Origin: Methanobacteriota archaeon
GTDB taxonomy: Archaea > Halobacteriota > Bog-38 > Methanoflorentales > Methanoflorentaceae
DNA length: 64,000 nucleotides
Reading direction: 5' to 3'
Assembly: GCA_963719035.1 (NCBI GenBank)
Contig: CAVRAO010000012.1
Span: 128,001 to 192,000 of the forward strand
Part shown: positions 1 through 64,000 of the stretch, piece by piece
Layout: every line of letters starts with the position of its first letter
How positions within the stretch are numbered: position 1 is the first letter of the stretch
Notes under the pieces: generated by a model
Told to the model about the DNA's origin: nothing
The model's input: the letters and a program-made list of their open reading frames with translations, nothing else
Databases searched by the model: none
Translations under genes and position numbers: made by a program

Positions 1-414
1 GCACTTCCGCATCATCTTCTTCGTGCATCTCAAACCTCTTCAGCTCTCCAACACACCACTTTGGATCCTATTGCTAGTAGTTCGAGAACCTAGCATGCAT
101 CATCGATAGCACCGTTATAAGGATTACGCACCCAGCGCGTCGGTACCGCGTAAAGCGCCGAATCCGCCAACTGGCTTAGGCTTTTTGAGGGCGCGAATGT
201 CTGCGAGCTCCTCTTTTCAAGCGGCCACAGAATCGCTGTCCATTCTTAGACGAGCGACTATGTTTTAGAAAGGCACCCGCACTTTGACCTGTGGGTCAAG
301 AAAAAATACAGATACTGATACATATCTCAGGCCAGGGTTGATCACTTTCACACTGCTCGTCAGTCATTGATAACAAGGCGGACGTTCATTCCGCCAGCTG
401 GACTAGGTGAAATT

Positions 415-621
415 ATGACTAATAAAGTGCAGCTCTATGCGAGAAGGCGGGAGATGTGCCGTCTTTATGCTCAAAAATCGAACATGACTGAGATTCTTGA
501 TAAGCTCTCCGCAAAGTACAGCATACCCAAGCGGGCTCTGTGGCAGGACTGGCAAAAGCGCACCGAGTGGGTTTATGACGTCTTGGATCTTGAGCCAGCG
601 CGAGTCTTACTGCCGGTCTGA
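415..621 (+). CDS. Small HTH-like protein, 68 aa (paralog of 31614-31811)
   Basis: ATG at 415 after GGTGA SD; 52/63 aa identical to the second copy, with many synonymous changes. Confidence 0.8.
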   Translation: MTNKVQLYARRREMCRLYAQKSNMTEILDKLSAKYSIPKRALWQDWQKRTEWVYDVLDLEPARVLLPV

Positions 622-798
622 TTTGTTAGCAGGGGCTTGGACGTGCGTAAGCATACGGTAATGCTACTTGACGTCGGCAAGTTGATCTTTGCATTGCTTG
701 TTTGTGTCTAATTGCAGCCCGTTATGATTGCTTATTATAAAACGCGAAATTACGTCATACCAATTTTGGAAAAATTGAGATTGAAAAAATTAGATTGG

Positions 799-942
799 CT
801 CTATGGGGTATGTGGGGCAAGAAAGACTCTTGTTGATGGTGTGTTTGAAAGCCAAATTTCTTTGTCTTAAAAACATTAGAGCAAACGTTAATTCGCTCCG
901 TCATTAACAATTGTTGTTTTCTTCTCCACATCACCCATAGAG
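799..942 (+). ncRNA. Candidate structured RNA (long closing stem plus three-way junction)
   Basis: ctctatggg(799-807)/cccatagag(934-942), atgtgggg/ctccacat, aagaaagac/gttttctt, ttgttgatgg/tcattaacaa; several G-U pairs favour the + strand. Confidence 0.4.
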
Positions 943-1269
943 GGTAAATGACTAAAAGTCACTACTAGAAGTAGTATCTTTCACATAACTTTCGTGGTTT
1001 ATAGCAAAATATTGGTGGAAAATTGTTAAAAAGGACCACAATTGCCCATTTTCTGAGTAGTAGCGTTATATCTGAAAATAGCCGGCAAACAATTTTCAGT
1101 CGCGTCGCTTCGCCGAACCCATTTCGAGGCGCTGCGGTTCTGCCATCAAACGATGATAGTCTTTGTTGTGTGAGCTAGCTTCTTTTTCACACGCTGCTCG
1201 TTTGGTCACATTTGTTTACGGAAAAGTATTAACGCCTCTGGTCTCGAAATCTATTACGAGAGTGTAAGG

Positions 1270-3003
1270 GTGAACGGAGAAAAAGCGGTAGACGGACGCG
1301 TCAAGCGAGGTGTCACCTCGCGTATTCCTACCTGCCACGGCGACTTTCAGCTTTGTTTGTATACCGACGGCGAGGACGCAAAAGAGCATTTCGCCCTAAT
1401 AATGGGCAACGTGCGGGGAAAATCGAATATCTTAGTACGGGTTCAATCAGAATGCTTTACCGGTGAAGTGCTCGGCTCTAGTCGCTGCGACTGTAGAGAA
1501 CAACTCAACTTGGCAATGCGGAACATCGCGGATGAGGGCTGTGGGGTCTTGATCTACTTGCGCCAAGAGGGGCGCGGAATAGGTCTCCGTGATAAACTGC
1601 GTGCATACAACCTTCAAGATCAAGGTTATGACACGGTCGATGCGAACTTGCTTTTAGGGCATCAGGCTGACGAACGCGAGTATACCCTCGCGGCTCGTAT
1701 TCTCGCGGATTTACAGGTACGCTCTGTGCGGCTCCTCACGAACAACCCTCGCAAAGTGGCGTGTCTGCGCGAGCTGGGGGTGAGCGTGAAGCAACGGCTA
1801 CCACTGCATCCGACCGTGAACGAAAGCAACTTCAGTTATTTGCTTACCAAGGCCGTGCGCATGAATCACTCGCTGAACGTCGGTGCCACGTCGCATTATC
1901 GAGAGGATGGGGTGATCGCCGGTGTCCCGCGTGAGGTTACGTCTTTGGGGCCTAGCATCAGCAAGGGGGAGTTGCTTGAAAGAAAGCCCGTCAACCAGAC
2001 AACGTCGCTCTATTTCACCGCCCGACGGCAAGTGAGCGTCCGCGAAGAAAAGCTTCCTAAACTCAAAGCCACCCAGGTATTAGTCGCAACGTTGTTCTCG
2101 GCCATCAGTCCCGGCACTGAATGTCTCATTTATCGTGGCGAGTTTCCAGAAGGAATGGCCGTCGACGAGAGCATCGTGGACCTTTCAGGCGAGTTCGCCT
2201 ACCCGTTAAAATATGGCTATGCGGCAGTCGGACAAGTAGTCGCAACAGGCGCGGACGTGGAGACCGACTTGGAAGGTAGTCTCGTCGTGGCATTCCATCC
2301 CCACGAAAGCCATTTCATCGCCGACCCGTCGACGCTGCTTCCGGTGCCCGAGGACATAAACGCAGAAGACGCCGCATTCCTCCCAACGATGGAAACTGCC
2401 GTCAATTTTGTAATGGATGGCGCGCCGGTGATCGGCGAAGATGTGCTCGTTTTTGGCCAGGGAATCATCGGTTTGCTGACTACAAGCATTTTAGCGGGTT
2501 TTCCGCTCGCTAATCTGATTACTTTGGATGAACACGCATTGCGCCGCCAAACGTCATGCGAGGCCGGGGCGCAGGCATCCCTCTATCCTGACGACGCGGC
2601 CTTCGAAACGTTGCTGCGTGATCAGTTGCCAAACGGGGCAGATCTGACGTACGAGATCTCAGGATCCCCCGCTGCTTTAGAGCAGGCTCTTACGGTAACG
2701 GGCTTCAACGGTCGCATCGTTATCGGCTCATGGTACGGGAGCAAGCGTACCACTCTGAACCTAGGCGGAAGCTTCCATCGCAGCCGTATTCGCATGATCA
2801 GCAGCCAGGTCAGTAGCATGGCGCCAGAATTTGACGGTCGATGGACAAAGATGCGCCGTTTTGAGGTCGCGTGGGAAATGATCCGCCAGCTGAAGCCGTC
2901 TCGTCTCATCACGCACCGTTTTCCGATCGAACAGGCGGCAGAGGCCTATCAGTTGCTCGATAAGAACCCTGAAAAGGTAATCCAGGTTTTGTTGACCTAT
3001 TAA
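1270..3003 (+). CDS. ribA: GTP cyclohydrolase II (RibA) fused to a zinc-type alcohol dehydrogenase (MDR family) domain
   Basis: N-terminal motifs RVQSECFTGE..GS.RCDC, QEGRGIGL, TNNPRK; C-terminal SAISPGTE, YPLKYGY, GQGIIG Rossmann motif, GSWYG. Confidence 0.9.
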   Translation: MNGEKAVDGRVKRGVTSRIPTCHGDFQLCLYTDGEDAKEHFALIMGNVRGKSNILVRVQSECFTGEVLGSSRCDCREQLNLAMRNIADEGCGVLIYLRQEGRGIGLRDKLRAYNLQDQGYDTVDANLLLGHQADEREYTLAARILADLQVRSVRLLTNNPRKVACLRELGVSVKQRLPLHPTVNESNFSYLLTKAVRMNHSLNVGATSHYREDGVIAGVPREVTSLGPSISKGELLERKPVNQTTSLYFTARRQVSVREEKLPKLKATQVLVATLFSAISPGTECLIYRGEFPEGMAVDESIVDLSGEFAYPLKYGYAAVGQVVATGADVETDLEGSLVVAFHPHESHFIADPSTLLPVPEDINAEDAAFLPTMETAVNFVMDGAPVIGEDVLVFGQGIIGLLTTSILAGFPLANLITLDEHALRRQTSCEAGAQASLYPDDAAFETLLRDQLPNGADLTYEISGSPAALEQALTVTGFNGRIVIGSWYGSKRTTLNLGGSFHRSRIRMISSQVSSMAPEFDGRWTKMRRFEVAWEMIRQLKPSRLITHRFPIEQAAEAYQLLDKNPEKVIQVLLTY

Positions 3004-3010
3004 GACGACT

Positions 3011-3400
3011 ATGTATGCCGTTGCTATCACACGAGATTTCGTCGCTCAGCATCATCTGATAGGGGGGGATTGGGGGGAAGAGAACCGCAATCATTACCAT
3101 CAGTATAAGGTAGAACTCCAGCTGGAAGGGGAAGAACTGGATTACCACGGGTATCTTGTGGATATTGTTGACCTGGAAGCTCAGTTAGAAGCGCAGGTGC
3201 ACTACTATGCGGGCAGAACGCTCAACGATTTGCCCGAATTTGCCGGACTGAATCCCAGCATCGAGCGTTTTGCATTTATTCTATGCAATAAGCTCTCAGC
3301 GAGAGTACATACCCCCGCTGTCCGCATCATCACCGTGAAGATTTGGGAAAATGACAATGCATGGGCGTCGCACAGCTGTGTAAAGCAAAGCAGTATGTGA
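3011..3400 (+). CDS. 6-pyruvoyl-tetrahydropterin synthase / QueD-family (COG0720) protein
   Basis: F.AQH, H.H.Y.VE, GYLVD, LNDLPEF...NPSIE, IWEND motifs. Confidence 0.9.
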   Translation: MYAVAITRDFVAQHHLIGGDWGEENRNHYHQYKVELQLEGEELDYHGYLVDIVDLEAQLEAQVHYYAGRTLNDLPEFAGLNPSIERFAFILCNKLSARVHTPAVRIITVKIWENDNAWASHSCVKQSSM

Positions 3401-3441
3401 CGCGTGCCCGTGCCCGAGGCTCTGAATCTCGATAAACGACT

Positions 3442-4542
3442 ATGCGGATTGGGCTCGTAATTTACGGAAGCTTAGACACGCTCTCTGGTGGCTACTTATA
3501 CGACCGCACGCTGGTTGCCGCGCTGCGCGCAAACGGAGATACCGTGGCGATCGTCTCCTTGCCCCGGCGAAATTATCTGCGAAACCTGGGTGACAACTTT
3601 TCACCCTACCTACGTCGTCGTTTGCTCGAGCTCCAAGTGGATATCATGCTTCAGGATGAGCTTAATCACCCGTCCCTGTTCCTGCTCAACCGATGTGTGC
3701 GCGAGCAAATCAACTGTCCCGTTGTTTCCATCGTCCACCTTCTCAAAAGCAGCCTTAATAACCCGGCTTGGCAAAGTTCCTTTTACCGCAGGGTGGAGCG
3801 GCGGTATCTTTCAGGCGTTGACGGACTTATCTACAACAGCGCTACGACGCGTCGAGAGGCAGAGCATTTACTCAGCGTCGCTCGCGCTCCGAAGCCGGCG
3901 AGTCTTGTTGCGTATCCTGGTAGCGATCGCTTAAATCCACAGATCAGCACCGAAGAGCTGATGAATCGAGCCCTTGATGATCCCTTGCGGCTGCTGTTCT
4001 TAGGGAATGTGATCCCGCGCAAGGGGCTACATCTCGTTCTAAAGGCGCTGGAAACGTTGCCTGATGACCAGTGGACGCTTACGGTGGTTGGTAATCCTCA
4101 GGCACGCCCTTTTTACGCTCGTGCAGTGAGCCGCCAAATCTCGCAGGCGGGATTGGCCGCGAACGTGCAGTTTGCAGGCATATTGTCCGATCAGGAACTG
4201 TCGAAGTACTTGCAAGCGAGCCATGTCCTTGTTATGCCATCCTCTTACGAGGGATATGGCATAGCCTACGCAGAAGCTATGGGTTTTGGTCTACCGGCGA
4301 TCGGCACGACAGCTGGCGCGGCAGGAGAGATCATCACGCACGGTCGTGATGGTTTCCTCATATCACCAGACGATACGGTTGCGCTCGCAAGCTATTTGAC
4401 TAAGTTGGCACAAGATCGGCCGCGCTTACTTGAAATGAGCCTGGCAGCCCACGATCGCTATAGGTCCCTCCCTACTTGGAAAGGGTCAATGGATGCCATT
4501 CGAACCTTCCTGATCGAACTCGTAGACGATGCTGCTTTCTAA
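3442..4542 (+). CDS. Glycosyltransferase family 4 (GT-B)
   Basis: SGGYLYD, GNVIPRKG, PSSYEGYGIAYAEAM motifs. Confidence 0.92.
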   Translation: MRIGLVIYGSLDTLSGGYLYDRTLVAALRANGDTVAIVSLPRRNYLRNLGDNFSPYLRRRLLELQVDIMLQDELNHPSLFLLNRCVREQINCPVVSIVHLLKSSLNNPAWQSSFYRRVERRYLSGVDGLIYNSATTRREAEHLLSVARAPKPASLVAYPGSDRLNPQISTEELMNRALDDPLRLLFLGNVIPRKGLHLVLKALETLPDDQWTLTVVGNPQARPFYARAVSRQISQAGLAANVQFAGILSDQELSKYLQASHVLVMPSSYEGYGIAYAEAMGFGLPAIGTTAGAAGEIITHGRDGFLISPDDTVALASYLTKLAQDRPRLLEMSLAAHDRYRSLPTWKGSMDAIRTFLIELVDDAAF

Positions 4543-4678
4543 ATCACCGGTAGCTTCAGTCGTCTCCGTCTTTCACATGCGCTGGAAAATTCTTCATTCG
4601 CTGCATTGCTGACCAAAGCTCCTACGCCCGGAAAAATTATTTAAAGACTTGAATTGAACGTTTCTGCGGTGATTATAA

Positions 4679-4975
4679 ATGGAGGAGATAGAGCGAATCC
4701 CAGTCGTGCCGACTATAGCGCTTGGTCACGATAAGGACAACTATACAATCGAAGTTGAATTACCAGGGGTACACAAAAAGGATATAGAATTTGAAGCCTC
4801 TGAGAACAGTTTTTGTCTTAGCGCTCCGAGAGATGACATCGAATACTTTGGGTGCTGGATGCTTGCGCACGCCATAGACCCGAAAAAGGCAGCAGCTACG
4901 TTCTCGAATGGACTTTTGAGGGTAACAGCACCGTTAGTAGAAAGTTGTGAAGGAATAAGGGTACCAATAAAGTAA
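4679..4975 (+). CDS. Small heat-shock protein (Hsp20/alpha-crystallin)
   Basis: VELPGVHKKDI and A.FSNGLL.V motifs. Confidence 0.88.
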   Translation: MEEIERIPVVPTIALGHDKDNYTIEVELPGVHKKDIEFEASENSFCLSAPRDDIEYFGCWMLAHAIDPKKAAATFSNGLLRVTAPLVESCEGIRVPIK

Positions 4976-5093
4976 TCTTGAAGCAACAAGCCCGCCAAAG
5001 GGCTTGTTCTCTATATTTTTTTGAGCCACGTTAAAAGCAATAGCGTCTGCGTTTTTCCAGTCACTACGTAACCTTCAAGCTCCAGAGCATCGC

Positions 5094-5318
5094 TTAGCGA
5101 CTAGACTCTTTCTTCTTGTATTTCTCTAGCTGCTTTAAGATGTGCTGGTATTTACGCTCTGTCTCTTTGTTCTCCGTCTTCAGTCTGTTATTATCCTTTT
5201 TCAAGCGTTGGACTTCTGCGCGCAATCGGTTAAACTCTTCTGATCGCTTCGCGTGCAGCGTTTCATTTTCTGCTTTTAAGCGCTCGTTTTCCACAACAAG
5301 CAAAGATTCCTTGAGCAT
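5094..5318 (-). CDS. Small coiled-coil hypothetical protein
   Basis: 74-aa charged heptad-repeat ORF. Confidence 0.5.
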   Translation of the reverse strand: MLKESLLVVENERLKAENETLHAKRSEEFNRLRAEVQRLKKDNNRLKTENKETERKYQHILKQLEKYKKKESSR

Positions 5319-5457
5319 AGCTGATCATAAGGCATAATAGCATAAATATGGGCATCGCTACGAAAACGACATTAAGCTCGTCAAGAGCGACGCAAACCAA
5401 TGCAACCGTTAAAGCGCTCAGGATGAGCTCAGTTTGGGAAGCAGCTACAAACTGCGG

Positions 5458-6587
5458 TTAAACTATTCCCGGAAGAGAATCTCCTTGAGTTAGCACTTCA
5501 CAGCCGTTATCAGTGATGCATATGACGTCCTCTTTTCGGTAACCTCCGATGCCTGGTGCCGCCAATACCGCGTGCCCAACGGTCACCGTCATACCGGCCT
5601 TGAGGACGATCTCACCGTGTTGTGGGTAGTGACTCGGGTGGGGTACTCCTCAGCCTCAAGTCCAACGCCGTGGATGTAACCGGGAACGACGTACTTACCG
5701 AACTCGGTCTTTTTGATGGACTCAGCCATGAACTGCGTGACCTCCTTGACCTTCCAGCCCGGCTTTACCGCGTTTATGACCCCCTGTTGGGCCTCATTAT
5801 AGGCATCAGCAAGCTTGACGAACGCCGTGCTTACGGGCTTTGCTACCATGCCACCTGCCGCTTCGCCGCATACGAAGGTGCGGGCCATATCACAGGCATA
5901 GAGATCAGCGACGGGGTGAAGGTCAACGATGACCGGATCTCCCGCGTTCATAACCCTGTGAGAGACATAGCCGTGCAAGCCGAGCGAGCGCTCACCTGAG
6001 TTAACAAAGGTGAGAAAACCCAGACGCTCCGACCCCGCCTTTCGTAAGGCGTATTCAGCCTCTCGAGCAACGTCGTTCTCCGTTGCGCCGGCGACGAGCG
6101 CATCTGCCGCTGCCATCATCCCGAGCTCTGCGATGTGAGCGGTCTTTTTCATACGTGCAATTTCGTCAGCCGACTTCACCATACGAAGCTCGCTCATGAT
6201 CTCGTCGTTCTCGACCATGTTAATCTCGGGATTGAGCTTTCTGAACCGAAATACCTCAAATCCGGGAGCGGTGTGCGTATCGAAACCGACCGTCGCTTTA
6301 CGAAGGTCGCTCTCCTTCATAGCGTTAAAGAAGTGCTGCATGAGCTCGTTGACGCTGCTCCAGCCGCGGACGTCGTTCACCCACGTGTGCGCACGAACCT
6401 GCTCCACCTCGGGCTGGAACACGATGATCGTAGGATCAGCGTCTTTATAGAACAACATTCGAGCCTGCCGCCGATAATCTCCCGTGATGTAGTAGTAGTT
6501 CTCAGCCCCTGCAATGAGCATCGCATCGACGCCCTTTGCTCTCATAAGCTCTTGAATCTGCTTTTTTCGTTTGCCGTAGACAGCCAT
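5458..6587 (-). pseudogene. Xaa-Pro peptidase (M24) family gene with an apparent 1-nt deletion near 5640
   Basis: Creatinase-like N-domain, CDMART, HGVGLE..E.P. The C-terminus (HPSHYPQHGEIVLKAGMTVTVGH...GIGGYRKEDV...) continues in another frame to TAA at 5458. May be an assembly error. Confidence 0.85.
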
Positions 6588-6635
6588 TTTTCCTCCGAAC
6601 GTAGATGAAAACTCAGCAAGCAGGCGAAATAACCC

Positions 6636-7007
6636 TTACCGGCGAACCACGTACATGCTACTCTCGACCGACTTCTCAAACGTACGCACGTGCTCTGTGC
6701 GTGTAATAAGGTAGAGCCGTCCGTTTCGTTCTTCGATGTATTTCTGTTCTTTAAGCTCAGATATGCCAGCGTCAATCAGGGATTCTGGCGTAGCTGCGTC
6801 GTCCAAGCTACATGCAGCACACGCTTGATGTATCTCGGCGGAGGTGAACCCTTCGCGTTGTGCTGGTTCTTCTTCTCCCTCTTCGATGAGCATTGCGTAT
6901 AAGACGCTTTGAGCCCCTGGACTTAGGCTTCGCACTTTATCGATTAATTCCTGACTTTCTGGGGTCTCTTCGCCTGTGTAAGGGACTCCCTTTGTTTCGT
7001 TTTTCAT
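6636..7007 (-). CDS. Hypothetical protein, possible winged-helix domain
   Basis: GAGGT SD; LS...Q.VL..., I.ELKEQKYIEE..GRLYL winged-helix-like pattern. Confidence 0.65.
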   Translation of the reverse strand: MKNETKGVPYTGEETPESQELIDKVRSLSPGAQSVLYAMLIEEGEEEPAQREGFTSAEIHQACAACSLDDAATPESLIDAGISELKEQKYIEERNGRLYLITRTEHVRTFEKSVESSMYVVRR

Positions 7008-7039
7008 GAGTTATACCTCGTAATTTGTATTTGTGCACC

Positions 7040-7369
7040 CTATGCGCGAATCATTGTCAGAAGCATCTTGAAGCGGTTTTTGGCTTGAAGCGCGTGAGGG
7101 ATGTTTGCGGGCATGACGACCATGTTTCCCTCGTTGGCATGAACAGCGTTGCCTCCGATTGTAATCTCAGCATCGCCATCGATGATCTGTACAACCGCAT
7201 CGTACGGCGCGGCATGCTCGCTCAAGCCCTGCCCTGCATCGAACGCAAACAGCGTGATAGTGCCCGCTTTCGTGTCGATAAGGGTCTTGCTTACTATAGA
7301 ATCAGCCGCATATTCGACAAGTGTTTTTGTGTCAACTGCTTTACCTTTGTACATCTCAATTTCGCTCAC
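7040..7369 (-). CDS. Cupin domain protein
   Basis: TLFAFDAGQGLSEHAAPYDA and MPANIPHAL; GGAGGT SD. Confidence 0.92.
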   Translation of the reverse strand: MSEIEMYKGKAVDTKTLVEYAADSIVSKTLIDTKAGTITLFAFDAGQGLSEHAAPYDAVVQIIDGDAEITIGGNAVHANEGNMVVMPANIPHALQAKNRFKMLLTMIRA

Positions 7370-7712
7370 GTTTATACCTCCAATAGGCTAATCATCCAAA
7401 CCGTTCTTAGTTAAACTCTGTTTTAGAAAACTGTTGTTGCGTTCAGCAACCCCCTATGCGCATCGGTGTTCGTGTTCTTCGCCGCCACTTTGTTCTTGCT
7501 TCACACGAGCGTAAAGGTGGTGAGAATAAACAACGAAGTTTGATGTACGCCACGATGAATTCCCGTCCTGCTCTGACGTCGTTTACTCTATAGTTCCTTG
7601 TTGAGAGTTATCGTAATGTGCCCCTGTCCTGAAATACGTTCGCGTGTCCCCACATTTCACACCTTTTCGCTTGGCTACCTAGTCGAACAAATGACTAATT
7701 GGGCGAAAAGCT

Positions 7713-8924
7713 ATGTTGAATTGGTTGCATGGTGTATTTGCAGCGAAGGACATGAATTTGAAAGACACGAAGCTCAATCGCATCGACCTTATCTTCTTAG
7801 CACTCGGTGTGATTATTTTTCTGCTTTTTGTTCTCGACCTATTAGGCGCCAGAATCTTGTTTTACGGCGACGCGAGCGCCGCAAGTTTCTTGTTGAGTGC
7901 ACTCCCCCAAAGTCTTGCCGCGCTCTTTGGCATAACGTTCTCCATCTTTATCATCGCAATTGAATTTTCAGCGTCTAAATATACGCCAAAAGTGTTGCAT
8001 TTTCTCCTTGCCTCAATTTTCAAAGATTTTCAGATTATGGGCATTATCGTGTTTTTCGTTGCGACAATGTTTGTCAGTTTTATAACCTTAGCCCACATAA
8101 GTGGGGTCAACATCTCTAACGAAAACAGGGTTTTGACGTCGCTTAGCGTGGCGTTAACTGCATGCTGCTTTTTGTTGCTTCTAAATTTATTTAGGCGTGT
8201 TCCGCGTTTCTTTAATCCAGAGGATATCGTTAATGATGTTAAAGCGAAAGCGCTCAGCGAATATCGACCAAAGGAAAATGCCGAACTTGTTGAGATCTTA
8301 GGAGACGTCATCAGAAAAGAATCGCTGCAGGGAAATATTGACGTGGCCAGCGACGCGCTCACTACGCTTGAAGAAATTTCTGTCTACAACTTTCAGAATC
8401 GCCGAGAAGGGTTCAATGATGTCGTGCTAGAGCAGCTGTATGAAATTTCACGGACCGCAATTAGAATCGACGATACCAATACGTCGAATGAGGTCGTTGA
8501 CGCGATGCGCGTTTTCTGTGGGACTACCATAGATGTCGATAGTCAATATCTCGGTGGCTTTAGATATTTGAGAGATATTGGAACGCTCGCGCTTGATCGC
8601 GCAAAAGGGGTCGTCCACTCCCAACTGTTGTTGTCCGTGTCTCACCTTTTTAGCGAGTTGATATTATCTGCAAAAGAAAAAGATCGAAACACACACGCTA
8701 TGTTTTCAATCATGCAATTCTTCATCTTAGGGAGTTTCTATAATTCCAATCACGAGTCTATCGCAAACCACATAATTGAGGATATCACATCGGTTTGCTC
8801 GCAAAAAGAAGTTGAAGTCGCTTACACCGGGTTGATAGAGAAAAAAGAGACATTAAGATCATATTTTGGAGGGGAAGACCCCCAACACGCCCTTAGTGAC
8901 TTTTACGACGTTTTGATGGCGTGA
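7713..8924 (+). CDS. Membrane protein, DUF2254-like N-terminal TM region plus helical C-terminus
   Basis: Four hydrophobic segments and an FSI..IAIEFSASKYTPK motif. Confidence 0.7.
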   Translation: MLNWLHGVFAAKDMNLKDTKLNRIDLIFLALGVIIFLLFVLDLLGARILFYGDASAASFLLSALPQSLAALFGITFSIFIIAIEFSASKYTPKVLHFLLASIFKDFQIMGIIVFFVATMFVSFITLAHISGVNISNENRVLTSLSVALTACCFLLLLNLFRRVPRFFNPEDIVNDVKAKALSEYRPKENAELVEILGDVIRKESLQGNIDVASDALTTLEEISVYNFQNRREGFNDVVLEQLYEISRTAIRIDDTNTSNEVVDAMRVFCGTTIDVDSQYLGGFRYLRDIGTLALDRAKGVVHSQLLLSVSHLFSELILSAKEKDRNTHAMFSIMQFFILGSFYNSNHESIANHIIEDITSVCSQKEVEVAYTGLIEKKETLRSYFGGEDPQHALSDFYDVLMA

Positions 8925-8940
8925 TTGCCCATTCAAGCAG

Positions 8941-9135
8941 TTATAATTTTACGTCGGGAATATGACGTTTATCCGCGCATTTAAGATCGTACAACTCTGC
9001 TTTGGCCTTACCGATTGGGCAATCAGAAGAGTGCTTGTCGGGCCCACAGTGAAGGCAAGCGTTCTCTAAAGCGTCAAGCGCGTCACTCACTTGGTCAAAG
9101 GAAACCTCTTTTCCGCTGTATTTCCATATAGTCAA
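8941..9135 (-). CDS. Small Cys/His-rich protein (CxxC...H...C)
   Basis: AGGTGA SD before TTG; CLHC, H and CPI ligand pattern. Confidence 0.6.
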   Translation of the reverse strand: MTIWKYSGKEVSFDQVSDALDALENACLHCGPDKHSSDCPIGKAKAELYDLKCADKRHIPDVKL

Positions 9136-9196
9136 ACGATCACCTTTTCCACATAGGTATGTTAATTATATGGTGTTTAGAATATAAAGAAGCAAG

Positions 9197-9679
9197 GTGA
9201 TTTCGATGGTTCAAACGGAAGTAAAAATGGTTGAAGAAATGCGAGCAGCGTGCATATTCCACAACGGTGCTGTTTCAGCGATTGGCGATGATATGGGGCG
9301 TCTTATAGGTGAGCTGATGGGATGGGTGATGAAGCGCGGGGTGAAAACGGAAGGGCCCCCATTCGCGGTCTATTACAGCAGCCCCGACGACATGGCGCGA
9401 GGTGAAATGCAGTTTGAAGTGGGTATCGCCTTTGTCGGAGAGGCTCAAGAGGAGGGCACTATCCGGATTAAAACATTCCCAGCGCAAAATGTGCTCTCAG
9501 CGATCCATAAAGGACCGTATAACCAAATAGCGCCTGTTTATGCAGCATTAATGGAATATGCTACGAATAACGGATACGAGGTAATCGGCCCACCTATGGA
9601 ACTGTGGCTAACGAATCCTATGGAAGTGGCAGAAAGCGAATTGCTAACAGAAGTGCGCTTCCCCGTGGCAAAGGGATAG
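9197..9679 (+). CDS. GyrI-like small-molecule-binding domain protein
   Basis: GPPFAVYY, HKGPY, E.WLTNP..V...ELLTEV.FPV. Confidence 0.9.
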   Translation: MISMVQTEVKMVEEMRAACIFHNGAVSAIGDDMGRLIGELMGWVMKRGVKTEGPPFAVYYSSPDDMARGEMQFEVGIAFVGEAQEEGTIRIKTFPAQNVLSAIHKGPYNQIAPVYAALMEYATNNGYEVIGPPMELWLTNPMEVAESELLTEVRFPVAKG

Positions 9680-10552
9680 GCGAACTTGTGTTTTTGTGCG
9701 TTTCTTATTCAGTCACTTCTTCACTATCGTACTAAAGTAGGTATGCGAGGATTTATCATATTTCCAAGGTCGTCGACGCTCTAGCATAAAAACTACAAGT
9801 GATTTCACTGTTTTCCTCCCGTGAAGAGACACTTGGACCAGTTTAATCTTATGGTAACTTGGCAAGGTATTGGTAGGAGCATATCTTGTACCTTCGCTGA
9901 ACTCGCTAGATAAGCGTTTCATTAGAAGGCTAAGATAGCGTTTAAAAAGGAATTAATCGCTATTAGCTTTTTAGATCCTGTGGACTCTACCGAGCAATGC
10001 AGTATGAACTATTATGGGTGTGCACATCCCCTAGGTCATACTAGTCTAAGGTTGCCTCCTACTTGGGTATGACTCATTGAGGAGCCTAGGTCGCCTCTGT
10101 CATGTTAAATCGAGATTAACCCTCATCTGGGCATTTCAAAAGAGTACGCAGCCTTCCACTAAAAGGTTTCCACCATTTCCTGTGCAACGGCTTCGTAGGT
10201 TAGGTTATAACTAATGTTTTCAAGAGCTTTAATCTTAAAAATAGCAAATTATTAAGATCCTTTAATTATTCTAAGGTTATTTTTAGTCATATAATTAAAA
10301 TAGAGCCCATTATGACTTTTTTTAGCATCGCTCGCTGGGCGCATGTGAGACGGCAGTCGAAATGGAGCTAGAAAATATTTAAAAAGACGCCAGGGGGCCC
10401 GTTGGACGGTGCTTCCAATGGAACCTTAGCGGCTTTCGAATTCATATGTAGATATACGCTGGACTTCGCGCATTTATAAAAAGAAGGGCATCTTGGCTAT
10501 AGTAAACCTTTATTTCTAGTCCAGATTTCCAAACGGAAGTCAAAATGGAACC

Positions 10553-10567
10553 GAAATCGTTAAATAT
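10553..10567 (+). promoter_or_regulatory. Archaeal BRE/TATA promoter of the hairpin RNA, copy 1
   Basis: GAAATCG-TTAAATAT, identical in copy 2, about 25 nt upstream of a GATGC initiator-like site. Confidence 0.65.
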
Positions 10568-10588
10568 AACTCTTACAGTGTTTAATTC

Positions 10589-10675
10589 GTCGATGCTGGA
10601 GAGCGAGGGCCCGCTGTGTGGCCCTACCTCGAACCGTCTTTTAAATGCATGCGGCGGACCCCGCTCTGTATTGAC
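10589..10675 (+). ncRNA. Candidate small hairpin RNA, copy 1
   Basis: gtcgatgc/gtattgac, agagcg/cgctct, ggg/ccc, ccgctgtgtg/catgcggcgg; loop gccctacctcgaaccgtcttttaaatg. Confidence 0.65.
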
Positions 10676-10764
10676 TAAAGAAGTTATTATGGATGCCTCT
10701 TAAAGCGTGCGCAGCATTTTAAATTGCGTTTAACGTCTATAGCGCAATTGGCACGTTGAAGAGC

Positions 10765-11493
10765 TTATCCTGTTTTTTGTACCGTTCCAACTCCTGTGAT
10801 CTGCTGATGAACCTCAGGGCTACCGTGGTACCTCACGGAACCAGTTCCTGTTATGCTGACGTCTAAGCTTTTCGTCACGGTCACTTCAGCTGAACCAGCT
10901 CCTTCTATTTTAATTGAAGTCGTGTCGGTGGCGAGTTCGGAACTTCTTAGACTTCCCACGCCGGTTAATACTGCGGTGTGATTAGTTGCGTTGCCACGCA
11001 AGTTTGCGGTACCTGCGCCCGAAATCCGCGTTGTGAGTTGCGTCGTGTTAAGATGGATGTTGAACGTGCCGGCACCTTGCAGCGTAAGGTTCAACGCGTT
11101 TGTGGTCAGTAGAGAGTCGCTTATTACGGTTCCTGCCCCGTCATTGTTTATCCCATCGATGGCTGAGAGCGACACGTAGACGTTGATAGGTTTGGTCGTC
11201 ACTATCGGTTGCGCAGCGTCCACGGTTAAGATGCCGTTCGAGACCTCCGTTCGAATGCGCGAAATAACGTCGCTTTCTGCATCAACTTTTACCGACTGTG
11301 CATCGCTTTGAGTCACGCGTAGCGTGCCCGGAACAGCAAAGTTGACGCTTGTAAACGTAGCGACGTTCCTTGTTTCTGTAGCCATTGTCCCAGATCCTTT
11401 GCTTTGGTTTGTTGTGATCTGAACGCACCCGCTAATGAGAATGACGCTTGTTAGTGCTACTGTTAACACATATGCTGCCTTCATTCTCGCCAC
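10765..11493 (-). CDS. Lipoprotein with head GIN / DUF2807 beta-helix repeats
   Basis: Lipobox-like ISGC; repeated GAG/GTG turn motifs. Confidence 0.85.
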   Translation of the reverse strand: MARMKAAYVLTVALTSVILISGCVQITTNQSKGSGTMATETRNVATFTSVNFAVPGTLRVTQSDAQSVKVDAESDVISRIRTEVSNGILTVDAAQPIVTTKPINVYVSLSAIDGINNDGAGTVISDSLLTTNALNLTLQGAGTFNIHLNTTQLTTRISGAGTANLRGNATNHTAVLTGVGSLRSSELATDTTSIKIEGAGSAEVTVTKSLDVSITGTGSVRYHGSPEVHQQITGVGTVQKTG

Positions 11494-11558
11494 GCCTCCC
11501 TGACTGTGGGCTAGTGCGTTTGAGATCTATTTAGGGATTTCGCAAGAGGACGTATCAT

Positions 11559-11761
11559 TCACACTAGCAATCTCAAGACAAACCGGGCCCCGCGTCCTTC
11601 GTCGCGCTCCACCACGATCGCGTCATCATGTAACTCGACAACGCGCTTGCAAACGGCAAGGCTAAGGCCAGGGCCTTTTGTTTTATTCGTAAAAAGGGGG
11701 CTGAAAAGCTTATCTTTGATATCAGCGCGAACCGACGCCGGCATCTTCCGCGGTTATGCAT
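11559..11761 (-). pseudogene. Remnant of a histidine-kinase HATPase_c C-terminus
   Basis: LFSPLFT.KTKG.GL.LAVCKRVVELH...I.V...EGRGARF.L; degenerate G1 box in another frame; no N-terminal part. Confidence 0.75.
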
Positions 11762-12033
11762 ACCGCTCCGTCAGAGGTGCTGCGGGGATCGCAAGAGTTC
11801 CACCCTTGGGCATCGCTTGAATTGTATTATGATGAGATTTGTAAAAACGCGTTGCTGAGCTGAGGTTACTTGTAAGCTCAGTTCTGATCAAATCTGCAGG
11901 CATGCAAGTCTCAGATTCAAGCGCTTTATGAATGACAGTTAAGCAAATAGCAGCCCCTCTTTAAACATCTAGAAGGCCATTTCTGTGAATAAAAATTAAT
12001 AGCATTAAGCATCTGGGTTAGTGGGGTATACGC

Positions 12034-12213
12034 ATGGATGACGCTGTAGATCACGTATTTGAGGCGCTTTTCGCTCTAACCGACTTGCGAGTGCTACTTC
12101 GCGAGACCGCCCCTTCACACAAGCTCGATGAGGAGCAGCTGTTGCAGGCCAGCGAAGCTCTCGTCCGAGCAAAAAACGCGCTTGAAGAGCTTGAAGAGGA
12201 GCTTCAAGAATGA
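12034..12213 (+). CDS. 59-aa helical protein upstream of pscS (SepCysSn-like accessory peptide)
   Basis: MDDAVDHVFEALFALTDLRVLLRETAPSHKLDEEQ...; its stop overlaps the pscS start (ATGA); below the ORF-track length cutoff. Confidence 0.8.
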   Translation: MDDAVDHVFEALFALTDLRVLLRETAPSHKLDEEQLLQASEALVRAKNALEELEEELQE

Positions 12214-13382
12214 AAATCGCTGGGAACATACCGATGCGAGAGGTCGAGGAGCGCTATATCAACATCCAGCCGATCCAAGCAGCAGGCCGTTTGACTGCGG
12301 AGGCGATGAAGGCGCTCATCGTCTACGGTGACGGTTACTCGACGTGTGATCAATGTCGTAAGCCTTTTAGACTCGATAAAATAACCAAGCCACCCATCGC
12401 CGAGTTCCACAACGATCTCGCTCGGTTCCTCGGCATGGATGAAGCGCGTGTCACGCCCGGCGCACGGCGTGCGTTTCAAGCCGTTTGCCTAGCACTCGTT
12501 AAAAAAGGTGATACGGTTTTGGTCTCAGCTCTCGGACACTATACCGAATTTCTCGCCGTCGAAAACGCGAAGGCCGTAGTCCGCGAAGTTCCTGTAAATG
12601 AAGCTAATGTTATCACGGGCGACGTTATAGCGCAAAAAATCGAAGAAGTCACGCGTGAAAACGGTTGCCCGCCAGCCCTTGTCATGCTTGATCACTTCGA
12701 TTATTCACTCGCAAACGAGCATGATATTGCTGGGGCAGCGAAGGCAGCTCATCAGTACGATATTCCGATTCTGTATAACGGTGCGTATACAGTTGGCATA
12801 AAACCTGTTGATGGAAAATCACTCGACGTAGACTTCGTCGTTGGCAGTGGGCACAAGTCGATGGCGTCACCTGCACCAAGTGGTGTGTTGGCAACGACGA
12901 GCGAGTACACCGAGACGGTGTTCAGCACGACACAGATGATTGGTGACCTGACTGGACGGCAGTTTGGCGTTAAAGAGGTTCAGATGCTCGGCTGTACGCT
13001 TATGGGGGGCAACATCCTTGCCATGATGGCGTCTTTTCCGACAGTGAAGCATCGCGTTCAGGAATGGGATGAGTATGTCACGAAGTCGAATTATGTTATA
13101 GATACGCTCCTCGGCATAACTGGCAACACGTGCGTCAGCGAATACCCGCGCAAGCATACTTTGACTAAGGTGGACACGACCGGAAGCTTTGACACCGTCG
13201 CGCGGACACACAAACGAAGAGGCTTTTTCTTTAGCGACGAATTGAAGCAGCGAGGCATTGTCGGAGCTTTTGCTGGGGCGACGCGGGCGTGGAAGTTCAA
13301 CACATATGGCTTGAGCTGGGACCAGACACGCCATGTCGCAGACGCCTTTAGTGAAGTCGCTGGAAAGTACGGATTGTTATAG
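12210..13382 (+). CDS. pscS: O-phospho-L-seryl-tRNA:Cys-tRNA synthase (SepCysS)
   Basis: NIQPIQAAGRL, DGYSTCDQC, GSGHKSMA (PLP lysine), LGCT. Confidence 0.95.
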   Translation: MKIAGNIPMREVEERYINIQPIQAAGRLTAEAMKALIVYGDGYSTCDQCRKPFRLDKITKPPIAEFHNDLARFLGMDEARVTPGARRAFQAVCLALVKKGDTVLVSALGHYTEFLAVENAKAVVREVPVNEANVITGDVIAQKIEEVTRENGCPPALVMLDHFDYSLANEHDIAGAAKAAHQYDIPILYNGAYTVGIKPVDGKSLDVDFVVGSGHKSMASPAPSGVLATTSEYTETVFSTTQMIGDLTGRQFGVKEVQMLGCTLMGGNILAMMASFPTVKHRVQEWDEYVTKSNYVIDTLLGITGNTCVSEYPRKHTLTKVDTTGSFDTVARTHKRRGFFFSDELKQRGIVGAFAGATRAWKFNTYGLSWDQTRHVADAFSEVAGKYGLL

Positions 13383-13447
13383 CAAGCCGCGAACTGGTAG
13401 TTCGGCAAATACGCGTGAATAACTGCGTTTAAGGCTATGTGCGCAGC

Positions 13448-15442
13448 TTATAATTTCTTTTTAAACAATTCGTGCAGTTTTTCAGCGCCAATGATCTCCT
13501 CTTGGTCGAGCCCCCACTCGACGGGGTAAAAGACGAACGGCTTACATTGCGAGCCGCCCAATCCTCCGTGGCTCCCAACCAACTCCTCAAATGCGGCGAC
13601 TTCGTCGCTTTTCAGATCATAGACACTATTAACCAGTATGTCTGGGGCGTAACTAAAGCTGTCAGTGCGTCTCAAGTGATCGGCGGCGCGGGGGCCGAAG
13701 GCGGTGAGTGGATTCTGTCCTTCCCACCGGTCGTCGCGGAGATAATATATGCCATTGGCACCGGTTACGATTGATCCGTGCTCGTCCGATCGCACCATAA
13801 CGAAGCCTACCCACTCTTGATTGACGAGGCCCGGTATCAAATGGGGAAACGCGGCGTTGATCTGTTCGTAGCTCATGCGCTCTTGCCACTCAGTCAGGTA
13901 AACAAGACCCAAATTGCCGGAAGCCAAAACGATGGCCTGCGCTTCGTTGGCAGGCGTTTTACGGCCTCGTTTTTTTCCCCTTGTCCAGTCAACGACGGGG
14001 CTGACCTTTTGAGCGACCGCCTGTTTACGTCGAATGACGGGGTCTGCAAAGGCCTGTCCAAAGTGGTCTTGATTCGAGTCAAGAGCGCCGAATACCTTAG
14101 TATCTTCGCCCATAAGTCGTTTTACTAGGCTATCGAGATCGAAGCCACACCGTTGTTTGAACGTCGCCCCATTCGTCTGTCCGTGGTCGGAGAGGACAGC
14201 AAGCTGGTACGGTCGTGGGGCATAGTTGGTCGCGTGTTCCAGCCGGTGAAACTGCTTGTCCAGTTGTCTGAGCACTCGAAACGCAGCGTAGTCGGTGATG
14301 CCGTTGTGGTGGGCAACCTCATCGTATGCGACATACGTCGCGTAGGCCACGTCAACGCGGCCGGAGATGATGTCGCCAACTAACGTGTCAGTCGTGACCT
14401 CTCGCAGAAACACGTTGACACCGGCGCGCGTCAGGAAGTAGACGAACAGACCCTTTCGCAAACGCGGCGTGACGTTTAAGACGCGTTGCCGCACGCGACC
14501 GAAGAATTCTTCGACCACGTCCCAAATAAAGAGCGCGATTATACGGGGAAAATTCGAAGGATTCGAGTAAAAGAAGTACCACGATCTTGTGTAGAAGTTT
14601 TTCAGATCTTTCAGTCGGCTATAGGTAAAAATAGAATCGGCGGCGTCACCGGAGAAGAGGTTCGACCGACTCGCTCCATTGGTCGCTAAGAGTCCGTGCC
14701 CATTCGAAACGCGAGCTTCGATTGTGGGCGCATCTGAGAGGCCCGTTGAGACCGTGATCTTGTTGCCGTGTTCCTTTTCCACCCAGCGGAACGCGGGGAT
14801 ATCGTTATTGTTTCCGTGCAAAATGCCCGCCTGGCTCGCCCCCGTTTGACTGGATAAGTCGGTTTCCCACGAGGTCAGCTCGTGGCTTCCTCGTTTGAGC
14901 CAACTGGCGAGTGTCGGCATATATCCTTTGGTGAGAGCTTGTCGAAGCACCGAGTCTGCCAGACCATCAATCTCAAGGAAAATAACCCCTGCTGCGTCTG
15001 TCCGAACTGCCCCCTTTGCTTTCCGGGCCTCTTTTTGTAGGACATTGCGGTAGTACCACGCGTCATCATCGCTCGTGAGGAGGCTTGCGAGCACGACGTT
15101 TATCGCAGCCAATCCAATGGGGGTTAAAATGAGCGCTCCTAACCCTTCAACGGTCACACCGGGTACGAATTCGCTTGTAAGCCATATCAATAACGCGTTG
15201 AGCAGTAACGCCCCGACGCCGAAGGTGTAGGCGAGAAACGGCAGTGTAAGTCGAGAGAGGATTGGCCACAAGATAGCATTTAAAATACCGAGCACTGCCA
15301 CAAACACGAGGGCCGTTTCAAAACTGTTGACGCTCAATCCTGGAATCAAGCGGATAAGGAGAAGGAGTCCGAGTGCTTCACCGACCCAAATCACCAACGT
15401 TCGGTAGACGTAGCGCCAATAAAACCTTGGCCTGTTTTCCAT
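13448..15442 (-). CDS. 4-TM holin-like (DUF360) domain fused to an alkaline-phosphatase/phosphodiesterase-family domain
   Basis: Hydrophobic N-terminus; EIDGL, SSQTGASQ, YDEVAHH, LSDHGQ, GSHGGLGG. Confidence 0.85.
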   Translation of the reverse strand: MENRPRFYWRYVYRTLVIWVGEALGLLLLIRLIPGLSVNSFETALVFVAVLGILNAILWPILSRLTLPFLAYTFGVGALLLNALLIWLTSEFVPGVTVEGLGALILTPIGLAAINVVLASLLTSDDDAWYYRNVLQKEARKAKGAVRTDAAGVIFLEIDGLADSVLRQALTKGYMPTLASWLKRGSHELTSWETDLSSQTGASQAGILHGNNNDIPAFRWVEKEHGNKITVSTGLSDAPTIEARVSNGHGLLATNGASRSNLFSGDAADSIFTYSRLKDLKNFYTRSWYFFYSNPSNFPRIIALFIWDVVEEFFGRVRQRVLNVTPRLRKGLFVYFLTRAGVNVFLREVTTDTLVGDIISGRVDVAYATYVAYDEVAHHNGITDYAAFRVLRQLDKQFHRLEHATNYAPRPYQLAVLSDHGQTNGATFKQRCGFDLDSLVKRLMGEDTKVFGALDSNQDHFGQAFADPVIRRKQAVAQKVSPVVDWTRGKKRGRKTPANEAQAIVLASGNLGLVYLTEWQERMSYEQINAAFPHLIPGLVNQEWVGFVMVRSDEHGSIVTGANGIYYLRDDRWEGQNPLTAFGPRAADHLRRTDSFSYAPDILVNSVYDLKSDEVAAFEELVGSHGGLGGSQCKPFVFYPVEWGLDQEEIIGAEKLHELFKKKL

Positions 15443-16297
15443 TTACGAACTCTCTGAGCAAGCTAAGGTAAAAACCGTAATTTCAGGTGGGCAATTAACA
15501 CGGATCCAGAAAACGTTGGTTCCAAGACCACGACTCGTGTAATGGACCATGTCGCCGACTTGATAGCGGCCCAGCGGGTATTTCTTAGCGTGAGGCGCCT
15601 TCACTAACGTTCCTATGCCAGGGATGATGAATTGGCCTCCATGCGAATGACCCGAGATCTGTAGACTAAATCGCCCCGTCGTTGCGCTCACGTCAGCAAA
15701 GTCAGGTTCGTGGGCCAACAGGATTGCAGGACCTGAGGATGGAAGTTTGCTGAGCACGACATCCAGGCGGTGTTTGTGGAGGGAAACGCTGTCGACGCCA
15801 GCGATGTGTAACGCTGCCCCCCCTCGATGTAACGTATAGACATCATTACTGAGGTCGACGATGTTGCTTTGCCGCAATATCTCTCGAACCGCTCCCTCAT
15901 CGACCCAGTGATCGTGATTCCCGAGAACTGCGACACTCACGTCCTTTGGGTTTAGTTTAGTAAATAACGCAATCGTCTCCGTGGAATATCGATCAACCTC
16001 GTATGAGAAGAGATCGCCAATAATAGCGATCAGATCAGGGTGCTGCTGGTTGATCATTCCAATAACGCCGTCCAAGCGTTTTGGGTTGAGCCATTGGCCG
16101 ACGTGGACATCTGCAATGCTTGCTATCCTGTAACCGTCGAAGGCGGGATTTAGGTCAGGAATGGTCACGTATACGTGCTCGATCTGAAAAACGCTAGGCT
16201 CAAACCCGTCGCTTCCCATTTTTTCAGATAACGTTGTCATTGCCATCTGTAGGTTTTTTCGAAAAGCGAGGCTTCTCACATGGCGTGCTTTCTTCAT
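15443..16297 (-). CDS. Metallophosphoesterase (YkuE-like)
   Basis: DVH, GD, GNHD, HEPD, GHSHGGQ. Confidence 0.92.
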   Translation of the reverse strand: MKKARHVRSLAFRKNLQMAMTTLSEKMGSDGFEPSVFQIEHVYVTIPDLNPAFDGYRIASIADVHVGQWLNPKRLDGVIGMINQQHPDLIAIIGDLFSYEVDRYSTETIALFTKLNPKDVSVAVLGNHDHWVDEGAVREILRQSNIVDLSNDVYTLHRGGAALHIAGVDSVSLHKHRLDVVLSKLPSSGPAILLAHEPDFADVSATTGRFSLQISGHSHGGQFIIPGIGTLVKAPHAKKYPLGRYQVGDMVHYTSRGLGTNVFWIRVNCPPEITVFTLACSESS

Positions 16298-16608
16298 AAT
16301 CCTCTGTTCTCGACTTGCGTTACGCTAATCGTGACCATTCTTTATATAGCGAATATTGTGTAATAAGGGTATTTCAAAGCTTTTTGACTAGTTAGTCGTC
16401 AAGAAGCGGATGTGGCTGGGACATAAACCTTTTGACCGACAAATCTACCAGGCTATTGCACAGATTTGGTCGGTGGCAAACGCCTCAGTAACATCGAAAC
16501 TCTCATACATAAAGATTAGGAACTGAGCGTAATAATACAACATAAGTAGAATCGCTGCTCTTTATGAAGTTGTAAGCGTTAAAACGCTCTTCGAAAGAAG
16601 CCTATTAG

Positions 16609-18057
16609 CTAGAGCAAAGCTGAAAAAAGGCGCGAAATTGACTCTTTTATTTTGACAGTGGAGGACCGGTGAGCATACCGTTGTGGGGTCAGCTCGGTGC
16701 AGACCTCTAGATCTTTCTCGAACGCATCTTTCAAGGACCGGGCAACTGTTTGATCGTAAATAATTGCATTGGTCTCAAAATTCAACCCGAAGCTCCGCAA
16801 ATCCCAGTTTGCACTCCCCACTGACGCTGCGACCTCATCCACGACGATTGTCTTTGCGTGAAGGAACCCATTTTCGTATGTATACGCTCGAACCCCTGAT
16901 TCGAGCAGTTGCCCCACGAAGGAAAGCCCCGCCCAATAGACAAAGGGATGATCAGGCCGGTTCGGAATCATAATCCGCACGTCAAGCCCAGACAGTGCTG
17001 CAATCCGCAGTGCGTCGCGCACGCTGTCGTCAGGGATAAAATAGGGCGTCTGCAGATAGACCGACTCAGTTGCGGAATTGATCATCTTAAGGTAAGCCTC
17101 TTTTATTGGGTTCCAGTAGGTGTCCGGCCCCCCTGAGACTACCTGTACGGCAGCTCCGGAAGACGACACGATATCAGGGAAATAACGATGCTGGTACGCC
17201 TGTCGCTCCCCTTTTGCTGCATAGTTCCAATCAAAGAAGAAGCGAAGCTGACAGGCCAAAGCTGCATCTCCTTCAATCCGAACGGCGGCGTCGCGCCAGT
17301 ATCCCCATTTCTTAACCTTGCCGAGATATTCGTCACCAATGTTGAATCCCCCAACAAAGGCGGTCTTTCCATCGATGACCGCAATTTTTCGGTGATTCCT
17401 AAAATTTGACCGCAGGTTCAGAAAGCGTATGCGTGAAGGGAAAAAGAACGCAACCTGCCCGCCCGCACTCTTTAGGTTACAAAAAAAATTTCGCGGTAGC
17501 CGAGCACAGCCGAGGCCGTCGCACAAAACTCTGACTTCGACGCCCACCGATGCGCGCTCCGTAAGCTCGTCTCGAAGCTTGTGGCTGAGTTCATCATCCC
17601 TCCAAATATAGTATTCGAGGTGAACATGATCGCGTGCTCCTTTGATTGCGGCAATAAGGTCAGCAAATTTTTCACTGCCATCAGTGTACGCTTTAATCTG
17701 GTTGTTCGTCGAAAGCATCGAACCGTTGTCCTCAATCAGCATCAAAATCATGCGGCGGAAGACACTAGACAAATGATTGAGGGCCGGAAATTCGCGTGTT
17801 TTCAGTTCGCTTTTCTGCTGTTCGATAAGGGTTCTTAAAGCCTCATCTGCATCCTTCTTAATTCGAAACATCTTCTTTTTGCGATAATTCTGACCAAGGA
17901 AGACGTACAGGACAAACCCGACAACCGGCAAGAAAAAGAGCACCATTAGCCATGCCCATATGACTGCGGGATTTTTTCTTTCGACGAAGACGACAGTAAT
18001 AGCGAAAAGAAGATCCGAGATAAGAATTGCGATCAGTATGAGGTCAATAATATTCAT
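16609..18057 (-). CDS. cls: Cardiolipin synthase (PLD family)
   Basis: Two HKD motifs (HRKIAVID, HAKTIVVD) and an N-terminal PLDc_N TM region. Confidence 0.95.
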   Translation of the reverse strand: MNIIDLILIAILISDLLFAITVVFVERKNPAVIWAWLMVLFFLPVVGFVLYVFLGQNYRKKKMFRIKKDADEALRTLIEQQKSELKTREFPALNHLSSVFRRMILMLIEDNGSMLSTNNQIKAYTDGSEKFADLIAAIKGARDHVHLEYYIWRDDELSHKLRDELTERASVGVEVRVLCDGLGCARLPRNFFCNLKSAGGQVAFFFPSRIRFLNLRSNFRNHRKIAVIDGKTAFVGGFNIGDEYLGKVKKWGYWRDAAVRIEGDAALACQLRFFFDWNYAAKGERQAYQHRYFPDIVSSSGAAVQVVSGGPDTYWNPIKEAYLKMINSATESVYLQTPYFIPDDSVRDALRIAALSGLDVRIMIPNRPDHPFVYWAGLSFVGQLLESGVRAYTYENGFLHAKTIVVDEVAASVGSANWDLRSFGLNFETNAIIYDQTVARSLKDAFEKDLEVCTELTPQRYAHRSSTVKIKESISRLFSALL

Positions 18058-18342
18058 GTTTTTCTTTTGAGAACTCGTCCGAGATAGCGCGCTGTTGCCG
18101 TGGCTTGAATGGTTTCAGAGCAGATATTCTCTTTGATTATGTTCGGGAGCACTTCTCGCTATGCAAGTGGCAGCTGAGCTGTGAGTCTGAGGGGCCCCAT
18201 TTTGCCAGACGATTGGCACTTTGTTCATAATAAGCCCTCTCAGCATCTTCTGACTGGATCGGTCATAGCAGCCGAAACTACTTCGGCATCAATGCTCAGA
18301 GAGCGTATCATTCAGAAAGGAGTTGATCCAGTCATTCAACAG

Positions 18343-18864
18343 CTAAGGCTGCTCCAGCAGGTGAGTAACGAGGGCTCCGAATTTGCGCGCGCTCTGTTCA
18401 TCAAGCTTGTTTACTTGCTTAATCGGTACCCCTATAAGTTTAGCAAAATCCTCTATGAGCTTCCTGTCCGTATCGGAGAGCTTGTTAACGTCGAGATATC
18501 CCCCAAACACCTCGATTGCTCGAACGCGCCCTTCAGCGCGCTCTTGCAAGTCTGCCACGTACCGATGCACGAGCTCCTCTTTAGGCACTGCCCCGTAGTC
18601 GACGCAAACAACGAAAAGCGCCACGTCTTTGTCGTTTAATTGATCGCGGTTCGCGGCAAGGAAGTTCACCACACTAGGCAGTGGATGCTCTTCGTAAATC
18701 GGAGAACCGATCACGATGAAGTCGAAACCGCCCGGATCAGCTTCGGCGACGTTCCGTACAACCACGTCGACGTGTCCTTTGCTCGCTGCCCCTTCAGCTA
18801 TCCACCGCGCAACGGTTTTCGTGGAGCCGTATCGCGTGTCGTAAATGATTAGAACGCGAGCCAT
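18343..18864 (-). CDS. Flavodoxin-domain protein (HemG-like)
   Basis: YDTRYGST, GSPIY, FGG; likely start is ATG 18864. Confidence 0.85.
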   Translation of the reverse strand: MARVLIIYDTRYGSTKTVARWIAEGAASKGHVDVVVRNVAEADPGGFDFIVIGSPIYEEHPLPSVVNFLAANRDQLNDKDVALFVVCVDYGAVPKEELVHRYVADLQERAEGRVRAIEVFGGYLDVNKLSDTDRKLIEDFAKLIGVPIKQVNKLDEQSARKFGALVTHLLEQP

Positions 18865-18898
18865 GCCGCCTGTTACACCGTCCGCATGAGTGCCAGCA

Positions 18899-19474
18899 TC
18901 ACGCGTGCAGTTTCTTAAGGAGCCACGCCATATTCTTGCCAAGGGTGGTCATCGTCGCCAAGCCCTCCGCATCATTTTGCACTTCGCCGACAGCTTGGCC
19001 GATCCCGATATTCCAGTAGCTCGATCCGGGAATGATCATCTGACTGATGAGAAAGAAGTGATTGATCGAGTCAAAAGCGTGGATGGCACCAGCTCGTCTT
19101 ACAGCAACGACTGCCGCACCGACTTTGCGCTGAAATATATCGTCATTTGCCCGAGCCACGAAGCCAGCTCGTTCAATAAGCGCTTTAAGTCCAGACGAGA
19201 GGTCAGCAAAGTAAGTCGGCGAACCCAAAATGATCCCGTCAGCTTCGACCATCTTTGCGATGTACTCGTTCACAGCATCGCCAGTCACAGCGCAGCATTG
19301 ATCTTGGTTCTCCTTGCACTCGGAACACGCGATACAGCCTTGGATGTGTGTTCCTGCAAGTTGAATAAGCTCGGTGTCTATCCCCTCTTTTTCGAGTTCG
19401 CTCAACACCTGCTTAATAAGAATTGCTGTGTTACCATCCTTGCGCGCACTGCCGTTAAAAGCTATAACCTTTAT
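18899..19474 (-). CDS. Iron-sulfur flavoprotein / multimeric flavodoxin (Isf-like)
   Basis: NGSARKDGNT, CxxCxxC....C cluster motif, GSPTYF. The expected start position is an ATA codon 7 nt after GGAGG. Confidence 0.9.
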   Translation of the reverse strand: MKVIAFNGSARKDGNTAILIKQVLSELEKEGIDTELIQLAGTHIQGCIACSECKENQDQCCAVTGDAVNEYIAKMVEADGIILGSPTYFADLSSGLKALIERAGFVARANDDIFQRKVGAAVVAVRRAGAIHAFDSINHFFLISQMIIPGSSYWNIGIGQAVGEVQNDAEGLATMTTLGKNMAWLLKKLHA

Positions 19475-19774
19475 TGAAATTCCTCCTCTTTCCTGAGGTC
19501 CTTTGAACGACCCTTCATGGCCAGCACGGAAAGACTCCTTATAACTGTTACGTTGATAATCGGTAGCAGTTCGAAGCAAAGCCTATTGAGGCTATGTGCC
19601 ATTTGCAGCAAAAAACAACGCTGAAGTCTCCAGAATCTTTTCTGGCGGTTTGCGAAGAAGCGTCGTGTCAAAAAAGATCAAGGCGCTTTACGCACTTCAT
19701 CTGTCTGGTTAAGCTGTAGTCACTCTGAGGACGACTGCCTTAAAAGTTCAAACCTATCCCTTGCGCTTAAAATA

Positions 19775-19930
19775 TTAGCTTGAAATCTTGCTTTCGGCAG
19801 GCCATACCTCTTGTTTTGCCGTGTGTTCATTTTTTTCGATGCAAAACGGACATAAGGTGTAGCCATTAAAAGGGTTCATTCGTACCGGCTTGCCACAGCA
19901 GGTACATATTAACATTTCTGCCTCGGTCAT
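19775..19930 (-). CDS. 51-aa zinc-finger microprotein (CxCCG...CPFC)
   Basis: MTEAEMLICTCCGKPVRMNPFNGYTLCPFCIEK...; GAGGGG SD; not in the ORF track. Confidence 0.65.
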   Translation of the reverse strand: MTEAEMLICTCCGKPVRMNPFNGYTLCPFCIEKNEHTAKQEVWPAESKISS

Positions 19931-20130
19931 ATAGATAGCCCCCCTCTTCTTGCGGCGATTTAATTCTGTTGCGGATTACTGGTTTAATCGACTACTCACA
20001 TTTAAGCTTTTCGAAGTTCAGCGTTTTCGCGACCAAAAAACGTTAATCGAGGCATTTTTCAGCCACTGCAGCCCTCAAGCTCAGCGAAGTCCGGTATTTA
20101 TACGACGAGTTGGATACATAATAGTAAGCA

Positions 20131-21321
20131 GTGAGGGTGGCAGGTTTGCTCAAGAGTGCAGCTAAGATTCCTCGCGCCACGTGTCAGCTCTTCGGTGCCA
20201 TAAAGGCGATCAGCAACATTAGAGACAGCGTCATTTTGGTTCACGGCCCTAAAGGTTGCGTTTATCACATCAATTACATACTGGGCATGCGGGGCGACAA
20301 GACCTCGAACGTCTATTCGACCTGCATGGATGAAAAAGACGTCATTTTTGGCGCCGGAGATAAACTCAAAAGCGCAATCATTGAGCTAGATAATGAGTTT
20401 GACCCCGCCCTCATCGCTGTGCTCTCGTGCTGTGCTTCCAGCATTATTGGTGAAGACGTCGAAAGTGTAGTAAAAGACGTTCAGACGAGGGCTAAGATAT
20501 TAGGTATAGACGCTGGTGGGTTTGAAGGTGATTATCGATCTGGCTATAGCGAGACGCTCAGGCGACTCGTTGAAGTGCTCGTTGAGCCCTCCCACACCCG
20601 CGAAAAGCTTTCGGTGAATTTGATTGGCCTGTTGAGGGCGGGCCCAGATCTCAGAGAACTCAAGCGCGTCCTAGCGCTTATCGGCGTCCATGTCAACGCA
20701 GTTCTTACGGCAGGTGCTACTATACGTCAGATCGAACACACAGCCTCGGCAGCCTTGAATGTGGTCCTCTGCGAGGCTACTGGCAAGGATGCCGCAGAGC
20801 AGTTGGAAAAGCAGTTCGGAATGCCGTATATTATAGAAGAGCTCCCTATTGGCTATGAAGCCACGTTGCGCTTTCTTGCCCGTGTAGCCGATGCGCTCGG
20901 CATCTCAATGGATCTGGAAGCTATATCTCCTAAGCACCGCATCGAAGCTCCCCAAATGATCGGCAAACGGGTCGCGGTGATGGGTGGTCCGACGCGGGCT
21001 ATTTCCGTTACAAAATTCCTCAAGGAGTACGGCGTTGAACCAGTGCTCGTCGTATCAGACTTTGACGTTAACACGGCCGAACGACTGAGTGGCATCATAA
21101 GTGACCGATGCGAGGTACTTATCGCTCCGGAACACGAGCTCATTCTCGAGCGATGCAAAGCGCAGCACGTCGATCTGATCCTCGGTGGGATGCTCGAGCG
21201 ACCGATCGCGTCACGTCTCGGTGTCGCGCATCTCGACATCATGCACGGAAGTGAAAAAACCGTCGGTTTTGCCGGTGCTGATGCACTCCTCAAACGATTG
21301 AAGGGTGAAGAACAGACGTGA
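20131..21321 (+). CDS. Nitrogenase component 1 family oxidoreductase (stand-alone NifD/E-like)
   Basis: TCQLFGA, VHGPKGC, ST.MDE.DVIFG, SCCASSIIGED: three conserved Fe-S Cys positions. Confidence 0.9.
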   Translation: MRVAGLLKSAAKIPRATCQLFGAIKAISNIRDSVILVHGPKGCVYHINYILGMRGDKTSNVYSTCMDEKDVIFGAGDKLKSAIIELDNEFDPALIAVLSCCASSIIGEDVESVVKDVQTRAKILGIDAGGFEGDYRSGYSETLRRLVEVLVEPSHTREKLSVNLIGLLRAGPDLRELKRVLALIGVHVNAVLTAGATIRQIEHTASAALNVVLCEATGKDAAEQLEKQFGMPYIIEELPIGYEATLRFLARVADALGISMDLEAISPKHRIEAPQMIGKRVAVMGGPTRAISVTKFLKEYGVEPVLVVSDFDVNTAERLSGIISDRCEVLIAPEHELILERCKAQHVDLILGGMLERPIASRLGVAHLDIMHGSEKTVGFAGADALLKRLKGEEQT

Positions 21322-21809
21322 TCACAGAGGGATGTTTAGTCAAAAGCGAAGCGATTCGCGGAACGGTTGGTGCAATTATCCCGTACAAGGAGCGCACGTG
21401 TGCGATTACTGCAGGTCACGTTATCCGCTATGGTAGCGGTGGAGTCGGCACCAAAGTCGTCGTAGACGGATACGAAAGCACGGTCATCTGCCTCTTAAAT
21501 GACTATGATCTGGCGTTAATTGAGGTCCCCCATGAGCATGCAACGCTCTCAACAATTGGGCGTGCCTCCTTCGGTCCAGCTGAACTCGTCACTTACGATC
21601 GACGCATCACATGTCGGGTAATCAACACTGGAAAAAACCTCAACCTATTTGCATTTCCGTGTGGGAACATGCCCACGCCTGGAGACAGCGGTGCCCCGAT
21701 CATCCAGAAGGACGAGGTTATAGGGCTGCTTTCGTCAGTGTTGTACAACAACTGCACCGGGCTTGGAATCTCCTCTGAGGTCTTCGGTAATCCGTTGCGT
21801 TTGAGATAA
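21318..21809 (+). CDS. Minimal trypsin-like (S1) serine protease
   Basis: Catalytic triad motifs TAGHV, DLALI, GDSGAP; GTGA overlap with the upstream gene. Confidence 0.8.
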   Translation: MITEGCLVKSEAIRGTVGAIIPYKERTCAITAGHVIRYGSGGVGTKVVVDGYESTVICLLNDYDLALIEVPHEHATLSTIGRASFGPAELVTYDRRITCRVINTGKNLNLFAFPCGNMPTPGDSGAPIIQKDEVIGLLSSVLYNNCTGLGISSEVFGNPLRLR

Positions 21810-21820
21810 CCAGCCAGTGA

Positions 21821-22807
21821 CTACACGCTCGGTCCGGAAGCGGATAAGTGTTCGTAACCTTCGGCCTTAAGCTCGTGTAAGACCCCATCGACGTCGAGCT
21901 GCATCTCAGATGCCGTGACTTTACCGATGATGGTGTAAGGAATGGGGATAGCGGCTAATCGCTCCTGTTTCGCTGTGAAAAGAAGTTCATAGTCACCGCC
22001 GCGATATACGGAAAGCGTGAGCTCATCCCATCGGTCGCTGCTTACCGATTTTGCCTCCTCGCTTATGGGAAGCGCAGCCGCCCGCACACAGAAGCCGCAG
22101 TTGCTTGACTTTGACAGCTCGTACAGAGAGAGACTGAGTCCATCACTTGTGTCGATGAGTGCGGTCACCGCGCCCGAATCGGCGAGCGCTTGTCCATAGA
22201 CAATTCTCGGCTGCGGCTCGAATAATTTCTTAAGGGCACTTTCCCGTAAGTGATGGTCTGCATATCGACTGTCGAGCAACATTCTAACGCCGGCGGCAGC
22301 GACGCCTAGTTCCCCCGTCACACATACTACATCTCCGACTTTTGCCCCTGCACGCGTAAGCATCTGATGCTGATTTACACTGCCTATAGCCGTGCCGACG
22401 AGCGTGAGTTCCTCGTGCTCATCGGTGTCGCCACCAAGAAGTGTGGTTCCGTTTTGCGTACAACACGCGTTACAGCCACGCATAACGTCAAGTGCAAAAG
22501 ACACTTCAGTATCGCGGGGAATGCCCATGGCCATCGTCACGCCGATAGGCGAAGCCCCCATCGCGGCGACGTCACTTAAAGTCGCGGCTGTGGCCATCCA
22601 TCCAACCTGATAACCCGACATCTCGCGTGGAAAATGCGTTTTTTTATGCAACATATCGGTCGTGACGACCAAATATCGGTCACCGTACGCGATTGCCGAA
22701 CAATCGTCAGCCCCTGGACAGAGCACTGCTGTACATTCAATCAACTCAGCTATCAGATTTACCAGCGCCCGCTCACCAAGTTCACCGACCTTCATCCGCT
22801 TTGTCAC
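21821..22807 (-). CDS. thiL: Thiamine-monophosphate kinase
   Basis: GE..L, DDC, TTDML...THF, SD.AAMG, GGDT, DTSDGL, GDYELLFT. Confidence 0.95.
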   Translation of the reverse strand: MTKRMKVGELGERALVNLIAELIECTAVLCPGADDCSAIAYGDRYLVVTTDMLHKKTHFPREMSGYQVGWMATAATLSDVAAMGASPIGVTMAMGIPRDTEVSFALDVMRGCNACCTQNGTTLLGGDTDEHEELTLVGTAIGSVNQHQMLTRAGAKVGDVVCVTGELGVAAAGVRMLLDSRYADHHLRESALKKLFEPQPRIVYGQALADSGAVTALIDTSDGLSLSLYELSKSSNCGFCVRAAALPISEEAKSVSSDRWDELTLSVYRGGDYELLFTAKQERLAAIPIPYTIIGKVTASEMQLDVDGVLHELKAEGYEHLSASGPSV

Positions 22808-22870
22808 GTGAGCATTTATACCCGATAAGCGCTTCTACTCAGCAGCGCAGTGAGCCCGAGGTCGATTCTC

Positions 22871-23731
22871 ATGAAGGTATTTCCCGAATGTATCCCGTGT
22901 CTCACGTCGCGGGTGCTGTACAAAGCGAAGTTATCAACGAACGATGTTAAAACACAGCTCAAAGCTGAAGAGGCTGCAGCAAAAGCGATGTGCAGTACGG
23001 GGTTTGACGGCCCTATAGCACTGCTCTCGACAGACGTGCACAGAGCGGTGTACCGAGTGCTTGGCAATGACGATCCGTACCGCGAGGTGAAACGACTTGC
23101 CAACGAGACCGCGGTCAAACTCTTACCGACGGTTCGGTCAAATATTCAAATGAGCCGCGATCCCTTTCGCAGCGCTGTCATTGCCTCGATTATTGGGAAT
23201 ACCTTTGATTTTGGCGTACTTGGTTTTGAAGTAGCAACTGACGATTTTGAAAAGGAAGTCGCCACGATCTACCGACATGGGTTAGACATCGATGACACGG
23301 ACGCCATCAAGACACTCATCAAAGATGTAGTATACATCGCTGATAACGTCGGAGAGATTGTATATGACGGCCTTCTCATAGAGCAGCTACGCAAACTTGG
23401 CGGACAGGTAACTCTCGTCGTACGCGGAGGCTATATCCTCACGGATGCTACGATTGAGGATGTTTGGGAGTTCGGACTAGACAAAGTCGCGGACCGAGTC
23501 CTGACGACGGGTTCAAACGCGATCGGCATCAAACTCGATGAGATCCCGACTGAGTTGAGCGAGATTTTGCCCCGAGCTTCGCTTATTATCGCAAAAGGGA
23601 TGGCTAATTATGAAATGCTCTCTGAATATCCCTTTAAACCAGTCGCCTATTTGATGAGGGTAAAGTGCGCGCCCGTTGCAGAATCGGTAGGGGCAAACGT
23701 CGGTGATTTCATTGCGAAACTTGTGCGGTAA
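22871..23731 (+). CDS. Damage-control phosphatase, ARMT1/DUF89 family
   Basis: ECIPC, DPY...K, GN.FD, DN.GE, KGMANYE, KC; start ATG 22871. Confidence 0.92.
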   Translation: MKVFPECIPCLTSRVLYKAKLSTNDVKTQLKAEEAAAKAMCSTGFDGPIALLSTDVHRAVYRVLGNDDPYREVKRLANETAVKLLPTVRSNIQMSRDPFRSAVIASIIGNTFDFGVLGFEVATDDFEKEVATIYRHGLDIDDTDAIKTLIKDVVYIADNVGEIVYDGLLIEQLRKLGGQVTLVVRGGYILTDATIEDVWEFGLDKVADRVLTTGSNAIGIKLDEIPTELSEILPRASLIIAKGMANYEMLSEYPFKPVAYLMRVKCAPVAESVGANVGDFIAKLVR

Positions 23732-23740
23732 GATGGGTAG

Positions 23741-24532
23741 CTAACGCACAAACAGGAACGCAACCGCGTTGTTGAGCACGTGTAGCGTAATCGGAGCCAT
23801 TAGATTGCCCGTCTTCTCGTACACATACGCAAGAACGACACCTATAACGAATAACGGGGCAGCGGCCAGCAGCTCCAAATGGATGACCGAAAAGAGCGCA
23901 GCGCTCAGAACGATCGCATATGAAGGTTTGAAGCGATCCCTGAAAGCTTTGTAGAGGTACCCCCGAAACACGACCTCTTCTGCGATGGGGGCAATTATAA
24001 CCCCCGATAAGAAGACGATGGGCAAAAGTCCCGGAACGGCGGCAGAAAGCGACAAGGCTTCTTGAGTCGGGTCGACGCCGAACTCTTGTTGGATGGGGTA
24101 GCCGACGATGCCAGCCAGGATAAAGGCAACAATGAATCCCACCACGCCGTAGAGGAGCGCTTTTGGAAGTTTATTCGTGATAAATCCAAGTGACGAGAGC
24201 CTCTCTTTGTAGAAACCGAGGACGACTGCTACGATGAGTGCAATGGAAACGATGTTTGCGACGTTCAGCAACCAGAAGGTCCCTGCAGTAATACTTCCAC
24301 TGGTTACGCCGAGCTCGTCGCTGGAAGTGATTACACCCGTAGCGATGAGGATCGGCGGCAAAAACAGCGATACACTGAACTGACCGACTAAATACAGCAA
24401 AATGCCCAGGACGATTGACCACTTCTTCTTCGGTGGTCCACGCGGCACGTAGACGTCGTATGGACTCGTCGGATGGAACTCATCCCAATCGATGGCAGCT
24501 ACAGGCTCTCCGTTTTTGTAATCTGCGGGCAT
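23741..24532 (-). CDS. CPBP family intramembrane metalloprotease (CAAX/Abi)
   Basis: EEVVFRG, FSVIH, H.LNN. Confidence 0.92.
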   Translation of the reverse strand: MPADYKNGEPVAAIDWDEFHPTSPYDVYVPRGPPKKKWSIVLGILLYLVGQFSVSLFLPPILIATGVITSSDELGVTSGSITAGTFWLLNVANIVSIALIVAVVLGFYKERLSSLGFITNKLPKALLYGVVGFIVAFILAGIVGYPIQQEFGVDPTQEALSLSAAVPGLLPIVFLSGVIIAPIAEEVVFRGYLYKAFRDRFKPSYAIVLSAALFSVIHLELLAAAPLFVIGVVLAYVYEKTGNLMAPITLHVLNNAVAFLFVR

Positions 24533-24708
24533 CTTGCTACTCTCGTAGCTAACATGGCTGCCTGTTTATAAACCCTTGTACCTTGCGAGGCCCGGCGCCC
24601 CTTGACGAGCGAATACAGCCCGAAATACAATTACACCGTCTGACGGTATCTTTATGAGCTTGAGCGATCACATGTAATTAGATACGAACAATTAGGTGAT
24701 TACTTAAC

Positions 24709-25596
24709 ATGAAAGGTAAGTGGGGCAGCGATATCGGCCTTTCAGCACGTATGCTGCTGACGATGATGTTGCTTGGGCTCGTTTACGTCGCGTTCATTGG
24801 CATCATCTTACTCTACGTGGGTAACATTGCGTTTGTAGCCATCTTCGTCGCGCTGTTTCTCGGAGCGCAGTATTACTTCTCCGACCGGTTAGTGCTCGCT
24901 GCGAGTGGCGCCCGCATCGTGAGCGAAGATGAAGCTCCCGAGCTCCATAGTGCGATTGAACGCCTGTGTGCAATGGCAGACCTTCCAAAGCCGAAGGTGG
25001 CCATAGCAAACAGCCCCGTTCCGAACGCCTTTGCGACCGGCAGAAATCAAAAGCACGCGGTAGTGGCGGTGACGAGTTCCCTCCTCCAACAACTCGAAGA
25101 GCCTGAAATTGAGGCCGTGCTGGCGCACGAGCTGTCACACGTCAAGAACAGGGACATGTTGGTTATGACCGTCGCGAGCTTCGTCACGACGATTGCGGGC
25201 TTCCTCATGCGTTATTGGTTCTTTATTGGCGCGGGTGGCAACCGGAGGGACAACAATATCATCATCTTTTTTGTTGCACTCGCCGCGATATGGATTATCA
25301 GCTTCTTGATCACGCGGGCGCTCTCGCGGTACCGCGAGTATGCAGCTGACAGGGGCTCTGCCATTATAACAGCGCACCCCGCGAACCTCGCCAGTGCGCT
25401 CCTAAAAATCAGCGGCTACGTCGCGCGCGTTCCAACGGAAGACATCCGTAAAGTTGAGGGCATAAGTCAATTCTTCATTATACCGGCGATATCGAGAGGC
25501 TCTGCGCTGAGCCTTCTATCGACCCATCCACCCATCGAAAAGCGGATTGAGCGACTGCGGCAGATGGAGGCGCAGCTCGCTGGACAGAGCGCCTAA
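24709..25596 (+). CDS. htpX: Zinc metalloprotease HtpX
   Basis: PNAFATG, HELSH, SRYREY.AD, STHPP. Confidence 0.95.
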   Translation: MKGKWGSDIGLSARMLLTMMLLGLVYVAFIGIILLYVGNIAFVAIFVALFLGAQYYFSDRLVLAASGARIVSEDEAPELHSAIERLCAMADLPKPKVAIANSPVPNAFATGRNQKHAVVAVTSSLLQQLEEPEIEAVLAHELSHVKNRDMLVMTVASFVTTIAGFLMRYWFFIGAGGNRRDNNIIIFFVALAAIWIISFLITRALSRYREYAADRGSAIITAHPANLASALLKISGYVARVPTEDIRKVEGISQFFIIPAISRGSALSLLSTHPPIEKRIERLRQMEAQLAGQSA

Positions 25597-25614
25597 CGGG
25601 GAGTGAGTCGGTCG

Positions 25615-26352
25615 CTAAGTGTGTCGCTGTGTTGTGAGTTCGACCATCTCTACGACTTCTGCCATATCATAAATCTCAAAATCGGGACGCACTCCGTTCG
25701 TTGGTGTGCGCTGTCTTTTGTTATACCATATAGTGGTCAGCCCTGCTTTTTTTGCTCCGCAAATGTCGGATATGATCGAATCTCCGACAAAAGCAGCCTT
25801 TTCACGCGCTACTCCCATCTTCTGGAGGGTCTCGTTGAATATTCGGGGATGAGGTTTGTAGACTTCGAGCTCTTCGGAGGTGACGATCACGTCAAAAAGG
25901 TCGGAGATTCCGTTGAGATGAGCCGAAAGCTCCGCTGTGTCTCCGTTTGAAACCATTCCGAGCCGGATACCATTTGCATAGAGCGTATCGAGCGTCTTTT
26001 TGACGTTCGGGAGGATTGTAACCGCTTCGTCGAGCATTTTTTTATAGACACAGTTTAGCTCCTGAATGTAAGTGGCCCGCACACGTATCCCGTAACGATG
26101 AAAGACGTTCTGTGTGCTAATTCCATAAAGATCGCGCATATTTCTAAACTCGCCGCAGTAAGCGATCACGTCGTGAAAAGCGAGTTCAAATTCTTTATTC
26201 CAGTATGCGTTGAACTCGTCCACTGAGGTTGCGACGCCGAACAACGTTCTTGACTGTTGGACGACGTGTTGGGTAATATCGCGGTGATACGTTCCGACAT
26301 CGAGCACGGTGCCATAAGCGTCAAAGAGAATGGCTTCAGTGTCAGTCATCAA
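25615..26352 (-). CDS. HAD-family hydrolase
   Basis: FDAYGT, SNG, KP, GDS...D. Confidence 0.9.
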   Translation of the reverse strand: MMTDTEAILFDAYGTVLDVGTYHRDITQHVVQQSRTLFGVATSVDEFNAYWNKEFELAFHDVIAYCGEFRNMRDLYGISTQNVFHRYGIRVRATYIQELNCVYKKMLDEAVTILPNVKKTLDTLYANGIRLGMVSNGDTAELSAHLNGISDLFDVIVTSEELEVYKPHPRIFNETLQKMGVAREKAAFVGDSIISDICGAKKAGLTTIWYNKRQRTPTNGVRPDFEIYDMAEVVEMVELTTQRHT

Positions 26353-26553
26353 CTAACGGTTTGCGTGCTGAGGTAAATAGCTATTTGTAAGGGAAAACGG
26401 CCCTGAGCTTATTAAGGGCTAAGCTTTATGCTTGTCTGTTTGCTCGACGAGTGTTTTGAATGCTGCTCGCGTAAAGCACTGCATACGGGTGTGACCTCTG
26501 ATATGCTAGGGGGCATTTTTATCTACTGATGAGGCAACATGCGAAAGCAATAG

Positions 26554-26802
26554 ATGCACTCTGATGAGAAACATACGAAGACGGTAAAAATCCGCTTGCA
26601 CGAGTTGCGAGAAGATTCGGATGCAGCCGAACTCGTCAAATTTCTTGCACGGCGAAAAGGAATACTAAAAGTTGAAGTAATCGCTGATTTGTTCACTGTT
26701 TACGTCAATTACGATGAGCGTCTAACATCACCAGCGCAGATCATTGCGGATTTGAGCAGCATTCGTTTTACCCCAGAAGGCTCCACTATCCTCAATGGAT
26801 AG
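26554..26802 (+). CDS. Heavy-metal-associated (HMA)-like domain protein lacking CxxC
   Basis: KGI..V.V......V.V.YD....S...I pattern. Confidence 0.6.
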   Translation: MHSDEKHTKTVKIRLHELREDSDAAELVKFLARRKGILKVEVIADLFTVYVNYDERLTSPAQIIADLSSIRFTPEGSTILNG

Positions 26803-26903
26803 CATCATCGATGCAATAAGAATGAAAAATCGCTAAGCGCACGAGCGTCGTAACTTCTCTCCGCCGCACGAAAAAATTTCGACGAGACTAACGGTCAATT
26901 GTT

Positions 26904-27461
26904 ATGGGATTTCTGGACTCACTGCTCGGACGGACAAAGGGTATAGCTCCAAAAGTGGCCGGTTTGTTTTCAATCGCGACTGTCTATATCACGCTAAGCA
27001 CTGAGTTTAGCTTGAGCCCGACGGGAAAGGCAGGGATCTGCTTCAAGCCCGTTGAATCAGGCGGCTTTGCTGAGTGTGAGAACGAGATTGTTGAATTGCT
27101 TAAAATAAGCGAAACCGCTTTTGAGATCAAACAAGATGAGTTTGGCTACGCGTGGGTTATCGTTTCTGACGTGCAGTTTGAAAATGTAGTAGCCGATATC
27201 CACGAGGTGAGCTCAACGCTTATCGACGGCGGATATGGCGAACAGATCCTATGCGCGGTTTTCCCTTTTCGGAACCAAAAGAGTGTTTTTTGGATTTACA
27301 ACTACAAACGTGGAAAGTTTTACCCATTTGTGCCTGTCGAACCGAAGCAACACAAACGCGACTATGCCTACGAGTTCAGACTTCGGTCAGTCTTGCAGCG
27401 TGAACTGCCGATAGAACAAGAACTCGAGCGTTGGTATCCTCTTTGGGATGTGCCGCTTTAG
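26904..27461 (+). CDS. pspAB: PspA-associated protein PspAB
   Basis: MGFLDSLLG, G.AGICF, D.FGY.W, YNYKRG.FYPF.P, E.EL.RWYPLW..P. Confidence 0.85.
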   Translation: MGFLDSLLGRTKGIAPKVAGLFSIATVYITLSTEFSLSPTGKAGICFKPVESGGFAECENEIVELLKISETAFEIKQDEFGYAWVIVSDVQFENVVADIHEVSSTLIDGGYGEQILCAVFPFRNQKSVFWIYNYKRGKFYPFVPVEPKQHKRDYAYEFRLRSVLQRELPIEQELERWYPLWDVPL

Positions 27462-27468
27462 TTCGTGG

Positions 27469-27748
27469 CTAGTCGGGAATAATACCCTCCTTGGTGAACA
27501 ACTTACGCGCCTCTTCTGGTGTGATATCAGGCGACGGAACAATCAGATCTGATGGGAGGATTTCTGCCGGATCGAGCGGCGTTCCCTTCTCTCGAATGGT
27601 GTGGATCATTTCGTGCAGACATGCTACTAAACTCGTCGACCTCCTCGTTGCTGAGGTGATCGACCATGCAGTTGTCGAGCTCATTGAGTTTATCGAGATA
27701 CTTGGTGTCGAGCACGTACTGGTTGTCGCCGAGGATTCGCACTATCAT
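27469..27748 (-). pseudogene. pspAA: PspA-associated protein PspAA with an apparent 1-nt insertion near 27620
   Basis: MIVRILGDNQY...LNELDN in one frame; LHEMI..IR..G.PL....I.PSDLI.P..D.T.EE...LF..EGIIP in another. Confidence 0.8.
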
Positions 27749-28485
27749 TGCTGTGCCTCCTGGGTCTCTTCCGTCTTAGCTTTCTTCTTTGTAGGGACCT
27801 CTTGCTTCAGAATTTTGAGCTCTTGATCGACCTCTGCGCTCGACTTAATCTTGCTGAGCTCCTCTTCGACCTTTGTCTGATCTCCCGTCAAATCCTGGAG
27901 CGTACCGGCGTCAATAAGCTCATCGAGCGCCTGTGATCGTGCTTTCATTGATTCTGTCTTTTCCTCAGCACGTTGAACTGACATCCCGACGTCGGCCATT
28001 TCCTCAGAGATCCCAGTAACAGATTCAGTTATTTTGACTTGCGCTTCTGCAGCTGAATATTGCGCCTTTATGGTCTCCTTCTTCGTTCGGAACGCCTCGA
28101 CTTTGGCAGAAAGTCTCCTTTCAGTGCTCACGAGCTTTGTCTGTTCATTTTCGAGATCAGCAATCTGTGCAGTGAGTGATTCGATCTGCGCCATGGAGTC
28201 TTTTTTCCGTTCGAGCGCAATACGGGCGAGATCGTCGCGTCCAAGGCTTACCGCCTCTCGCGCCTGATTGTTCAGGCTTTCGATGTTTGACTCGAGTTTT
28301 GCTTTCTGAAGTTCAAGCCTCTTCTTCGCCGTAACGACGTCGGCAATGCCACGCTTAACATTGGTTAACAGCTCGAGCTGCTTTTCATAAGAGTAATCGA
28401 GCGTTTCACGTGGGTCCTCGTGCCGATCAAGAAATGTACTGATCTTTGCCTTAATCATCGTCATGAGACGATCCAATATTCCCAT
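27745..28485 (-). CDS. pspA: PspA/IM30 family protein
   Basis: EDPRETLDYSYEK, GR.DLAR.AL.RK, ARA/S.ALDEL coiled coil. Confidence 0.93.
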   Translation of the reverse strand: MGILDRLMTMIKAKISTFLDRHEDPRETLDYSYEKQLELLTNVKRGIADVVTAKKRLELQKAKLESNIESLNNQAREAVSLGRDDLARIALERKKDSMAQIESLTAQIADLENEQTKLVSTERRLSAKVEAFRTKKETIKAQYSAAEAQVKITESVTGISEEMADVGMSVQRAEEKTESMKARSQALDELIDAGTLQDLTGDQTKVEEELSKIKSSAEVDQELKILKQEVPTKKKAKTEETQEAQQ

Positions 28486-28625
28486 TTTTTCTCCTCCGTG
28501 TAGCCAGGGTAGCGTATCTTATACAGTCTAATTCGTCAATTGTGCTCCTTGACTAAATAGCTTCGTTGTTGCAGAGGCACGATGAAATCGAAACGCCTAA
28601 ACCCAATCCATTCATCTGTTCCCCC

Positions 28626-29315
28626 ATGGAGCCCTCATATATAGCAAAGGAAGCAGCCGGAAGGTCAATCGCCGAATTGGTCGAAGACGGAATGGTCATA
28701 GGGCTCGGAACTGGGACCACTGTGGCTCGTGCGATCGCCCATCTGGGGAGACGTATCGTTGACGAGGGGCTTTCCATTGCGGGTGTTCCAACGTCTCATC
28801 AGTCGATGCTGCTTGCGGTGAAGCATCGTGTCCCACTTACGACGTTGTACGAGCATGAATTCGTTGATATCGCCCTCGACGGCGCTGATCAGGTCGATGC
28901 ACGCCTTAACCTCATTAAAGGCGGCGGAGGGGCCCATACGCGCGAGAAAATAGTTGCGCGCTCGGCGAGGCGGTTCTGTGTTGCAGTCGATGCTTCAAAA
29001 CTGGCGTCGCGTTTGAATTTGCCCGTGCCGCTCGAAGTGCTGCCCATTGCATGTCCGCTCGTTCAGAACGAGGTCAATCGAATGGGGGCCACTGCAAAAC
29101 TAAGGCAATCTGAGAAAAATCGCGTCTCGGTTACCGATCAGGGGAACCTTATCCTTGACGCGGACTTCGGAGTAATCAAGAATCCAGAAAAGTTAGCAAA
29201 GGAGCTATCCACTATAACTGGAGTAGTGGAACACGGCATTTTTGTTGAGGTCAGTGAGGTGCACGTCGCGCGACTCGCTGGAAAAGCTGCCTCAGTTGAG
29301 ATCTTGATGAGGTAG
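28626..29315 (+). CDS. rpiA: Ribose-5-phosphate isomerase A
   Basis: GLGTGTT, DGADQVD, KGGGGA.TREK, GVVEHG.F. Confidence 0.95.
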   Translation: MEPSYIAKEAAGRSIAELVEDGMVIGLGTGTTVARAIAHLGRRIVDEGLSIAGVPTSHQSMLLAVKHRVPLTTLYEHEFVDIALDGADQVDARLNLIKGGGGAHTREKIVARSARRFCVAVDASKLASRLNLPVPLEVLPIACPLVQNEVNRMGATAKLRQSEKNRVSVTDQGNLILDADFGVIKNPEKLAKELSTITGVVEHGIFVEVSEVHVARLAGKAASVEILMR

Positions 29316-29332
29316 TTCAAACGCTGAGTGGA

Positions 29333-29725
29333 CTATTTATCTATTCCAACGGTTCGTGAAAGGCTTCGTAGCATAGCGATGGTCTCTTCGTCTTGCTGCG
29401 CGTCGCGTTTCCGCACGTCGTCGAGTGAGTCGATGATATCGCAGAGTTGTGTGGAGAGACGGTAACACTTAAGCGGGCGCCCTTTGCCCTCTTTTTTTTG
29501 TTCCCATTCTTCAATCCAACCGCGTTCCCTCATTTCGCGCATCGCGATGCTCACTTCAGGCTGTCGCAAGCCGGCACCAAGCTCAATATTGCGGGAAACC
29601 GATTCATTGACGTTGGCTAGATACACCAATGCTTTCGCCAAGTTCCTCTTGACTCCGACATCGCAAAGAAGGCTTGCCATCACTTCTTCATCTTGGTCGA
29701 ATACCGGTAAGGATCCGTCCCTCAT
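29333..29725 (-). CDS. Archaeal winged-helix transcriptional regulator (COG4738-like)
   Basis: S..IE....LRQPEVSIAM and KGRP...Y.L; likely start 29725. Confidence 0.85.
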   Translation of the reverse strand: MRDGSLPVFDQDEEVMASLLCDVGVKRNLAKALVYLANVNESVSRNIELGAGLRQPEVSIAMREMRERGWIEEWEQKKEGKGRPLKCYRLSTQLCDIIDSLDDVRKRDAQQDEETIAMLRSLSRTVGIDK

Positions 29726-29885
29726 TATATCCCCCTTACTATTTTTATCATATAAATTATATTGACGATATAAATACGTTTTCAAATTATTTCTTCGATT
29801 TTCGGTCAAAAATGCCTTATTTTAATTATAGGATAACATCTATATTATCTTTAATATAAACTGGTGCACGCGCGCGTCAAAAGCC

Positions 29886-29892
29886 TTTTATA
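29886..29892 (+). promoter_or_regulatory. TATA box of the tRNA-Met transcript
   Basis: Purine-rich BRE followed by TTTTATA, about 60 nt upstream of the tRNA. Confidence 0.6.
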
Positions 29893-29952
29893 GAGCGCTC
29901 GTAATAGCGGGAGTGTCTGAAGGGGCTGCTTAGCCTCTTGCAGCACCTCGCA

Positions 29953-30083
29953 GCCGGGGTGGCCTAGTAAGTTGTTGCAGACGTAGGCAATGATCTAGAT
30001 GGCTAAGGTGTCAGACTCATAGGGTAATCTAACTCGACACCTGAGATATCTGAAGAGCGCGGGTTCAACTCCCGCCCCCGGCA
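29953..30083 (+). tRNA. Elongator tRNA-Met(CAT) with two introns (29970-30000 at 17/18; 30022-30047 at 37/38)
   Basis: Acceptor GCCGGGG/CCCCGGC+A, anticodon arm TCAGA-CTCATA|A-TCTGA, T arm GCGGG-TTCAACT-CCCGC; both introns form BHB motifs. Confidence 0.92.
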
Positions 30084-30187
30084 TGCTCTATTCTTTGAGA
30101 ATTAACTATATATCTCTGATTTTTTTAGATATGACTATTAAGTTTTATGAAGATTCGAAAGCTGCAGCTTCCAGGAAAATCGAGCAA

Positions 30188-31030
30188 ATGAAAAAAAAAT
30201 TGCTTTGTATAACAATTGTTTTGCTCATCGCCGTTACGATATGTGGGACCGGTTGCACATCAAACACCTCTGGCGCTAGGGTTCAGGTCGCTGGATCTAC
30301 AACAATCCAACCTCACGCTGAGGCGTTAGCGAAAGCATTCCAAACAAACAACTCCGGTATCACGGTGTTCGTACAAGGTGGGGGCTCATCTGCCGGCGTC
30401 ACAGCGGTCGGAACAGGCACCGCAGACATCGGCATGTCATCTGCAAACCTGACAGCAAGTCAACTAGCACGGTACCCGAATCTCAAGCCAGTACCAATTG
30501 CTGTAGATGGGTTAGCCGTTATCATCAACCCACAAAATCCCGTTGATAGTCTGACGCTTAACCAAGTGCGTGATATCTTTAGTGGAAGTATCAGTAATTG
30601 GAACCAGGTTGGCGGGCCAAGTCAGCAGATAAATACAGTCAATCGTGAGATCGGGTCTGGCACTCGCGATGGCATACAGAAAATAGTGCTGAAAAATGGC
30701 AGCTTTAGTAGCAGAGGAATCACCCAGTCGTCAACAGGAGCCGTCAGATCGTTTGTTGCTGCTGATCCCAACGCAATCGGTTACATTTCATTTGCGGAAG
30801 TCGACAATAGCGTTAAGGCCTTAGGGATTGATGGCGTTGTGCCTACATACGCATCTATAGCTAATGGAACCTACCCGATCCAACGCGACCTCCTCTTTGT
30901 AATAAACGGAGACCCGAGCGGCTATGCAAAGGCCTTTCTAGATTTCACACTAAGTCCTGCAGGGCAAGCGATATTGAAGGCCAATAACGAGGTGTCGATA
31001 AACGACGTTTCAGTGAGTGGGTCCGCTTAG
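30188..31030 (+). CDS. pstS: Phosphate ABC transporter substrate-binding lipoprotein, orphan paralog
   Basis: GSTT, GGGSSAG, IAVDG, RE.GSGTR; close paralog of 42230-43093. Confidence 0.92.
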   Translation: MKKKLLCITIVLLIAVTICGTGCTSNTSGARVQVAGSTTIQPHAEALAKAFQTNNSGITVFVQGGGSSAGVTAVGTGTADIGMSSANLTASQLARYPNLKPVPIAVDGLAVIINPQNPVDSLTLNQVRDIFSGSISNWNQVGGPSQQINTVNREIGSGTRDGIQKIVLKNGSFSSRGITQSSTGAVRSFVAADPNAIGYISFAEVDNSVKALGIDGVVPTYASIANGTYPIQRDLLFVINGDPSGYAKAFLDFTLSPAGQAILKANNEVSINDVSVSGSA

Positions 31031-31198
31031 CCATCGGCGAAGACGTAAAGAAGACAAGCGACCCCCAATTACCTTTATCTTCACCTAGTTTTCAAAGGGA
31101 GTCTTCAGCATCACGCCAAAGACAGCAGCGCGTTCCCACAGATCAGCAGTCAAAGATGAAAGGAGCGTAGATCTCCAACTAACTTAGAGCAGTAACTC

Positions 31199-31290
31199 TA
31201 TATGTTAAACTTTTTTTATATAATTTTTAGATTTTCATCTAGATTCGTAAGGTTCAACTGATGGTAAATCGAGTTCCATTGGTCGCTTAT
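31199..31290 (+). pseudogene. Degenerate copy of the promoter and first codons of the AbrB/PhoU regulator at 41124
   Basis: ttttatataatt..tagatttt.at..agattcg.aaggttcaactga.tgg.aaatcgagtt matches 41101-41163; ATGGAG is changed to ATCTAG. Confidence 0.75.
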
Positions 31291-31613
31291 GGTTTCTTTG
31301 GACTTTTAGTTTTATGCTGTAGATTCGGCCTAATATGGTGGATTCGGGACGAACATCTTCGCTTTGTGGCTCATACTGTCCATTGTGATCCTACCCGGTA
31401 TTTGATAGTGCAATCTTTCTTCTCGCAGGGTGGCTGCTGATGCCGATCTGGCGATGAAAGGAAACTCCATTTTTTCTAGAGAATAAGGTAAAGAACGTGA
31501 ACCGCTCCGCAGTATGCGTAGAGAAAGAGAGGTCATTCGACCTATTATTAGCGGGATTGTCCACAAAGTCTTTTACCAGGGTAATTGTGCGCGAGCTACA
31601 AAGGAGTGTAATT

Positions 31614-31811
31614 ATGAAGAACAAGGCACGGCTTTATGCGAGAAGGCGGGAAATGTACCATCTTTATGTGCAAAAAAAGAACATGACGGAGATTCTTGAT
31701 AAGCTCTCTGCTAAGTATAGTATATCCAAACAGGCGCTGTGGCAGGACTGGCAAAAGCGCACCTATTGGGTTTACGACGTCTTTGATCTCGAGCCAGCTC
31801 GAGCGCGATAA
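31614..31811 (+). CDS. Small HTH-like protein, 65 aa (paralog of 415-621)
   Basis: AGGAG SD; 83% aa identity to copy 1. Confidence 0.8.
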   Translation: MKNKARLYARRREMYHLYVQKKNMTEILDKLSAKYSISKQALWQDWQKRTYWVYDVFDLEPARAR

Positions 31812-32046
31812 AGAAATGGGTAGCCCCCTCCACTAGCAGATTGGTGCTGAAAAAGCAGAATCCGAAGGGTGCAAAGACGAGGGCTATTGAGATATATGGG
31901 GAGTGTGACTAGAGCTGGGGGCGACGGTTCCGTTGGCGCCGTGAGTAGGGCAGACCTCTGGGATTGGTACCTTCCTCACAAGCATTCTTAACACATTCTG
32001 ACTCGAAAAACAAAAAAGGTGATCAAGAGAGGCCTACCGCGTATAT

Positions 32047-32232
32047 GTGTTGGGCTCCATCGTCGGCATTATGTCAGATCTTCTTACAGTATTCTCCATT
32101 ATCGTAATCTCGCTTGTGACAATCTCCGTTGTTATATATTTGCTGCCATTAATTGTGCTTGCCGCACTTGTGCTGCTTGCATTATGGAGTGCGAGCTTGC
32201 GAAACCGCCCACGAAGCTCTCTCGTCCATTAG
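32047..32232 (+). CDS. Small hydrophobic membrane protein
   Basis: About 40 consecutive hydrophobic residues followed by a basic tail. Confidence 0.5.
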   Translation: MLGSIVGIMSDLLTVFSIIVISLVTISVVIYLLPLIVLAALVLLALWSASLRNRPRSSLVH

Positions 32233-32923
32233 TCTGACACTTGTCCCTCTTTGTCGGTCGCATTCTCCGTTTATTTATATTGTTGGCGACCGTTTCTGGC
32301 AAATGCTTTAGTGACTTTCCCAACTAAAGGTCGTTCAAAAAGCGTAGAAGAAGATAGGAATGTCAGGGGCACCAACAACGGAAGTGTTGGCGGTCCTCGT
32401 CTGGGAGTGTTACGATATGAATTGTAGCACTTCTCAATGTGGCAGAACAGGTATAGAGACTGTGTATTCTCTATGCAGTGACTATTTTAAACATAACGCT
32501 AACATAGACGCGGTCGTGTCAAAAGAACCGCTCGGAAAAGGTCGGGAGAACGGAAGCGGGTTTAAATCAAACTGTGCTCTGCCGTTCTCCTCTACAATCA
32601 TGACTAATGGTGTGTTTCTGAAGCGATCGTCCACTTCCTTCATCTCCACGGTGAGCGCGTGTAGGCATATCGACTACCTCCGTCTTAGTGCCTGACCATT
32701 ATTCACCGCGCTCACCACGGAAAACCGTTTTTCAATGCCGCTGCACGGCACCTTCAGTAACCGAAAAAACCATCTTTAAAATAGATAGTAATTAAATTCG
32801 AATATGTAGCGCTTGCAGAAGTTAATTCTTGTTGACTGCAGCTGCGCGCTCACGTGTCCAAGCGTCGCATCAAAGGCAAAAAAAGAGAAGACGATAGGAC
32901 TTAGGATATAGAAGCAGAAGCAA

Positions 32924-34192
32924 GTGGACTACAACAAAAGCTTTGCAGAACAAATGTCTCAAGAAACTCCTCAATCCCAACGACATAAATCGCCTAAGCC
33001 CACGGCTGCGGCAACATTGGACGATGCGGGCACAATGGCGGACGACTACAGTTACATTCCCGCTCTTAATGACGCCATTGTAGGCTATTTCAAGGATGCC
33101 GCGCGCATCACCCTAAGGGAACCAGCGAAAGCCCTCTTCTTTCTCCGCACTATCTTGTGGCAGAGGAAAGCGGCGCGCGTGCGGCGGAAATGGCAGAAAA
33201 GTGGCCTGCACGTGCCCGCCCTCCTTATCGTAAGCGTCACGAGCAAGTGCAACCTTCGCTGCAAAGGATGTTACGCCTTTGCGCATGAAAAGGGCAAATC
33301 AAAAGCACCGGAGTTGAGTGACGCTCGCCTTCGCACTCTTGTCGCTGAAGCAAATGAACTTGGCATCTCGGCAATTCTGTTCGCGGGCGGAGAACCGCTG
33401 ATCCGTAAGGATCTCTTGATCATTACCAGAGATTTCCCTTCCGTTATATTCCCAATAGTTACGAACGGAACACTCATCGATGAGGGCACGCTTGACCACT
33501 TTCAAAACCAGAGAAACGTGATCCCCGTTATTAGTGTTGAGGGCGACGAACGCGACACCGATGAGCGTCGAGGTGTCGGGATGCATAAGCGCCTGCAGAG
33601 CGCAATGGAACGGATGCGTGCTAAACGAATCTTTTTTGGCTGCTCTTTGACGATAACGCAGTCTAACTTCGCGACAATCACAGATGAACGCTTCATTAAG
33701 AGCCTCACCCAGGCAGGGGCTAAGCTTATCCTCTTCCTAGAGTATGTTTCAGTGGAGGCAGGGACTGAAGATTGGATCTTGACTGATGAGCAGCGGAGCG
33801 CGCTCGCGCACAAAACAGAGCGATTTCGGACTCAATTTCCTGCAATCTTCATTGCAATTCCCGGAGACGAGGACCTGTTTGGCGGGTGTCTTGCTGCGGG
33901 GCGAGGATTCGTTCACGTGAGCCCTGAAGGAGATCTTGAGCCGTGCCCGGTTTCGCCCTACTCCGATACAAATGTGCGACAGCTCTCTCTTAAAGAGGCG
34001 CTGCAATCTAGACTTCTGCAGGCAATTCGCCAGCGTCAAGAGACACTTAGCGAGATGGAGGGCGGCTGTGCCCTCTGGACAGAGCGCGAGTGGGTGCGTT
34101 CTTTGCTCCCCCCCGAAGAAAGTATACCTGTTCCAGTTCGTCACATCGGTTCGGAATACCAACAGGGAGCCGGCCGTGCGGAATCGTCTTGA
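32924..34192 (+). CDS. Radical SAM protein with a SPASM/twitch-type C-terminal domain
   Basis: CNLRCKGC, GGEP, C.AAGRG..H....G..EPC; the true start may be downstream. Confidence 0.92.
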   Translation: MDYNKSFAEQMSQETPQSQRHKSPKPTAAATLDDAGTMADDYSYIPALNDAIVGYFKDAARITLREPAKALFFLRTILWQRKAARVRRKWQKSGLHVPALLIVSVTSKCNLRCKGCYAFAHEKGKSKAPELSDARLRTLVAEANELGISAILFAGGEPLIRKDLLIITRDFPSVIFPIVTNGTLIDEGTLDHFQNQRNVIPVISVEGDERDTDERRGVGMHKRLQSAMERMRAKRIFFGCSLTITQSNFATITDERFIKSLTQAGAKLILFLEYVSVEAGTEDWILTDEQRSALAHKTERFRTQFPAIFIAIPGDEDLFGGCLAAGRGFVHVSPEGDLEPCPVSPYSDTNVRQLSLKEALQSRLLQAIRQRQETLSEMEGGCALWTEREWVRSLLPPEESIPVPVRHIGSEYQQGAGRAESS

Positions 34193-34404
34193 ACTGAAGA
34201 AAATGCGCTTAGATAGCGGCAAAAAGTTGACTATCTTGTTTCTTCCAGTTTTTTACTAAGTCGACACCTAACTTGTTGTTTTAGCGCCAGTAGTGCGGGT
34301 GCCAGCACGTTTAAGCAGTTCCCGCACTCAGCTGGGAGTCCTCGTTGCGGCTATTGAGTCTATATAGATAACATATTAATGCTGGATACTAGAGGGTATA
34401 AAAC

Positions 34405-35145
34405 GTGACAGATCAGCGTAAAGAACCCGTAGAAGTGTGCCCCGGCGTCTTCCAGATCCCGGCGCAGCGGCCATCGTGCCACGTGTACCTCATCGTTGGG
34501 ACATATAAGACCGTCATGATCGATTCAGGAATCGATTCGAGCTTTGGTGATTTGAGGAACGCGTTGAGCGACATTGGATTCACGCCTGCCGATGTCGATT
34601 TGGTCGTTAACACGCACGAACACTTTGATCACATCGGCGGCAACAAGTACTTCTACCGCACGGCCATTATCGCGGCCGGACGACTCGCTGCCGCAAAAAT
34701 AACCGAAAAAGACGCATATGTCACTATGTACTCGTCTTTTTCGGCCGATTATCGGTATACGAAACCGCATGTGTGGTTTGAGAGCGGAGCGTTTATCGAC
34801 TTAGAAAACGCGAAACTCGAAGTAATCTATACTCCCGGTCATACATCAGGCTGCATATGCATCTATGAGGAGTATAACAAACTGCTATTCTCGGGAGATA
34901 CCGTTTTTGCACACGGGAGCCTATCGGCGATAGCACCTTCGGGAAGTGCTGGTGACTACGTGCACTCCATGGACGTGCTCAATACGAAAAAGATTCAGCG
35001 ACTCTTTCCCGGCCACGGATCGCTCTCGCAGACGCCCTCCGAAGACATAGAACTCGCATCGAAAAACGCCAGGACAAGACTGCAGGAGGTGAAAACCGAC
35101 GATACGTGGTCTGAATCCACGCCTTTAGATGAAATAGGTCAATGA
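34405..35145 (+). CDS. Metallo-beta-lactamase-fold hydrolase
   Basis: THEHFDH, TPGHT, SGD, PGHG. Confidence 0.92.
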   Translation: MTDQRKEPVEVCPGVFQIPAQRPSCHVYLIVGTYKTVMIDSGIDSSFGDLRNALSDIGFTPADVDLVVNTHEHFDHIGGNKYFYRTAIIAAGRLAAAKITEKDAYVTMYSSFSADYRYTKPHVWFESGAFIDLENAKLEVIYTPGHTSGCICIYEEYNKLLFSGDTVFAHGSLSAIAPSGSAGDYVHSMDVLNTKKIQRLFPGHGSLSQTPSEDIELASKNARTRLQEVKTDDTWSESTPLDEIGQ

Positions 35146-35401
35146 ACAGAAGCTATTGTAGTAGGCCCGACTATCTCGGAAGCCCAGCGTTGCCGAGCAC
35201 TATTATGAGCTCATCGACTTCGACGACGTTCATAGTATTTTGAAACGGCGGAGGTATCTGGAATTACGATTGACGAAGTGTGCCGCGGAAGCAGTCTTAG
35301 GCGAGTATCCAAGCGGCCGGTAGGACAGAATCGCAGCGATTTTATTAAAGAACGCGCTATAAATTACAGCTTGTCAAACTCACATAAGCAAAGGAGGAAT
35401 T

Positions 35402-35947
35402 ATGGACGAAAAAATGAAGAAGTTCATTCCACTTTTTGTCCTGATAGGACTGGCTATAGTAGCTTTCGCAATTTACATAATAGTAAACCACGTTGGGATG
35501 CCGACCCGAGATCTTTCAGGGGCACCAGCGAACTTTTGGTGGGGTCTTTGGCAAGGTCTTATTGTTTTCTTATCATTCATAGCCAGTTGGTTTGACAACA
35601 ATATCGTGCTCTACCAGGTCAACAATAATGGATTTTGGTACAACCTCGGATACGTTATTGGCATTATTGTCCTTGGGGCTGGGGGCGGAGGCAGCGCAAG
35701 AGCTTCTAGGACAACAGAAAAACCCAAGATGCAGGGTCATGAAGCACCACCACCCCCGCTGTTGCTTTTTGCCGGCATCGCTATCGCATTTGCATGGCTG
35801 CTGTTCGTGGGACTCTGGTTGTTTTTCTATGCCAGCGATTTTAGTATCTGGGAAAACATCGGGATAGGCATCATCTCTGTTGCAGTTGTAGCGATATTAG
35901 AGACCGCAATCTGGGTTCCGTGGGGACTGAAACACAGTAGCAAGTAA
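35402..35947 (+). CDS. Hypothetical membrane protein
   Basis: GGAGG SD; A.FW.GLW.G and Y..NN.G.WY..G motifs; several TM segments. Confidence 0.75.
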   Translation: MDEKMKKFIPLFVLIGLAIVAFAIYIIVNHVGMPTRDLSGAPANFWWGLWQGLIVFLSFIASWFDNNIVLYQVNNNGFWYNLGYVIGIIVLGAGGGGSARASRTTEKPKMQGHEAPPPPLLLFAGIAIAFAWLLFVGLWLFFYASDFSIWENIGIGIISVAVVAILETAIWVPWGLKHSSK

Positions 35948-36285
35948 AGAGCTCGCGATGAGGGCTGCGCTTTGTCAGCCCATAAGCAGCAGATTAGATT
36001 AGATGGTATGACGTTGACGGTTTTTTCTATGTTGCTTTAGCGTATTCAACTTTTTTTGAAAACCCCCCAGTGAGACCGATCTAAAAACCATGAACAAGGA
36101 CGATTCGCAATATGTCTACAGTCAGACTAATTTGCGTATGATCGTCTCAGACGCAGAGGTTCTCATTATGCCAACTGAGCGCCATCTCCCGTTCATATGT
36201 GCGCTCGTTAAAATGCAGCGACTGCGGTTTAAAGGATAAGACTCATTTATATGAATAAGTAAGCAGTATTCCCACTAGAAGCAGC

Positions 36286-36753
36286 ATGCTCGATACACTT
36301 TCTGATGATATAGAACTAATCGCTCCGTGTGGTATGAACTGTGCGGTGTGCAGCAGATACCTTGCGCGTAAATATGACGTCAACCGGAAAGGGCTCAATA
36401 TGCCTTATTGCGCGGGATGTCGCCCTCAAGGTAAGATATGTGCGTTTCAGAAACGCTGCGATCTCCTTCGGAAGAATAAAGTTCGTTTTTGTTATGAATG
36501 CAGCAGTTTCCCGTGCGGCAACGTTGAGCCGCTTGACGCACGCTATCAACAGCATTACCACACGAGTTTCATCGAAAATCTCGCCTTTATCAAGGAGCAT
36601 TCGCTTGCGGCTTTTATGGAGCGTGAGGATGCGAAGTGGCGGTGTGAGCAGTGTGGGGCAATGCTGTGCTGCCATAATGGAATCTGTTACAATTGCAGCG
36701 CTGATCGCTTACAAACGAGAAAGAAGTTGTACAGGTGGGACGACGAACAATGA
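36286..36753 (+). CDS. DUF3795-like Cys-rich protein
   Basis: IAPCGMNC..C, C.GCR, FC.EC..FPC, C..CG. Confidence 0.88.
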   Translation: MLDTLSDDIELIAPCGMNCAVCSRYLARKYDVNRKGLNMPYCAGCRPQGKICAFQKRCDLLRKNKVRFCYECSSFPCGNVEPLDARYQQHYHTSFIENLAFIKEHSLAAFMEREDAKWRCEQCGAMLCCHNGICYNCSADRLQTRKKLYRWDDEQ

Positions 36754-37064
36754 AGTTGACTCCAGCACAAGTTGACCGATGAAGCGAGGGAGCTGTCATA
36801 ATTTGTTATAGCGAGCCTGCCGGACGTTCGCACATTGAGATACGATTAACACAAACGAGATGTGTTAAGGGCGTGTTTTTGCTTGGCCATGGGTTTATCG
36901 TAATTAACGAAGCACAAATCATAACATTTTGTATTAGCTCTCACTTGTCAGAATATGATCTGTTGAGGCGGGGAAGCGAGTTATTTAAACCTACAAACAG
37001 ACCCGCTTCAAAAAAACGATAGCGGTGTCATATCCCCGTTCGGCACTATTAACGCACACAGAGT

Positions 37065-37457
37065 TCAGTCTCGGCTCATATAACGATCCCATTCTATCTC
37101 ATATTCGCGTGGTGCAGGCTCTTCTTTATGCTCCCGTTCAGCTTGTCGACCTAGCTCTTGATATCGCCTCAATTCCATTCCCAAAAAATATCGATTTGCG
37201 TCCTCAACTAAGCCAGCAACCGCATTCCAACAAGCACCGTACTTTCTTATTGCCGCCGCATCTTTTTGGCATTTATAGCAGGCTATTTTGCCAATAATAT
37301 TTACATTCGCCTTCGCAGGGGCTTTTTTTTCGAAGTAACTCTTCCATTCGTCGGGTGGTGTGTTAGATAAAATATAAGGGACCATGACTTCATTCTCCGA
37401 GTGCTCCTTGATGTGACCATGATCAACCTCTAGAATAGTAATCTCTTTAAATCCCAT
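37065..37457 (-). CDS. Hypothetical protein
   Basis: GAGGT SD; 130-aa ORF with globular-protein composition. Confidence 0.6.
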   Translation of the reverse strand: MGFKEITILEVDHGHIKEHSENEVMVPYILSNTPPDEWKSYFEKKAPAKANVNIIGKIACYKCQKDAAAIRKYGACWNAVAGLVEDANRYFLGMELRRYQELGRQAEREHKEEPAPREYEIEWDRYMSRD

Positions 37458-37875
37458 CTGGCTACCTCACGCGAATCATTCAAGCGACCAAACTAATATC
37501 TTCCTCCAAGCGAGCTGCTCTAAAAAAGTGAGCAAAAGAATTCCAGGCATAGTCATTGTATGGGCACTTGCGAACAGCTTAAAAGTTGCTGTTCGTCCTC
37601 AGATCCTGTTTGTGTCCGCAACATAGGGGACTAAAGATAAAAAAACCTCACAAGGCCGGTCTTAAGTAAGATATTTTTAAAAAGTGACTAAACGGCCCGA
37701 CTACGCAAAGAGCAATTAGTTATTCGATTCAAATGTTTAGTGCGTTAGCTGATGCCCCTAGCCTATAGAATGCCAAGGCGACAAAAAGACGCTATTTCCT
37801 CTCTATATAGCCCTATATAGATTAAGAAGGATGCGTTGACATCGCTGCTCAGCTTTTATTAGTTAGAGGTGAGAA

Positions 37876-38034
37876 ATGAAGATGTTAGAAGAAAAACGGG
37901 AGAAACCGCTTAGATCGTTTATCCTGCCGAATGAATCGTTCAAGTGGGATAGAGTCCTTGAGGAGTACGCCGAAGAGAACTCTCGTCAAGAACCTACTGA
38001 CGAACGGCAGGATGCTGAGCAACAACGCTTATAA
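37876..38034 (+). CDS. 52-aa acidic microprotein of the 'FILPNES' family
   Basis: GAGGTGA SD; MKMLEEKREKPLRSFILPNESFKWDRVLEEY...; paralog on the opposite strand at 39144-39374. Confidence 0.75.
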   Translation: MKMLEEKREKPLRSFILPNESFKWDRVLEEYAEENSRQEPTDERQDAEQQRL

Positions 38035-39143
38035 GCCATCCTTTTCCGTCTTAGATTTATGAAGCGGAAACCGTAGCGCTTTATTTGATAATTGCGATTG
38101 CACTTTTAGTTTCTTTCTGATGCTTATAGCAACATAAAGCCAACACAAGGTATCTCTAAGCACAACCTAGGAGCGAGGGGCCAATTTCTGTTCCTGTTCT
38201 CTCGGAGAGCTCGGAAAGAATGCATCCATTAACAGCGGAGGCTTGCTAAGACTACAATAAAATAAGTGTAGATACTGCATATTGTATATGTAGTACAGAT
38301 TTTGAAAATATCCAAAATGTAAATTTTGTCGTGTCAGAAGAACCCACTTCTTGTCAGAAGAACGCACTGAAAGATTGAAAATATGTCGCTGGAGCGACTA
38401 TCAAATTCTCCACATGTGATGAGCGCATCGACATATCGACTTCCTGGCGACGTTTGTAAATATCTCTCTCTGCGCGATTACTGAGAAATCGTTTTTCGGT
38501 TTTTTAACACTTCTTGCTGCTCCGTGCGATTGTATGACGTTTAACTAAGGAGAGGAAATGGGGCTTAGGAGAACACAGAGAGAACTTATATCGACGAACG
38601 ATTCCGCTCGCGTCGGCGGTGATTCGTGGTGAACATAGAACAGGTGGAGAAATTTATAACTGCTTTACCACCCGGACGGGGAATGCGAAAAAGGGCGTCG
38701 GAGAGTGAAAGACAACGCGTGCATTTATTGTCTTGAACGCGCTCTGGAAGATATTCGCTTCGCTTTATGCTCTGACGCTCCTTAGCGACTTCCTTCAAAT
38801 CATTATTTTTCTGTTTGCTCACTCTGTTCAACGAATCGAAACAATGATGGAGACCAATAGACCACATTGTAACCTGAGGCGATTACGACCTGATGAAGGG
38901 CTGGGTGCTTAGCTACCACGAACTGATCTGCGTTAAGTACGCGGTGAAGAAACTGTTGACAAGAGTAGCTCAAGATGTAATTCGATTGACCACATCTAAG
39001 ATTAGGTCACAACCTGTATTGCTGCTGGCGAAAAATGCAAAGAACGCTAGGCGCACTGACAAGGTTAAGAAGAGGATGCCAAGCGACGTGCTTCTCGCCT
39101 CTCGTCGTAAAAAAAGCGGCCAAAAAAGATATCGCTCTGCCGC

Positions 39144-39374
39144 TCAATAGTAGTAGCGGTCTCGATTTTTTCGTTTCTTGTGCGTGACAATATAGTCCTT
39201 GTCAAAGCCATCGTCAGCGAGTTGTTCAGTCCCCACGTTATCGGAATTGACCTCCTGAAGAGAATCCTCAACAACGAACTTCTCGAGGATGAAGTCCCAC
39301 TGATACGATTCATTCGGCAGGATAAACCATTTGAGGAGATTCTCCTGTTTCTCTCCTGCTTTCAAAGTTCCCAT
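39144..39374 (-). CDS. 76-aa microprotein of the 'FILPNES' family
   Basis: MGTLKAGEKQENLLKWFILPNESYQWDFILEKF...; shares the motif with 37876-38034. Confidence 0.7.
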   Translation of the reverse strand: MGTLKAGEKQENLLKWFILPNESYQWDFILEKFVVEDSLQEVNSDNVGTEQLADDGFDKDYIVTHKKRKNRDRYYY

Positions 39375-39753
39375 CTCCGTAGTTAAGAATGAGAGTGGAC
39401 CTACGTTAACGCTTACCCCATACACTATATAGTGTTCCGGAGTCTCCTTAAAAAACGCTTAAGCATTCATAACTCGATACATCCTTGTCGCAACTTGGCT
39501 TGGTTGTGACTGGCGTCCAAGGCTTCGGCCTGCCTCGGTCGATGCTTGACAAAAAGACCTTGGTCCGCCATCTTGACCAAAAAACGGTTGGGTGCGCGAT
39601 CCGGCCGTTTTTCACCCCCTTTTTTTAGGTCATATTAGCACAGATGCAGCTGCTGTAGAAAGATCATGTGGTATGGTTAAGAGCGGGGGTTACCACATGT
39701 CGTGTTAACTCAAATTGCAGTCCGCACTCTGCATTGAAGGATGTTCTAAGAAG

Positions 39754-40173
39754 ATGAACGCGAAGAAAAAGATCTTGTTCCTTTGCACGCACAACGCAGC
39801 GCGGTCGCAGATGGCCGAAGGGTTCGTCAACGCCTTGTACGGTAATCGATATGAGGCGTACAGTGCCGGCAATGAACCGACTCAGGTGCACCGGTGTGCC
39901 ATCGAACTGATGGCAGAGGAAGGCATCGACATCGCATCACAGTGCGCAAAATCACTCAACGAGTTTGACGACATGTACTTTGACTACGTCGTGACCTTAT
40001 GCGCTGATAACCAAGAGAATTGCCCGATCTTTCCCGGTGGCGGGACATACCTCCAGCGTGCCTTCCCCGATCCTGTCCCCGCTCGCGCGGAAGAACAGAT
40101 CTGTGGACGTTTTCGGCGCGTGCGTGACCAGATCAAGATGTGGCTCAAAGAGACGTTCAGCGAAGGCGAGTAG
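39754..40173 (+). CDS. arsC: Arsenate reductase, LMW-PTP type
   Basis: CTHNAARSQMAE, SAG, VTLC......CP.FP, DP. Confidence 0.9.
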   Translation: MNAKKKILFLCTHNAARSQMAEGFVNALYGNRYEAYSAGNEPTQVHRCAIELMAEEGIDIASQCAKSLNEFDDMYFDYVVTLCADNQENCPIFPGGGTYLQRAFPDPVPARAEEQICGRFRRVRDQIKMWLKETFSEGE

Positions 40174-40623
40174 GGTAATCGCACTAAGAGCGAGTTACAG
40201 AACGTCGGCACCAGCGCTGGGCATCATGGCACTTAAACGTGGTATCACGAATTGGGTTATCTGTGAGCTTGCTAACAGTCTGATCTTCGCCTGATACAGG
40301 CGAAGTAAGAATTTGATTAAAGAGTGTCCGACCTCTTAAAATTGAGAGTCGTATTTCTCTGCCATAAACTCAACGGAGAGTTATCAGCTATGAGAGAGAG
40401 GCGTGCAGCTACTGCCTCAGCATGGCTGAACGGCTTGGCGGGTCTTACCTGCGAACTTTAGTAGTCGATTTGAAGAACAGCTTGCCCAGCACCTCGCTGC
40501 GTTTGTCTCATCGATTCAGACTCAGCCGCTTAGGAGCCATAGTATGCTTCAAGGGACGACAAAATGCGCAGCAATCGGGATCATCGCTGGTCTCACGCCG
40601 GGGCACTTGCAGGAGGGGGAAAG

Positions 40624-40773
40624 ATGGGCATGATCTTGAGCGCCATCGGCTCCGCGGTGGGTACGGCGATATTCGGCACGTACTTCTTCACCTACCTCAC
40701 CTCATCGACCAGCGTCGCCGTCGGTCTCGTGGTGGGCCTGCTGATGGGACACTATCAGGTTAAAACACCGTAG
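40624..40773 (+). CDS. Small hydrophobic protein or membrane-protein fragment
   Basis: GGAGG SD; two short hydrophobic segments. Confidence 0.35.
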   Translation: MGMILSAIGSAVGTAIFGTYFFTYLTSSTSVAVGLVVGLLMGHYQVKTP

Positions 40774-40949
40774 CGCGTGGAAGATGGTGGGGCTAGGCAA
40801 GGCTGATCAACTGCAAGACAGCATTTTGTTGCTTCTTTGTCTTTATTGCACAGAAGCACACGGATGCGTGTAATTGCCCACCCCACTCGTGCTTAAATAA
40901 GCTGTTTTTTCGCTGGTGATCTGGTGGTACTTAAATTCCGAAGGCAGGA

Positions 40950-41051
40950 TCAGCATCTCTTATTTTTCTTATGGTGCTGTCGTATACGGCGCCGAAATCC
41001 AATGAGTCCGGTGATAATGAGGGCAAATGCTAAAACGACTAGCCCGATCAA
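40950..41051 (-). CDS. Candidate 33-aa single-TM micropeptide
   Basis: GGAGG 7 nt before TTG; MIGLVVLAFALIITGLIGF-RRRIRQHHKKNKRC. Confidence 0.45.
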   Translation of the reverse strand: MIGLVVLAFALIITGLIGFRRRIRQHHKKNKRC

Positions 41052-41123
41052 GTCCCATCCTCCATGTTTCTTAGAACAGTAAATATATATGCTAGGTTGT
41101 TTTTATATAATTCCTAGATTTTT

Positions 41124-42128
41124 ATGGAGATTCGAAAGGTTCAACTGACTGGCAAATCGAGTTATACAGTCTCATTGCCAAAGACTTGGGCCACACAAGT
41201 CGGTTTGAGGGAGCAATCACAAGTTGGTATATCAACGCTGCCTGACGGTTCGTTGCGCGTAACTCCAAGCGACAGTGTAAAGCCGCAAGGGCGCGGGATT
41301 TTTAACATAGAAGGCCTTTTTGACGACGCTCTTGCGCGGCAGATGATAGCCATCTACATCGCAGGTTATGATACTTTTGAGTTGCGTGCGCCTCAGATCC
41401 GATCAGAACAGCGAACGACGATACGTGACATGTCGTACCGTCTGATAGGTATGGAAATCGTTGAAGAGACTGCAAAATCGGTCGTGATACAGGATTTTAT
41501 CAGCCCTAACGAGCTTAAAATTAAGAAATCTATTCGACGAATGCACCTCATTATCGAATCGATGCTTGCTGATGCCGTTAAATCTCTCCTTAAAAACGAC
41601 AGTGACCTAGCCAATGACGTTATTTTAAGAGATCGTGATGTCGACCGACACTACTTGCTCGTGGTTAAACGTTTGCAAGCAATGGTGAAGACCCCGTTTG
41701 CGGAAGCTTCAGATATACACGCTAACCAGAGTCTGGAGTACTATCTAACCGCAGTTTCGCTTGAACGTATCGCGGACCACGCATCCAGGATAGCGCATTG
41801 TGTGCTAACACTTGCAGGAGGATCCGTGCCAACTGAAACCCTCAACTACATCAGCGAGGCAAGCAAGCTCTCTAGCGACATTATGCAGCTTGCAATGGAT
41901 GCCTTGTCTAAGTTTGATCCAAAGCTTGCTGAAAAAGCTATCGCAACAAAAAGCAGCCAAATCACTATACTTAAGAGAGCTGAGGCGATGACGTTTGACC
42001 TCAACGCGCATATAGCGCTGCCGCTTAACTGTATCGCGAATAGTATCGACCGCGTTGCAGACTATGGAATGAATATAGCTGAAGTAGCCATAAATCTCTC
42101 GGTCGCGCAATCTCAGAATCAAATGTAA
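41124..42128 (+). CDS. Archaeal phosphate-uptake regulator (AbrB-like N-terminus plus PhoU domains)
   Basis: MEIRKVQLTG.SSY.VSLPK.W; ERIADH and DRVADY PhoU repeats. Confidence 0.92.
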   Translation: MEIRKVQLTGKSSYTVSLPKTWATQVGLREQSQVGISTLPDGSLRVTPSDSVKPQGRGIFNIEGLFDDALARQMIAIYIAGYDTFELRAPQIRSEQRTTIRDMSYRLIGMEIVEETAKSVVIQDFISPNELKIKKSIRRMHLIIESMLADAVKSLLKNDSDLANDVILRDRDVDRHYLLVVKRLQAMVKTPFAEASDIHANQSLEYYLTAVSLERIADHASRIAHCVLTLAGGSVPTETLNYISEASKLSSDIMQLAMDALSKFDPKLAEKAIATKSSQITILKRAEAMTFDLNAHIALPLNCIANSIDRVADYGMNIAEVAINLSVAQSQNQM

Positions 42129-42157
42129 TCTATACGTCGTCTGATGCATAAAGTTAT

Positions 42158-42183
42158 CTATATAGTCTATATAGTTTATATAA
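42158..42183 (+). promoter_or_regulatory. Tandem CTATATAG palindromes plus TATA box upstream of pstS
   Basis: CTATATAG at 42158 and 42167, then TTTATATAA at 42175. Confidence 0.5.
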
Positions 42184-42229
42184 GATATTGATATGATCTA
42201 TATTGGCTCTATGGAGCTGTGGTGACTTA

Positions 42230-43093
42230 ATGAAGAAACTTTTACCAATAGTGTTAGTATCAATGCTCGTCGCAGTTGCGGTTTTTGGAGCAGGATGTAC
42301 ATCTAGCACGAACAACACAGCCAGCGGCGCAAAGCTGCAGCTTGCCGGATCAACGAGCGTTCAGCCTCACGCAGAACTTCTAGCAAAGGCTTTCCAAGCT
42401 AATAACTCGGGCGTACAGGTATTCGTACAAGGCGGCGGATCGTCTGCGGGCGTAACAGCCGTCGGCGAAGGTACTGCTGAGATCGGCATGTCGTCTGCAA
42501 ACTTGTCGACGAGTCAAAAAACCAAGTATCCGGACCTCAAAGCGGTGCCCATTGCCGTTGATGGAATAGCTATTATTGTCAGCCCACAAAACGGCGTCAA
42601 CAATCTGACGATGAATCAGACTCGTGACATCTTCACCGGCAACATAACCAACTGGAACCAGGTCGGCGGATCTGATGCGAAGATAAACGTCGTTAACCGT
42701 GAAGAGGGATCCGGGACCCGTGATGGGATACAAAAGATCGTGTTGAAAGGTGGCAATTTTAGCACCGGAGGAATCACGCAATCTTCAACCGGCGCCGTGA
42801 GATCGTACGTTGCTGGGGATCCAAACGCAATCGGTTATATATCGTACGCTGAGGTAGACAACTCTGTTAAAGCACTCAATATTAACGGCGTTCCTCCGAC
42901 GTATGATACCATAGCCAATGGGACTTACTCGATTCAGCGCAACTTCCTCTTTGTCACGAAGGGAGATCCGACGGGAAATGCAAAGGCCTTTATAGACTAC
43001 ACTCAAAGTCTTGGAGGGCAAGCGATATTGAAGGCGGATAAGCTAATTTCAATCAGCGACGTTTCCGTGACGACGACGACATCAGCAAAGTAA
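42230..43093 (+). CDS. pstS: Phosphate ABC transporter substrate-binding lipoprotein
   Basis: Lipobox AGC; GSTSV, GGGSSAG, REEGSGTR. Confidence 0.95.
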   Translation: MKKLLPIVLVSMLVAVAVFGAGCTSSTNNTASGAKLQLAGSTSVQPHAELLAKAFQANNSGVQVFVQGGGSSAGVTAVGEGTAEIGMSSANLSTSQKTKYPDLKAVPIAVDGIAIIVSPQNGVNNLTMNQTRDIFTGNITNWNQVGGSDAKINVVNREEGSGTRDGIQKIVLKGGNFSTGGITQSSTGAVRSYVAGDPNAIGYISYAEVDNSVKALNINGVPPTYDTIANGTYSIQRNFLFVTKGDPTGNAKAFIDYTQSLGGQAILKADKLISISDVSVTTTTSAK

Positions 43094-43144
43094 ATAAAGA
43101 CCAACCACCGCCAATCACCTCCCCCCTCCTTTTTTTAAGAGGGA

Positions 43145-44059
43145 GTGATCAGCATCAAGCCGAACATAGCAGCGCGTTCGCTTCGCAGATCTGCAACCCG
43201 TGACATTAGAGAACGCACTATAGCGCTGTTTCTGCTATTGTGTGGAATCTCCTCAGTTTTTGCCATTTTTCTCATAATCGCGTTCGTGTTCGCTGCGGGA
43301 TTGCCATTCCTCGTGCAGGCAGGTCCAAGCTTCGTAATATCGAGCGTTTGGCGTCCGACAGACAGCTTCGCTCAAGGACTATGGGGTATCTTTCCGATCA
43401 TCATCGGATCATTGATTGTCACGTTGGGTGCCGTTGCGATTGGCACGCCGCTTGGCGTTGCTTGCGCTATTTTTTTGGCTGAAATCGCTCCTGCTCCAGT
43501 CCGACGCGTGCTCGTGCCCTCAGTAAATGCGTTGGCAGCTGTCCCTTCGGTCGTTTACGGGTTCTTCGGCCTATTAGTGCTCGTGCCCTGGATACGTGAG
43601 CAGTTTGGCGGATTTGGAACTAGTGTCTTCGCTGCGTGGATCATACTCTTTATTATGATCTTGCCGACGATTATCAGTATTTCAACAGATTCTATCCGAG
43701 CGGTGCCTCGGGAGTATAAAGAGGGCAGCCTAGCCATGGGCGCGACGCACTGGCAGACTATAAGGGGTGTCTTGGTTCCCGCAGCGGGTTCAGGAATAAT
43801 AGCGAGTGTCATTCTCGGCATGGGACGAGCCATCGGTGAGACGATGGCAGTGCTTATGGTGGCGGGTAATTCTATAAGCATCCCAACCTCAATATTCGCT
43901 CCAACGAGCACGCTCACTGCACAGATTGCCCTTGAGATGGGATACGCCACCGGCGCGCATCGCGAGGCGCTCTTTGCGATGGGCATCGTGCTTTTTGCGT
44001 TTATTATGCTCCTCACGGGGCTCGCAAACCTAGCAAGCAGGAGGCGCATCAACTACTGA
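43145..44059 (+). CDS. pstC: Phosphate ABC transporter permease PstC
   Basis: PSVVYGFFG, GRAIGETMAV. Confidence 0.95.
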   Translation: MISIKPNIAARSLRRSATRDIRERTIALFLLLCGISSVFAIFLIIAFVFAAGLPFLVQAGPSFVISSVWRPTDSFAQGLWGIFPIIIGSLIVTLGAVAIGTPLGVACAIFLAEIAPAPVRRVLVPSVNALAAVPSVVYGFFGLLVLVPWIREQFGGFGTSVFAAWIILFIMILPTIISISTDSIRAVPREYKEGSLAMGATHWQTIRGVLVPAAGSGIIASVILGMGRAIGETMAVLMVAGNSISIPTSIFAPTSTLTAQIALEMGYATGAHREALFAMGIVLFAFIMLLTGLANLASRRRINY

Positions 44060-44907
44060 TGGAGACGAAACGGAGTGAGCTGGTGCCCATGGCTTTGCTG
44101 TGGGGGGCTGGAATTACAACGCTTGTCATACTTATTATTATATTGGCCTATATACTAGCAAACGGCTTGCCCGTCCTTAGCTGGCACTTCTTGACGGGCG
44201 AGCCTGCGCTTTGGGGGCAAACCGGTGGGGGTATCTATTCCACAATCGTTGCGACGTTAGCGGTCACCGGAGTAAGCCTGCTCGTAGCTGCGCCGCTCAG
44301 CGTTGGAGGGGCCATATATCTTAACGAATATACCAAAGAGACCCCCTTGCGAAAGATAATCCGCCAGGCCGCAGAGATTCTGGCAGGTATACCGTCCATC
44401 ATTGTCGGCCTCTTTGGGTTCCTTTTCTTTGTTATCTACCTGGCGCCGGTTACGGGGGGCTGGTCGATGATCTCGGGTGGACTAACCTTGGCTTTCATGG
44501 TGCTGCCGATATCGCTAAGAACTTCGGAAGAGGCACTCAAAACTGTCCCTGCAGAGCTCCGCGAAGGGAGTCTCGGTCTTGGCGCGACGAAATGGCAGTC
44601 AATAACTACTGTTGTTCTGCCCATCGCGCTGCCAGGAATCGTCACAGGGCTTATCCTCGGAGCCGGACGTGCGGTCGGCGAAACCGCTGCCATTCTCCTT
44701 ACGGCGGGTGGCTCCTTGAACTTGATCCAGAGCCTCCGCGATCCTGGCCGCCCTATGACGCTTAACATCTACAACGTCCTGACTGAGTATCGCGACACTA
44801 CCACTGCCTACGGAACAGCCGCCGTACTGATTATTGCCATCCTTGCCATCACACTTATTACTGACTTTCTAATGAACAACTATACTAAGAAGCTCAAGGG
44901 GCAGTAG
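44059..44907 (+). CDS. pstA: Phosphate ABC transporter permease PstA
   Basis: [24 protein letters not shown]. Confidence 0.95.
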
Positions 44908-44912
44908 AGGAG

Positions 44913-45674
44913 ATGAATAACGCCATAGAAATCAGCGTTAAGAACCTAAACCTCTGGTTCGGCAAGTTCCAAGCGCTAAAGAACGTTAGCATCGACATCC
45001 CAAAGAATCAGGTGACAGCTCTCATTGGCCCCTCTGGGTGTGGAAAGTCGACCTTTATCAAAACGCTTGATAGAATGAACGATCTAGTAGACAATGTCAA
45101 AATTACAGGCGAGGTGCTTTACCAAGGCGCGAACATCCTCAATTCAGATACAGATGTTGTTGAGCTGCGCAAGCAGATCGGAATGGTGTTTCAGAAGCCC
45201 AATCCGTTTCCGAAGTCTGTCTTCGATAACGTCGCTTACGGCCCTAAGGTGCACGGGGTTCGAAAAAAGCATAATCTGAACGAAGTTGTGGAACGCAGTC
45301 TAAAAGCAGCTGCACTCTGGGACGAAGTAAAAGATCGATTGAGCGAATCCGCGCTGAGGCTATCAGGCGGTCAGCAGCAGCGGCTCTGTATCGCACGACT
45401 ACTCGCTGTCGAACCTGAAGTCCTCCTCATGGATGAGCCCGCTTCCGCGCTCGATCCGATTGCCACGGCGAAGATCGAGGATCTGATATATGACCTCAAA
45501 AAGGATTATACAATTATTATTGTCACTCACAACATGCAGCAAGCAGCGCGCGTCGCTTCAAATACTGCTTTTTTTTACCTAGGCGAGCTCATAGAATATG
45601 CCTCTACGATAGATTTATTTGAACGGCCTCAAGATAAGAGAACAGAGGACTACGTAACCGGAAAGTTTGGATAA
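44913..45674 (+). CDS. pstB: Phosphate ABC transporter ATPase
   Basis: [35 protein letters not shown]. Confidence 0.97.
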
Positions 45675-45686
45675 GATACGATAGAT

Positions 45687-46352
45687 ATGGCTAGGAAGCG
45701 TTACGTTAGAAAGTTGAAAGAGTTGCGGCAAAACGTCATAGATATGGGTGCCGTGACGGTGCAATCAGTTGAGAATGTGGTTGCTGCACTTGAGACGAGT
45801 GATACAGCGCTTGCTGAGCGTGTAATAGCGGACGACGACGACATAGACAATTACGACAGAAAGATTGAGTCGCAGAGCATGACACTTCTCGCATTAGAAC
45901 AGCCGATGGCAAAAGACCTCAGAATAATTGCCACCTCGTTAAAGATGATCACTGATTTAGAGCGCATCGGTGATTTCGTCGTCGATATAGCCGAAGAGGT
46001 CGTCGCTATGGCAAAACCCATTCATATACCCGTTTCCGCAACGAAATTCAACGAGCTCGTCGCTGAAGTCAAGTCGATGGTCGCTGATAGCATCGAAACG
46101 TATGCGGAAGGCAACGTTCAAAGGGCACGCAGCTTTGAGGGGCGCGACGACAGAATTGACTTTCTGTACAAACACATCGTTGAAAACATGGTTAAAGCGC
46201 TGGCACAAGGCCAATGTTCGACGGAAACCGTTGCTGACGTGGCAAGCCTGTTATACATTATTCGATACCTTGAGCGCATCGCAGATCATGCGGTCAACAT
46301 TGGCAATCGTGTCTGTTACATGGAAGAAGGCGACCGACGCTACTTGAAATAG
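45687..46352 (+). CDS. phoU: Phosphate signalling protein PhoU
   Basis: QP.A.DLR, DLERIGD, LERIADHAVNI. Confidence 0.95.
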   Translation: MARKRYVRKLKELRQNVIDMGAVTVQSVENVVAALETSDTALAERVIADDDDIDNYDRKIESQSMTLLALEQPMAKDLRIIATSLKMITDLERIGDFVVDIAEEVVAMAKPIHIPVSATKFNELVAEVKSMVADSIETYAEGNVQRARSFEGRDDRIDFLYKHIVENMVKALAQGQCSTETVADVASLLYIIRYLERIADHAVNIGNRVCYMEEGDRRYLK

Positions 46353-46633
46353 TAAACTTCTTGCATAACGCTAACCTCAAGGCGTTGTTTGGTCACGGGC
46401 GCGATCATACCGCTCTCGCGACCACCTCGTCTGTCCTCACGCCGACATTGTAGGACATTTTTTCAAAAATACCTCGATCGGAGTTTGATGGTGTTACTTA
46501 CAGTTGCGTCGGCGTGGAGCGCACGAATCATCACTTTAGAAGGGGCAAGATCCACGCTAAGATGGCGACAACGCAATATGTTAAGGCGTCTAGTTAGTAG
46601 AAAAGGAAGAAATTCGCAGAAAGGAGGTATCAC

Positions 46634-47587
46634 ATGGGTTTTTCATCGACCACAATAAGAGCTCCGTTAGACGTTCCCCAAGAGATGCGGACTGAATATG
46701 TAAAAAATTTGTTTAGTATTACCCGGGGAAGCGGCCGTCTGATGTTGTTTGCGGGAGATCAGAAGATAGAACACTTAAATGATGATTTCTATGGCCCTGG
46801 AATCTCGCCTGAGGACAACGATCCTGAACACCTATTTCGCATCGCGAGCAGCGCTGAAATCGGGTGTTTTGCGACCCAACTGGGCTTGCTTGCTCGCTAT
46901 GGTGAGGATTATCCGCACGTTAACTACCTCGTCAAACTTAATTCCAAGACGAATGTTATAAAGACGGAACAGGCAGAGCCTTTGAGTGGCGCGTTTTATT
47001 CATTGGCCCAAGTCGATGAGTTTCGGCAGCATTCGTCCTTAAGCATTCCTGCCGTCGGATATACGATTTACGCGGGAAGTGAACACGAAGCGCAGATGTT
47101 GCGAGAGGCGGCCCAGGTTATCTACGGGGCCCACAAACGTGGGATGATCGTGGTTGTTTGGATCTATCCCCGTGGCGCGGCCGTAAACGATGAGCACGAC
47201 CCACATCTCATTGCCGGAGCAGCTGGATTGGGCTGCACCCTCGGCGCTGATTTTGTGAAAGTAAACTATCCAAAGAAAGACGGCGTTGATTCCAAAGAGG
47301 CCCTCAAGGAGGCCGTACAGGCCGCAGGAAGGTGTAAAGTACTGTGCGCCGGGGGCTCAAGCGTTGACGTTAAGCTCTTTCTCGAGCGTCTTTGGGAGCA
47401 GATATTCGTAAGCGGCGCCGGCGGCAATGCGACAGGTAGGAACATCCACCAGAAGCGGCTTAAAGAAGCCATTCAAATGTGCAATGCAATCTCAGCCATC
47501 GTCGTAAACGGGGCAGGCGCAGAAGAAGCACTGGACATCTATACGGGAAGAAAAGAGTTTAAAGTGAAAGACTATACCATGCCGTGA
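46634..47587 (+). CDS. Class I fructose-bisphosphate aldolase (DhnA/FbaB-type)
   Basis: FAGDQKIEH, W.YPRG, LGADFVK (Schiff-base lysine), AGG, GRN. Confidence 0.85.
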   Translation: MGFSSTTIRAPLDVPQEMRTEYVKNLFSITRGSGRLMLFAGDQKIEHLNDDFYGPGISPEDNDPEHLFRIASSAEIGCFATQLGLLARYGEDYPHVNYLVKLNSKTNVIKTEQAEPLSGAFYSLAQVDEFRQHSSLSIPAVGYTIYAGSEHEAQMLREAAQVIYGAHKRGMIVVVWIYPRGAAVNDEHDPHLIAGAAGLGCTLGADFVKVNYPKKDGVDSKEALKEAVQAAGRCKVLCAGGSSVDVKLFLERLWEQIFVSGAGGNATGRNIHQKRLKEAIQMCNAISAIVVNGAGAEEALDIYTGRKEFKVKDYTMP

Positions 47588-47647
47588 ATCGATGTTGCGT
47601 CTTGGATGACGCCGCATGCGTTATCTTTCCACGAATAGAAGGGAGCC

Positions 47648-48574
47648 ATGATATACACGATCACGCTGAATCCTGCGCTTGACCGTATCCTCACTGTTGA
47701 GTCTATTGAGTATCATAACCCTAATCGGGTGGACGGCGATGAGCGATATGCAGGCGGCAAAGGCATCGACGTTTCCAAAGCGCTCACCCGGCTTGGCGTG
47801 GACAATAAAGCAATAGGCTTTTCTGGTGGGTTCACTGGGCAGGAGCTCGAAGGATCCCTTTTCAATCTCGGAGTAAACTGCGAGTTTGTCAGAATCTCTG
47901 CCGAAACCCGCACCAACGTGTATATTCACGAGAAAGCACGAAACCGGCAGATCTCGTTCAACCTGCGCGGGCCTTTGATCCAGTCCTTCGAGCTTATGGA
48001 ATTGATCGACGTCATCAAAGGTTTCAAGGATGCTAATTACATTATCCTCAGCGGCAGTATTCCCCCTGGGGTCAATCCGATCATTTATGAAAAAATCGTA
48101 GAGATCGCAAAGGCCAAAGGGGCGAAGGTCGTTCTCGATTCTGACGATGAGCCTTTCAAGGCAGGTTTGAGGGCGAAACCCCATATTATCAAGCCGAATG
48201 TTCGCGAGCTTGAACGACTGATGGCTAGGCAGCTCAAAGACATCGGTGCGGTCGTCGACGCCGCCGTGGAGGTGCACGAACGAGGCATCGATGTTGTCCT
48301 CGTTTCAATGGGTGCGAAAGGCGTGCTGCTCGTGACTAAAGATGAACGCTGGATGGCGCGCCCGCCACGAGTAACTGTTGTGAATACCATCGGCGCCGGA
48401 GATTCGGCCGTTGCCGGGTTTGTTCACAGCTTGGTCTTGGGCGAGAGCTGCAAGGAGGCAGTAAAGCGGGCGGCAGCGACCGGAACAGCGGCAACTCTTA
48501 TCAATGACGTTTCAATAACCCAAGAAAGCGTAGACGCGATTCTTGCGCAAGTAAAGGTCCGCCGGGCCACTTAG
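47648..48574 (+). CDS. 1-phosphofructokinase family hexose kinase (PfkB)
   Basis: TLNPALD, GGKG, SGS.P.G, KPN..E, GAGDS. Confidence 0.92.
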   Translation: MIYTITLNPALDRILTVESIEYHNPNRVDGDERYAGGKGIDVSKALTRLGVDNKAIGFSGGFTGQELEGSLFNLGVNCEFVRISAETRTNVYIHEKARNRQISFNLRGPLIQSFELMELIDVIKGFKDANYIILSGSIPPGVNPIIYEKIVEIAKAKGAKVVLDSDDEPFKAGLRAKPHIIKPNVRELERLMARQLKDIGAVVDAAVEVHERGIDVVLVSMGAKGVLLVTKDERWMARPPRVTVVNTIGAGDSAVAGFVHSLVLGESCKEAVKRAAATGTAATLINDVSITQESVDAILAQVKVRRAT

Positions 48575-48592
48575 AGGGTGTGCGCTCCGCCA

Positions 48593-49366
48593 CTATCGAT
48601 TTCGATAGGCGTTGATTTCATTTCGGAAATGTGCCGCCACCTTATGAGGTGATTGCGCGAAAATTATGTCCCTCGAAATGGCGATGATGCCCATACGCCC
48701 GTCAGCGTTAGTTCCGCTTGTAACTGCAGTCTGGAGGTCACCGCCTTGTGATCCAACGCCCGGGATGAGGAGTGGGGTACCCTCACCTACAAGACCGCGT
48801 ATTGTTTTTAGCTCGCTTCCTTGGGTGGCTCCTACGACGAAGCCGAGATTGCCGTATATGTTCCATCCCAGAGCTTTCTTAGCTACGACCTGATAGAGCG
48901 GCTCTGAACATGTCAGGTCCTGTATTTCCGTCGCGCCGACGTTAGATGTCTTGCAAAGAACAAAGACGCCCTTGTTGCGCCGCTCGAGGAAGGGTTCTAT
49001 TGCGTCGAGTCCCATGTAGGGGCTGACAGTGACGGCGTCACCGCCTATGATCTCGTAGATGTATTTGGCGTAAGCCTTTGATGAGTGTGCCACGTCAGCC
49101 CGTTTTGCATCGACTATGACCGGCACTCGCACGAACTCTTTAATGTACTGCACCGTTTTAATCAGGGCTTCTATGCCGGAGGGTCCGCGTGCTTCGTAGA
49201 ACGCCGTATTCACCTTATAACAGCACACTAAATCGAGCGTGGCGCTTATGATACGTTGATTAAAATCAAACGTATCACTTACCGTGCCGTCAGGGTCTAG
49301 GCCTACGCATAGCCAGCTGTTGTTCTGACGTGCCGTTTTTTCTAAGTCTCGTAAAAAAGCCACCAT
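48593..49366 (-). CDS. pyrF: Orotidine-5'-phosphate decarboxylase
   Basis: LCVGLDP, DAKRAD, PG.G.QGG, SR.I. Confidence 0.95.
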   Translation of the reverse strand: MVAFLRDLEKTARQNNSWLCVGLDPDGTVSDTFDFNQRIISATLDLVCCYKVNTAFYEARGPSGIEALIKTVQYIKEFVRVPVIVDAKRADVAHSSKAYAKYIYEIIGGDAVTVSPYMGLDAIEPFLERRNKGVFVLCKTSNVGATEIQDLTCSEPLYQVVAKKALGWNIYGNLGFVVGATQGSELKTIRGLVGEGTPLLIPGVGSQGGDLQTAVTSGTNADGRMGIIAISRDIIFAQSPHKVAAHFRNEINAYRNR

Positions 49367-49428
49367 TATTGTTCTATCCTGAGCTTAGTGAATATACACA
49401 TCCCTCTGTTTACTGCTTATGTTGCCTT

Positions 49429-50766
49429 TTAACCACTGCTCGCGACACTGACGTCAGTTACGCGAATCGTTGGCGTCGTCAATCCAAAGTACGTCTTGGC
49501 ATCTCGACTCAGCCCATCGATCTGCTTCAGCAAATCGAGGACGTTGATTCCTATGTTCGTTTGTTTCAGAGCGTGTTTGCGTTCGCCGTTTTCGATGGAA
49601 TATCCCGCGTACACCATACCGGAGAACTCCCCTGTACTCATGTTCGGGTGATCGCCTGTTGCGCGGACATAGATACCACGTCGCACGTCCTTAATAACAT
49701 CAGCCTCGTGACCATTTGCGATTATTAGATTTGTCGAAGAAATTGAAGGCGGTTGTCGATAGTCTCCCCGAGAGGCGTTTCCTGTGCTCATCTTGTCTTC
49801 TTTGTTTGCAGTATAACTGTCGTATAGATATGAACATAAGACGCCATTTTCGATGAGGGGGGTCCGCTGTGATGGCACGCCTTCCGCATCAAACGGGCTC
49901 GTCTCAAAACCGCCCTTTAGGAGCCCATCATCAACGAGCGTGAAACCGTTTATAGTGATCTGTTCGCCGATTTTTCCCGTAAGGAACGACCGATCTCGTT
50001 GTGCATCATCGGCGCTCACGGCTGTAGCAGCGGCGATAACCGGTCCCACAGCAAGTGGGTCAAAAACGACCGGCATCTTGCCCGATTGAATCGGCTGTGG
50101 ATTCATGCTACTCAGTGCCATCTCTCCTGCGGTACGCCCGACTAACTCGATGTCTAAATCGAGGCGCCGAGACGCAGCATACTCGAAGCCATTCCCACTG
50201 GCGTCTCTCTCGTGTGCAACAACGTCCACGTCGATTGCCGCTTGCGTCCCACTGTCTGTCCCTACCACCCCGAGCGTATTTGCGATGGCATCACTAAACA
50301 GTCCGACTGATGCACCAGAATTGATGATGTCGACGCGCTTATCAATGCGGGAAGCGTCGGCTACGTCAATGGCAAACTGCACTACGGTTGCGACATCGAG
50401 AGATGCGATTGTACGATCCCAAGTGTCGGACACAGTTGGGTAGCTCTCGGGGAGCGAAAGAGACTTAAAATCCTTATCAGGGCTCCCCGCGCGTGCTGCC
50501 GAGATCGCCTTTTCGACAGCGAATTCAACCCGTTCGAGAGATGCGTGCGCGTAGCCCATGCTGCCCTTCTTAAAGACCCGAACGCCAATGCCACACTCGA
50601 AGCCGCTTTGACTCGATTTGATATGTCCTTTTTCGAGCTCTGCGCTAATAGAGTTCGAATGGGTGGCGAACGCCTCTCCTTGATAGATTGATGTGTCTAT
50701 GAGCGCCAATGCCTGGATACAAGCGTCGAGGAGCGCGCTCTCTCGCTCAGCGGCTGTGGTCGTCAC
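49429..50766 (-). CDS. pmbA: TldE/PmbA family protein
   Basis: PFDAEG, STGNA.R, TGEFS; lacks HExxxH. Confidence 0.88.
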   Translation of the reverse strand: MTTTAAERESALLDACIQALALIDTSIYQGEAFATHSNSISAELEKGHIKSSQSGFECGIGVRVFKKGSMGYAHASLERVEFAVEKAISAARAGSPDKDFKSLSLPESYPTVSDTWDRTIASLDVATVVQFAIDVADASRIDKRVDIINSGASVGLFSDAIANTLGVVGTDSGTQAAIDVDVVAHERDASGNGFEYAASRRLDLDIELVGRTAGEMALSSMNPQPIQSGKMPVVFDPLAVGPVIAAATAVSADDAQRDRSFLTGKIGEQITINGFTLVDDGLLKGGFETSPFDAEGVPSQRTPLIENGVLCSYLYDSYTANKEDKMSTGNASRGDYRQPPSISSTNLIIANGHEADVIKDVRRGIYVRATGDHPNMSTGEFSGMVYAGYSIENGERKHALKQTNIGINVLDLLKQIDGLSRDAKTYFGLTTPTIRVTDVSVASSG

Positions 50767-52152
50767 CTATATCCCCCCGACGACAACATTGCTGACCCGC
50801 ATATAGGCCCCACCTGTGGTGTTCGGAGTCATTTGTCCGCCTTTTCCGCACGTTCCGGGCTCGAACGTCAAAGTTTGTCCTATGGCGCTGATATTATGAA
50901 GAACCTCGAGAGTCATCGCGCTCAGTGCGGCGTCTCTCAAATGATCCTGTAGTTCGCCGTGTTCGACGACGTACGCCTCTCTGCTTTTAAACGTTAGCAT
51001 CCCTGTTGTAGGAGTTGTGTAGCCATATTGCCAACCGACAAAGTATATCCCACTAAACCCGTCGAGTAGTTCCTCGAACGTATAGCCCCCAGGCTCAAAG
51101 AAGGTGTTACTCATCCGAACGATGGGCGGATCGTCATATCGCTGGGCACGCGCGCTACCGTTCGATCCTAAGCCAAGGCGCGACCCAGTCTCGACATCCG
51201 TGAGGTAGCTCTGTAGAATCCCGCGCTCCATAAGCATCTTCCGCCGCGTCCGTACACCCTCATCATCGTAGGCCAAGTAGCCATAGCTCTGCAAACTCGG
51301 ATCGTCAACAATCGTAACCGCATCAGAGCCAATCCTCTGCGTAAGCTTGCCGGCGAGGATGGACGTACCCGAAATGATCGCATCAGCTTCGGCAGCATGT
51401 CCGAATGCCTCGTGTGCAAAAACACCTGACAGCGACGGATCGAGCATGGCTTCGAACTGTCCAGATGGTGCCGGTTTTGCATCGAGAAGCGAAACTGCCT
51501 GTGATGCTGCAATTCGACCGATGTCCGCGTCGTTTGAAAACAGCTCAAATCCCTTTGAGTCGCCTCTCGCCTTATAGCCAGATTGCCGAAGTGCGCCTTC
51601 TTTGGCGAAGATCATGGCACGCGCGATCGATCGTACCACGGTCTCATCGATGTAAGTTCCCTCAGAATTTGCGATTACCTTCCGCAGCACAAGGTCACTG
51701 TAGCCGATCTCTGTACTGTTGACGCGGTCATCTGTTTCTTTAGCTTCTTGCTCTTGGTGGAGCACATAGTTGAGCTTGTCTGCGATCGAGACGTGGGTCG
51801 GTAGCCGCTGTACGGTTGGTGTCACAGTGTCTTCAAACACCGGCACATCGATTGAAAACTTTTCAGCGCGCGCAAATACAGCTTTAGCTAGACTAACTGC
51901 GCGTTCAGCGCAGTTTACCAGCCCTTTTCGATCCACTTGTGTGGTATACGCAAACCCCCACGCGCCGTCTAAAAAAGCTCTTATTCCAGCTCCGAGCTCA
52001 TTAGAGCTTTTTATCTTCGTAATTCCGTCTTTCGTTGAGATGGATGTGCCTTCGGAGCTTTCGAGTCTAATATCGGCAAATTGGGCCCCACGAGCACGTG
52101 CATTGCTGAGGGCGTCTTCAACGTCTGCCCGCTTTTCGCTTAGTTCTTGCAT
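50767..52152 (-). CDS. tldD: TldD family metalloprotease
   Basis: HEAFGH, YDDEG, RMSNT, CGK.GQ. Confidence 0.92.
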   Translation of the reverse strand: MQELSEKRADVEDALSNARARGAQFADIRLESSEGTSISTKDGITKIKSSNELGAGIRAFLDGAWGFAYTTQVDRKGLVNCAERAVSLAKAVFARAEKFSIDVPVFEDTVTPTVQRLPTHVSIADKLNYVLHQEQEAKETDDRVNSTEIGYSDLVLRKVIANSEGTYIDETVVRSIARAMIFAKEGALRQSGYKARGDSKGFELFSNDADIGRIAASQAVSLLDAKPAPSGQFEAMLDPSLSGVFAHEAFGHAAEADAIISGTSILAGKLTQRIGSDAVTIVDDPSLQSYGYLAYDDEGVRTRRKMLMERGILQSYLTDVETGSRLGLGSNGSARAQRYDDPPIVRMSNTFFEPGGYTFEELLDGFSGIYFVGWQYGYTTPTTGMLTFKSREAYVVEHGELQDHLRDAALSAMTLEVLHNISAIGQTLTFEPGTCGKGGQMTPNTTGGAYMRVSNVVVGGI

Positions 52153-52369
52153 CAGCGATTACATCTCCGTACGACTAACATTGAGCTTGGATAAATGGTT
52201 TTCCACGAGACGTTAGGCCCGCCAATGTCATCTCTAAGCCTTAGCCCTCGATTCTCAGCACGCTGCTCAGATCTATTAATCAAGGCACCGTGGACGCGTA
52301 GTTTATAAAGACTAACGTCTACCTGATTACAGGAAACAAAGCTGGTCAAACGTCAAACGAGGTGTTTAT

Positions 52370-52654
52370 CTGATCCAAGAACAACCGAGTAAGGTAAGAT
52401 TGCCTAGAAAAAATAGCAACGAAATCTTTGGGACGGTCGAAAAGATGCTCGGTGGAAGCCGAATTACAGTTCGTTCTCAAGACGGAAAAACTCGCATGGG
52501 GCGAATTCCCGGGAAAATGAAAAGGAGAGTGTGGCTCCGTGTGGGCGATGTAATTATTATCAGACCGTGGAGCATCCAAGATGAAAAGGCGGACGTTGTG
52601 TGGCGGTATCTTCCCCCACAAGCTGACTGGTTGAGAAGAAAAGGATACATTTAA
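52370..52654 (+). CDS. eif1a: Archaeal translation initiation factor 1A
   Basis: RLP, MLG, DG..R..RIPGK, W...GD, W..Q..K.D..WRY; probable CTG start 5 nt after GAGGTG. Confidence 0.93.
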   Translation: MIQEQPSKVRLPRKNSNEIFGTVEKMLGGSRITVRSQDGKTRMGRIPGKMKRRVWLRVGDVIIIRPWSIQDEKADVVWRYLPPQADWLRRKGYI

Positions 52655-52741
52655 CCGCTCTACACGTTCCTACGCATATCTTTTTATTCTTGAATTGTTT
52701 TTCGTTGAGTTTTTGTTTGGAGCTATGACGTTAACTTAGCA

Positions 52742-53953
52742 ATGAAAACAAGATCCGATGAATATGACGTTATAGTAGTAGGGGCGGGCCCAGCAGGGTC
52801 TGTGGCTGCACAAAACGCAGCTGCCGACTGCGATGTCCTCTTAGTTGAGAAACGCCAGGAGATCGGCTCGCCTGTAAGGTGTGCAGAAGGCGTGCCCCTG
52901 ATAGAAACGCCATTCGTTTTTCACACGTCATTCGAAAAATATGTAAAACCTGACAAGAAGTGGGTCGCGAGCGAAGTGAGGGGAGTCTGCGCCAACGCCC
53001 CGGATGGAACAACAGTTGAAGTTTCGGGGGAGATGCTTGGCGTGGATGGGCCGCTTGGCTTTGTATTGGAGCGCAAGCTCTTCGATAGACAGCTTGCGAA
53101 AGACGCCGCTCGTGCTGGGGCGCAGGTTATGGTGCGCACCCGCGCAACGGGGCTCATTTTGGAGGATGGCGCAGTAAGGGGCGTTAAACTCAACCGCTTG
53201 GGGGAGGACTTTGAGGCTCGCGCTCAGGTGGTTATAGGTGCCGATGGCATTGAATCGCAGGTGGGTAGGTGGGGCGGCATAGACACGACGCTTAAGCTCA
53301 AGGACATTGAGAGCTGCGCTCAATATCATATGCAAAACGTCGAACTAAAGGAGAACACGCTCGAGTTCTACTTTGGCTCGAATGTGCCAGGCGGTTACGC
53401 TTGGGGTTTTCCCAAGGGAAACGGCGCAGGCAATATCGGACTTGGGGTGCTCGGAAGCAAGTTGAGTGGCAAGCGGCCGCTTGATTACCTCAACAACTTT
53501 GTCTCGCAGCACTTTCCAGATGGCAAACCAGTTGAACTCGTAGTGGGGGGCTGCCCGGTTAGCGATGCGCTTTCGACCATCGTAGCAGATGGACTCATGC
53601 TCATAGGTGATGCTGCACGGCACACTGAGCCGATCACCGGTGGAGGAATTATGGCGGCACTCCAAAGCGGGACGATCGCGGGGGTGGTCGCGAGTAAAGC
53701 CGTGCGCCAAAATGACGCCTCATCCAAAGTACTGCGTGAGTACGAAGATGAATGGCAATCCTCGTTTGGCAAAGAGCGTAAACTGATGTACAAAGCCAAA
53801 GAGTTCGTCGTATCTCTTTCCGATGACGAAATCAACAAGATCTTTCACGCATTTACAGGAATCGCAGCTGGAGAGTTGAACCTTAAAGGCGCTGTGAGAC
53901 GGTTGTTAGGATTGGATCCACGGCTTATGCTTAAAATGCGTCAACTGCTGTGA
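52742..53953 (+). CDS. Digeranylgeranylglycerophospholipid reductase / geranylgeranyl reductase
   Basis: GAGPAG, EIG.PVRCAEG, PGGY.W.FP, GDAA....P.TGGGI. Confidence 0.92.
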   Translation: MKTRSDEYDVIVVGAGPAGSVAAQNAAADCDVLLVEKRQEIGSPVRCAEGVPLIETPFVFHTSFEKYVKPDKKWVASEVRGVCANAPDGTTVEVSGEMLGVDGPLGFVLERKLFDRQLAKDAARAGAQVMVRTRATGLILEDGAVRGVKLNRLGEDFEARAQVVIGADGIESQVGRWGGIDTTLKLKDIESCAQYHMQNVELKENTLEFYFGSNVPGGYAWGFPKGNGAGNIGLGVLGSKLSGKRPLDYLNNFVSQHFPDGKPVELVVGGCPVSDALSTIVADGLMLIGDAARHTEPITGGGIMAALQSGTIAGVVASKAVRQNDASSKVLREYEDEWQSSFGKERKLMYKAKEFVVSLSDDEINKIFHAFTGIAAGELNLKGAVRRLLGLDPRLMLKMRQLL

Positions 53954-53978
53954 CTGTTAGGGTCTCCAACAGTTTAGC

Positions 53979-54569
53979 TTAGAGTCTCTTTACCTCTTCT
54001 GTCTTAGGCTTACGTCGAAACAGGCGATCCCTCAATGATCGTTTCGGCGGTTCCTCATCGATCTCTGGCAGGGGTGCTTGCACTTCCTCAGCTTCTACCT
54101 CATCTTGGGTTGATTGCAAAGGTGAAGACACAGGCTGCGGTAGCAAGCGAGTAAGGGCTTCGCTTACGTCCGCGAGCCGGTCAATGACCTTGCTAGACTC
54201 ACTCCCATAGAATCCTGCAATGGTCTCATACCGTTTGATCTCATCCTCGCGCGCCAGTTTAAAGCTCTCGTACTGCGCTGTCAGCCTCTCTATCATATCC
54301 GTTTTCATGAAAAGGAGCTCTTCCTTATGATGCAGCTCCCTTTCCCGCTTTTCCAGTTCTGTTTCTAAGCGAATCACCGTGTCACGTGGCACCATTAGTG
54401 TTTCGAGGCGTTTGTCTGCAGTATGCCCATTGGCCCGTGTTGTGCCTAGATATGTGTCTAGTGCCGTAGTAACGATTTTACTCCGACTGCTATTTTCGGA
54501 CCGTGCCTGCTTATCAGCAGCGGCCAAGAGCTCGTCTGAAATGGCAATAGTAACCTTGTTTAATGGCAT
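53979..54569 (-). CDS. Ribbon-helix-helix (CopG-like) protein with a coiled-coil C-terminus
   Basis: KVTIAISDELL...D..A.....SRS.IV..AL..YL, then heptad repeats. Confidence 0.75.
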   Translation of the reverse strand: MPLNKVTIAISDELLAAADKQARSENSSRSKIVTTALDTYLGTTRANGHTADKRLETLMVPRDTVIRLETELEKRERELHHKEELLFMKTDMIERLTAQYESFKLAREDEIKRYETIAGFYGSESSKVIDRLADVSEALTRLLPQPVSSPLQSTQDEVEAEEVQAPLPEIDEEPPKRSLRDRLFRRKPKTEEVKRL

Positions 54570-54675
54570 CTAACCCCTCACAATCACAATAAAAGGGCAT
54601 ACGCGTCGTTAGCTAATTAAGTCACACCATAGTATGACCGCTTCATACTTGAGTTTATTGTGGGTCAACGGAGTT

Positions 54676-55203
54676 TTCCACTAAATGATTCGCACTATTT
54701 CCGATGCAAATTCCAAAACTTATTTTTTAAAAAAAGCTATTTTAGTGGCCTAAACGCCAAAATAACGAAAAAAAAAGCTATTTGCTAAATCTAAATCGCT
54801 TGATTACCCTTTTGAACAAACGGGACGCTTAAATAGCGTCGTTGCTACCGCTCGCTGCTTCAAGCTAAAACGGCAGTCGAAATGGAGCTGGAAACTATTT
54901 ATAACGGTTTTAGTATCATCAGCGAAATGAAATTCTTTCTGTTGGGCCCAAGAAACGAGATTGAGTCGTAAATACGGCCAGAATGTGCTTTAATTGTCAA
55001 AATAAAAATCTTAGCGCAATCGAATACCCCTATTTCGAGTCCAGATTTCAAAAAGAAGGATAAAATAGAAACGAAATCGTTAAATATTATCAAAGTGAGG
55101 TTTATTGTGTCGATGCAGCGGGAGCCGGGCCGCGCCTAAAGGCCCTACCTCAAAACGCGCTCTTTTCGTTTGGCGGGCCCGTGCTCCACGTTGGTCGTCG
55201 CAT
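54676..55203 (+). repeat. Dispersed ~530-bp non-coding element, copy 2
   Basis: Same motif blocks as 10154-10675, at an offset of 44520-44522 nt. Confidence 0.85.
55107..55203 (+). ncRNA. Candidate small hairpin RNA, copy 2
   Basis: cgatg/cgtcg, cagcg/cgttg, ggagc/gctcc, cgggcc/ggcccg, cgcc/ggcg; loop contains ggccctacctc; TATA at 55080; T-rich tract follows. Confidence 0.65.
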
Positions 55204-55245
55204 GTTTTCGATATTTTCTCTTCTTTCCTTTCGTTATACTTTTCG
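55204..55245 (+). terminator. T-rich archaeal terminator-like tract after hairpin RNA copy 2
   Basis: gttttcgatattttctcttctttcctttcg. Confidence 0.4.
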
Positions 55246-55269
55246 ATTTGTTACAGTGAGTTCTATGTG

Positions 55270-55812
55270 CTAACGACGATTCCAAAATCGCGAAAAGGTG
55301 CTCTGCGATCGAGGTGATTCTTCAAAACTGTGCATAAAAAAAAGCTTAAAGTACGAGCCGTCTATTTTTTTTCTCATGATTACCTTGAACCCTAGCCTTT
55401 CATACATAGCTAGAGCTGCTTCATTGGTCTCCCACGTAGTGATGAGTGATGCGTCCATTCCATCTTGGAAGAGCTTTGACATCGCGAATTGTACCAATTT
55501 TATTCCAATACCGATTCGTCGAAACTCAGGGAGCACTGCGAGCGTTTCTATGAGACCGAGTTGTGGGCGTCTGTAGTTATAGATGACAGCTACGACGCCA
55601 ATGACTCTCTCGCCGTCCACTGCCTTGATCCAACCCCGCCGCCTATCGTTTAAGATCCGTGTTATTTTGACGCGCAAATTCTCACCGTCGGTAAGCGGCG
55701 GCACAAACTCGTTATTGACGACGTTGAGCAGGTTGAGGATGTCGTTAAAGTCGTTCCAGTTCGCTTCACAAATTGTGAACGTCTCGAGCGGTTCCAGCAA
55801 TCGCATTACCAT
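55270..55812 (-). CDS. GNAT family N-acetyltransferase
   Basis: AV.PEFRR.GIG..L, N..A..MYE.LGF. Confidence 0.9.
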   Translation of the reverse strand: MVMRLLEPLETFTICEANWNDFNDILNLLNVVNNEFVPPLTDGENLRVKITRILNDRRRGWIKAVDGERVIGVVAVIYNYRRPQLGLIETLAVLPEFRRIGIGIKLVQFAMSKLFQDGMDASLITTWETNEAALAMYERLGFKVIMRKKIDGSYFKLFFMHSFEESPRSQSTFSRFWNRR

Positions 55813-55836
55813 CCATTATCGTTGTTATCGGTACTA

Positions 55837-56469
55837 CTAGCACAGGAGGAGGAGAGCATTCAACACGACTCGATCAGAGGCAGCCTCTTCAAAGGGTAAG
55901 CCGGCTTTGCGCGCCGTCTCGCCCACGTCGATTCCCATCGCTTCCATCGATGGTCTTGCCTTATACGGGTTGCGGCAGCGATTCCCGACACCAGCACATG
56001 TTTCACATAAAGTACATTTCCCGGCCGAAAACGCTGTGGCGTATTTGAAGCCCTTTTTAAACGCCGTAGCCTCGAGACGCTCGGCGATCGACTCGAGCGT
56101 GTTCTTAGCCACCAAATACGTCTTATCCCACCCTTTGAGGTATGTCTCATCATTGTAGAGAGCTGCAAGATCATCTGCCGCGTGGATTCGCGCGAGCATC
56201 CAGTCAGGCACGTCGTACCCAATCTGGATGAGCAGCGCCTTTTTAAATCGCGCGAGGACACTCCTAAACTCATCAAGGGGCATTACGGTAGGGGGGCACA
56301 TGAGGGAAACGCCGTAATTCCTACACACTGGTACACAGCATTTGAGTCGGACCCGTTCATCTACTACGACGTCCTTCGCGTCGAATACTCGAGCTGCAGT
56401 CGCGCCGAGTTCGCCAGCCGTTTTTAGAAACTCGCGAAATTGTGTATCGTTATCACAGATTGCATCCAT
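55837..56469 (-). CDS. DUF2284 metal-binding protein
   Basis: RLKC..P.C..YG....CPP, G.C.LC..C, C..P..ARPSMEA.GIDV. Confidence 0.88.
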   Translation of the reverse strand: MDAICDNDTQFREFLKTAGELGATAARVFDAKDVVVDERVRLKCCVPVCRNYGVSLMCPPTVMPLDEFRSVLARFKKALLIQIGYDVPDWMLARIHAADDLAALYNDETYLKGWDKTYLVAKNTLESIAERLEATAFKKGFKYATAFSAGKCTLCETCAGVGNRCRNPYKARPSMEAMGIDVGETARKAGLPFEEAASDRVVLNALLLLC

Positions 56470-56712
56470 CACTAACCGGTTAGCACATAGCGATCGCAAC
56501 TATAAGAAAGTTGTCCGGAATGAAACTCGAGTTCGTTGGCTCGCTTGCCCCCCCCTCTTGGTCTTTTTGCAGCCCAGAAAATGAACTGCAAGTGAATATG
56601 ACTTCAATGCCACCCCCGTTATGAGGCACGCACACGTCTTAAACTTTCAAGAGTAAGGAAGTTGCAGTTCGCTTTTTTACACTAATTGACGACCCGTGAA
56701 TCACATCGGTAG

Positions 56713-57846
56713 TTATACAAGTGTAAGTTCGACAGCTCGCGGGTTCTGTAACTCCTTCAGTTCTTTGACTAAGATGGCGTGAGCGTCCTGCAAGGCGTCT
56801 AAATCGGCAATGTGCGTTTTTTGTTGAACCTTCTCAAGGTGTTCCCGATTTACTAAGGTCGTGGCGCGTATCCTTTCATAGTCCCCGGAAGTCACGAGCT
56901 TCTGAATCTCCCTTAAGGAGGTAAGTAGGGTAGTCGCCGCGCCTAATTTCGACAAGAAGGCGATAATCCTAGGAATCTTGACGGCAAGTGACACGTCAGG
57001 CTCGTCGAGAGAGATTTTGAGAGCTTCACGTCGCTTGATATCAACAAGCAACTCAAGCCAGACGATGTTTGACTCCAAGACCTGCCTGAATCCCGTTGGA
57101 TCTCCAACGTAGTGCGAAAGCTTGCTATCTGAGTACTTGGCATATTCGATGAATCGGTAGAGGGGGAGCGAAGCGAATCCCTCGCTTACCACAAAAGATA
57201 GCAGCCCCTCAGCGTTTTTATAGCTCGGTGGCTGCGGGAAATTCAGTTCAGGGTGGTAGCTCGCATCAAGGCTTACCCTGAGGACGTCTGTGAGGGGGGC
57301 CTCTTTGAAGGACGTCTCCAAGAATGTGCCGACGCTGTCGTTATAAGCGGCAATTTTTTCTTTCAACGAGACAAGTTCATCAAGTGATGTGACATCAATT
57401 TTCTGCAAAGACTCATAGTACGCAGTCTTCTCTTGGATCTCCGCTTCTAGAGCTTCACAACGAGCGCGTACTTCGATATAGCTCTTCTTGTATTCGTCAA
57501 ACAGTGAACGCTGCTCTGTCAAAAGCCCTATAACAGTAATCCGGTCAAGCTCTTTCGTTGCTGTTTCAAACCTACGTTTCTTGAGAGCAGCGAGAGCTTT
57601 GTCAAATCGCTCCGTGTAGTCAAGTAAGTCGTCGTCGTGCGCTTTTCCGATGCGGCGAGCGACTCGTTCTAAGCGTTTGGTCAGGTCAAGATGCACTCGA
57701 AATGTATCAGAGGTATCCTCAAATTCTTTTATAAGCCTTCTTAGTTCTTGATTGAAACGTTCTACTAGTTCAAGTCGGTCGCGCCCAGCCTCACGTATTC
57801 GGTCATTGATCGCGCCGATTTCCACGAGAAGGTCAAGGGGTTCCAA
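56713..57846 (-). CDS. Hypothetical helical / coiled-coil protein
   Basis: 377-aa ORF co-oriented with and just downstream of mptA. Confidence 0.7.
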   Translation of the reverse strand: MEPLDLLVEIGAINDRIREAGRDRLELVERFNQELRRLIKEFEDTSDTFRVHLDLTKRLERVARRIGKAHDDDLLDYTERFDKALAALKKRRFETATKELDRITVIGLLTEQRSLFDEYKKSYIEVRARCEALEAEIQEKTAYYESLQKIDVTSLDELVSLKEKIAAYNDSVGTFLETSFKEAPLTDVLRVSLDASYHPELNFPQPPSYKNAEGLLSFVVSEGFASLPLYRFIEYAKYSDSKLSHYVGDPTGFRQVLESNIVWLELLVDIKRREALKISLDEPDVSLAVKIPRIIAFLSKLGAATTLLTSLREIQKLVTSGDYERIRATTLVNREHLEKVQQKTHIADLDALQDAHAILVKELKELQNPRAVELTLV

Positions 57847-57865
57847 TCAAAGTCCATCTGGCAGT

Positions 57866-58840
57866 TTAAGTCTCGCAAAATGCTTTGGCTTCAACTTCGT
57901 TTTCGAGTGCAAGCTCTTGGCGAAGCTCCTCGAGCGATGCCACACGTTCGGCAAAGGCGTTATGACGGTGAATGCTTTCTTCATTGAGCTGTTTTATAGT
58001 GATAATCGAGTCGTCAGGCAAGTAAGGAAATGCCTCGACTACTTTGTGGGCCATAACCCGAACACAGTCCTCGACGAACTTGGGGTTCTTGTGAGCAGTT
58101 TCAACGACGACAGCTTCGTCGGTTCGCTTGAGCAGTTCGTAAATCCTGGAGCTCATCGACTGTTCGACGATTTCGATAATCGTATCGAGTGGCACCTCGT
58201 AGCCCGTGCCGACCTCGATAGAGATTGTCCCCCGTCCTCGCTGGTTATGGGTTGCAAGCGGGATATCCCGCAGAAACGCTTCAATGTCAGCAGGGGGGAT
58301 GTTGAGCTCCCGTAAGCGCATCTCAACCAACTCTCGCACATGCTCTTGGGCGCAGGGACACGCGGTCATTCCAACGACCTCAGCCCCGATCATCCTTCGC
58401 GTCTTGTGTTGCTTGTCACCTGTGCGATACGTCGTTGTCTCGGCGAAGATGTTGGTAATCTCTTGGGTCGTGATACCAGTGCTTGGGGTCTCCCGTTTGA
58501 CCATATATTCGCTACGCATGCGAACTTCAGCGCGTGACGCGTACTCGTGTCGATCGAGCAGCTTCTCAGCGACGTCCCCGCAAAACTGCTCTATTTCGTA
58601 AACAGGGGCGTTCAGTGCTTCTTCCAACGCCTCGTCCATGACTTCAAAGTTCCTGCTTAAGTTGGCGCCTTTACGATCTGATGGCAGGTCGACGAATAAG
58701 TCGAACTCAGAGACTAAGATGATCGGGCGCTTATCACGTCGCGTAACCTTTATCAACTTCTTGACGTTAGTCACGCCGACTCGTGTAAGGTTTATAGAGA
58801 ATTCCGGTTTATTTGCCTGTACGTCAACTTGTGCGTCCAT
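57866..58840 (-). CDS. mptA: GTP cyclohydrolase MptA (FolE2 family)
   Basis: [40 protein letters not shown]. Confidence 0.95.
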
Positions 58841-58963
58841 TGTGCCCTCTGTTTCTTTTTACTACGAAATAATGCTTTTCATAAACCTTTAAATAGAGAC
58901 CGTCAATCAAACGGCGAACTGTCTTCACACGCGCGCACGGCGCTTCCTGTCTTTTTGCCGGAG

Positions 58964-60154
58964 CTATGAACCGGTTTTCGCAATCCCGAGCTTGATCATC
59001 GGTTTGATGAGCTTCAACAAACGAGGTGCTTTCGTGCTAAACAACAACTTGCGAAGGACGATAGAAGGATGATCCATGTCACCGTACCTCGAAATGATGT
59101 CCAACATCTGTTCATCGTCGAGGGCCCCGATAACGTAGTCTAGCTCTTCATCGCTGAGCTTGTTCAACCCATCGCGGATGCGTAACCCGGTCACGAGCTC
59201 GCGACCGACTTCAGACCGCCACTGCCTGTCGTACGCCATGAGAGTGCTCTTTGAAGTGTCGCTCTGCGTCACCGCTTGTCCGGCTACTGCACCTGCGATT
59301 TTTGCGCACAGCGTGCCAGTATAGACCCCTCCCCCGCTTGTCGGTTTGACTTGGCCTGCAGCATCTCCGACGATCAATATGCCGTCTGTGACCGTACACG
59401 CAGGCGGCCCGAGCGGTATGGCCCCCGCCGAAAACCGCACCATTGAGGCCGCAGAGCGCGGAGAAATGTGCCCTATAAGCGAATTAAGAAGCTCAATTGA
59501 TCGTTCGGACGAGCAGAGCCCGATCCTGACCGTGCCCCATCCTGTAGGGATCGCCCAAGCGAAGAAGCCAGGGGCTGCATGTTGTCCGACGTAAAGCTCA
59601 ACGAAATCCGAGTCGACGATGTCGGTATAAACTTCTGCTTGCGCGCACGTGAGCACCGATTGCACACGGTCTAATCCTGCGAGCCTCCCCACGGCGCTTT
59701 GTACACCATCGGCTCCGATGAGCACAGACGTCTCTATCTCAATCGGCTCTCCGTGGCTAATCGCTGTGACGAAAAGCTGAGTCCCTTTCCGTCGAAGACC
59801 GTTGAATCGCGTTTTGACAAGCGAGGCAACCCCTGATTTGAGAGCTTCTAACGCCAGTGCTCGATCGAGCTCTCCCCTGTCGACGACGTAGGCCATAGTT
59901 CGCTTGCCATCGACTCTCAAAACGCGGCCGCCCGGTGCGTGAATATGCGCGCCGCGGATTACATGCTTGCAGAGCGTTTCCGGCAACTCACACCCCTCGT
60001 ATGCTCGAGTGCTGATGAGGCCGGCGCACTGAACAGGCAGGCCGATAGTCGCGTGCTCTTCGATCATGAGCACGCGAGCGCCCGCTTTTGCGGCGTATTT
60101 TGCGGCCATTGAACCTGCAGGCCCTGCTCCGACGACAACGACATCGTACTCCAT
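58964..60154 (-). CDS. Geranylgeranyl reductase family flavoprotein
   Basis: GAGPAG, IG.PVQCAG, PGFFAW.IP, GDAAGQVKP.SGGG. Confidence 0.9.
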   Translation of the reverse strand: MEYDVVVVGAGPAGSMAAKYAAKAGARVLMIEEHATIGLPVQCAGLISTRAYEGCELPETLCKHVIRGAHIHAPGGRVLRVDGKRTMAYVVDRGELDRALALEALKSGVASLVKTRFNGLRRKGTQLFVTAISHGEPIEIETSVLIGADGVQSAVGRLAGLDRVQSVLTCAQAEVYTDIVDSDFVELYVGQHAAPGFFAWAIPTGWGTVRIGLCSSERSIELLNSLIGHISPRSAASMVRFSAGAIPLGPPACTVTDGILIVGDAAGQVKPTSGGGVYTGTLCAKIAGAVAGQAVTQSDTSKSTLMAYDRQWRSEVGRELVTGLRIRDGLNKLSDEELDYVIGALDDEQMLDIISRYGDMDHPSIVLRKLLFSTKAPRLLKLIKPMIKLGIAKTGS

Positions 60155-60209
60155 GTTCGTAAGCGCTTACGAGTTTACTATTTATATACTAAACCAGTCT
60201 TAGGCTCTC

Positions 60210-60599
60210 GTGTCAGAGCTCACGGGTGAAGCCCCCGCGTGGAGGAAGGACGCATGGAGTGACAAGCAATGTCTTATTATTAGATCGGACTTGAAACTGA
60301 CGTCTGGAAAAGCGGCGGTTCAGCTCGCACACGCTGCGGTCGCTGCCTATGAGCGTTCAGACCGCATCACAAAGAGTCGGTGGTACAATGAGGGGCAAAA
60401 AAAAGTCGCGCTCAAGGTTCCGACGCTCAAGGAGTTGTATGAACTCAAGTCGATAGCAGAGGCGCGTGGTCTGGTCACGGCACTTGTTGTCGATGCCGGG
60501 CTTACTGAAGTACCGCCTGGAACCGTTACCGCTCTTGGCATAGGTCCTGAGAAAGAGGAAGAGCTCGATAAAGTAACGAGCGACCTTAAACTGCTGTAG
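60210..60599 (+). CDS. pth2: Peptidyl-tRNA hydrolase Pth2
   Basis: KQ....R.DL....GK...Q.AHA, GQKK..LK, DAG.TE..PGT.T.LG.GP. The original start was probably ATG 60254, disrupted by an extra G. Confidence 0.93.
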   Translation: MSELTGEAPAWRKDAWSDKQCLIIRSDLKLTSGKAAVQLAHAAVAAYERSDRITKSRWYNEGQKKVALKVPTLKELYELKSIAEARGLVTALVVDAGLTEVPPGTVTALGIGPEKEEELDKVTSDLKLL

Positions 60600-61906
60600 T
60601 GCCAACGACGATGACTCGTACGGAAACTGTGTCAGACATCGATTCTTTCGTGGGAATGTCCCTCTACTTGACAGTCTCGCGCGGTATCGGCGGACAGATT
60701 CGGCAGCGATCTGAGGACTTTGTAGTAAACGAGGTCTACAAAGAGCAGTACGCGTTGGACGGACGCTATCAACTAGTCAAAGTCACAAAGACCGATACAG
60801 AGACACATCACCTGGTCCGCGACCTATCGCGACGTTTGAGGATTAGCCAGAGGCGGGTTAGCTGGGCAGGAACGAAGGACAAGCGTGCCGTCACCGCGCA
60901 GCGCATGAGCCTTGATTCGATTTACCTTGAAGCACCGCTTAACCTAGGAAAAGCGATCGTTGAGCCCATTGGGAGATCCGATAGACCAATCTCGCTCGGG
61001 GACCTTGAGGGTAACGATTTCTCTATTACCATCAGAACGGTTGAAGGAGCCCAAAATAATATCGCACGTGCCGTTGTAAGCATTATCGACGAGATACGCG
61101 ACGCGCGTGGAGTTCCTAATTTCTTTGGGATTCAACGTTTTGGATCAATCCGCCCTGTAAATCACCTCGTAGGACGAGCACTCATCGAAGGCGACATTGA
61201 GCAGGCGGTCATGACGTACATCGGAAAGCCTTTTGCCGATGAACCTGAGGACGTCAAAGACGCCCGACAACGCATTTTAGACACCCATGATTTTAAGGAA
61301 GCGCTTCAGCGGATGCCCGTTCGGCTGCGCTATGAGCGCGCTATGCTGAATCACCTTGTAAAGCACCCCAATGACTTCGATGGCGCCCTAGGCGCCCTCT
61401 CAATGAACCTGCAGAAGCTTTTTGTCCACTCATTTCAGTCATATCTTTTTAACAAGATGATGAGCAACAGACTCGCGCGCGGGTTTCCGCTCACTATGGG
61501 ATTTGACGGTGATCGCGTATGGGCACCGGATAAAGGGCGCCTGAGAACGGTCGTGCCAAAAAACGTTGAAGAAGTAAACCAGAGCCTCGCAGCAGGACGT
61601 GCCTCCGTTCAAATGCCGGTTCCCGGGTATGAAACAGAGCTGTCAGACGGAGTCATCGGTCAGGTCGAGCAAGAGGTCCTTGTGTCAGAGGGGGTTGATC
61701 TAGATGCCTTTAAAATCGAAAGCTGTCCGCGACTGGCATCAAAGGGCGTTATGCGCAACATCGCATTACCTGTAGATATTGGGTTTACTGTGGCGCCTGA
61801 TGAGCTTACCAACGAGGAAGTGAGAGTTGCACTGCGCTTCTTCCTACCTAAAGGGGCCTATGCAACGTCAGTTCTACGCGAAATTATGAAAACGAGGTTG
61901 TTTTAG
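60599..61906 (+). CDS. truD: tRNA pseudouridine(13) synthase
   Basis: EDF.V.E, AGTKDKRAVT.Q, PNFFG.QRFG, LPKG.YAT..LRE. Confidence 0.95.
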   Translation: MPTTMTRTETVSDIDSFVGMSLYLTVSRGIGGQIRQRSEDFVVNEVYKEQYALDGRYQLVKVTKTDTETHHLVRDLSRRLRISQRRVSWAGTKDKRAVTAQRMSLDSIYLEAPLNLGKAIVEPIGRSDRPISLGDLEGNDFSITIRTVEGAQNNIARAVVSIIDEIRDARGVPNFFGIQRFGSIRPVNHLVGRALIEGDIEQAVMTYIGKPFADEPEDVKDARQRILDTHDFKEALQRMPVRLRYERAMLNHLVKHPNDFDGALGALSMNLQKLFVHSFQSYLFNKMMSNRLARGFPLTMGFDGDRVWAPDKGRLRTVVPKNVEEVNQSLAAGRASVQMPVPGYETELSDGVIGQVEQEVLVSEGVDLDAFKIESCPRLASKGVMRNIALPVDIGFTVAPDELTNEEVRVALRFFLPKGAYATSVLREIMKTRLF

Positions 61907-62457
61907 TGCGGGCACAACCACCCTTATTGGTTATGCTCGTATGTGCGATGGTCGTAGCGAGCACGCTACCCGGGTGCGTTACGAAACAAACCAGCACGCT
62001 AAACAATACGAGTACAATATCGACAACCGTGTCAGATCGCGCGGCCACGAAAAGCAGCGCGGACGATAACTCTTGGACAGCACCTACCCACTACTTGGTT
62101 ACGATTGGAAAAACGACGGTGTACGCTGAGGCAGCAAATACGCCTGCAGAGCTCGAAACGGGCCTCATGAATCGGACCTCTTTGAATGAAAATGCCGGAA
62201 TGCTGTTCGTCTTTCTAACTGAACAAAATCAGAGCTTTTGGATGAAAAACATGCGCATCTCACTCGATATCATTTTTATTACCACAGACAAGCACGTGCT
62301 TGATGTTTACCAATCTGTACCGCCGTGCATAACCGATCCATGCGTTTCGTATATGTCGCATGCGCCGATAAGGTATGCACTTGAAGTGAATGCGGGGTTT
62401 TCCGAGCAACATGGTATCGCAAGCGGTGACACCGTCTTTATAACTGCCTCGAGTTAG
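61906..62457 (+). CDS. DUF192 family lipoprotein
   Basis: Lipobox-like PGC; GLM.R, GMLF, FWMKN....LDIIF, LEV.AG. Confidence 0.9.
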   Translation: MRAQPPLLVMLVCAMVVASTLPGCVTKQTSTLNNTSTISTTVSDRAATKSSADDNSWTAPTHYLVTIGKTTVYAEAANTPAELETGLMNRTSLNENAGMLFVFLTEQNQSFWMKNMRISLDIIFITTDKHVLDVYQSVPPCITDPCVSYMSHAPIRYALEVNAGFSEQHGIASGDTVFITASS

Positions 62458-63379
62458 GGCCCTTCGATTTATAGCGGTTATCGATCGACGGGCACTCGTA
62501 TCGAATTGGACAGGCGAAGCACTCGGGTGCGGTCGCATGACAAAACTCAAAGCCGAGCTGAATGAGCAGCAAGTGACTTCTGCCCGGCTGAGAAAGCTCT
62601 GTTTCAAGCGCGTCTTTGGCGATATCCTTTGACTTGTCGCTCCCGTGAATCTCCTTTGCATTGAGGGCAAGGCCACGCCGCGATGCGTCGCGCTCGATGA
62701 ATCCGAGTCTGCGGGCAACTCGTTCCACATGCGTGTCTATCGGGACGACTTCGTGTCCTGCAGCGTAGAGTAGGACGCAATCTGCGGTCTTTTTTCCAAC
62801 TCCGGGAAGCGAGAGGAGCAGCTCGCGTGCATGATCCGGCGTATCGTAAACCCACGACAAGTCGCCGTCCCACCGGCGTTTGATCTCGCGCGCGATGGAA
62901 ACGATGTAATCTGCCTTGCGGTGTGGGCCACACCGGTACAGGACAGGGACGATGTCGTGTGGATTTGTCACGCTTAAGGTCTCAGGGGTGATCGTTCCGA
63001 ATCGCCGGATGAGCTCAAAAAAAGCTGCACGAGCGCGCTCTGCGGTCTTGTTCTGGGTAAGCACAGTGAGTATGAGGCACCGGAAGGGATCCTGCCCGGC
63101 CATAAAATATAGTCCTGTATAGAAGTCTCTAAGCTTGCGTATGTAAGGATCACGACTACTCAGCTTGAGAAGCGCCATCCACTGCATCTCGTCAGGCTGC
63201 ACGTCCTCCATATCGAGGTGTGACGATAGCGGGGCCTGTGAGGGGTAAGGGCTGATTCGCTGCGTGATGTTATCAAGCGTTCTTAGATAACCTTCTGAGT
63301 TGGAGATCCACTCAAGAGCGGGAATCTGAATCGTCATTGTGCGTCCAAGGTCGATAGGCGGCATCATCGCGAATCGCAC
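62438..63379 (-). CDS. Endonuclease III (HhH-GPD) family DNA glycosylase
   Basis: LPGVGKKTA, P.DTHV, C......C..C.....C [4Fe-4S] motif. Confidence 0.9.
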   Translation of the reverse strand: MRFAMMPPIDLGRTMTIQIPALEWISNSEGYLRTLDNITQRISPYPSQAPLSSHLDMEDVQPDEMQWMALLKLSSRDPYIRKLRDFYTGLYFMAGQDPFRCLILTVLTQNKTAERARAAFFELIRRFGTITPETLSVTNPHDIVPVLYRCGPHRKADYIVSIAREIKRRWDGDLSWVYDTPDHARELLLSLPGVGKKTADCVLLYAAGHEVVPIDTHVERVARRLGFIERDASRRGLALNAKEIHGSDKSKDIAKDALETELSQPGRSHLLLIQLGFEFCHATAPECFACPIRYECPSIDNRYKSKGPNSRQL

Positions 63380-63603
63380 GCTTGGACACCTCGTAGGCCG
63401 CTGTGGTTAAGGGTTTGCACAAGCCTATTTATGAAAATACATGGGTATATATCATCCGCGCAGACATCTTGTATTAGAATTGAATCGTGCCGGTGACATA
63501 CAATGGATCTACAGACACTCAAGGCGTTGGTCACACACGCCGCAAGGACTAAAGACAGCATATCTTCTCGTATCGGATGCATGAAGATTCGAACGGAGGG
63601 TCA

Positions 63604-64000
63604 ATGGCACTAGCGCTCGACCCCGCCTGGCGCCTATTCGCTTATGAGTTCAACAAGTCCACGCTTCAGCTGAAGGAAGAAGATGGTAGCGGTCCTACTT
63701 ATATCATATCTCCCACCGGTGCCAAGATCAACCGCTTGTTTGTTGTTGGCGTGCTCACTGAAGTGGAAAATGTCCGCGCGAATGAAGACCTTTGGCGAGC
63801 ACGAGTCGCTGATCCGACGGGGAGCTTCACGGTATATGCGGGAAAATATCAATCCGAAGGGGCCTCATTTTTTGCTAACGCCGACGTGCCTCAATTTGTC
63901 TCTGTCCTTGGACGAGCACGCCTTTATACGCGCGAGGACACCTCATACGCATCTATCTGGTCAAATGAAATCAGCAACACGACGGAAACTGTCCGCAACA
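63604..64000 (+). CDS. RPA-associated OB-fold protein (COG3390-like), 3'-truncated by the window edge
   Basis: A.R.FA.E, SPTGAKINRLF.VG.LTE, R.ADPTG.F.VYAG.YQ; GGAGG SD. Confidence 0.88.
   Translation, partial: MALALDPAWRLFAYEFNKSTLQLKEEDGSGPTYIISPTGAKINRLFVVGVLTEVENVRANEDLWRARVADPTGSFTVYAGKYQSEGASFFANADVPQFVSVLGRARLYTREDTSYASIWSNEISNTTETVRN

Follow-up and report, generated by a model that had tools for sequence, protein, structure and literature searches.

Sibling small RNA genes preceded by a long upstream region of fixed geometry: a probable genus-specific family in an uncultured peat methanogen

What kind of element is a non-coding stretch that occurs twice in 64 kb of an archaeal genome, with short blocks held at constant distances while the sequence between them drifts? 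The question is raised by the window analysed here, i.e., the 64,000 nt at positions 128,001–192,000 (forward strand) of contig CAVRAO010000012.1 in assembly GCA_963719035.1, which is the 2.19-Mb, 91%-complete metagenome-assembled genome of an uncultured peat methanogen of the Bog-38/Methanoflorentaceae lineage. An initial annotation had described a duplicated module of ~530 bp, and its block counts were all reproduced: 27 of 34 positions are identical between 10154–10187 and 54676–54709 (offset exactly 44522), 9/9 in the box CGCTCGCTG (offset 44520), 30/32 in the block at 10350–10381, 48/57 in that at 10511–10567, and 8/8 in GTCGATGC, which lies at 10589–10596 in copy 1 and 55109–55116 in copy 2. 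The stretches between the blocks are heavily diverged, at 34–41% ungapped identity. The similarity of the two copies is far above chance, and a blastn search of the full 2.19-Mb genome with copy 1 returned the promoter and RNA part of copy 2 at an E-value of 4e-13. The duplication is therefore real, but its extent had been set too short; the true unit reaches from ~10035 to 10682 and from ~54621 to 55202, its 5′ edge being a cluster of inverted heptamers. Genome searches, including blastn, further located a third full copy outside the window (C12:208212–208807), a partial copy (C12:296412–296701, minus strand) and an RNA-only copy (C2:204683–204772, minus strand), and a block-by-block nhmmer search of this genome matched each box profile only at these loci.

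At the 3′ end of each copy in the window lies a small structured RNA gene on the plus strand, at 10587–10682 in copy 1 (paralogue c1; covariance-model match of 86.9 bits, E = 1.6e-20) and at 55107–55202 in copy 2 (paralogue c2; 89.7 bits, E = 2.5e-21). The RNA is modelled as one long, irregular hairpin, closed by an 8-bp helix and continued by ~14 further pairs, whose ~35-nt apical loop would hold a small U-rich hairpin and the invariant single-stranded motif G(G/C)C(C/U)U(A/G)CCUC(G/A)A. In copy 1 the hairpin spans 10589–10675, with the closing helix GUCGAUGC/GUAUUGAC and the loop motif GGCCCUACCUCGAA at 10620–10633; the loop motif of copy 2 is GGCCCUACCUCAAA at 55141–55154, and a T-run follows 3′ of that RNA at ~55205–55230. 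The predicted minimum free energies are −40.6 and −49.4 kcal/mol for copies 1 and 2, respectively. Across 61 aligned copies (57 distinct), 85.0% of the pairing cells are paired, vs. 34.8–47.7% when the partner column is slid; this alignment was fitted to the covariance model, and the unfitted seed alignment gives 84.1% vs. 38.6–46.6%. Among the 57 distinct sequences, 14 of the 24 pairs change on both sides, and 73 double-change cells were observed vs. 30.4 ± 5.3 in shuffles, none of 500 of which reached 73. The secondary structure is hence conserved through compensatory changes, including G–C to A–U double changes among c2 orthologues, while the c1 RNA is 94% identical among its own. The initial annotation had proposed a complex multi-site promoter driving a small RNA; the RNA gene is borne out by this covariation and by its genus-wide distribution, and the promoter part is retained below as a putative reading.

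The RNA is non-coding, in that no frame is open in all orthologues, consistent with the earlier statement that the copies share no open reading frame; the loop differs between orthologues by indels of 1–2 nt, and an AUG-initiated frame at the RNA start stops after eight codons in copy 2. Recurrent open frames occur only where the underlying sequence is conserved, and none is universal. At the gathering score, Rfam 15 gave no match in the 64-kb window or in the third copy, so the known classes considered (C/D, H/ACA, SRP, RNase P, HEARO/omega RNA and tRNA) were rejected, none reaching its threshold. In E-value mode the best matches to both copies scored 11–18 bits (E = 1.2–6.3), none of them overlapping the RNA; ARAGORN found no tRNA or tmRNA, and inspection by eye found no RUGAUGA/CUGA boxes, ACA box or K-turn in the RNA. 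A search for literature on Methanoflorens together with non-coding RNA found nothing, and the listed titles and abstract openings of the Bog-38 methanogen literature contain no study of an RNA gene. The RNA family is previously undescribed.

How far does this family extend? The covariance model R1 finds five copies in this genome (58–90 bits), i.e., five sibling genes, and zero to six copies in each of 17 other genomes of the genus, with at least one in 16 of the 17; complete relatives have six. No RNA copy was found by covariance model in six sister-genus genomes or in 140 other genomes of the phylum, and in the sister genus neither R1 nor R2 gave a match even at E ≤ 5; at the syntenic GNAT–DUF2284 locus of the sister genus, the intergenic gap is merely 110 nt. 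Six bacterial matches among 33 matches to the RNA pattern were dismissed as chance, since five have no model match at E ≤ 1; the sixth reaches 11 bits, covering the model only in part, and the upstream boxes occur in none of the six. The siblings share a single-stranded motif and diverge elsewhere: the stems of the paralogues differ and covary while the loop core CYURCCUCRA is kept in six paralogue types, apart from two single-base deviations in the 61 aligned copies. Three of the five genes, two of them inside the window, keep the whole upstream unit. Paralogues c5 and c6 lack it entirely, so the RNA as such can do without the unit, and in one species the RNA of the c1 copy is cut off after ~20 nt, so that a single copy seems dispensable. 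Four of the five copies converge with the next gene. The flanking genes are unrelated between copies, as had been noted; housekeeping genes stand at each locus, no neighbour gene is shared, and the two 403-aa open reading frames upstream of copies are unrelated to each other.

Multiple, dispersed copies confined to one genus could also be domesticated remnants of a mobile element, e.g., an IS200/IS605-type element that carries no genes, ends in hairpins and resembles a guide RNA at its 3′ end, and the copies do have sub-terminal inverted repeats at the left edge, a structured RNA at the right edge and differing sequence beyond the hairpin. However, in this 91%-complete genome the best match to TnpB (PF07282) scores 21.9 bits, below the 26.3-bit cut-off, and the Y1 transposase (PF01797) has no match, whereas as positive controls the two profiles matched in 8/14 and 6/14 genomes, respectively; the features of an IS200/IS605 element or omega RNA were not found. 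The unit shows no similarity to phage and plasmid records, viral contigs contain no match to the RNA pattern, and the 118 viral matches to a 15-base word of block G score ~13 bits by the block profile vs. 66–72 bits for true copies. Each paralogue moreover occupies the same locus across species, and the paralogues are only ~60–70% alike, indicating that the duplications are old and the copies under purifying selection; the three unit-bearing paralogues diverged before the genus radiation. The mobile-element reading is thus largely refuted and hardly credible, and the concern that the module might be the end of a known insertion sequence or provirus found no IS, phage or plasmid link.

We therefore return to the family of sibling RNA genes and to the DNA that precedes them. 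Two BRE/TATA promoter-like elements in tandem make up the upstream unit together with six or more further conserved boxes. The blocks, the box CGCTCGCTG and the promoter-like elements lie on the plus strand, and the heptamer clusters, the spacer and boxes E2 and F have no assigned strand. Outermost is the cluster of GTCATAC/GTATGAC-type heptamers, conserved in orthologues and spanning 10035–10128 in copy 1 (10035–10042, 10065–10073 and 10099–10106, with weaker ones at 10110–10128); the arms of its innermost pair change together in orthologues, and nhmmer matches the heptamer block only at the three full copies. In copy 2, the sequence of the cluster is GTCACACC–AGTATGAC–TTCATACT (54621–54649), and an 8-bp inverted repeat is kept in c2 orthologues with one A–T to C–G double change. 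Block A (CCTTCCACTaaaaGGTTTCCAccaTTTCCtGTGCAAcgg, with three TTCC-containing sub-sites) follows at 10152–10190 in copy 1 and, by similarity to copy 1 and nhmmer, at 54675–54710 in copy 2; its mean pairwise identity is 82% among 10 orthologues, and its profile matches exclusively at the three full copies (E = 1e-9 to 2e-8). A poorly conserved spacer of fixed length (10191–10328 in copy 1), with semi-conserved small boxes at ~10236–10249 (AAAAATAGCAAA) and ~10297–10309 (AAATAGAGCCC), leads to the box CGCTCGCTG (10329–10337), which is conserved in c1 and c2 orthologues but not in c3. The distal promoter-like element P1 consists of the box ACGGCAGTCGAAATGGAGCT and the BRE/TATA AGAAAATATTTAAAA (10350–10384; nhmmer E = 1e-14 to 9e-16, exclusively at the three full copies), and the corresponding series in copy 2, i.e., CGCTCGCTG (54849–54857), the ACGGCAGTCGAAATGGAGCT box and the BRE/TATA GGAAACTATTTATAA, spans 54849–54904. 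Downstream of P1 in copy 1, box E2 (10410–10433) is a near-palindrome, TTCCAATGGAA (10413–10423), followed by CCTTAGCGGC, and is conserved in the orthologues of c1, c3 and c4 but degenerate in those of c2. Box F (CTGGACtTCGCGCATTTa) with an A-run (10459–10484) is conserved among c1 orthologues, the A-run in c1–c4. Block G (ACCTTTATTTCTAGTCCAGATTTCC … AGTCAAAATGGAACC) finally runs into the BRE/TATA CGAAATCGTTAAATATA (10552–10568) of the proximal element P2, together spanning 10506–10568 in copy 1 and 55026–55088 in copy 2 (P2, CGAAATCGTTAAATATT); its profile matches c1–c4 only (E = 8e-20 to 4e-18).

The distances between these boxes are nearly constant across three paralogue groups. TATA2 lies 41 nt from the block-G core in 32/32 loci, block G 145–147 nt from TATA1 in 31/31, and block G 362–366 nt from block A in 32/32; the spacer measures 137–139 nt in all 30 loci of three paralogue groups, at a GC content anywhere from 0.24 to 0.53. 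Over three paralogues, the two sequence-variable spacers, of 138 and ~120 nt, differ in length by no more than 2 nt. At 62% identity, gap openings in the spacer number 0.15 per 100 nt vs. 3.1–3.5 in the flanks, and over the whole unit 0–0.6 vs. 2.7–3.5 in flanks of similar identity. The anchor distances of 41, 147 and 188 bp are near whole helical turns. The fixed spacing first claimed from two copies thus holds over 30–32 loci in three paralogue groups, rather than becoming variable, and such retention of length while sequence varies suggests that several proteins form a complex on the DNA under spatial constraint.

The proximal element is a candidate promoter of the RNA gene. Its BRE/TATA, ~25 nt upstream, resembles the tRNA promoters of this genome, suggesting, as proposed earlier, a promoter ahead of a small RNA: CGAAATCGTTAAATAT ends 22 nt upstream of GTCGATGC in both copies and resembles the AAAG/GAAA and TTTAWATA elements upstream of the tRNA genes, the BRE/TATA being centred ~26 nt before the first base of the hairpin in c1–c4. 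The TATA boxes are near-consensus, and an ATGC-type motif stands at the predicted start. P1, in tandem with P2 at 188 bp, also resembles the host tRNA promoters, and by its position would start transcription near 10402 in copy 1. This raises the possibility that transcription covers the region from P1 to the hairpin, or the entire unit, so that the boxes act as RNA, within a ~280-nt precursor or a second non-coding RNA from ~10402, with P2 as an internal or secondary start. P1 is indeed a good BRE/TATA in plus orientation, no run of five or more T interrupts the P1–P2 interval, the stretch directly after P1 (10382–10435) is 84% conserved among c1 orthologues, and the inverted heptamer repeat changes on both sides in 5/5 pairs, as an RNA hairpin would. 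However, consensus folding (alifold) from the P1 start to P2 is weak (c1, −22.5 kcal/mol with three covarying pairs; c2, −8.8 kcal/mol with one), the E2 near-palindrome shows uncompensated changes on one side, the sequence after P1 in c2 is unlike those of c1 and c3, constant length combined with drifting sequence and GC content is unusual for variable regions of RNAs, and the heptamer cluster is further upstream than P1, where no promoter was found ahead of it. An all-against-all scan of column pairs found only the heptamer inverted repeat and trivial GAAAT/ATTTC complements between boxes, although its sensitivity is limited, as the known hairpin used as a control was recovered only partly. 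Given this weak consensus folding and the lack of a conserved open reading frame in the upstream part, the boxes are read as acting at the DNA level; that they could instead work within a P1-derived transcript we regard as unlikely. A pairing between the RNA loop and block G (CUCGAAA/TTTCGAG) was considered separately and dropped because it does not covary between paralogues.

If the boxes act as DNA, they may be bound by Orc1/Cdc6, and the unit may then be an extra origin or a site coupling sRNA transcription to the initiator. The initial annotation had called one box loosely ORB-like, and TTCCAATGGAA does resemble a mini-ORB: the Pyrococcus mini-ORB given in PMC1904270 is TTCCAGTGGAACT, which E2 (TTCCAATGGAACC) matches at 11/13 positions. 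The host oriC beside cdc6 carries TTTCCAATGGAG, TTTCCTATGGAAA and TTTCCACTG; block A contains TTCCACT and GTTTCCAC, c4 carries TTCCAGTGGAG at the same position, and TTCCANTGGA is rare in the host genome. However, its count of ~13 vs. ~17 expected is not above chance, and genomes G010 and G017 do not keep the exact TTCCAATGGAG at oriC. In the genus, the conserved ORBs at oriC include a G-string (CAAACATGGGGGG) and are accompanied by an AT-rich unwinding tract that is likewise conserved, whereas the unit is without the G-string, as had been noted, and its AT-rich tract after the first block, present in this genome (GC 0.23 and 0.32), is not kept in other species, where the spacer reaches a GC content of 0.53. 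Nor is an initiator gene adjacent: the host orc1/cdc6 genes lie at C11:24893–25975 and C12:307768–308817, so that the nearest copy (c4) is 11 kb and the window copies 125–170 kb away, and in two closed relatives the copies are separated from cdc6-1 by 137–317 kb and from cdc6-2 by 14 kb or more. Along the 322-kb contig, GC skew has no informative inflection, and a lone Pyrococcus mini-ORB outside oriC was not bound in vivo (PMC1904270). With neither an adjacent initiator gene nor inverted G-string ORBs flanking a conserved AT-rich unwinding element, the origin reading is poorly supported and Orc1/Cdc6 binding very improbable.

We consider it probable that these loci are sibling sRNA genes, a family specific to the genus, whose control region of fixed geometry is probably bound by protein. 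Each copy would be a stand-alone non-coding gene for an RNA of ~95 nt, or up to ~125 nt with a 3′ tail, preceded by ~560 bp of conserved control DNA. P2, and probably also P1, would drive its transcription, and the other boxes would be putative sites for one or more DNA-binding proteins; because these would assemble into a complex of fixed geometry, the distances would be held within ±2 bp while the sequence drifts. The RNA may work in trans, by way of its loop motif. Within the loop stands ACCUC, which is also the core of the 3′ end of 16S rRNA (GAUCACCUCCU in the host genome), and by this 5-nt identity with the anti-Shine–Dalgarno core it could mask ribosome-binding sites; alternatively, it could bind a protein. 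A genome-wide search for complements of the loop motif (up to two mismatches in 14 nt) gave 10 non-self matches with no evident link to translation starts. A switch in which the 5′ strand pairs with the loop motif is speculation, being possible in c1, c2, c3 and c5 and inconsistent in c4 and c6. A bolder version of the model, which we hold to be doubtful, makes the upstream unit a nucleoprotein scaffold of at least eight boxes positioned to ±2 bp over >500 bp, on which an oligomeric wrapping or looping regulator, possibly of Orc1/Cdc6 type acting via the mini-ORB-like boxes, switches the tandem promoters, with the sRNA loop mimicking the anti-Shine–Dalgarno sequence.

This lineage is a peat methane producer, and to our knowledge almost no regulatory RNAs have been described from uncultured methanogens. 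A family that is strongly conserved, present in several copies and spread through the genus, with promoter-like elements close to the consensus, probably matters to the cell. The control region is the more unusual part, since archaeal promoters are generally compact, with a BRE/TATA and one or two nearby operator sites, and it offers an approachable case for long-range promoter architecture in archaea. If the scaffold model were true, an archaeon would possess an enhancer-like control region that acts over a long range and depends on phase, and if the loop mimics the anti-Shine–Dalgarno sequence, the family would regulate translation globally.

Four known systems invite comparison. Like archaeal origins, the unit has TTCC…GGAA near-palindromes, an AT-rich tract between boxes (in the host genome) and constrained multi-site spacing; unlike them, it has no adjacent orc1/cdc6, no G-string ORB and no conserved AT-rich tract, and three to four of its copies are grouped in ~160 kb to one side of the true oriC. 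The rRNA and tRNA operons of methanogens and haloarchaea have tandem BRE/TATA promoters ahead of stable RNAs, and here too two apparently strong BRE/TATA elements stand in tandem before an RNA gene, but the product is a 95-nt hairpin and further conserved boxes, at fixed distances, continue for 330 bp on the upstream side of the distal promoter.

The closest archaeal parallels are sRNA154, sRNA41 and sRNA162 of Methanosarcina mazei, which are likewise stand-alone intergenic genes for stable, genus-restricted hairpins of ~100 nt. Their conserved loops act on mRNAs, with sRNA154 loop 2 and sRNA41 masking ribosome-binding sites (review PMC5867862), whereas loop action is only proposed here. There is no sequence or Rfam relationship to the M. 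mazei sRNAs, and five to six paralogues here share a common loop motif. We know of no described counterpart of the ~560-bp conserved upstream region among the M. mazei sRNAs. The Qrr1–5 RNAs of Vibrio are dispersed paralogues of ~100 nt with an identical seed region, their own promoters and conserved upstream activator sites within ~150 bp. Although they belong to another domain of life with another transcription machinery, they resemble the present family in their dispersed paralogues, shared motif and conserved upstream boxes, which extend here over 560 bp rather than ~150 bp.

The initial annotation had described a non-coding module present twice in the window, and this observation was correct, since every figure given for it was reproduced. 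In a gapless comparison, the block at 10154–10187 of copy 1 (c1) is identical to copy 2 (c2) at 27 of 34 positions with an offset of 44522, and CGCTCGCTG is identical at 9 of 9 with an offset of 44520. The blocks at 10350–10381 and 10511–10567 match at 30/32 and 48/57 positions, GTCGATGC (10589–10596 and 55109–55116) matches at 8/8, and the diverged stretches between blocks show 34–41% identity. Spacer lengths are nevertheless kept, as a MAFFT alignment of the two copies is almost gapless between the blocks. The AT-rich tract described after the first block is indeed present in both copies (GC 0.23 and 0.32), but it is not conserved in other species. A blastn search of all 13 contigs of the assembly (2.19 Mb; the window is C12:128001–192000) with c1 (unit at window 10035–10682) and c2 (54621–55202) returned three further relatives: a third full unit, c3 (C12:208212–208807), a minus-strand unit without the distal part, c4 (C12:296412–296701), and the last ~90 nt only, c5, also on the minus strand (C2:204683–204772). 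Six paralogue types occur among the RNA copies of the genus, the sixth of which, c6, is absent from the source genome but present in relatives, 1–1.8 kb downstream of c3; the locus of any given paralogue is the same in the different species. Separately, identical ~66-nt contexts in the source genome (C2:773830 and C4:19272; C2:782672 and C4:28125; C5:28795 and C12:71251) suggest that parts of its larger contigs recur in small ones, via repeats or assembly redundancy.

A small RNA had been suspected, and the 3′ end of each copy proved to be a covarying hairpin belonging to a genus-wide family. In every copy, the GC-rich sequence that follows the second TATA-like box has a single long hairpin as its fold (MFE −35 to −49 kcal/mol for 106–115-nt stretches), whose stems vary in sequence between copies with pairing retained. 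The structure was drawn by hand as an 8-bp closing helix, 14 further pairs and a 2-bp loop hairpin. In an unfitted alignment of 16 sequences, 84.1% of pairing cells are paired, vs. 38.6–46.6% when the 3′ partner is slid by 1–3 columns; the corresponding values are 85.0% vs. 34.8–47.7% for 61 copies (57 distinct, four loci having been fetched twice) in an alignment that was fitted to the model and so favours the structure, although the unfitted test points in the same direction. Across these 61 copies, 14 of 24 pairs show changes on both sides, and there are 73 double-change cells, a value reached by none of 500 shuffles, which average 30.4 ± 5.3. Nearly all copies retain the loop-motif core C(C/U)U(A/G)CCUC(G/A)A (2 of 61 differ, at one position each), which extends with its 5′ flank to G(G/C)C(C/U)U(A/G)CCUC(G/A)A; a small hairpin with a U-rich loop follows on its 3′ side. 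These alignments show a family of conserved hairpin RNAs whose stems covary and whose loop motif is invariant, under genus-wide purifying selection. The RNA had no match in Rfam 15, in either gathering-score or E-value mode, and ARAGORN found no tRNA. It is non-coding: as the initial annotation held, no ORF is shared, the orthologues have no common frame and carry 1–2-nt indels in the loop, and in c2 the frame from the AUG at the RNA start ends after 8 codons.

A covariance model built from the hand-drawn structure (R1) retrieved exactly the five copies in the source genome, at 57.7–89.7 bits, and 1–6 copies in 16 of the 17 remaining genomes of the genus; the seventeenth, which has none, is 61% complete. 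R1 found none in 6 sister-genus genomes, no further matches in the class (which consists of these 24 genomes only) and, with stricter filters, none in 140 genomes from 65 other genera of the phylum. A second model, R2, gave no match at E ≤ 5 in any of four genomes from the sister genus, and where synteny would place c2, that genus has a gap of just 110 nt. A scan for the pattern in a single genome of each species gave 33 matches, of which 27 fall in MAGs of archaea from this peat lineage; the other six, all bacterial, were rejected, as they have no upstream boxes and five have no model match at E ≤ 1. The absence of the RNA from the genomes searched outside the genus, together with the single locus of each paralogue, indicates that the family arose, or became recognisable, in the genus ancestor; duplication as a ~650-bp unit followed, and the copies were retained. 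In one species, one sibling copy is naturally truncated: its c1 unit (G008:C73:27689–30789) is intact until ~20 nt into the RNA and then passes into unrelated sequence, with five R1 matches elsewhere in that genome.

Such duplication could also reflect derivation from a mobile element, the initial annotation having allowed for the end of an IS or provirus. This reading was rejected. Within the 91%-complete source genome, TnpB gave no match at the Pfam cut-off and Y1 transposase gave none; blastn revealed no similarity of copy 1 to 50,697 phage records or of copy 2 to 72,556 plasmid records, and the RNA pattern had no match in viral contigs. A 15-base word from one upstream box, block G, did match viral contigs at least 118 times, but these matches score ~13 bits on the block profile vs. 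66–72 for true copies and are therefore due to chance.

The flanking genes are unrelated, as first described, being ordinary and different at each copy: GyrI-like and DUF2807 genes at c1, RHH-like and GNAT genes at c2, an MFS gene at c3, ftr and padR at c4, and an alpha/beta hydrolase gene at c5. Small putative DNA-binding proteins are encoded divergently from two units, namely c2 (window 53979–54569, minus strand; a 196-aa RHH/CopG-like protein at 20.1 bits, below the Pfam cut-off of 20.5) and c4 (L032:1831–2358, plus strand; a PadR-family regulator), while c1 and c3 have no such neighbour. A 69-aa ORF at 9713–9922 (minus strand) matched no family. Four of the five RNA genes are convergent with the protein gene that follows (window 10682–10765 and 55202–55270; L032:1388–1413). 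Between the 3′ end of c4 and the ftr stop codon (formylmethanofuran:H4MPT formyltransferase) there are ~25 nt, such that read-through would be antisense to ftr; the presence of ftr also agrees with an uncultured peat methanogen as the source. Upstream of the geranylgeranyl-reductase gene adjoining copy 2 are tandem TldD/PmbA-family metallopeptidase genes of 445 and 461 aa (window 49429–52152, minus strand). Outside the window, ~1.7 kb downstream of c3, where relatives have the c6 missing here, a ~4-kb segment of 63–70% GC in a ~50% GC genome (C12:210458–214404; L036:1458–5404) carries genes for a HAD/trehalose-phosphatase fusion and a GH65 glycoside phosphorylase and has the look of a horizontal acquisition.

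Upstream of the RNA, alignments of 11 c1 orthologues, 14 c2 orthologues, and c1–c4 from four genomes delimit a series of boxes. In c1, these are a cluster of inverted heptamers of the GTCATAC/GTATGAC type (10035–10128), block A (10152–10190), two small spacer boxes (~10236–10249 and ~10297–10309), CGCTCGCTG (10329–10337), the putative distal promoter with its upstream box (10350–10384), the near-palindromic box E2, TTCCAATGGAA (10413–10423), box F (10459–10484), and block G running into the putative proximal promoter (10506–10568). All are present in c1, c2 and c3, except that c3 is without CGCTCGCTG; c4 has the boxes from E2 onwards, and c5 and c6 have none of them, only putative promoters of their own that differ. 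Profile searches with five boxes gave matches in the source genome confined to these loci, showing that they are not general transcription-factor sites reused elsewhere. The proximal promoter-like element P2, CGAAATCGTTAAATAT, is identical in both copies (10552–10567, 55072–55087) and ends 22 nt before GTCGATGC, placing the TATA centre ~26 nt before the base that pairs first, as is usual in archaea; it resembles elements upstream of tRNA genes of the same genome, e.g., GAAAGCTTTAATATC and AAAGCATTTATATG. The distal element P1, AGAAA(A/C)TATTTA(A/T)A (10370–10384, 54890–54904), lies 188 bp upstream of P2 in the same orientation. A sub-motif said to precede both TATA-like boxes is borne out in c1, where the 15-nt stretches preceding the two TATA elements are similar (AGTCGAAATGGAGC vs. 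AGTCAAAATGGAAC), but is weak in c2 and c3. P2, and probably P1, would transcribe the RNA.

The fixed motif spacing reported for two copies holds across up to 32 loci, including paralogues with spacers too diverged for alignment. The distance from the block-G core to the P2 TATA box is 41 nt in 32/32 loci, that from the P1 TATA box to block G is 145–147 nt in all 31 loci with a regex-detected P1 TATA box, and that from block A to block G is 362–366 nt in 32/32 (9 c1, 13 c2, 10 c3); these counts omit two c1 orthologues without an anchor-regex match and one c2 locus identical over the 90-nt de-duplication window. The spacer from block A to CGCTCGCTG measures 137–139 nt in 30/30 loci at a GC content of 0.24–0.53. 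Pairwise gap openings per 100 aligned nt amount to 0.15 in this spacer and 0 from CGCTCGCTG to the RNA in c1, and to 0.6 in the c2 spacer, vs. 2.7–3.5 in flanking intergenic DNA, at comparable identity (55–62% vs. 45–55% in the flanks). The anchor distances of 41, 147 and 188 bp are, by a post hoc comparison, close to whole helical turns at 10.5 bp/turn.

These boxes most likely act as DNA. No frame in the upstream part is open in all orthologues, and consensus folding from the predicted P1 start to P2 is weak (−22.5 kcal/mol for c1, −8.8 for c2), with three and one pairs, respectively, varying on both sides. An action at the RNA level is conceivable for the P1-proximal part of the unit. An all-against-all scan for complementary columns in 30 near-gapless sequences, in which the positive control recovered the known hairpin partly and helices with differing indels would be missed, yielded one notable helix, the inner heptamer pair GTATGA...TCATAC, with both-side changes in 5/5 pairs; its other matches are short GAAAT/ATTTC complements between conserved boxes. 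As DNA elements, the boxes are candidate protein-binding sites, at which one or more proteins would assemble into a complex of defined geometry.

One such protein could be Orc1/Cdc6, with the unit serving as an origin, an alternative already raised in the initial annotation, or as a regulator. The E2 box TTCCAATGGAACC agrees at 11 of 13 positions with the Pyrococcus mini-ORB TTCCAGTGGAACT quoted in PMC1904270; according to that paper, an identical 13-mer standing alone outside oriC was not bound in vivo. The source genome has two orc1/cdc6 genes (C11:24893–25975 and C12:307768–308817), and its likely chromosomal oriC lies outside the window, adjoining orc1/cdc6-1 (C11:25976–26633; L034:3540–4133). 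There, a G-string ORB, GCGCAAACAGGGGGGG, occurs with a strongly AT-rich tract and at least four TTTCCA-N-TG(G)A mini-ORB-like sites, one being TTTCCAATGGAG. Two closed relatives (G010, G017) share the G-string ORB, the AT-rich tract and the TTTCCACT/CAGTGGAAA sites with the source genome, but not the exact TTCCAATGGAG. Against an origin, the unit has no G-string, its AT-rich tract is not conserved, three to four units fall within ~160 kb, and in the closed relatives their distance from cdc6-1 is 137–317 kb, all on one side, and that from cdc6-2 is at least 14 kb. Moreover, TTCCANTGGA occurs ~13 times in the genome vs. ~17 expected by chance, and GC skew is uninformative. A link to Orc1/Cdc6 in either role is thus highly improbable.

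The duplicated feature is genuine, conserved and not a product of chance. The RNA is a new family of a known kind, intergenic sRNAs of archaea that occur as sibling copies. Its most striking aspect is the long upstream region with rigid spacing, for which we know of no described archaeal counterpart. The RNA may act in trans via its loop, whose ACCUC is common to the 16S rRNA 3′ end GAUCACCUCCU (taken from the rRNA operon, ahead of tRNA-Ala), which makes masking of ribosome-binding sites plausible. Binding of a protein by the loop is equally possible, and we put masking forward only tentatively, as a rather doubtful suggestion. The mode so proposed is that which PMC5867862 reports for Methanosarcina mazei sRNA154, through its loop 2, and for sRNA41.

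Follow-up and report, generated by a model that had tools for sequence, protein, structure and literature searches.

The question raised by this locus is whether two intergenic stretches of an archaeal genome, each able to fold into a long hairpin downstream of the same promoter sequence, are genes for a non-coding RNA and, if they are, on what such an RNA would act. The DNA analysed here (hereinafter the window) is a 64-kb portion of contig 12 of a 2.19-Mb, 13-contig assembly that is 91% complete. This genome contains an archaeal 16S rRNA gene (3′ end GGAUCACCUCCU) together with an mcrA gene, and the host therefore is a methanogen or a close relative of methanogens. The initial annotation of the window had described the two hairpins as copies of a candidate new small RNA that exposes an anti-Shine-Dalgarno-like loop and would mask ribosome binding sites or serve as a decoy for a Shine-Dalgarno-binding factor. 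The comparisons presented here demonstrate a gene family that is conserved in sequence and structure and non-coding in nature, and its members very probably are genuine non-coding RNA genes; the suggested mode of action fared less well.

The two hairpins in the window, copy 1 (type A) and copy 2 (type B), fold into an end-to-end bulged stem, in agreement with the initial annotation (Table 1). The minimum free energy of the plus strand is −40.6 kcal/mol for copy 1 (z −4.0) and −49.6 kcal/mol for copy 2 (z −3.55), and none of 200 shuffled sequences was as stable in either case; folding of the respective minus strands is less favourable (z −1.7 and −2.1). The plus strand is favoured by G-U pairs as well as by the covariance-model score: copy 1 reaches 64.8 bits with model R1 and 69.4 bits with model R2 (see below) versus 20 bits on the reverse strand, and copy 2 scores 88.2 bits with R1. 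The 5′ end of copy 1 is placed solely from its spacing to the TATA box and from comparison with copy 2. The two copies can be aligned over approximately 245 nt, with a mean column identity of 77%, and the highest similarity is found 70–110 nt upstream of the RNA rather than in the stem. An alternative 5′ hairpin (gggcc/ggccc), in which the 5′ strand pairs with the loop motif, forms in both copies as had been pointed out, but at −15.1 and −12.6 kcal/mol it is far weaker than the rod and, judged by eye, it is good in type C only; it was rejected as the main fold and is retained only as a possible folding intermediate.

Table 1. Positions of the hairpins, their loops and the associated conserved elements (window numbering unless a contig is named)
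Feature	Position	Strand	Remarks
Distal conserved 60-nt element, copy 1	10328..10386	+	ends in TATA-like ATATTTAAAA
Proximal conserved upstream element, copy 1	10505..10567	+	includes BRE/TATA; nhmmer E 1e-15
Rod hairpin, copy 1 (type A)	10589..10675	+	covariance-model core 10597-10671
Apical single-stranded loop, copy 1 (as predicted)	10621..10647	+	block 1 GGCCCUACCUCGAA (from 10620), block 2 CCGUCUUUU
Distal conserved 60-nt element, copy 2	54848..54907	+	ends in GAAACTATTTATAA
Proximal conserved upstream element, copy 2	55025..55087	+	includes BRE/TATA 55072-55087; nhmmer E 5.5e-17
Rod hairpin, copy 2 (type B)	55107..55202	+	covariance-model core 55117-55191
Apical loop, copy 2	55137..55171	+	30 nt AAGGCCCUACCUCAAAACGCGCUCUUUUCG
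Two T4 tracts directly after the rod of copy 2	55205..55217	+	possibly weak oligo-T terminators
Distal conserved element, type C	contig 12, 208452-208509		outside the window

A covariance model built from 39 sequences (R1) detects five members of the family in the host genome, namely types B, C, A, D and F (88, 73, 65, 53 and 28 bits, respectively), and exactly the same five are recovered by a second model built from 71 members (R2). Types A and B are located in the window, and type C is a third copy on the same contig outside it. Matches to R1 are present in 16 of the 17 other genomes of the genus, the only matchless genome being 61% complete, and each of two complete genomes of the genus contains six. 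In relatives, type C is followed at a distance of 1.7 kb by the sixth type, E, which the host genome lacks. Type E was seen in eight relatives (G002, G017, G009, G013, G010, G001, G011 and G008; loci L119–L126), where it is followed by a conserved stretch of about 90 nt (GGCCGCAGCAGCUUUGCGGUUGCGAUAAUUUUCUAUUUACAGUGUAGGCGAGGCCGCUUUAAGCCCC...) and lacks the usual promoter element of the family. The type A locus of the relative G008 (L044) retains the promoter and the first ~18 nt of the RNA, followed by unrelated sequence, and is not matched by the covariance model; the type A gene in this genome probably has been disrupted or rearranged.

Outside the genus, R1 found no match in any of six genomes of the sister genus, R2 found none in five genomes of that genus at E-values up to 5, and a sample of 137 other genomes of the phylum (61 genera) yielded none either. 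The ortholog of the GNAT gene that flanks type B has, in the sister genus, neither a ribbon-helix-helix neighbour nor a look-alike RNA within 1.5 kb. Exact-pattern matches in public species-representative genomes amounted to 20 stretches, all in metagenome-assembled genomes recorded as Halobacteriota, Methanomicrobia, Methanobacteriota or simply archaeon. Among the genomes sampled, the family is confined to a single genus of uncultured archaea that carry mcrA, and its members appear to be old paralogs that occupy syntenic places across this genus of uncultured methanogens. The claim that the hairpins match no known Rfam family holds for all types: a scan with Rfam 15 at the gathering threshold gave no match in the 64-kb window, nothing overlapped either hairpin at E-values up to 10, and the C, D, E and F loci gave nothing relevant at E-values up to 1. 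A literature search with the motif as a text string returned unrelated papers only, and small RNAs are absent from the titles and abstract openings of the papers listed under a placeholder name.

The observation in the initial annotation that the stem sequences diverge and yet pair is substantiated by covariation across the family. In the alignment of 71 members, which was fitted to the model and hence favours its pairing, the 15-bp core is 87.7% paired and 12 of the 15 pairs vary on both sides; the observed value was not reached on any of five measures by any of 500 column shuffles, and sliding the partner by 1–3 columns brings pairing down to 29–49% of cells. For the orthologs of types A and B, MAFFT alignments were made without fitting to structure. 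The 28-bp rod of type B is 98.7% paired across 14 orthologs and includes two compensatory pairs, one of which is A-U in seven sequences and G-C in the other seven whereas the other changes from G-C to A-U, as well as six pairs that vary on one side via G-U. The rod of type A is 96.7% paired in the alignment of orthologs from 10 species and shows no compensatory change at all, which counts against the preferred scenario (see below). Given that compensatory changes are absent within type A and few within type B, the support for the stem comes mainly from the comparison of paralogs.

The apical loop varies between 27 and 35 nt across the family. The sequence GGCCCTACCTC is found exactly at 10620-10630 and 55141-55151, and with at most one mismatch it has four matches in the window versus 0.42 expected, a number not reached in any of 100 shuffles. 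The downstream UCUUUU also is conserved in both window copies, as initially noted. The motif had been considered invariant, which is correct for these two copies but not for the other paralogs: it is GGCCUGCCUC in type C, with CUGCCUC compared to CUACCUC of copies 1 and 2, GGCCUACCUC in type D, which is short by one C, and GGGCUACCUC in type F. What the paralogs share is limited to block 1, YGGSC(C)URCCUCRAA, and, to a lesser extent, block 2, CCGUCUYUU. Within ortholog groups the loops are nearly frozen, in contrast to the 3–4 nt directly preceding the motif, the stem sequences and the 3′ tail, all of which vary, and to the flanking proteins, which are only 73–88% identical across species. Specifically, the 30-nt sequence AAGGCCCUACCUCAAAACGCGCUCUUUUCG is the same in 13 of 14 type B orthologs, the exception being a single C-to-A change, and 9 of 10 orthologs of type A share the 21-nt sequence UGGCCCUACCUCGAACCGUCU. 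Because the loop is near-constant in each ortholog group whereas compensated variation is seen in the stems and the proteins encoded alongside diverge, the loop appears to be the part under selection. A small hairpin inside the B loop (AAACG/CGUUU) was ruled out because it is broken in half of the B orthologs; as this hairpin is not kept, the loop was treated as unpaired, which seems to be the best reading.

Both window copies are preceded, as stated in the initial annotation, by an identical 16-nt BRE/TATA sequence (CGAAATCGTTAAATAT; 10552-10567 and 55072-55087), and the hairpins begin 20–22 nt after it; the proposal of paralogous, independently promoted structured RNAs is supported. An alignment of 45 upstream regions reveals a proximal element of about 65 nt that ends in the TATA box. 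In an nhmmer search of the genome, this element has four matches, located only ahead of A, B, C and D (E ≤3e-14; next best 2.1), and the upstream sequence of type F differs from it. The similarity between A and B begins approximately 110 nt upstream of the RNA, with a further block approximately 215 nt upstream. The distal element was searched with an nhmmer profile of the B orthologs, which has three matches in the genome (E 6e-17, 4e-10 and 1e-8; next 1.7), ahead of A, B and C only and nowhere else. The spacer between the distal and proximal elements is not conserved, and neither the distal element nor the spacer folds better than shuffled sequences (z −1.5 to +1.3). The distal element could be a distal promoter.

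The neighbouring genes differ among the paralogs, but for each paralog synteny is retained from species to species. In both window copies the hairpin faces a downstream gene in converging orientation, and type B is located between a diverging ribbon-helix-helix gene and a converging GNAT gene in all 13 loci from other species. A promoter of its own, indels that break any reading frame (see below) and flanking genes that diverge or converge are all in line with a generic trans-encoded archaeal small RNA. The ribbon-helix-helix protein (196 aa; window 53979-54569, minus strand) has this domain at its N-terminus, followed by a tail that is long and charged; its gene points away from small RNA B in all 13 other loci examined, one of the matches being partial, and the protein is a candidate regulator of the B locus. 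Two PadR-family paralogs that are 50% identical (L001 176-688, plus strand, and L061 1908-2435, plus strand; contig 12, outside the window) adjoin type C, upstream on the same strand, and type D, in diverging orientation. The genome has only five PadR matches, and for either paralog the adjacency with the small RNA recurs in three other species; these PadR proteins may regulate the shared upstream element. Other neighbours are a GyrI-like small-molecule-binding protein (window 9197-9679, plus strand), an MFS exporter (L001 819-2108, plus strand) and the GNAT acetyltransferase (window 55270-55812, minus strand). As pure speculation, neighbours with roles in small-molecule sensing or detoxification might be a clue to the conditions of RNA expression.

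Transcription of copy 2 is hinted at by three runs on record as RNA, which contain part of this copy. The best of them, X1, yielded a contig (245 nt, two differences, depth 18.8) that covers 55107-55351 and includes the whole hairpin; one of its ends coincides with the predicted start at 55107. There is no cover to the left of this position, which by itself is no evidence of a start. The contig extends 150 nt past the rod and overlaps the 3′-terminal 82 nt of the converging GNAT gene. The X2 and X3 contigs, which come from relatives and have depths of 2–2.6, correspond to 55021-55207 and 54999-55148 and span the promoter, so that 55107 as the transcript start is putative. These promoter-spanning contigs possibly represent DNA carry-over or could result from transcription from the distal element, which as a distal promoter would explain why contigs from RNA libraries run across the proximal one. 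Because the contigs carry no information on strand, true ends or level, they are a hint of transcription rather than a proof.

Several readings of these loci other than trans-encoded RNA genes are to be considered. The transcripts might encode small proteins, given that ORFs of 52 aa (10545-10703) and 70 aa (55105-55317) overlap the hairpins. However, one-base indels among the B orthologs break any frame and thus exclude a coding one, the conserved motif is read in a different register in either ORF, a Pfam search of the ORFs that overlap the hairpins (52, 70 and 64 aa) gave no match, and the substitutions track base pairs, not codons; a protein product is hardly conceivable under these circumstances. 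Nor is it at all likely that the repeats are DNA-level palindromes, for instance the remnant of a small mobile element, a site of recombination or a terminator that works in both directions. A repeated unit of ~200–450 bp with a long imperfect inverted repeat, present in several copies on one contig, would fit such an origin, but the copies are syntenic orthologs across 17 species that are strongly diverged among paralogs, the pairing relies on G-U pairs that are lost on the other strand, the promoter is at a fixed distance, no transposase is encoded nearby and none of the viral contigs contains a copy. Slightly better supported, albeit still improbable, is a cis-antisense function, whereby the hairpin would form the stable 5′ portion of a longer RNA that reads into the converging gene (GNAT for B, DUF2807 for A) and acts on the mRNA of this gene. 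Both window copies face a converging gene, the X1 contig enters the GNAT gene, and copy 2 is followed only by weak T4 tracts; nevertheless, the downstream genes differ among paralogs, the distance from B to the GNAT gene ranges from ~70 to ~760 nt among species, the sequence after the rod is not conserved, the C orthologs have T5–T8 directly after the rod, and the conserved loop would be left unexplained.

If the loci are genes for trans-acting RNAs, the next issue is the function of the loop. The likeness to an anti-Shine-Dalgarno sequence suggested in the initial annotation is limited: only ACCUC is common to the loop and the 3′ tail of 16S rRNA (GAUCACCUCCU). In the alignment of 71 members, the base after CCUC is G or A with a single exception (U) and never the C that an anti-Shine-Dalgarno CCUCC needs, and in two further members CCUC itself is replaced by ACUC or UCUC. 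The Shine-Dalgarno sites of the GAGGUA type that had been invoked as targets are indeed present, with GAGGTA located 5–6 nt ahead of all four starts (7007 and 7369 on the minus strand, 37457 on the minus strand and 46634 on the plus strand), but they are ordinary Shine-Dalgarno variants. There is no genome-wide enrichment of GAGGUAG ahead of start codons: GAGGTAG is located 3–10 nt ahead of a long ORF in 19 of 243 cases (0.078), other GAGGTNN words range from 0.042 to 0.104, and the canonical GAGGTGA occupies such positions in 61 of 360 cases (0.169).

Potential targets were sought among 5019 candidate start regions, which were derived from a crude ORF-based call of 2073 genes, by duplex energy alone. 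With the loop cores of A, B and C, duplexes at these regions are as stable as with shuffled cores (for type A, the mean is −12.60 versus −12.69 to −13.41 in four shuffles). Pairing of the loops with the rRNA operon likewise is no better than that of shuffled loops (eight shuffles per loop), and a blastn-short search with reverse-complemented loops gave no match above 15 nt and none in a start region; no extended complementary site was detected at start regions, the matches being at chance level. For the D loop, a perfect match of 11 nt is located 19 nt ahead of a helicase gene (contig 2, 673109). In an alignment of this site from the host and 11 other genomes, the GAGG core is present in four and the full 11-nt site in the host and one other; because the site varies (GAGG to GGGG or CGGG) whereas the loop is constant, the match was rejected as a chance one. 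The helicase itself (contig 2, 673128-676067, plus strand, outside the window) is a 979-aa protein with a C-terminal tail of CxxC zinc-finger-like repeats that, judging by eye from the translation, we take to be a member of the Hel308/Ski2-like family. With a 5-nt anti-Shine-Dalgarno overlap, start-region pairing on a par with shuffled loops and no conserved target, all from weak tests, neither masking of ribosome binding sites nor a decoy for a Shine-Dalgarno-binding factor gained support. The crude scans, based on ORF-derived starts and duplex energies, leave room for short-seed pairing, and specific masking of ribosome binding sites by the RNA, albeit unlikely, is unproven rather than refuted.

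Under the preferred scenario, each locus would be an independent gene that specifies a non-coding RNA of ~100 nt, possibly processed from or contained in a longer primary transcript, with transcription driven from its own BRE/TATA promoter behind the family-specific upstream element of ~65 nt. The 5′ and 3′ ends would pair to form a bulged rod of ~28 bp that presents an unpaired, pyrimidine-rich loop of ~30 nt, in which the family-wide block Y-G-G-S-C-(C)-U-R-C-C-U-C-R-A-A is followed by a paralog-specific block. The shared block would seed pairing with G/A-rich mRNA sites of the GAGG(U) type, Shine-Dalgarno sites and others, and the choice of targets would depend on the paralog-specific block. 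We infer that the RNAs act in trans by base pairing; that they do so via the loop, most likely as sibling riboregulators, is a tentative proposal, and so, to the same degree, is the identification of mRNAs as the pairing partners.

The pairing scenario is at odds with the failure of the start-region, rRNA and short-match searches to find a target, and the ~30 frozen nucleotides of the loop exceed the needs of a seed; a protein-binding site or a tertiary fold would account for them no less well. The long frozen loop and the unsuccessful target searches make a protein-binding RNA nearly as likely. In this case, which is possible although on balance doubtful, the loop would be the docking site of a lineage-specific RNA-binding protein, with the RNA serving as a decoy, as a sponge or to scaffold a small RNP, and what distinguishes the paralogs would be their regulation or the binding of a second factor. 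Apart from the constancy of the entire ~30-nt loop within ortholog groups, well beyond a seed, and an RNA target undetectable in the searches run, protein binding would be compatible with the dedicated, unusually long conserved promoter module that is found nowhere else in the genome. However, there is no candidate protein; the loci adjoin genes for unrelated enzymes and DNA-binding regulators and none for an RNA-binding protein; the genome lacks a Ro60/TROVE gene; and each RNA contains a single copy of the motif compared to many in known sponges. A more elaborate and distinctly less probable possibility is that the RNAs are scaffolds of a small archaeal RNP instead of regulators that pair with mRNAs, such that the frozen loop docks a lineage-specific protein and the promoter is a snRNA-like module with its own transcription factor; the module, comprising the 65-nt proximal and the 60-nt distal elements, would perhaps be read by the PadR-type regulators encoded beside two of the paralogs. 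If PadR reads the module, the system would be tied to a peat-typical stress, such as phenolic compounds.

In terms of shape, the RNAs resemble the Y RNAs of Ro60 RNPs, which are found in animals and some bacteria, are approximately 100 nt long, combine a long bulged end-to-end stem with a pyrimidine-rich loop and are represented by several paralogs with dedicated conserved promoters. The likeness is one of shape only: there is no match to an Rfam Y RNA, and a search of the host genome (91% complete) for the TROVE domain (PF05731) gave no matches whereas the Deinococcus and Bacteroides controls were matched, which rules out a Y RNA or Ro60 RNP identity. Box C/D small RNAs are characterised by a C box (RUGAUGA) near the 5′ end, a D box (CUGA) near the 3′ end and a kink-turn. 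The 5′ end of the RNAs described here is GUCGAUGC rather than RUGAUGA, there is no CUGA at the 3′ end of the rod, and none of the Rfam C/D families overlaps the hairpins; box C/D identity was accordingly rejected. Of the two closest parallels in organisation, the first, as far as the published description goes, is provided by the cuckoo RNAs of Alphaproteobacteria (CcsR1-4 and relatives), sibling RNAs with 2–4 adjacent hairpins each, in which the stems vary and every loop carries the shared motif CCUCCUCCC (PMC4615179). Sibling genes in several copies per genome, freely varying stems and a common C/U-rich loop motif are features of both groups. The archaeal RNAs differ in that each forms one long rod, the motif is GGCCCUACCUCRAA, and the copies are unlinked genes with a promoter each; there is no sequence relation and, under the definition of cuckoo RNAs given in that source, the single hairpin per RNA and the absence of CCUCCUCCC from the loop set the family apart. 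The second comes from methanogens: the loops of sRNA154 and sRNA41 of Methanosarcina mazei are described as masking ribosome binding sites (PMC5867862). These too are intergenic, promoter-driven RNAs with loops that pair with mRNAs, but according to the same description they are single-copy, restricted to Methanosarcina and have known targets and a known regulation (nitrogen), whereas the present family has 5–6 paralogs; it is distinguished from sRNA154 and sRNA41 by this description and by the lack of a match to an Rfam model.

The family thus belongs neither to the cuckoo RNAs nor to the loop-acting small RNAs of Methanosarcina, nor to any Rfam family; it is an uncatalogued family of sibling small RNAs of ~100 nt with five or six copies per genome, strongly conserved and probably expressed. 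To our knowledge, archaeal regulatory RNAs have been characterised in a handful of cultured model organisms, and we are aware of almost nothing on regulatory RNAs in uncultured methanogens of peat and wetlands. The 71-member covariance model makes the family ready for inclusion in RNA catalogues and usable as a marker in metatranscriptomes. The combination of a conserved RNA family with a promoter module unique in the genome provides a clean handle on lineage-specific regulation in an uncultured methanogen, and identification of the partner of the loop would reveal either sibling small RNAs of the bacterial type in archaea or a new small RNP.

Follow-up and report, generated by a model that had tools for sequence, protein, structure and literature searches.

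A single-gene nitrogenase-like reductase and a small chymotrypsin-fold protease encoded by overlapping genes: a probable lineage-specific operon in one family of peat, bog and fen methanogens

Does the gene for a nitrogenase-like reductase that overlaps the gene for a small serine protease belong with it to one dedicated system, or have two independent families become neighbours in a single archaeal lineage? The question is raised by a locus on the forward strand of a 64,000-nucleotide stretch of DNA, referred to here as the window, from a genome of 2.19 Mb (13 contigs, 91 % complete). Lineage-specific co-expression appears to be a better reading than a dedicated protease. The two genes would be co-expressed from a short operon in one family of uncultured peat, bog and fen methanogens without being an obligate pair; the reductase would belong to an uncharacterised clade, and the protease would have been inherited together with a block of genes. 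A probability of roughly 60 % is given to this reading.

The first gene (20131..21321, plus strand) has a GTG start and codes for a single-gene nitrogenase component-1-like (NFL) protein of 396 amino acids. An alternative GTG start at position 20137 would yield a protein of 394 amino acids, the form found in database relatives. The second gene (21318..21809, plus strand), which also has a GTG start, codes for a chymotrypsin-fold (PA clan) serine protease of 163 amino acids. The two share the GTGA sequence at 21318..21321 of the plus strand: the GTG of the protease gene occupies 21318-21320 and the TGA of the reductase gene 21319-21321, as can be read from the junction, ACGTGATC. Open reading frames and junction letters agree with the two overlapping genes reported in a preliminary description of the locus. 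A Shine-Dalgarno-like motif, GGGTGA, is located within the 3' end of the reductase gene (21303..21308, plus strand), 9 nt upstream of the protease GTG, and may act as the ribosome-binding site of the protease gene.

The stop codon of a convergent thiL gene lies 11 nt from that of the protease gene, while a gap of 550 nt separates the reductase gene from divergent FMN-reductase and flavodoxin genes upstream. The genes within approximately 4 kb comprise those for flavodoxin, FMN reductase, ThiL, an ARMT1-like phosphatase, a CAAX protease and an M48 peptidase. As stated in the preliminary description, no NifH-like, NifK-like (K-type) or ABC-transporter gene was found over this distance. Contigs from one soil RNA library, approximately 91-96 % identical, span both genes (5 of 30 bins covered), and a 390-nt contig from the same library crosses the junction (21137-21526). 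These contigs weakly suggest that the genes are expressed in a relative; the library may contain DNA and cannot prove the existence of one transcript.

The reductase matches PF00148 over profile positions 1-394 of 399 (E = 1.2e-89, 301.4 bits against a gathering cutoff of 28.6). A scan with NCBIfam gave matches to 19 nitrogenase-family models (NifD/E/K/N, BchB/N/Y/Z and CfbD), all 19 under their curated cutoffs. The highest score was that of BchB (TIGR01278, 166.8 bits versus a cutoff of 490.35), and NifE (TIGR01283) reached 164.8 bits versus 505.1. The best match among solved structures was a NifEN fusion (9i0g, E = 1.3e-35, residues 16-388), followed by NifD, NifK and BchB, the BchB chains in the PDB being matched at E values of approximately 1e-26. 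The protein is approximately 60-120 amino acids shorter than reference NifE and NifD. The possibility that it is CfbD was ruled out: the score with TIGR03282 was 79.7 bits versus a cutoff of 268.4, with only the first ~120 residues aligning, and a bona fide CfbD (501.3 bits) is encoded on contig 2 of the same genome in a cfbE-cfbD-cfbB cluster. The earlier suggestion that the reductase is not the F430 enzyme is thereby upheld.

Cys18, Cys43 and Cys101 of the reductase share columns with the three bridging-cluster cysteines of NifD (745.7 bits) and NifE (688.6 bits) from another genome. All three cluster positions that had been noted before are accordingly present. In an alignment with curated NifD, NifE, NifK and NifN, Cys214 occupies the column of the cofactor (M/L-cluster) cysteine of NifD and NifE. 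The MHGS motif (MH372GS) aligns with the 'NHD' of NifE and adjoins the NifD histidine, in an ambiguous register. Cys18, Cys43, Cys100/101, Cys214 and MHGS are invariant across 20 relatives.

A maximum-likelihood tree was made of 33 PF00148 paralogues from six genomes, with rows labelled by NCBIfam; sequences of Bch, Mar, Isr, Nfa and group VI proteins are absent from it. CfbD forms a distant clade in this tree (support 100/100), and two further clades, of D/E type (92/94) and of K/N type (85/92), were recovered. The five single-gene rows lie in a basal polytomy between the latter two and are nested in neither. The best tree unites these five rows in a single, weakly supported clade (52/59), and an AU test did not reject joining them to the D/E-type clade (p-AU 0.335). 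With scores below all curated cutoffs and a position outside every clade labelled in the 33-row tree, the reductase can be called uncharacterised.

Orthologues, taken as full-length proteins of approximately 390-400 amino acids with E < 1e-75 and 38-59 % identity, were sought in a phylum sample of 401 genomes. Besides the window's own genome, 20 of 23 genomes of its family (f1) carry one. Outside f1, orthologues were found in 23 genomes distributed over families f3 (4/14), f4 (5/64), f12 (10/28), f23 (3/3) and f25 (1/7). The next-best matches were paralogues of approximately 36-38 % identity and partial length, and relatives of the reductase are numerous in databases. A second PF00148 gene was absent from the neighbourhood in the window and from all 30 orthologue loci. 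The solo gene is found together with CfbD and separate D-like/K-like pairs in three genomes, with one such pair each in G002 and G013 and two in G177. From these comparisons, the solo reductases are an uncharacterised, single-gene clade that is distinct from CfbD. No description of it was found in the openly licensed PMC and bioRxiv literature, and the clade may stand unnamed in published phylogenies.

The window's genome contains four PF00148 genes: the solo reductase, CfbD and one D-like/K-like pair. Searches with PF00148 and PF00142 revealed a single NifH-like gene in this genome, at positions 588778-589596 of contig 2, next to the D-like/K-like pair. Curated NifD and NifK models were scanned against only the PF00148/PF00142 proteins of the genome, and none reached its cutoff. 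As the genome carries McrA and NifB, it belongs to a methane-metabolising archaeon. The nearest loci come from metagenome-assembled genomes of uncultured Methanomicrobia, Methanobacteriota or Halobacteriota with bog, fen or peat isolate labels.

No NifH-type gene adjoins the reductase gene in the window. In f4, a NifH-like gene is located directly 3' of the reductase orthologue (38-42 % identity) and is translationally coupled to it in 5/5 loci, and a convergent radical-SAM gene matching the NifB model lies beside the orthologue in all four loci that extend far enough. Neither McrA nor CfbD was found in the four f4 genomes searched (89-99 % complete). These observations in f4 are the best clue to the mechanism; they argue for a NifH-dependent reductase with one kind of catalytic subunit and for a role independent of F430 and methanogenesis. 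From these f4 loci, the reductase is probably NifH-dependent and homomeric; homo-oligomery is suggested by the absence of a partner gene, and NifH dependence in the window's genome would be an extrapolation from orthologues of 38-42 % identity. The term 'stand-alone' used for the reductase in the preliminary description is thus appropriate in that no gene for a partner subunit is present, but it applies only locally, as the genome has a NifH-like gene and NifB and the f4 orthologues are coupled to a NifH-like gene.

The protease has six cysteines, at positions 6, 28, 58, 99, 115 and 146, and inspection of its N-terminus by eye revealed no hydrophobic stretch. Its 61 database relatives are mostly 163 amino acids long. 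In 17 aligned sequences, the identities of which go down to 39 %, H34, D64 and S124 (in GDSG) never vary, nor do C99 and C146. The intact triad, the six cysteines and, by eye, the lack of a signal peptide had all been described correctly. The match to Pfam Trypsin (PF00089) covers the C-terminal part only, with 19.1 bits against a gathering cutoff of 20.6. NCBIfam gave no match to the protease, and its profile gave only insignificant matches to solved structures (best E 0.025). An AlphaFold (AF2) model was obtained with a pLDDT of 94.7 and a pTM of 0.89. Using Foldseek against the PDB, this model gave at least 500 matches at E <= 0.001, and all those listed are chymotrypsin-fold proteases; they include SplB, SGPB, Rv3671c and viral 3C-like, astrovirus and arterivirus proteases, with a probability of 1.00 and TMq values of 0.55-0.73. 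A feature search of the protein agrees with this fold. Conservation, triad and fold led us to reject the idea that the open reading frame is spurious. The predicted structure indicates that the protein is probably a compact, cytoplasmic chymotrypsin-fold enzyme.

The protease family is very small: of 1.84 billion proteins, 75 representatives were recovered at E <= 0.001, and 30 with the threshold set at E <= 1e-10. Longer, fused forms were not found among 566 candidates, which hints that the protease may always stand alone. Among the 401 sampled genomes it occurs in f1 (18/23), f2 (14/52) and f21 (11/12); the sampled genomes of f3, f4, f12, f23 and f25 are all without it. Across f1 it retains 69-88 % identity, a stable chromosomal position and an intact triad; tandem copies are present at two Methanosarcina loci (L041 and L051).

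The reductase and protease genes are adjacent in 17/17 close loci obtained in a contig search and in 17/17 f1 loci of the genome sample, two sets that probably overlap and that, as the genomes are kin, do not amount to 17 independent observations. By tblastn coordinates, the genes of the 17 related loci either share the GTGA overlap or are separated by no more than approximately 15 nt. Pairing and tight spacing are kept across two f1 genera, the reductases of which are approximately 65 % identical. Synteny in both genera extends downstream through the block thiL-ARMT1-CAAX-M48, and the genes upstream differ. Because the downstream block is also syntenic, vertical inheritance alone can explain the adjacency. 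The persistence of the overlap across two genera would fit selection for co-expression and allows some functional link.

Outside f1, no protease gene was detected near the reductase orthologues of f3, f12, f23 and f25 (0/13 loci, within 1.5 kb, E <= 1), the neighbours of which vary and include genes for an aminotransferase IV, TPR proteins, an SDH protease and an IMS polymerase. Conversely, no PF00148 gene was detected near distant, approximately 40 % identical protease homologues from Methanosarcina, Methanoperedens, Methanobacterium and others (0/52 loci, E <= 1e-5, up to 6 kb); the contexts of these homologues vary, and any one neighbour recurs in at most 8 of the 52 loci. Adjacency in other genomes, the point on which the preliminary description had made its proposal depend, was therefore seen within f1 and fails outside it. 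The protease was found in none of the 23 genomes outside f1 with a reductase orthologue, and no orthologue was found in the 25 genomes outside f1 that bear the protease. Set against orthologues from genomes that lack the protease, the f1 reductases were found to carry neither an additional terminus nor an insertion of their own. With no co-occurrence outside f1 and no removable extension of the reductase, a dedicated protease is not supported. A function gained by the pair inside the f1 lineage would be compatible with the absence of co-occurrence elsewhere. A prediction of the reductase-protease complex gave a score of 0.05 against a mark of 0.32 and speaks neither way on binding. The arrangement is most likely a lineage-specific operon of two evolutionarily independent families.

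The dedicated two-gene system proposed in the preliminary description is rather unlikely in the light of these comparisons, also when it is taken to mean that in this lineage the protease acts on the reductase or on its Fe protein, by maturation, regulation or degradation, and that co-translation fixes the ratio of the two. The GTGA overlap with the internal Shine-Dalgarno-like motif would suit it, as would the retention of the pair in all f1 loci of both genera while the upstream genes differ, the RNA-library contig that crosses the junction, and a protease which, lacking a signal peptide by eye, would share the compartment of the reductase. It is opposed by the failure of the two families to co-occur outside f1, where each is found without the other in 23 and 25 sampled genomes, respectively, by a reductase devoid of an f1-specific propeptide or insertion, and by the conserved block downstream, the synteny of which is enough to explain adjacency. 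The protease could instead be encoded by an accessory or mobile-derived gene, for example from a virus or plasmid, that came to rest downstream of the reductase gene and lacks a partner in the cell. Its small and patchy family, the varied contexts including the tandem Methanosarcina copies, and the viral 3C-like, astrovirus and arterivirus proteases among its structural neighbours are compatible with such an origin. Bacterial cellular proteases match the structure equally well, however, no integrase or other mobile-element gene adjoins the protease gene in the window, and the stable position and the conservation of protease and triad across f1 also argue against this origin, which is considered highly improbable.

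A further alternative leaves the protease aside as unrelated and takes the reductase for a NifE-like scaffold or carrier of a NifB-made [8Fe-9S-C]-type cluster, which it would deliver to other proteins. The NifEN fusion as best structural match, the invariant Cys214 in the cofactor column, the alignment of MHGS with the NifE 'NHD' and the NifB-like gene beside the f4 orthologues are all in line with such a role. So is the statement, in the sections available from two recent papers, that NifB is indispensable to non-diazotrophic methanogens, the route by which its clusters travel being unknown (PMC12176620, PMC13474568). The register of the histidine motif is ambiguous, however, and the clade also occurs in genomes in which McrA was not found. 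Its patchiness among methanogens (f3 4/14, f12 10/28, f25 1/7) moreover rules out a general role of the reductase as carrier in the activation of MCR. This alternative is distinctly unlikely. A bolder proposal, which is quite improbable, combines several of these elements: within the nitrogenase superfamily, the reductase would stand next to CfbD as another homomeric lineage, placed at or near the D/K duplication, dependent on NifH, equipped with a NifB-made L-cluster-type cofactor and, in f1, controlled or turned over by a dedicated, co-translated protease.

According to the preferred reading, a lineage-specific operon, the product of the first gene would form a homo-oligomer that is reduced in an ATP-dependent manner by a NifH-type Fe protein. 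The latter would act in trans and would be the product of the sole NifH-like gene of the genome, on contig 2. The enzyme would either reduce a substrate or carry a NifB-made cluster, and its role would be independent of methanogenesis and F430. The second gene would specify a compact cytoplasmic protease of a small, patchy archaeal family; it would have settled downstream of the first gene in the common ancestor of f1 and have been inherited with the surrounding block from then on. Whereas the genes, the fold, the triad, the overlap and the phyletic patterns are shown directly, the lack of interaction between protease and reductase, like the oligomeric state, the cluster type and, in this genome, the NifH dependence of the latter, is what we infer from the comparisons made here.

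As it is confined to one family, the pairing is of little import unless an interaction is shown. It does seem to have gone undescribed, as claimed in the preliminary description: no paper containing both 'nitrogenase-like' and 'trypsin-like' was found in the openly licensed PMC and bioRxiv literature. Of more value than the protease link is the reductase clade itself, which is single-gene, NifH-linked and nitrogenase-like. In the portions available of two recent papers, on the MCR activation complex (Nature 2025, PMC12176620) and on methylthio-alkane reductase (Nat Catal 2025, PMC12552129), CfbD is treated as the one protein of the nitrogenase family that is homodimeric or homomeric, and the root of the family is placed between its D and K paralogues. 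The solo clade may offer a useful test case for this picture, since it keeps the bridging and cofactor cysteines, lies at the unresolved base of the D/K radiation and is nflH-coupled beside a nifB-like gene in MCR-less genomes. It would help to address the origin of the heterotetramer and the nature of the first scaffolds for NifB-made clusters, and it marks a predicted ATP-dependent reductase in abundant wetland methanogens.

Among known systems, CfbD resembles the reductase in being the product of a single PF00148 gene (approximately 350-400 amino acids) without a K-type partner in methane-metabolising archaea, and would further resemble it in working with a NifH-type Fe protein that is possibly encoded elsewhere. 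It differs in forming a separate, distant clade (100/100) and in being encoded independently in the window's genome, in the cfbE-D-B cluster. The solo clade, unlike CfbD, retains the third bridging cysteine and the cofactor-column cysteine, and is also present in genomes where McrA and CfbD were not found. With NifE and NifEN, the latter being its best structural match, the reductase shares the columns of the three bridging-cluster cysteines and of the cofactor cysteine, but it has no NifN partner, scores below the TIGR01283 cutoff and lies outside the clade of NifD and NifE in the tree. BchB/ChlB and BchN of DPOR (group V) provide the top NCBIfam match, BchB, yet one far under the cutoff; in contrast to these proteins, the reductase has neither an N/B pair nor an L subunit beside it, and its host is a methanogenic archaeon. 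The group IV NFL enzymes MarDK, IsrDK and NfaDK are NifH-dependent relatives of nitrogenase that act on substrates other than N2, and some are associated with a NifB homologue, as are the f4 orthologues of the reductase. They consist of D and K subunits encoded in one operon, as given in the accessible parts of the source papers (PMC13474568, PMC12552129), whereas the reductase is encoded by one subunit gene.

The protease shares its fold and the order His-Asp-Ser of its triad with the Spl proteases of S. aureus, SGPB of Streptomyces, Rv3671c/MarP of M. tuberculosis and the proteases of astroviruses and arteriviruses (probability 1.00, TMq 0.61-0.73). Compared with these small enzymes, to which it is 12-22 % identical in structural alignments, it is approximately 20-40 residues shorter than most, shows neither a signal peptide nor a pro-region, and is an archaeal protein of narrow distribution.

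The source genome of the window (G000) carries a single NifH-like gene, preceded by two paired PF00148 genes, of which one is D-like (476 aa) and the other K-like (451 aa); this cluster lies on contig 2 at 588778-592265 (loci L002, L003, and L005). The NifH-like protein scored 348.7 against the nifH cutoff of 394 and 342.5 against the CfbC cutoff of 402. As it thus falls below both, one Fe protein may serve CfbD, the D-like/K-like pair, and the 396-aa solo reductase in this organism. Orthologues of the D-like/K-like pair are present as pairs in G177 and G322, two genomes of the phylum sample. The distance between the solo reductase gene and that of CfbD varies among genomes. In one genome of family f3 (G002), the reductase orthologue and CfbD are located on the same strand about 3 kb apart (contig 1, 937956-939080 and 942232-942501), the distance is 17 kb in the sampled genome G013, and the two are on separate contigs in G000.

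Genes for a flavodoxin (PF12724) and an NADPH-dependent FMN reductase (PF03358) are located divergently upstream of the reductase gene of the window (18343-19579, minus strand), and their conservation at this position is limited to the window's genus. These two proteins may supply low-potential electrons to a NifH-type system. The 550-nt gap upstream of the reductase gene contains a divergent open reading frame of 51 aa with two CxxC pairs, resembling a zinc ribbon (19775-19930, minus strand). Using tblastn, this frame was found upstream of the reductase at nine loci of the window's genus, with 73-93 % identity, and at none of the four loci of the second genus of the family that have upstream sequence.

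Additional or interrupted gene copies were observed at a few loci. Besides the intact reductase-protease pair, one complete genome belonging to the second genus has a second but incomplete copy of the N-terminal part of the reductase, which covers residues 6-75 at 80 % identity and is found about 4.5 kb upstream of the pair (L019, 57-266). In one metagenome-assembled genome, the protease reads as two pieces, residues 1-62 in one frame and 63-163 in another (L023, 1361-1850, the same place as L081), owing to either a frameshift or an assembly error. Distant homologues of the protease occur as tandem duplicates at two Methanosarcina-type loci (L041, 6001-6468 and 6843-7307; L051, 10-438 and 1235-1699).

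In family f4, the NifH-like frame lacked any ATG, GTG, or TTG upstream of the P-loop at all four loci inspected. At each of them, the preceding PF00148 gene ends in a TAG that is overlapped by a conserved ATA, giving ATAG (L135, about 7040-7060; L136, about 6075-6100, minus strand; L138, about 5885-5900; L139, about 1230-1250), and this ATA sits about 12 nt 3' of a GAGGTGAT motif. Taken together, these sequence features suggest that the NifH-like gene is translationally coupled to the PF00148 gene and uses a noncanonical start. One in-frame TGA was additionally flagged in the NifH-like frame of genome G399.

In G322, a NifH-like domain is joined to a D-like PF00148 domain in a fusion protein of 778 aa, and a K-like gene comes after it (L129, 1453-3786, and L133, 866-2152, both on the minus strand). 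The same arrangement has been mentioned for some genomes (Dos Santos et al. 2012).

Follow-up and report, generated by a model that had tools for sequence, protein, structure and literature searches.

A two-intron gene, probably for elongator tRNA-Met, with a predicted BHB intron at D-loop position 17/18 in a peat methanogen lineage

The window, a 64,000-nt stretch from the genome of a still uncultured archaeal methanogen (C12:128001-192000 in an assembly of 2.19 Mb and 13 contigs, 91% complete), carries on its + strand a tRNA(CAU) gene at 29953-30083 that two introns divide into three exons, read here base for base. One intron occupies the canonical position 37/38, while the other lies in the D-loop, between positions 17 and 18. 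Very probably this is a single functional gene for elongator tRNA-Met(CAU), with both introns spliced out, at 17/18 and at 37/38. Judged from their sequences, both inserts are archaeal protein-spliced (BHB) tRNA introns, whose excision at the bulges would give a canonical cloverleaf. The mechanism is a known one; the example is new, both in its lineage and in its site.

The features described in this and the next paragraph are all on the + strand. Exon 1 (29953..29969) holds tRNA positions 1-17, that is, the acceptor 5' strand, U8, G9, the D-stem 5' strand and A14-A17. Intron 1 (29970..30000, 31 nt) follows, within a strict BHB that spans 29960-30005; its outer helix is 29960-29963/30002-30005, its central helix 29964-29967/29995-29998 and its inner helix 29971-29978/29987-29994, with bulges at 29968-29970 and 29999-30001. 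Exon 2 (30001..30021) holds positions 18-37, comprising G18 and G19, the D-stem 3' strand, the anticodon stem 5' strand and A37, and contains the anticodon CAT at 30018-30020. Intron 2 (30022..30047, 26 nt) uses the anticodon stem as the outer helix of its BHB (30011-30015/30049-30053), with the central helix at 30016-30019/30042-30045, the inner helix at 30023-30025/30039-30041 and bulges at 30020-30022 and 30046-30048. Exon 3 (30048..30083) supplies positions 38-73, made up of the anticodon stem 3' strand, the variable loop, the T-arm, the acceptor 3' strand and the discriminator A. CCA is not encoded at its 3' end.

We wrote a BHB finder that accepts only bulges of exactly 3 nt on either side of a 4-bp central helix, requires 2 bp or more in each flanking helix, and cuts after the second base of each bulge. 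Applied to the gene, it returned exactly the two introns of the preliminary description, whose coordinates, bulges and helices are all present in the sequence. In the D-loop motif the central helix is CTAG/CTAG, the bulges are TA/A and AT/G (the slash marks the cut), the inner helix has 8 bp and the outer helix has 4 bp. That outer helix had been described as ggc/gct; these three pairs (G9-U20a, G10-C20 and C11-G19) are there, and U8-A21 adds one more. The anticodon motif has the central helix CTCA/TGAG, bulges TA/G and AT/A, an outer helix of 5 bp and an inner helix of 3 bp. Since the flanking helices h and h' are present for both introns, both motifs are of the strict hBHBh' form.

Motifs matching the D-loop one (outer helix at least 4 bp, inner helix at least 8 bp) numbered three in the 128,000 positions of both window strands, the D-loop motif included. 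This rarity, taken with the exact bounding of an insert whose excision restores the D-loop, argues that the motif is not due to chance. Weaker motifs (outer helix at least 4 bp, inner helix at least 3 bp) numbered 317 in the same positions, and because motifs of its grade are so common, the anticodon motif counts only by its exact 37/38 position. On the + strand of the window, just one other motif reaches the D-loop grade; it lies at 39617-39690, with an outer helix of 4 bp and an inner helix of 10 bp; it is intergenic, upstream of an ORF starting at 39715, and may be a chance occurrence.

The spliced cloverleaf is regular, with U8, A14, G18G19, A21, G15/C48, a 7-nt anticodon loop CUCAUAA and the T-loop TTCAACT. 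Its D-loop has the length of the uninterrupted D-loop, AGYTGGTTA, found in 10/10 orthologs from other families. When both inserts were removed by script, ARAGORN called a 74-nt tRNA-Met(cat), in keeping with the earlier expectation that splicing would restore a normal D-loop with G18G19; when the D-loop insert alone was removed, it called tRNA-Met with a 26-nt intron, i(39,26). From the unspliced gene ARAGORN at its defaults returned no tRNA, with the intron option on or off, and across the whole window it returned 0 tRNAs. Parses of the native gene that appeared at lowered stringency were spurious and were set aside. Rfam gave nothing over the window at the gathering score, and over 29850-30200 at E<=10 it gave no tRNA match, the T-arm alone scoring, as tmRNA. 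That standard finders may miss the gene is therefore true of ARAGORN and of the Rfam tRNA model. Even with intron 1 removed, just 12 of the 18 orthologs described below were called tRNA-Met by ARAGORN, which mistook the other six, with second introns of 27-29 nt, for Ser. The table of differences between tRNAscan-SE v1.3 and v2.0, in the portion of the PMC8450103 supplement cited here, has no row for this lineage. Without this gene, genomes of an abundant peat methanogen lineage seem devoid of elongator tRNA-Met, an annotation gap that the gene fills.

The tRNA inventory of the genome was taken with ARAGORN allowing introns, which gave 45 genes, and its calls were revised by reading the sequences. 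Four calls were re-assigned: 'Stop tta' is Gln(TTG), 'SeC tca' is Arg(TCG), 'Ser aga' is Thr(GGT) and 'Asp gtc i(40,13)' is Ile(GAT). An Arg call with a 330-nt intron was dropped as implausible. With the two-intron gene added, the final tally stood at 45 genes, and tRNA-Ser(CGA) was the only tRNA not found in the genome set.

Three genes in the genome have a CAU anticodon: the window gene, C2:232180 and C2:105914. Initiator tRNA is recognised by A1-U72 and by three G-C pairs at the bottom of the anticodon stem. C2:232180 has A1-U72 and GGG/CCC in the anticodon stem, and is for this reason taken as the initiator; the window gene, with G1-C72 and the anticodon stem UCAGA/UCUGA, is without initiator features. 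C2:105914 (G1-C72) shares its acceptor and D-arm with tRNA-Ile(GAU) and is 80% identical to the spliced form of that tRNA, where the other pairs compared were 59-65% identical and the window gene 64%. Because of this identity, and because the genome encodes TiaS, we assign C2:105914 to Ile2. With the initiator and Ile2 thus accounted for elsewhere in the genome, elimination makes the window gene, on its sequence features, the elongator tRNA-Met gene, distinct from tRNA-Ile2(CAU), and the elongator identity originally proposed for it stands. Its exons match tRNA(CAU) orthologs of other families, in which the 37/38 intron is present in 8/10 and the D-loop insert in 0/10; an eleventh locus in this comparison turned out to be a tRNA-Leu and was excluded. 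A 37/38 intron is a hallmark of euryarchaeal elongator tRNA-Met, and intron 2 resembles it in having the same position and nothing unusual.

The window gene is the only elongator tRNA-Met gene in its own genome and in four closed relatives. ARAGORN, Rfam and a scan for T-arm plus acceptor sequences yielded no further elongator candidates; the scan gave five matches outside the ARAGORN calls, four of them without tRNA features and the fifth the window gene. An intron-less ortholog used as a query against the own genome and the four closed relatives matched only separate pieces of the two-intron gene. The uninterrupted D-arm/anticodon-arm pattern was found in 0/12 genomes of the family, against 48/89 genomes of other families. 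A second elongator tRNA-Met, which the preliminary description had said would, together with a lack of transcription of this gene, speak against its reading, is absent from the own genome and from those four relatives. Since there is no other elongator tRNA-Met, the interrupted gene must work.

A survey of related genomes had been suggested as a check. We searched 40 relatives for orthologs and found the full 131-nt gene, with both inserts, in 13/18 genomes of the own genus (the own genome included) and in 5/6 of the sister genus; the six genomes without it are 60-78% complete. The set thus comprises 18 independent assemblies from two genera, four of them closed genomes. In an alignment of the 18 genes the exons are nearly invariant, and both introns vary in sequence and in length. 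Exon 1 varies at position 17, which is T in one ortholog; exon 2 only at position 20, which is C in 16 and T in 2; and exon 3 only at two T-loop positions. All 18 have the strict D-loop BHB in the same position, around introns of 29-33 nt.

A structure with both BHBs had 97.8% of its 680 cells paired, compared with 35-47% when the partners were slid by 1-3 columns. In the inner helix of intron 1, six of the eight pairs keep their pairing despite variation confined to one side, and in another both bases have changed. Apart from one change from G-C to G-U, variation is absent from the central and outer helices of this BHB, so covariation backs the inner helix only. Minimum free energy folding did not return the staggered BHB, the structure with both BHBs having -44.1 kcal/mol and the optimum -51.7, and RNAalifold preferred another register with a 3x3 internal loop. 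We ascribe these results to the limited ability of the energy model to handle 3-nt bulges and do not count them as evidence.

Second copies of intron 1, of intron 2 or of the intron in tRNA-Ile(GAU) (see below) were sought in the genome and none was found, so there is no sign of intron mobility. As part of the same reading, and with the same high confidence, we attribute the D-loop intron to a single gain in the ancestor of the family, with no evident function of its own.

Upstream of the gene, ~60 nt from the mature 5' end, is a BRE/TATA-like putative promoter (CAAAAGCC + TTTTATAG; 29878..29893, + strand). Its TTTTATA core is kept in 13/13 loci of the own genus, where the element is near-invariant, with single substitutions in two. 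In the sister genus the element is not conserved, and a closer TATA-like CTTTATGAG is present instead. The segment 29878-29893 is presumably the promoter in the own genus. Downstream, a T-rich trailer (TGCTCTATTCTTT; 30084..30099, + strand) is likely to act as the transcription stop; it is kept in most of the 13 own-genus loci and divergent in two.

Metatranscriptome contigs from four studies, with 90-99% likeness, cover the gene with both introns. Two of them start at 29929 and three end at 30075-30079. Spliced joints were absent from these four metatranscriptome assemblies; being built from standard libraries, they would miss a modified tRNA of 74 nt. The unspliced contigs give a weak hint of a precursor transcript, DNA carry-over being another possible source, and they are silent on splicing.

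The genome encodes the tRNA splicing endonuclease EndA at a single locus, C2:672015-672799 on the - strand, with two PF01974 repeats. Compared with a closed relative, the gene has in this assembly an insertion of 2 nt, either genuine or an assembly error, that splits it into frames of 255 aa and 131 aa. Most relatives have EndA intact in one frame, which measures 340-360 aa within the own genus and 347-352 aa within its sister genus; in two incomplete relatives the match lies in a short frame. Among solved structures the best match was the A. fulgidus alpha'2 EndA (PDB 2GJW), with an E value of 5.6e-34 over both repeats. Like that endonuclease (2GJW, 1R0V/1RLV), the family enzyme aligns in both repeats, and its catalytic repeat is colinear, the stretch between the Tyr and His regions being free of any added loop; unlike it, with modest identity, it has an insert of ~11 residues in the first repeat, which is common to other families of the phylum. 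A comparison with five other families revealed no EndA insert specific to this one. A specificity loop (L1/L2/L3, near the catalytic His or at the C terminus) is absent from the family EndA at the positions given in the cited part of PMC5829648.

Its domain layout thus makes this EndA, by comparison, one of the alpha'2 (Archaeoglobus) type, a single polypeptide with two tandem endonuclease repeats. The suggestion of an endonuclease of the strict-BHB type was borne out in that the single locus is alpha'2 and its catalytic repeat is without an insert in relatives. According to the passages cited from PMC5829648 and PMC4033280, an alpha'2 enzyme lacking a specificity loop should depend on a strict BHB, and the loop-less EndA fits the strict BHB of the D-loop. 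RtcB is encoded as well, with a score of 562 bits.

We infer cleavage and ligation from the anatomy of the gene, the conservation of its motifs, its uniqueness and the presence of EndA and RtcB. A precursor of ~170 nt or more would be transcribed from the promoter ~60 nt upstream. In this precursor the D-arm would refold, nucleotides 8-15 pairing both with nucleotides 19-21 and with the end of intron 1 on its 3' side to form the strict BHB, and the anticodon arm would form the second, usual one. The homodimeric alpha'2 EndA would cut two nucleotides into each 3-nt bulge, releasing 31 nt at 17/18 and 26 nt at 37/38, and RtcB would join the three exons. The D-arm would then regain its normal stem of 4 bp, closed by the loop AGUAGGCUA, and CCA would be added.

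Three other readings of the locus were weighed. The window gene might be spliced as described but serve as tRNA-Ile2, with an agmatidine-modified CAU, leaving C2:105914 as the Met acceptor. All three CAU genes have the same anticodon, and with TiaS present an Ile2 tRNA must exist; but it is C2:105914 that shares its acceptor and D-arm with the genome's own tRNA-Ile(GAU), at 80% identity against 64% for the window gene, and it is the window-gene exons that match the GCCGGGGTGGCCTAG... tRNA(CAU) genes of other families, 8/10 of which have the 37/38 intron. We consider such an exchange of roles very unlikely. Just as improbable, in our estimate, is a junction shifted one nucleotide to the left, with the 5' cut at 16/17 and the 3' cut likewise a base earlier, which would build the D-loop from AGU+UGGCUA and not from AGUA+GGCUA. 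The D-loop has 9 nt in either register, and the shifted product AGTTGGCTA is even closer to AGTTGGTTA of other families. However, the rule of cutting after the second base, which yields the correct 7-nt anticodon loop, leads to 17/18 when applied to the D-loop BHB. The 17/18 product is moreover identical in 15/18 orthologs, the three exceptions differing only at exon bases, whereas in the shifted register position 17 would follow the variable base of the 3' bulge, T or C.

The least credible reading, to which we give hardly any weight, is that of a decaying pseudogene or an assembly artefact from which the insert is never removed. It could appeal to the lack of spliced RNA in the metatranscriptome assemblies, to the rejection of the gene by standard finders (ARAGORN and Rfam) and to the frameshift of the EndA gene in this assembly. 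Yet the gene recurs in the 18 independent assemblies, four of them closed, with near-invariant exons and the BHB kept, no other elongator tRNA-Met is found, and EndA is intact in relatives. A functional elongator tRNA-Met gene with splicing at 17/18 and 37/38 remains by far the best explanation.

We screened 401 sampled genomes of the phylum for the interrupted tRNA-Met pattern, and it was present in 18, namely 17/23 genomes of the family plus the own genome. In 35 other families of the phylum it was seen in 0/377 genomes, about half of which are recognised by the anchors used. With one genome per species across all prokaryotes, 20 loci had the interrupted pattern, and 17 of these were the gene of this family, mostly from MAGs titled as Methanomicrobia, Methanobacteriota, Halobacteriota or Euryarchaeota archaeon, with bog, fen or peat as a frequent source. 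Among the 17 are two loci near-identical to the gene of this family yet binned as 'Acidiferrales bacterium' and 'Bathyarchaeia archaeon', which are probably mis-binned contigs. The other three are independent loci with an unrelated D-arm insert in the same tRNA, titled 'Thermoproteales', 'Thermoproteota' and 'Nanoarchaeota'. For these three non-family loci the automatic BHB choice picked wrong motifs, and their description comes from manual reading; by eye, the two Thermoproteota loci have almost the same site, the same CTAG exon strand and a 1-bp outer helix.

A search of titles and abstracts for literature on tRNA introns of this lineage, probably the Methanoflorens/'Bog-38' group, found no paper. 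The nearest known counterpart is pre-tRNA-Glu(UUC) of Methanopyrus kandleri, as presented in the cited part of PMC5829648; like the present gene, it comes from a euryarchaeal methanogen and combines a D-loop intron with a canonical 37/38 intron, both protein-spliced (here by prediction). The M. kandleri D-loop intron is at 20b/21, in a relaxed HBh' motif cut by an (alpha-beta)2 heterotetramer, whereas the one described here is at 17/18 in tRNA-Met, in a strict hBHBh' motif, and is paired with an alpha'2 enzyme. According to the same part of that source, the D-loop intron of M. kandleri tRNA-Glu was left in place by the alpha'2 enzyme of A. fulgidus. Multi-intron tRNA genes of Thermoproteales and Crenarchaeota, reported by Sugahara et al. 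2008 and summarised in sections of PMC4090602 and PMC4033280, are alike in having BHB introns at non-canonical as well as canonical positions that finders miss; they differ, as those sections describe them, in an (alpha-beta)2 EndA with a specificity loop and in many relaxed motifs.

Euryarchaea with alpha4 or alpha2 enzymes are described in the cited section of PMC4090602 as having <10% intron-containing tRNA genes, with one canonical intron each, and Table 1 of PMC4033280, the part of that review relied on here, names M. kandleri and M. thermautotrophicus as the only Euryarchaeota with multi-intron tRNAs. Measured against these review passages, the lineage is an exception to the rule that euryarchaea with alpha4 or alpha'2 enzymes have at most one canonical intron per tRNA. 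The reviews, so far as cited (PMC4090602, PMC4033280), and our genome scans uphold the view that multiple or non-canonical tRNA introns are rare in euryarchaeal lineages, but this part of the preliminary description is qualified by a D-arm intron in tRNA-Ile(GAU) that occurs in four families.

In the own genome tRNA-Ile(GAU) lies at C2:89103-89209 and is the only such gene; comparison with uninterrupted orthologs places a 32-nt intron at 23/24, within the 3' strand of its D-stem. The ARAGORN call is Asp for the gene as it stands and tRNA-Ile once the intron is excised; like the window gene, tRNA-Ile(GAU) is mis-called or missed. The interrupted tRNA-Ile pattern was found in 36/151 sampled genomes: in this family in 16/18 plus the own genome, and in families f9, f13 and f15 in 12/15, 5/7 and 2/4, respectively. 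It was found in 0 of 22 other families. Across 23 genes the central helix of its BHB had 100% of cells paired, with 3/4 pairs changed on both sides, and all five pairs of the inner helix showed compensatory changes. One G-C pair, invariant, makes up the whole outer helix and closes the 3' bulge on the exon side.

The strict BHB finder, run on 15 other canonical introns of the genome, gave the correct product in 7/15 and failed on 8; several canonical introns are 12-15 nt long and cannot form an inner helix. Because the finder also misses canonical introns, its failure is no proof of a relaxed motif, which tempers the argument from tRNA-Ile. We offer only as a tentative possibility, less probable than its opposite, that non-canonical D-arm introns are regular substrates of the alpha'2 EndAs in several methanogen families, contrary to the textbook rule of a single canonical intron; within this same doubtful reading, the tRNA-Ile motif would be of the relaxed kind reported as not processed by the A. 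fulgidus alpha'2 enzyme. If true, the substrate range of alpha'2 would be wider than believed, without any specificity loop. The Met intron, with its strict motif, and the Ile intron, with its minimal outer helix, make a ready pair of substrates for the questions of alpha'2 strictness and of intron gain.

The overall intron load of the genome is high. By reading the sequences we counted 18 introns in 17 of the 45 tRNA genes found, a proportion far above the euryarchaeal average of ~8% intron-containing tRNA genes given in the cited section of PMC4090602.
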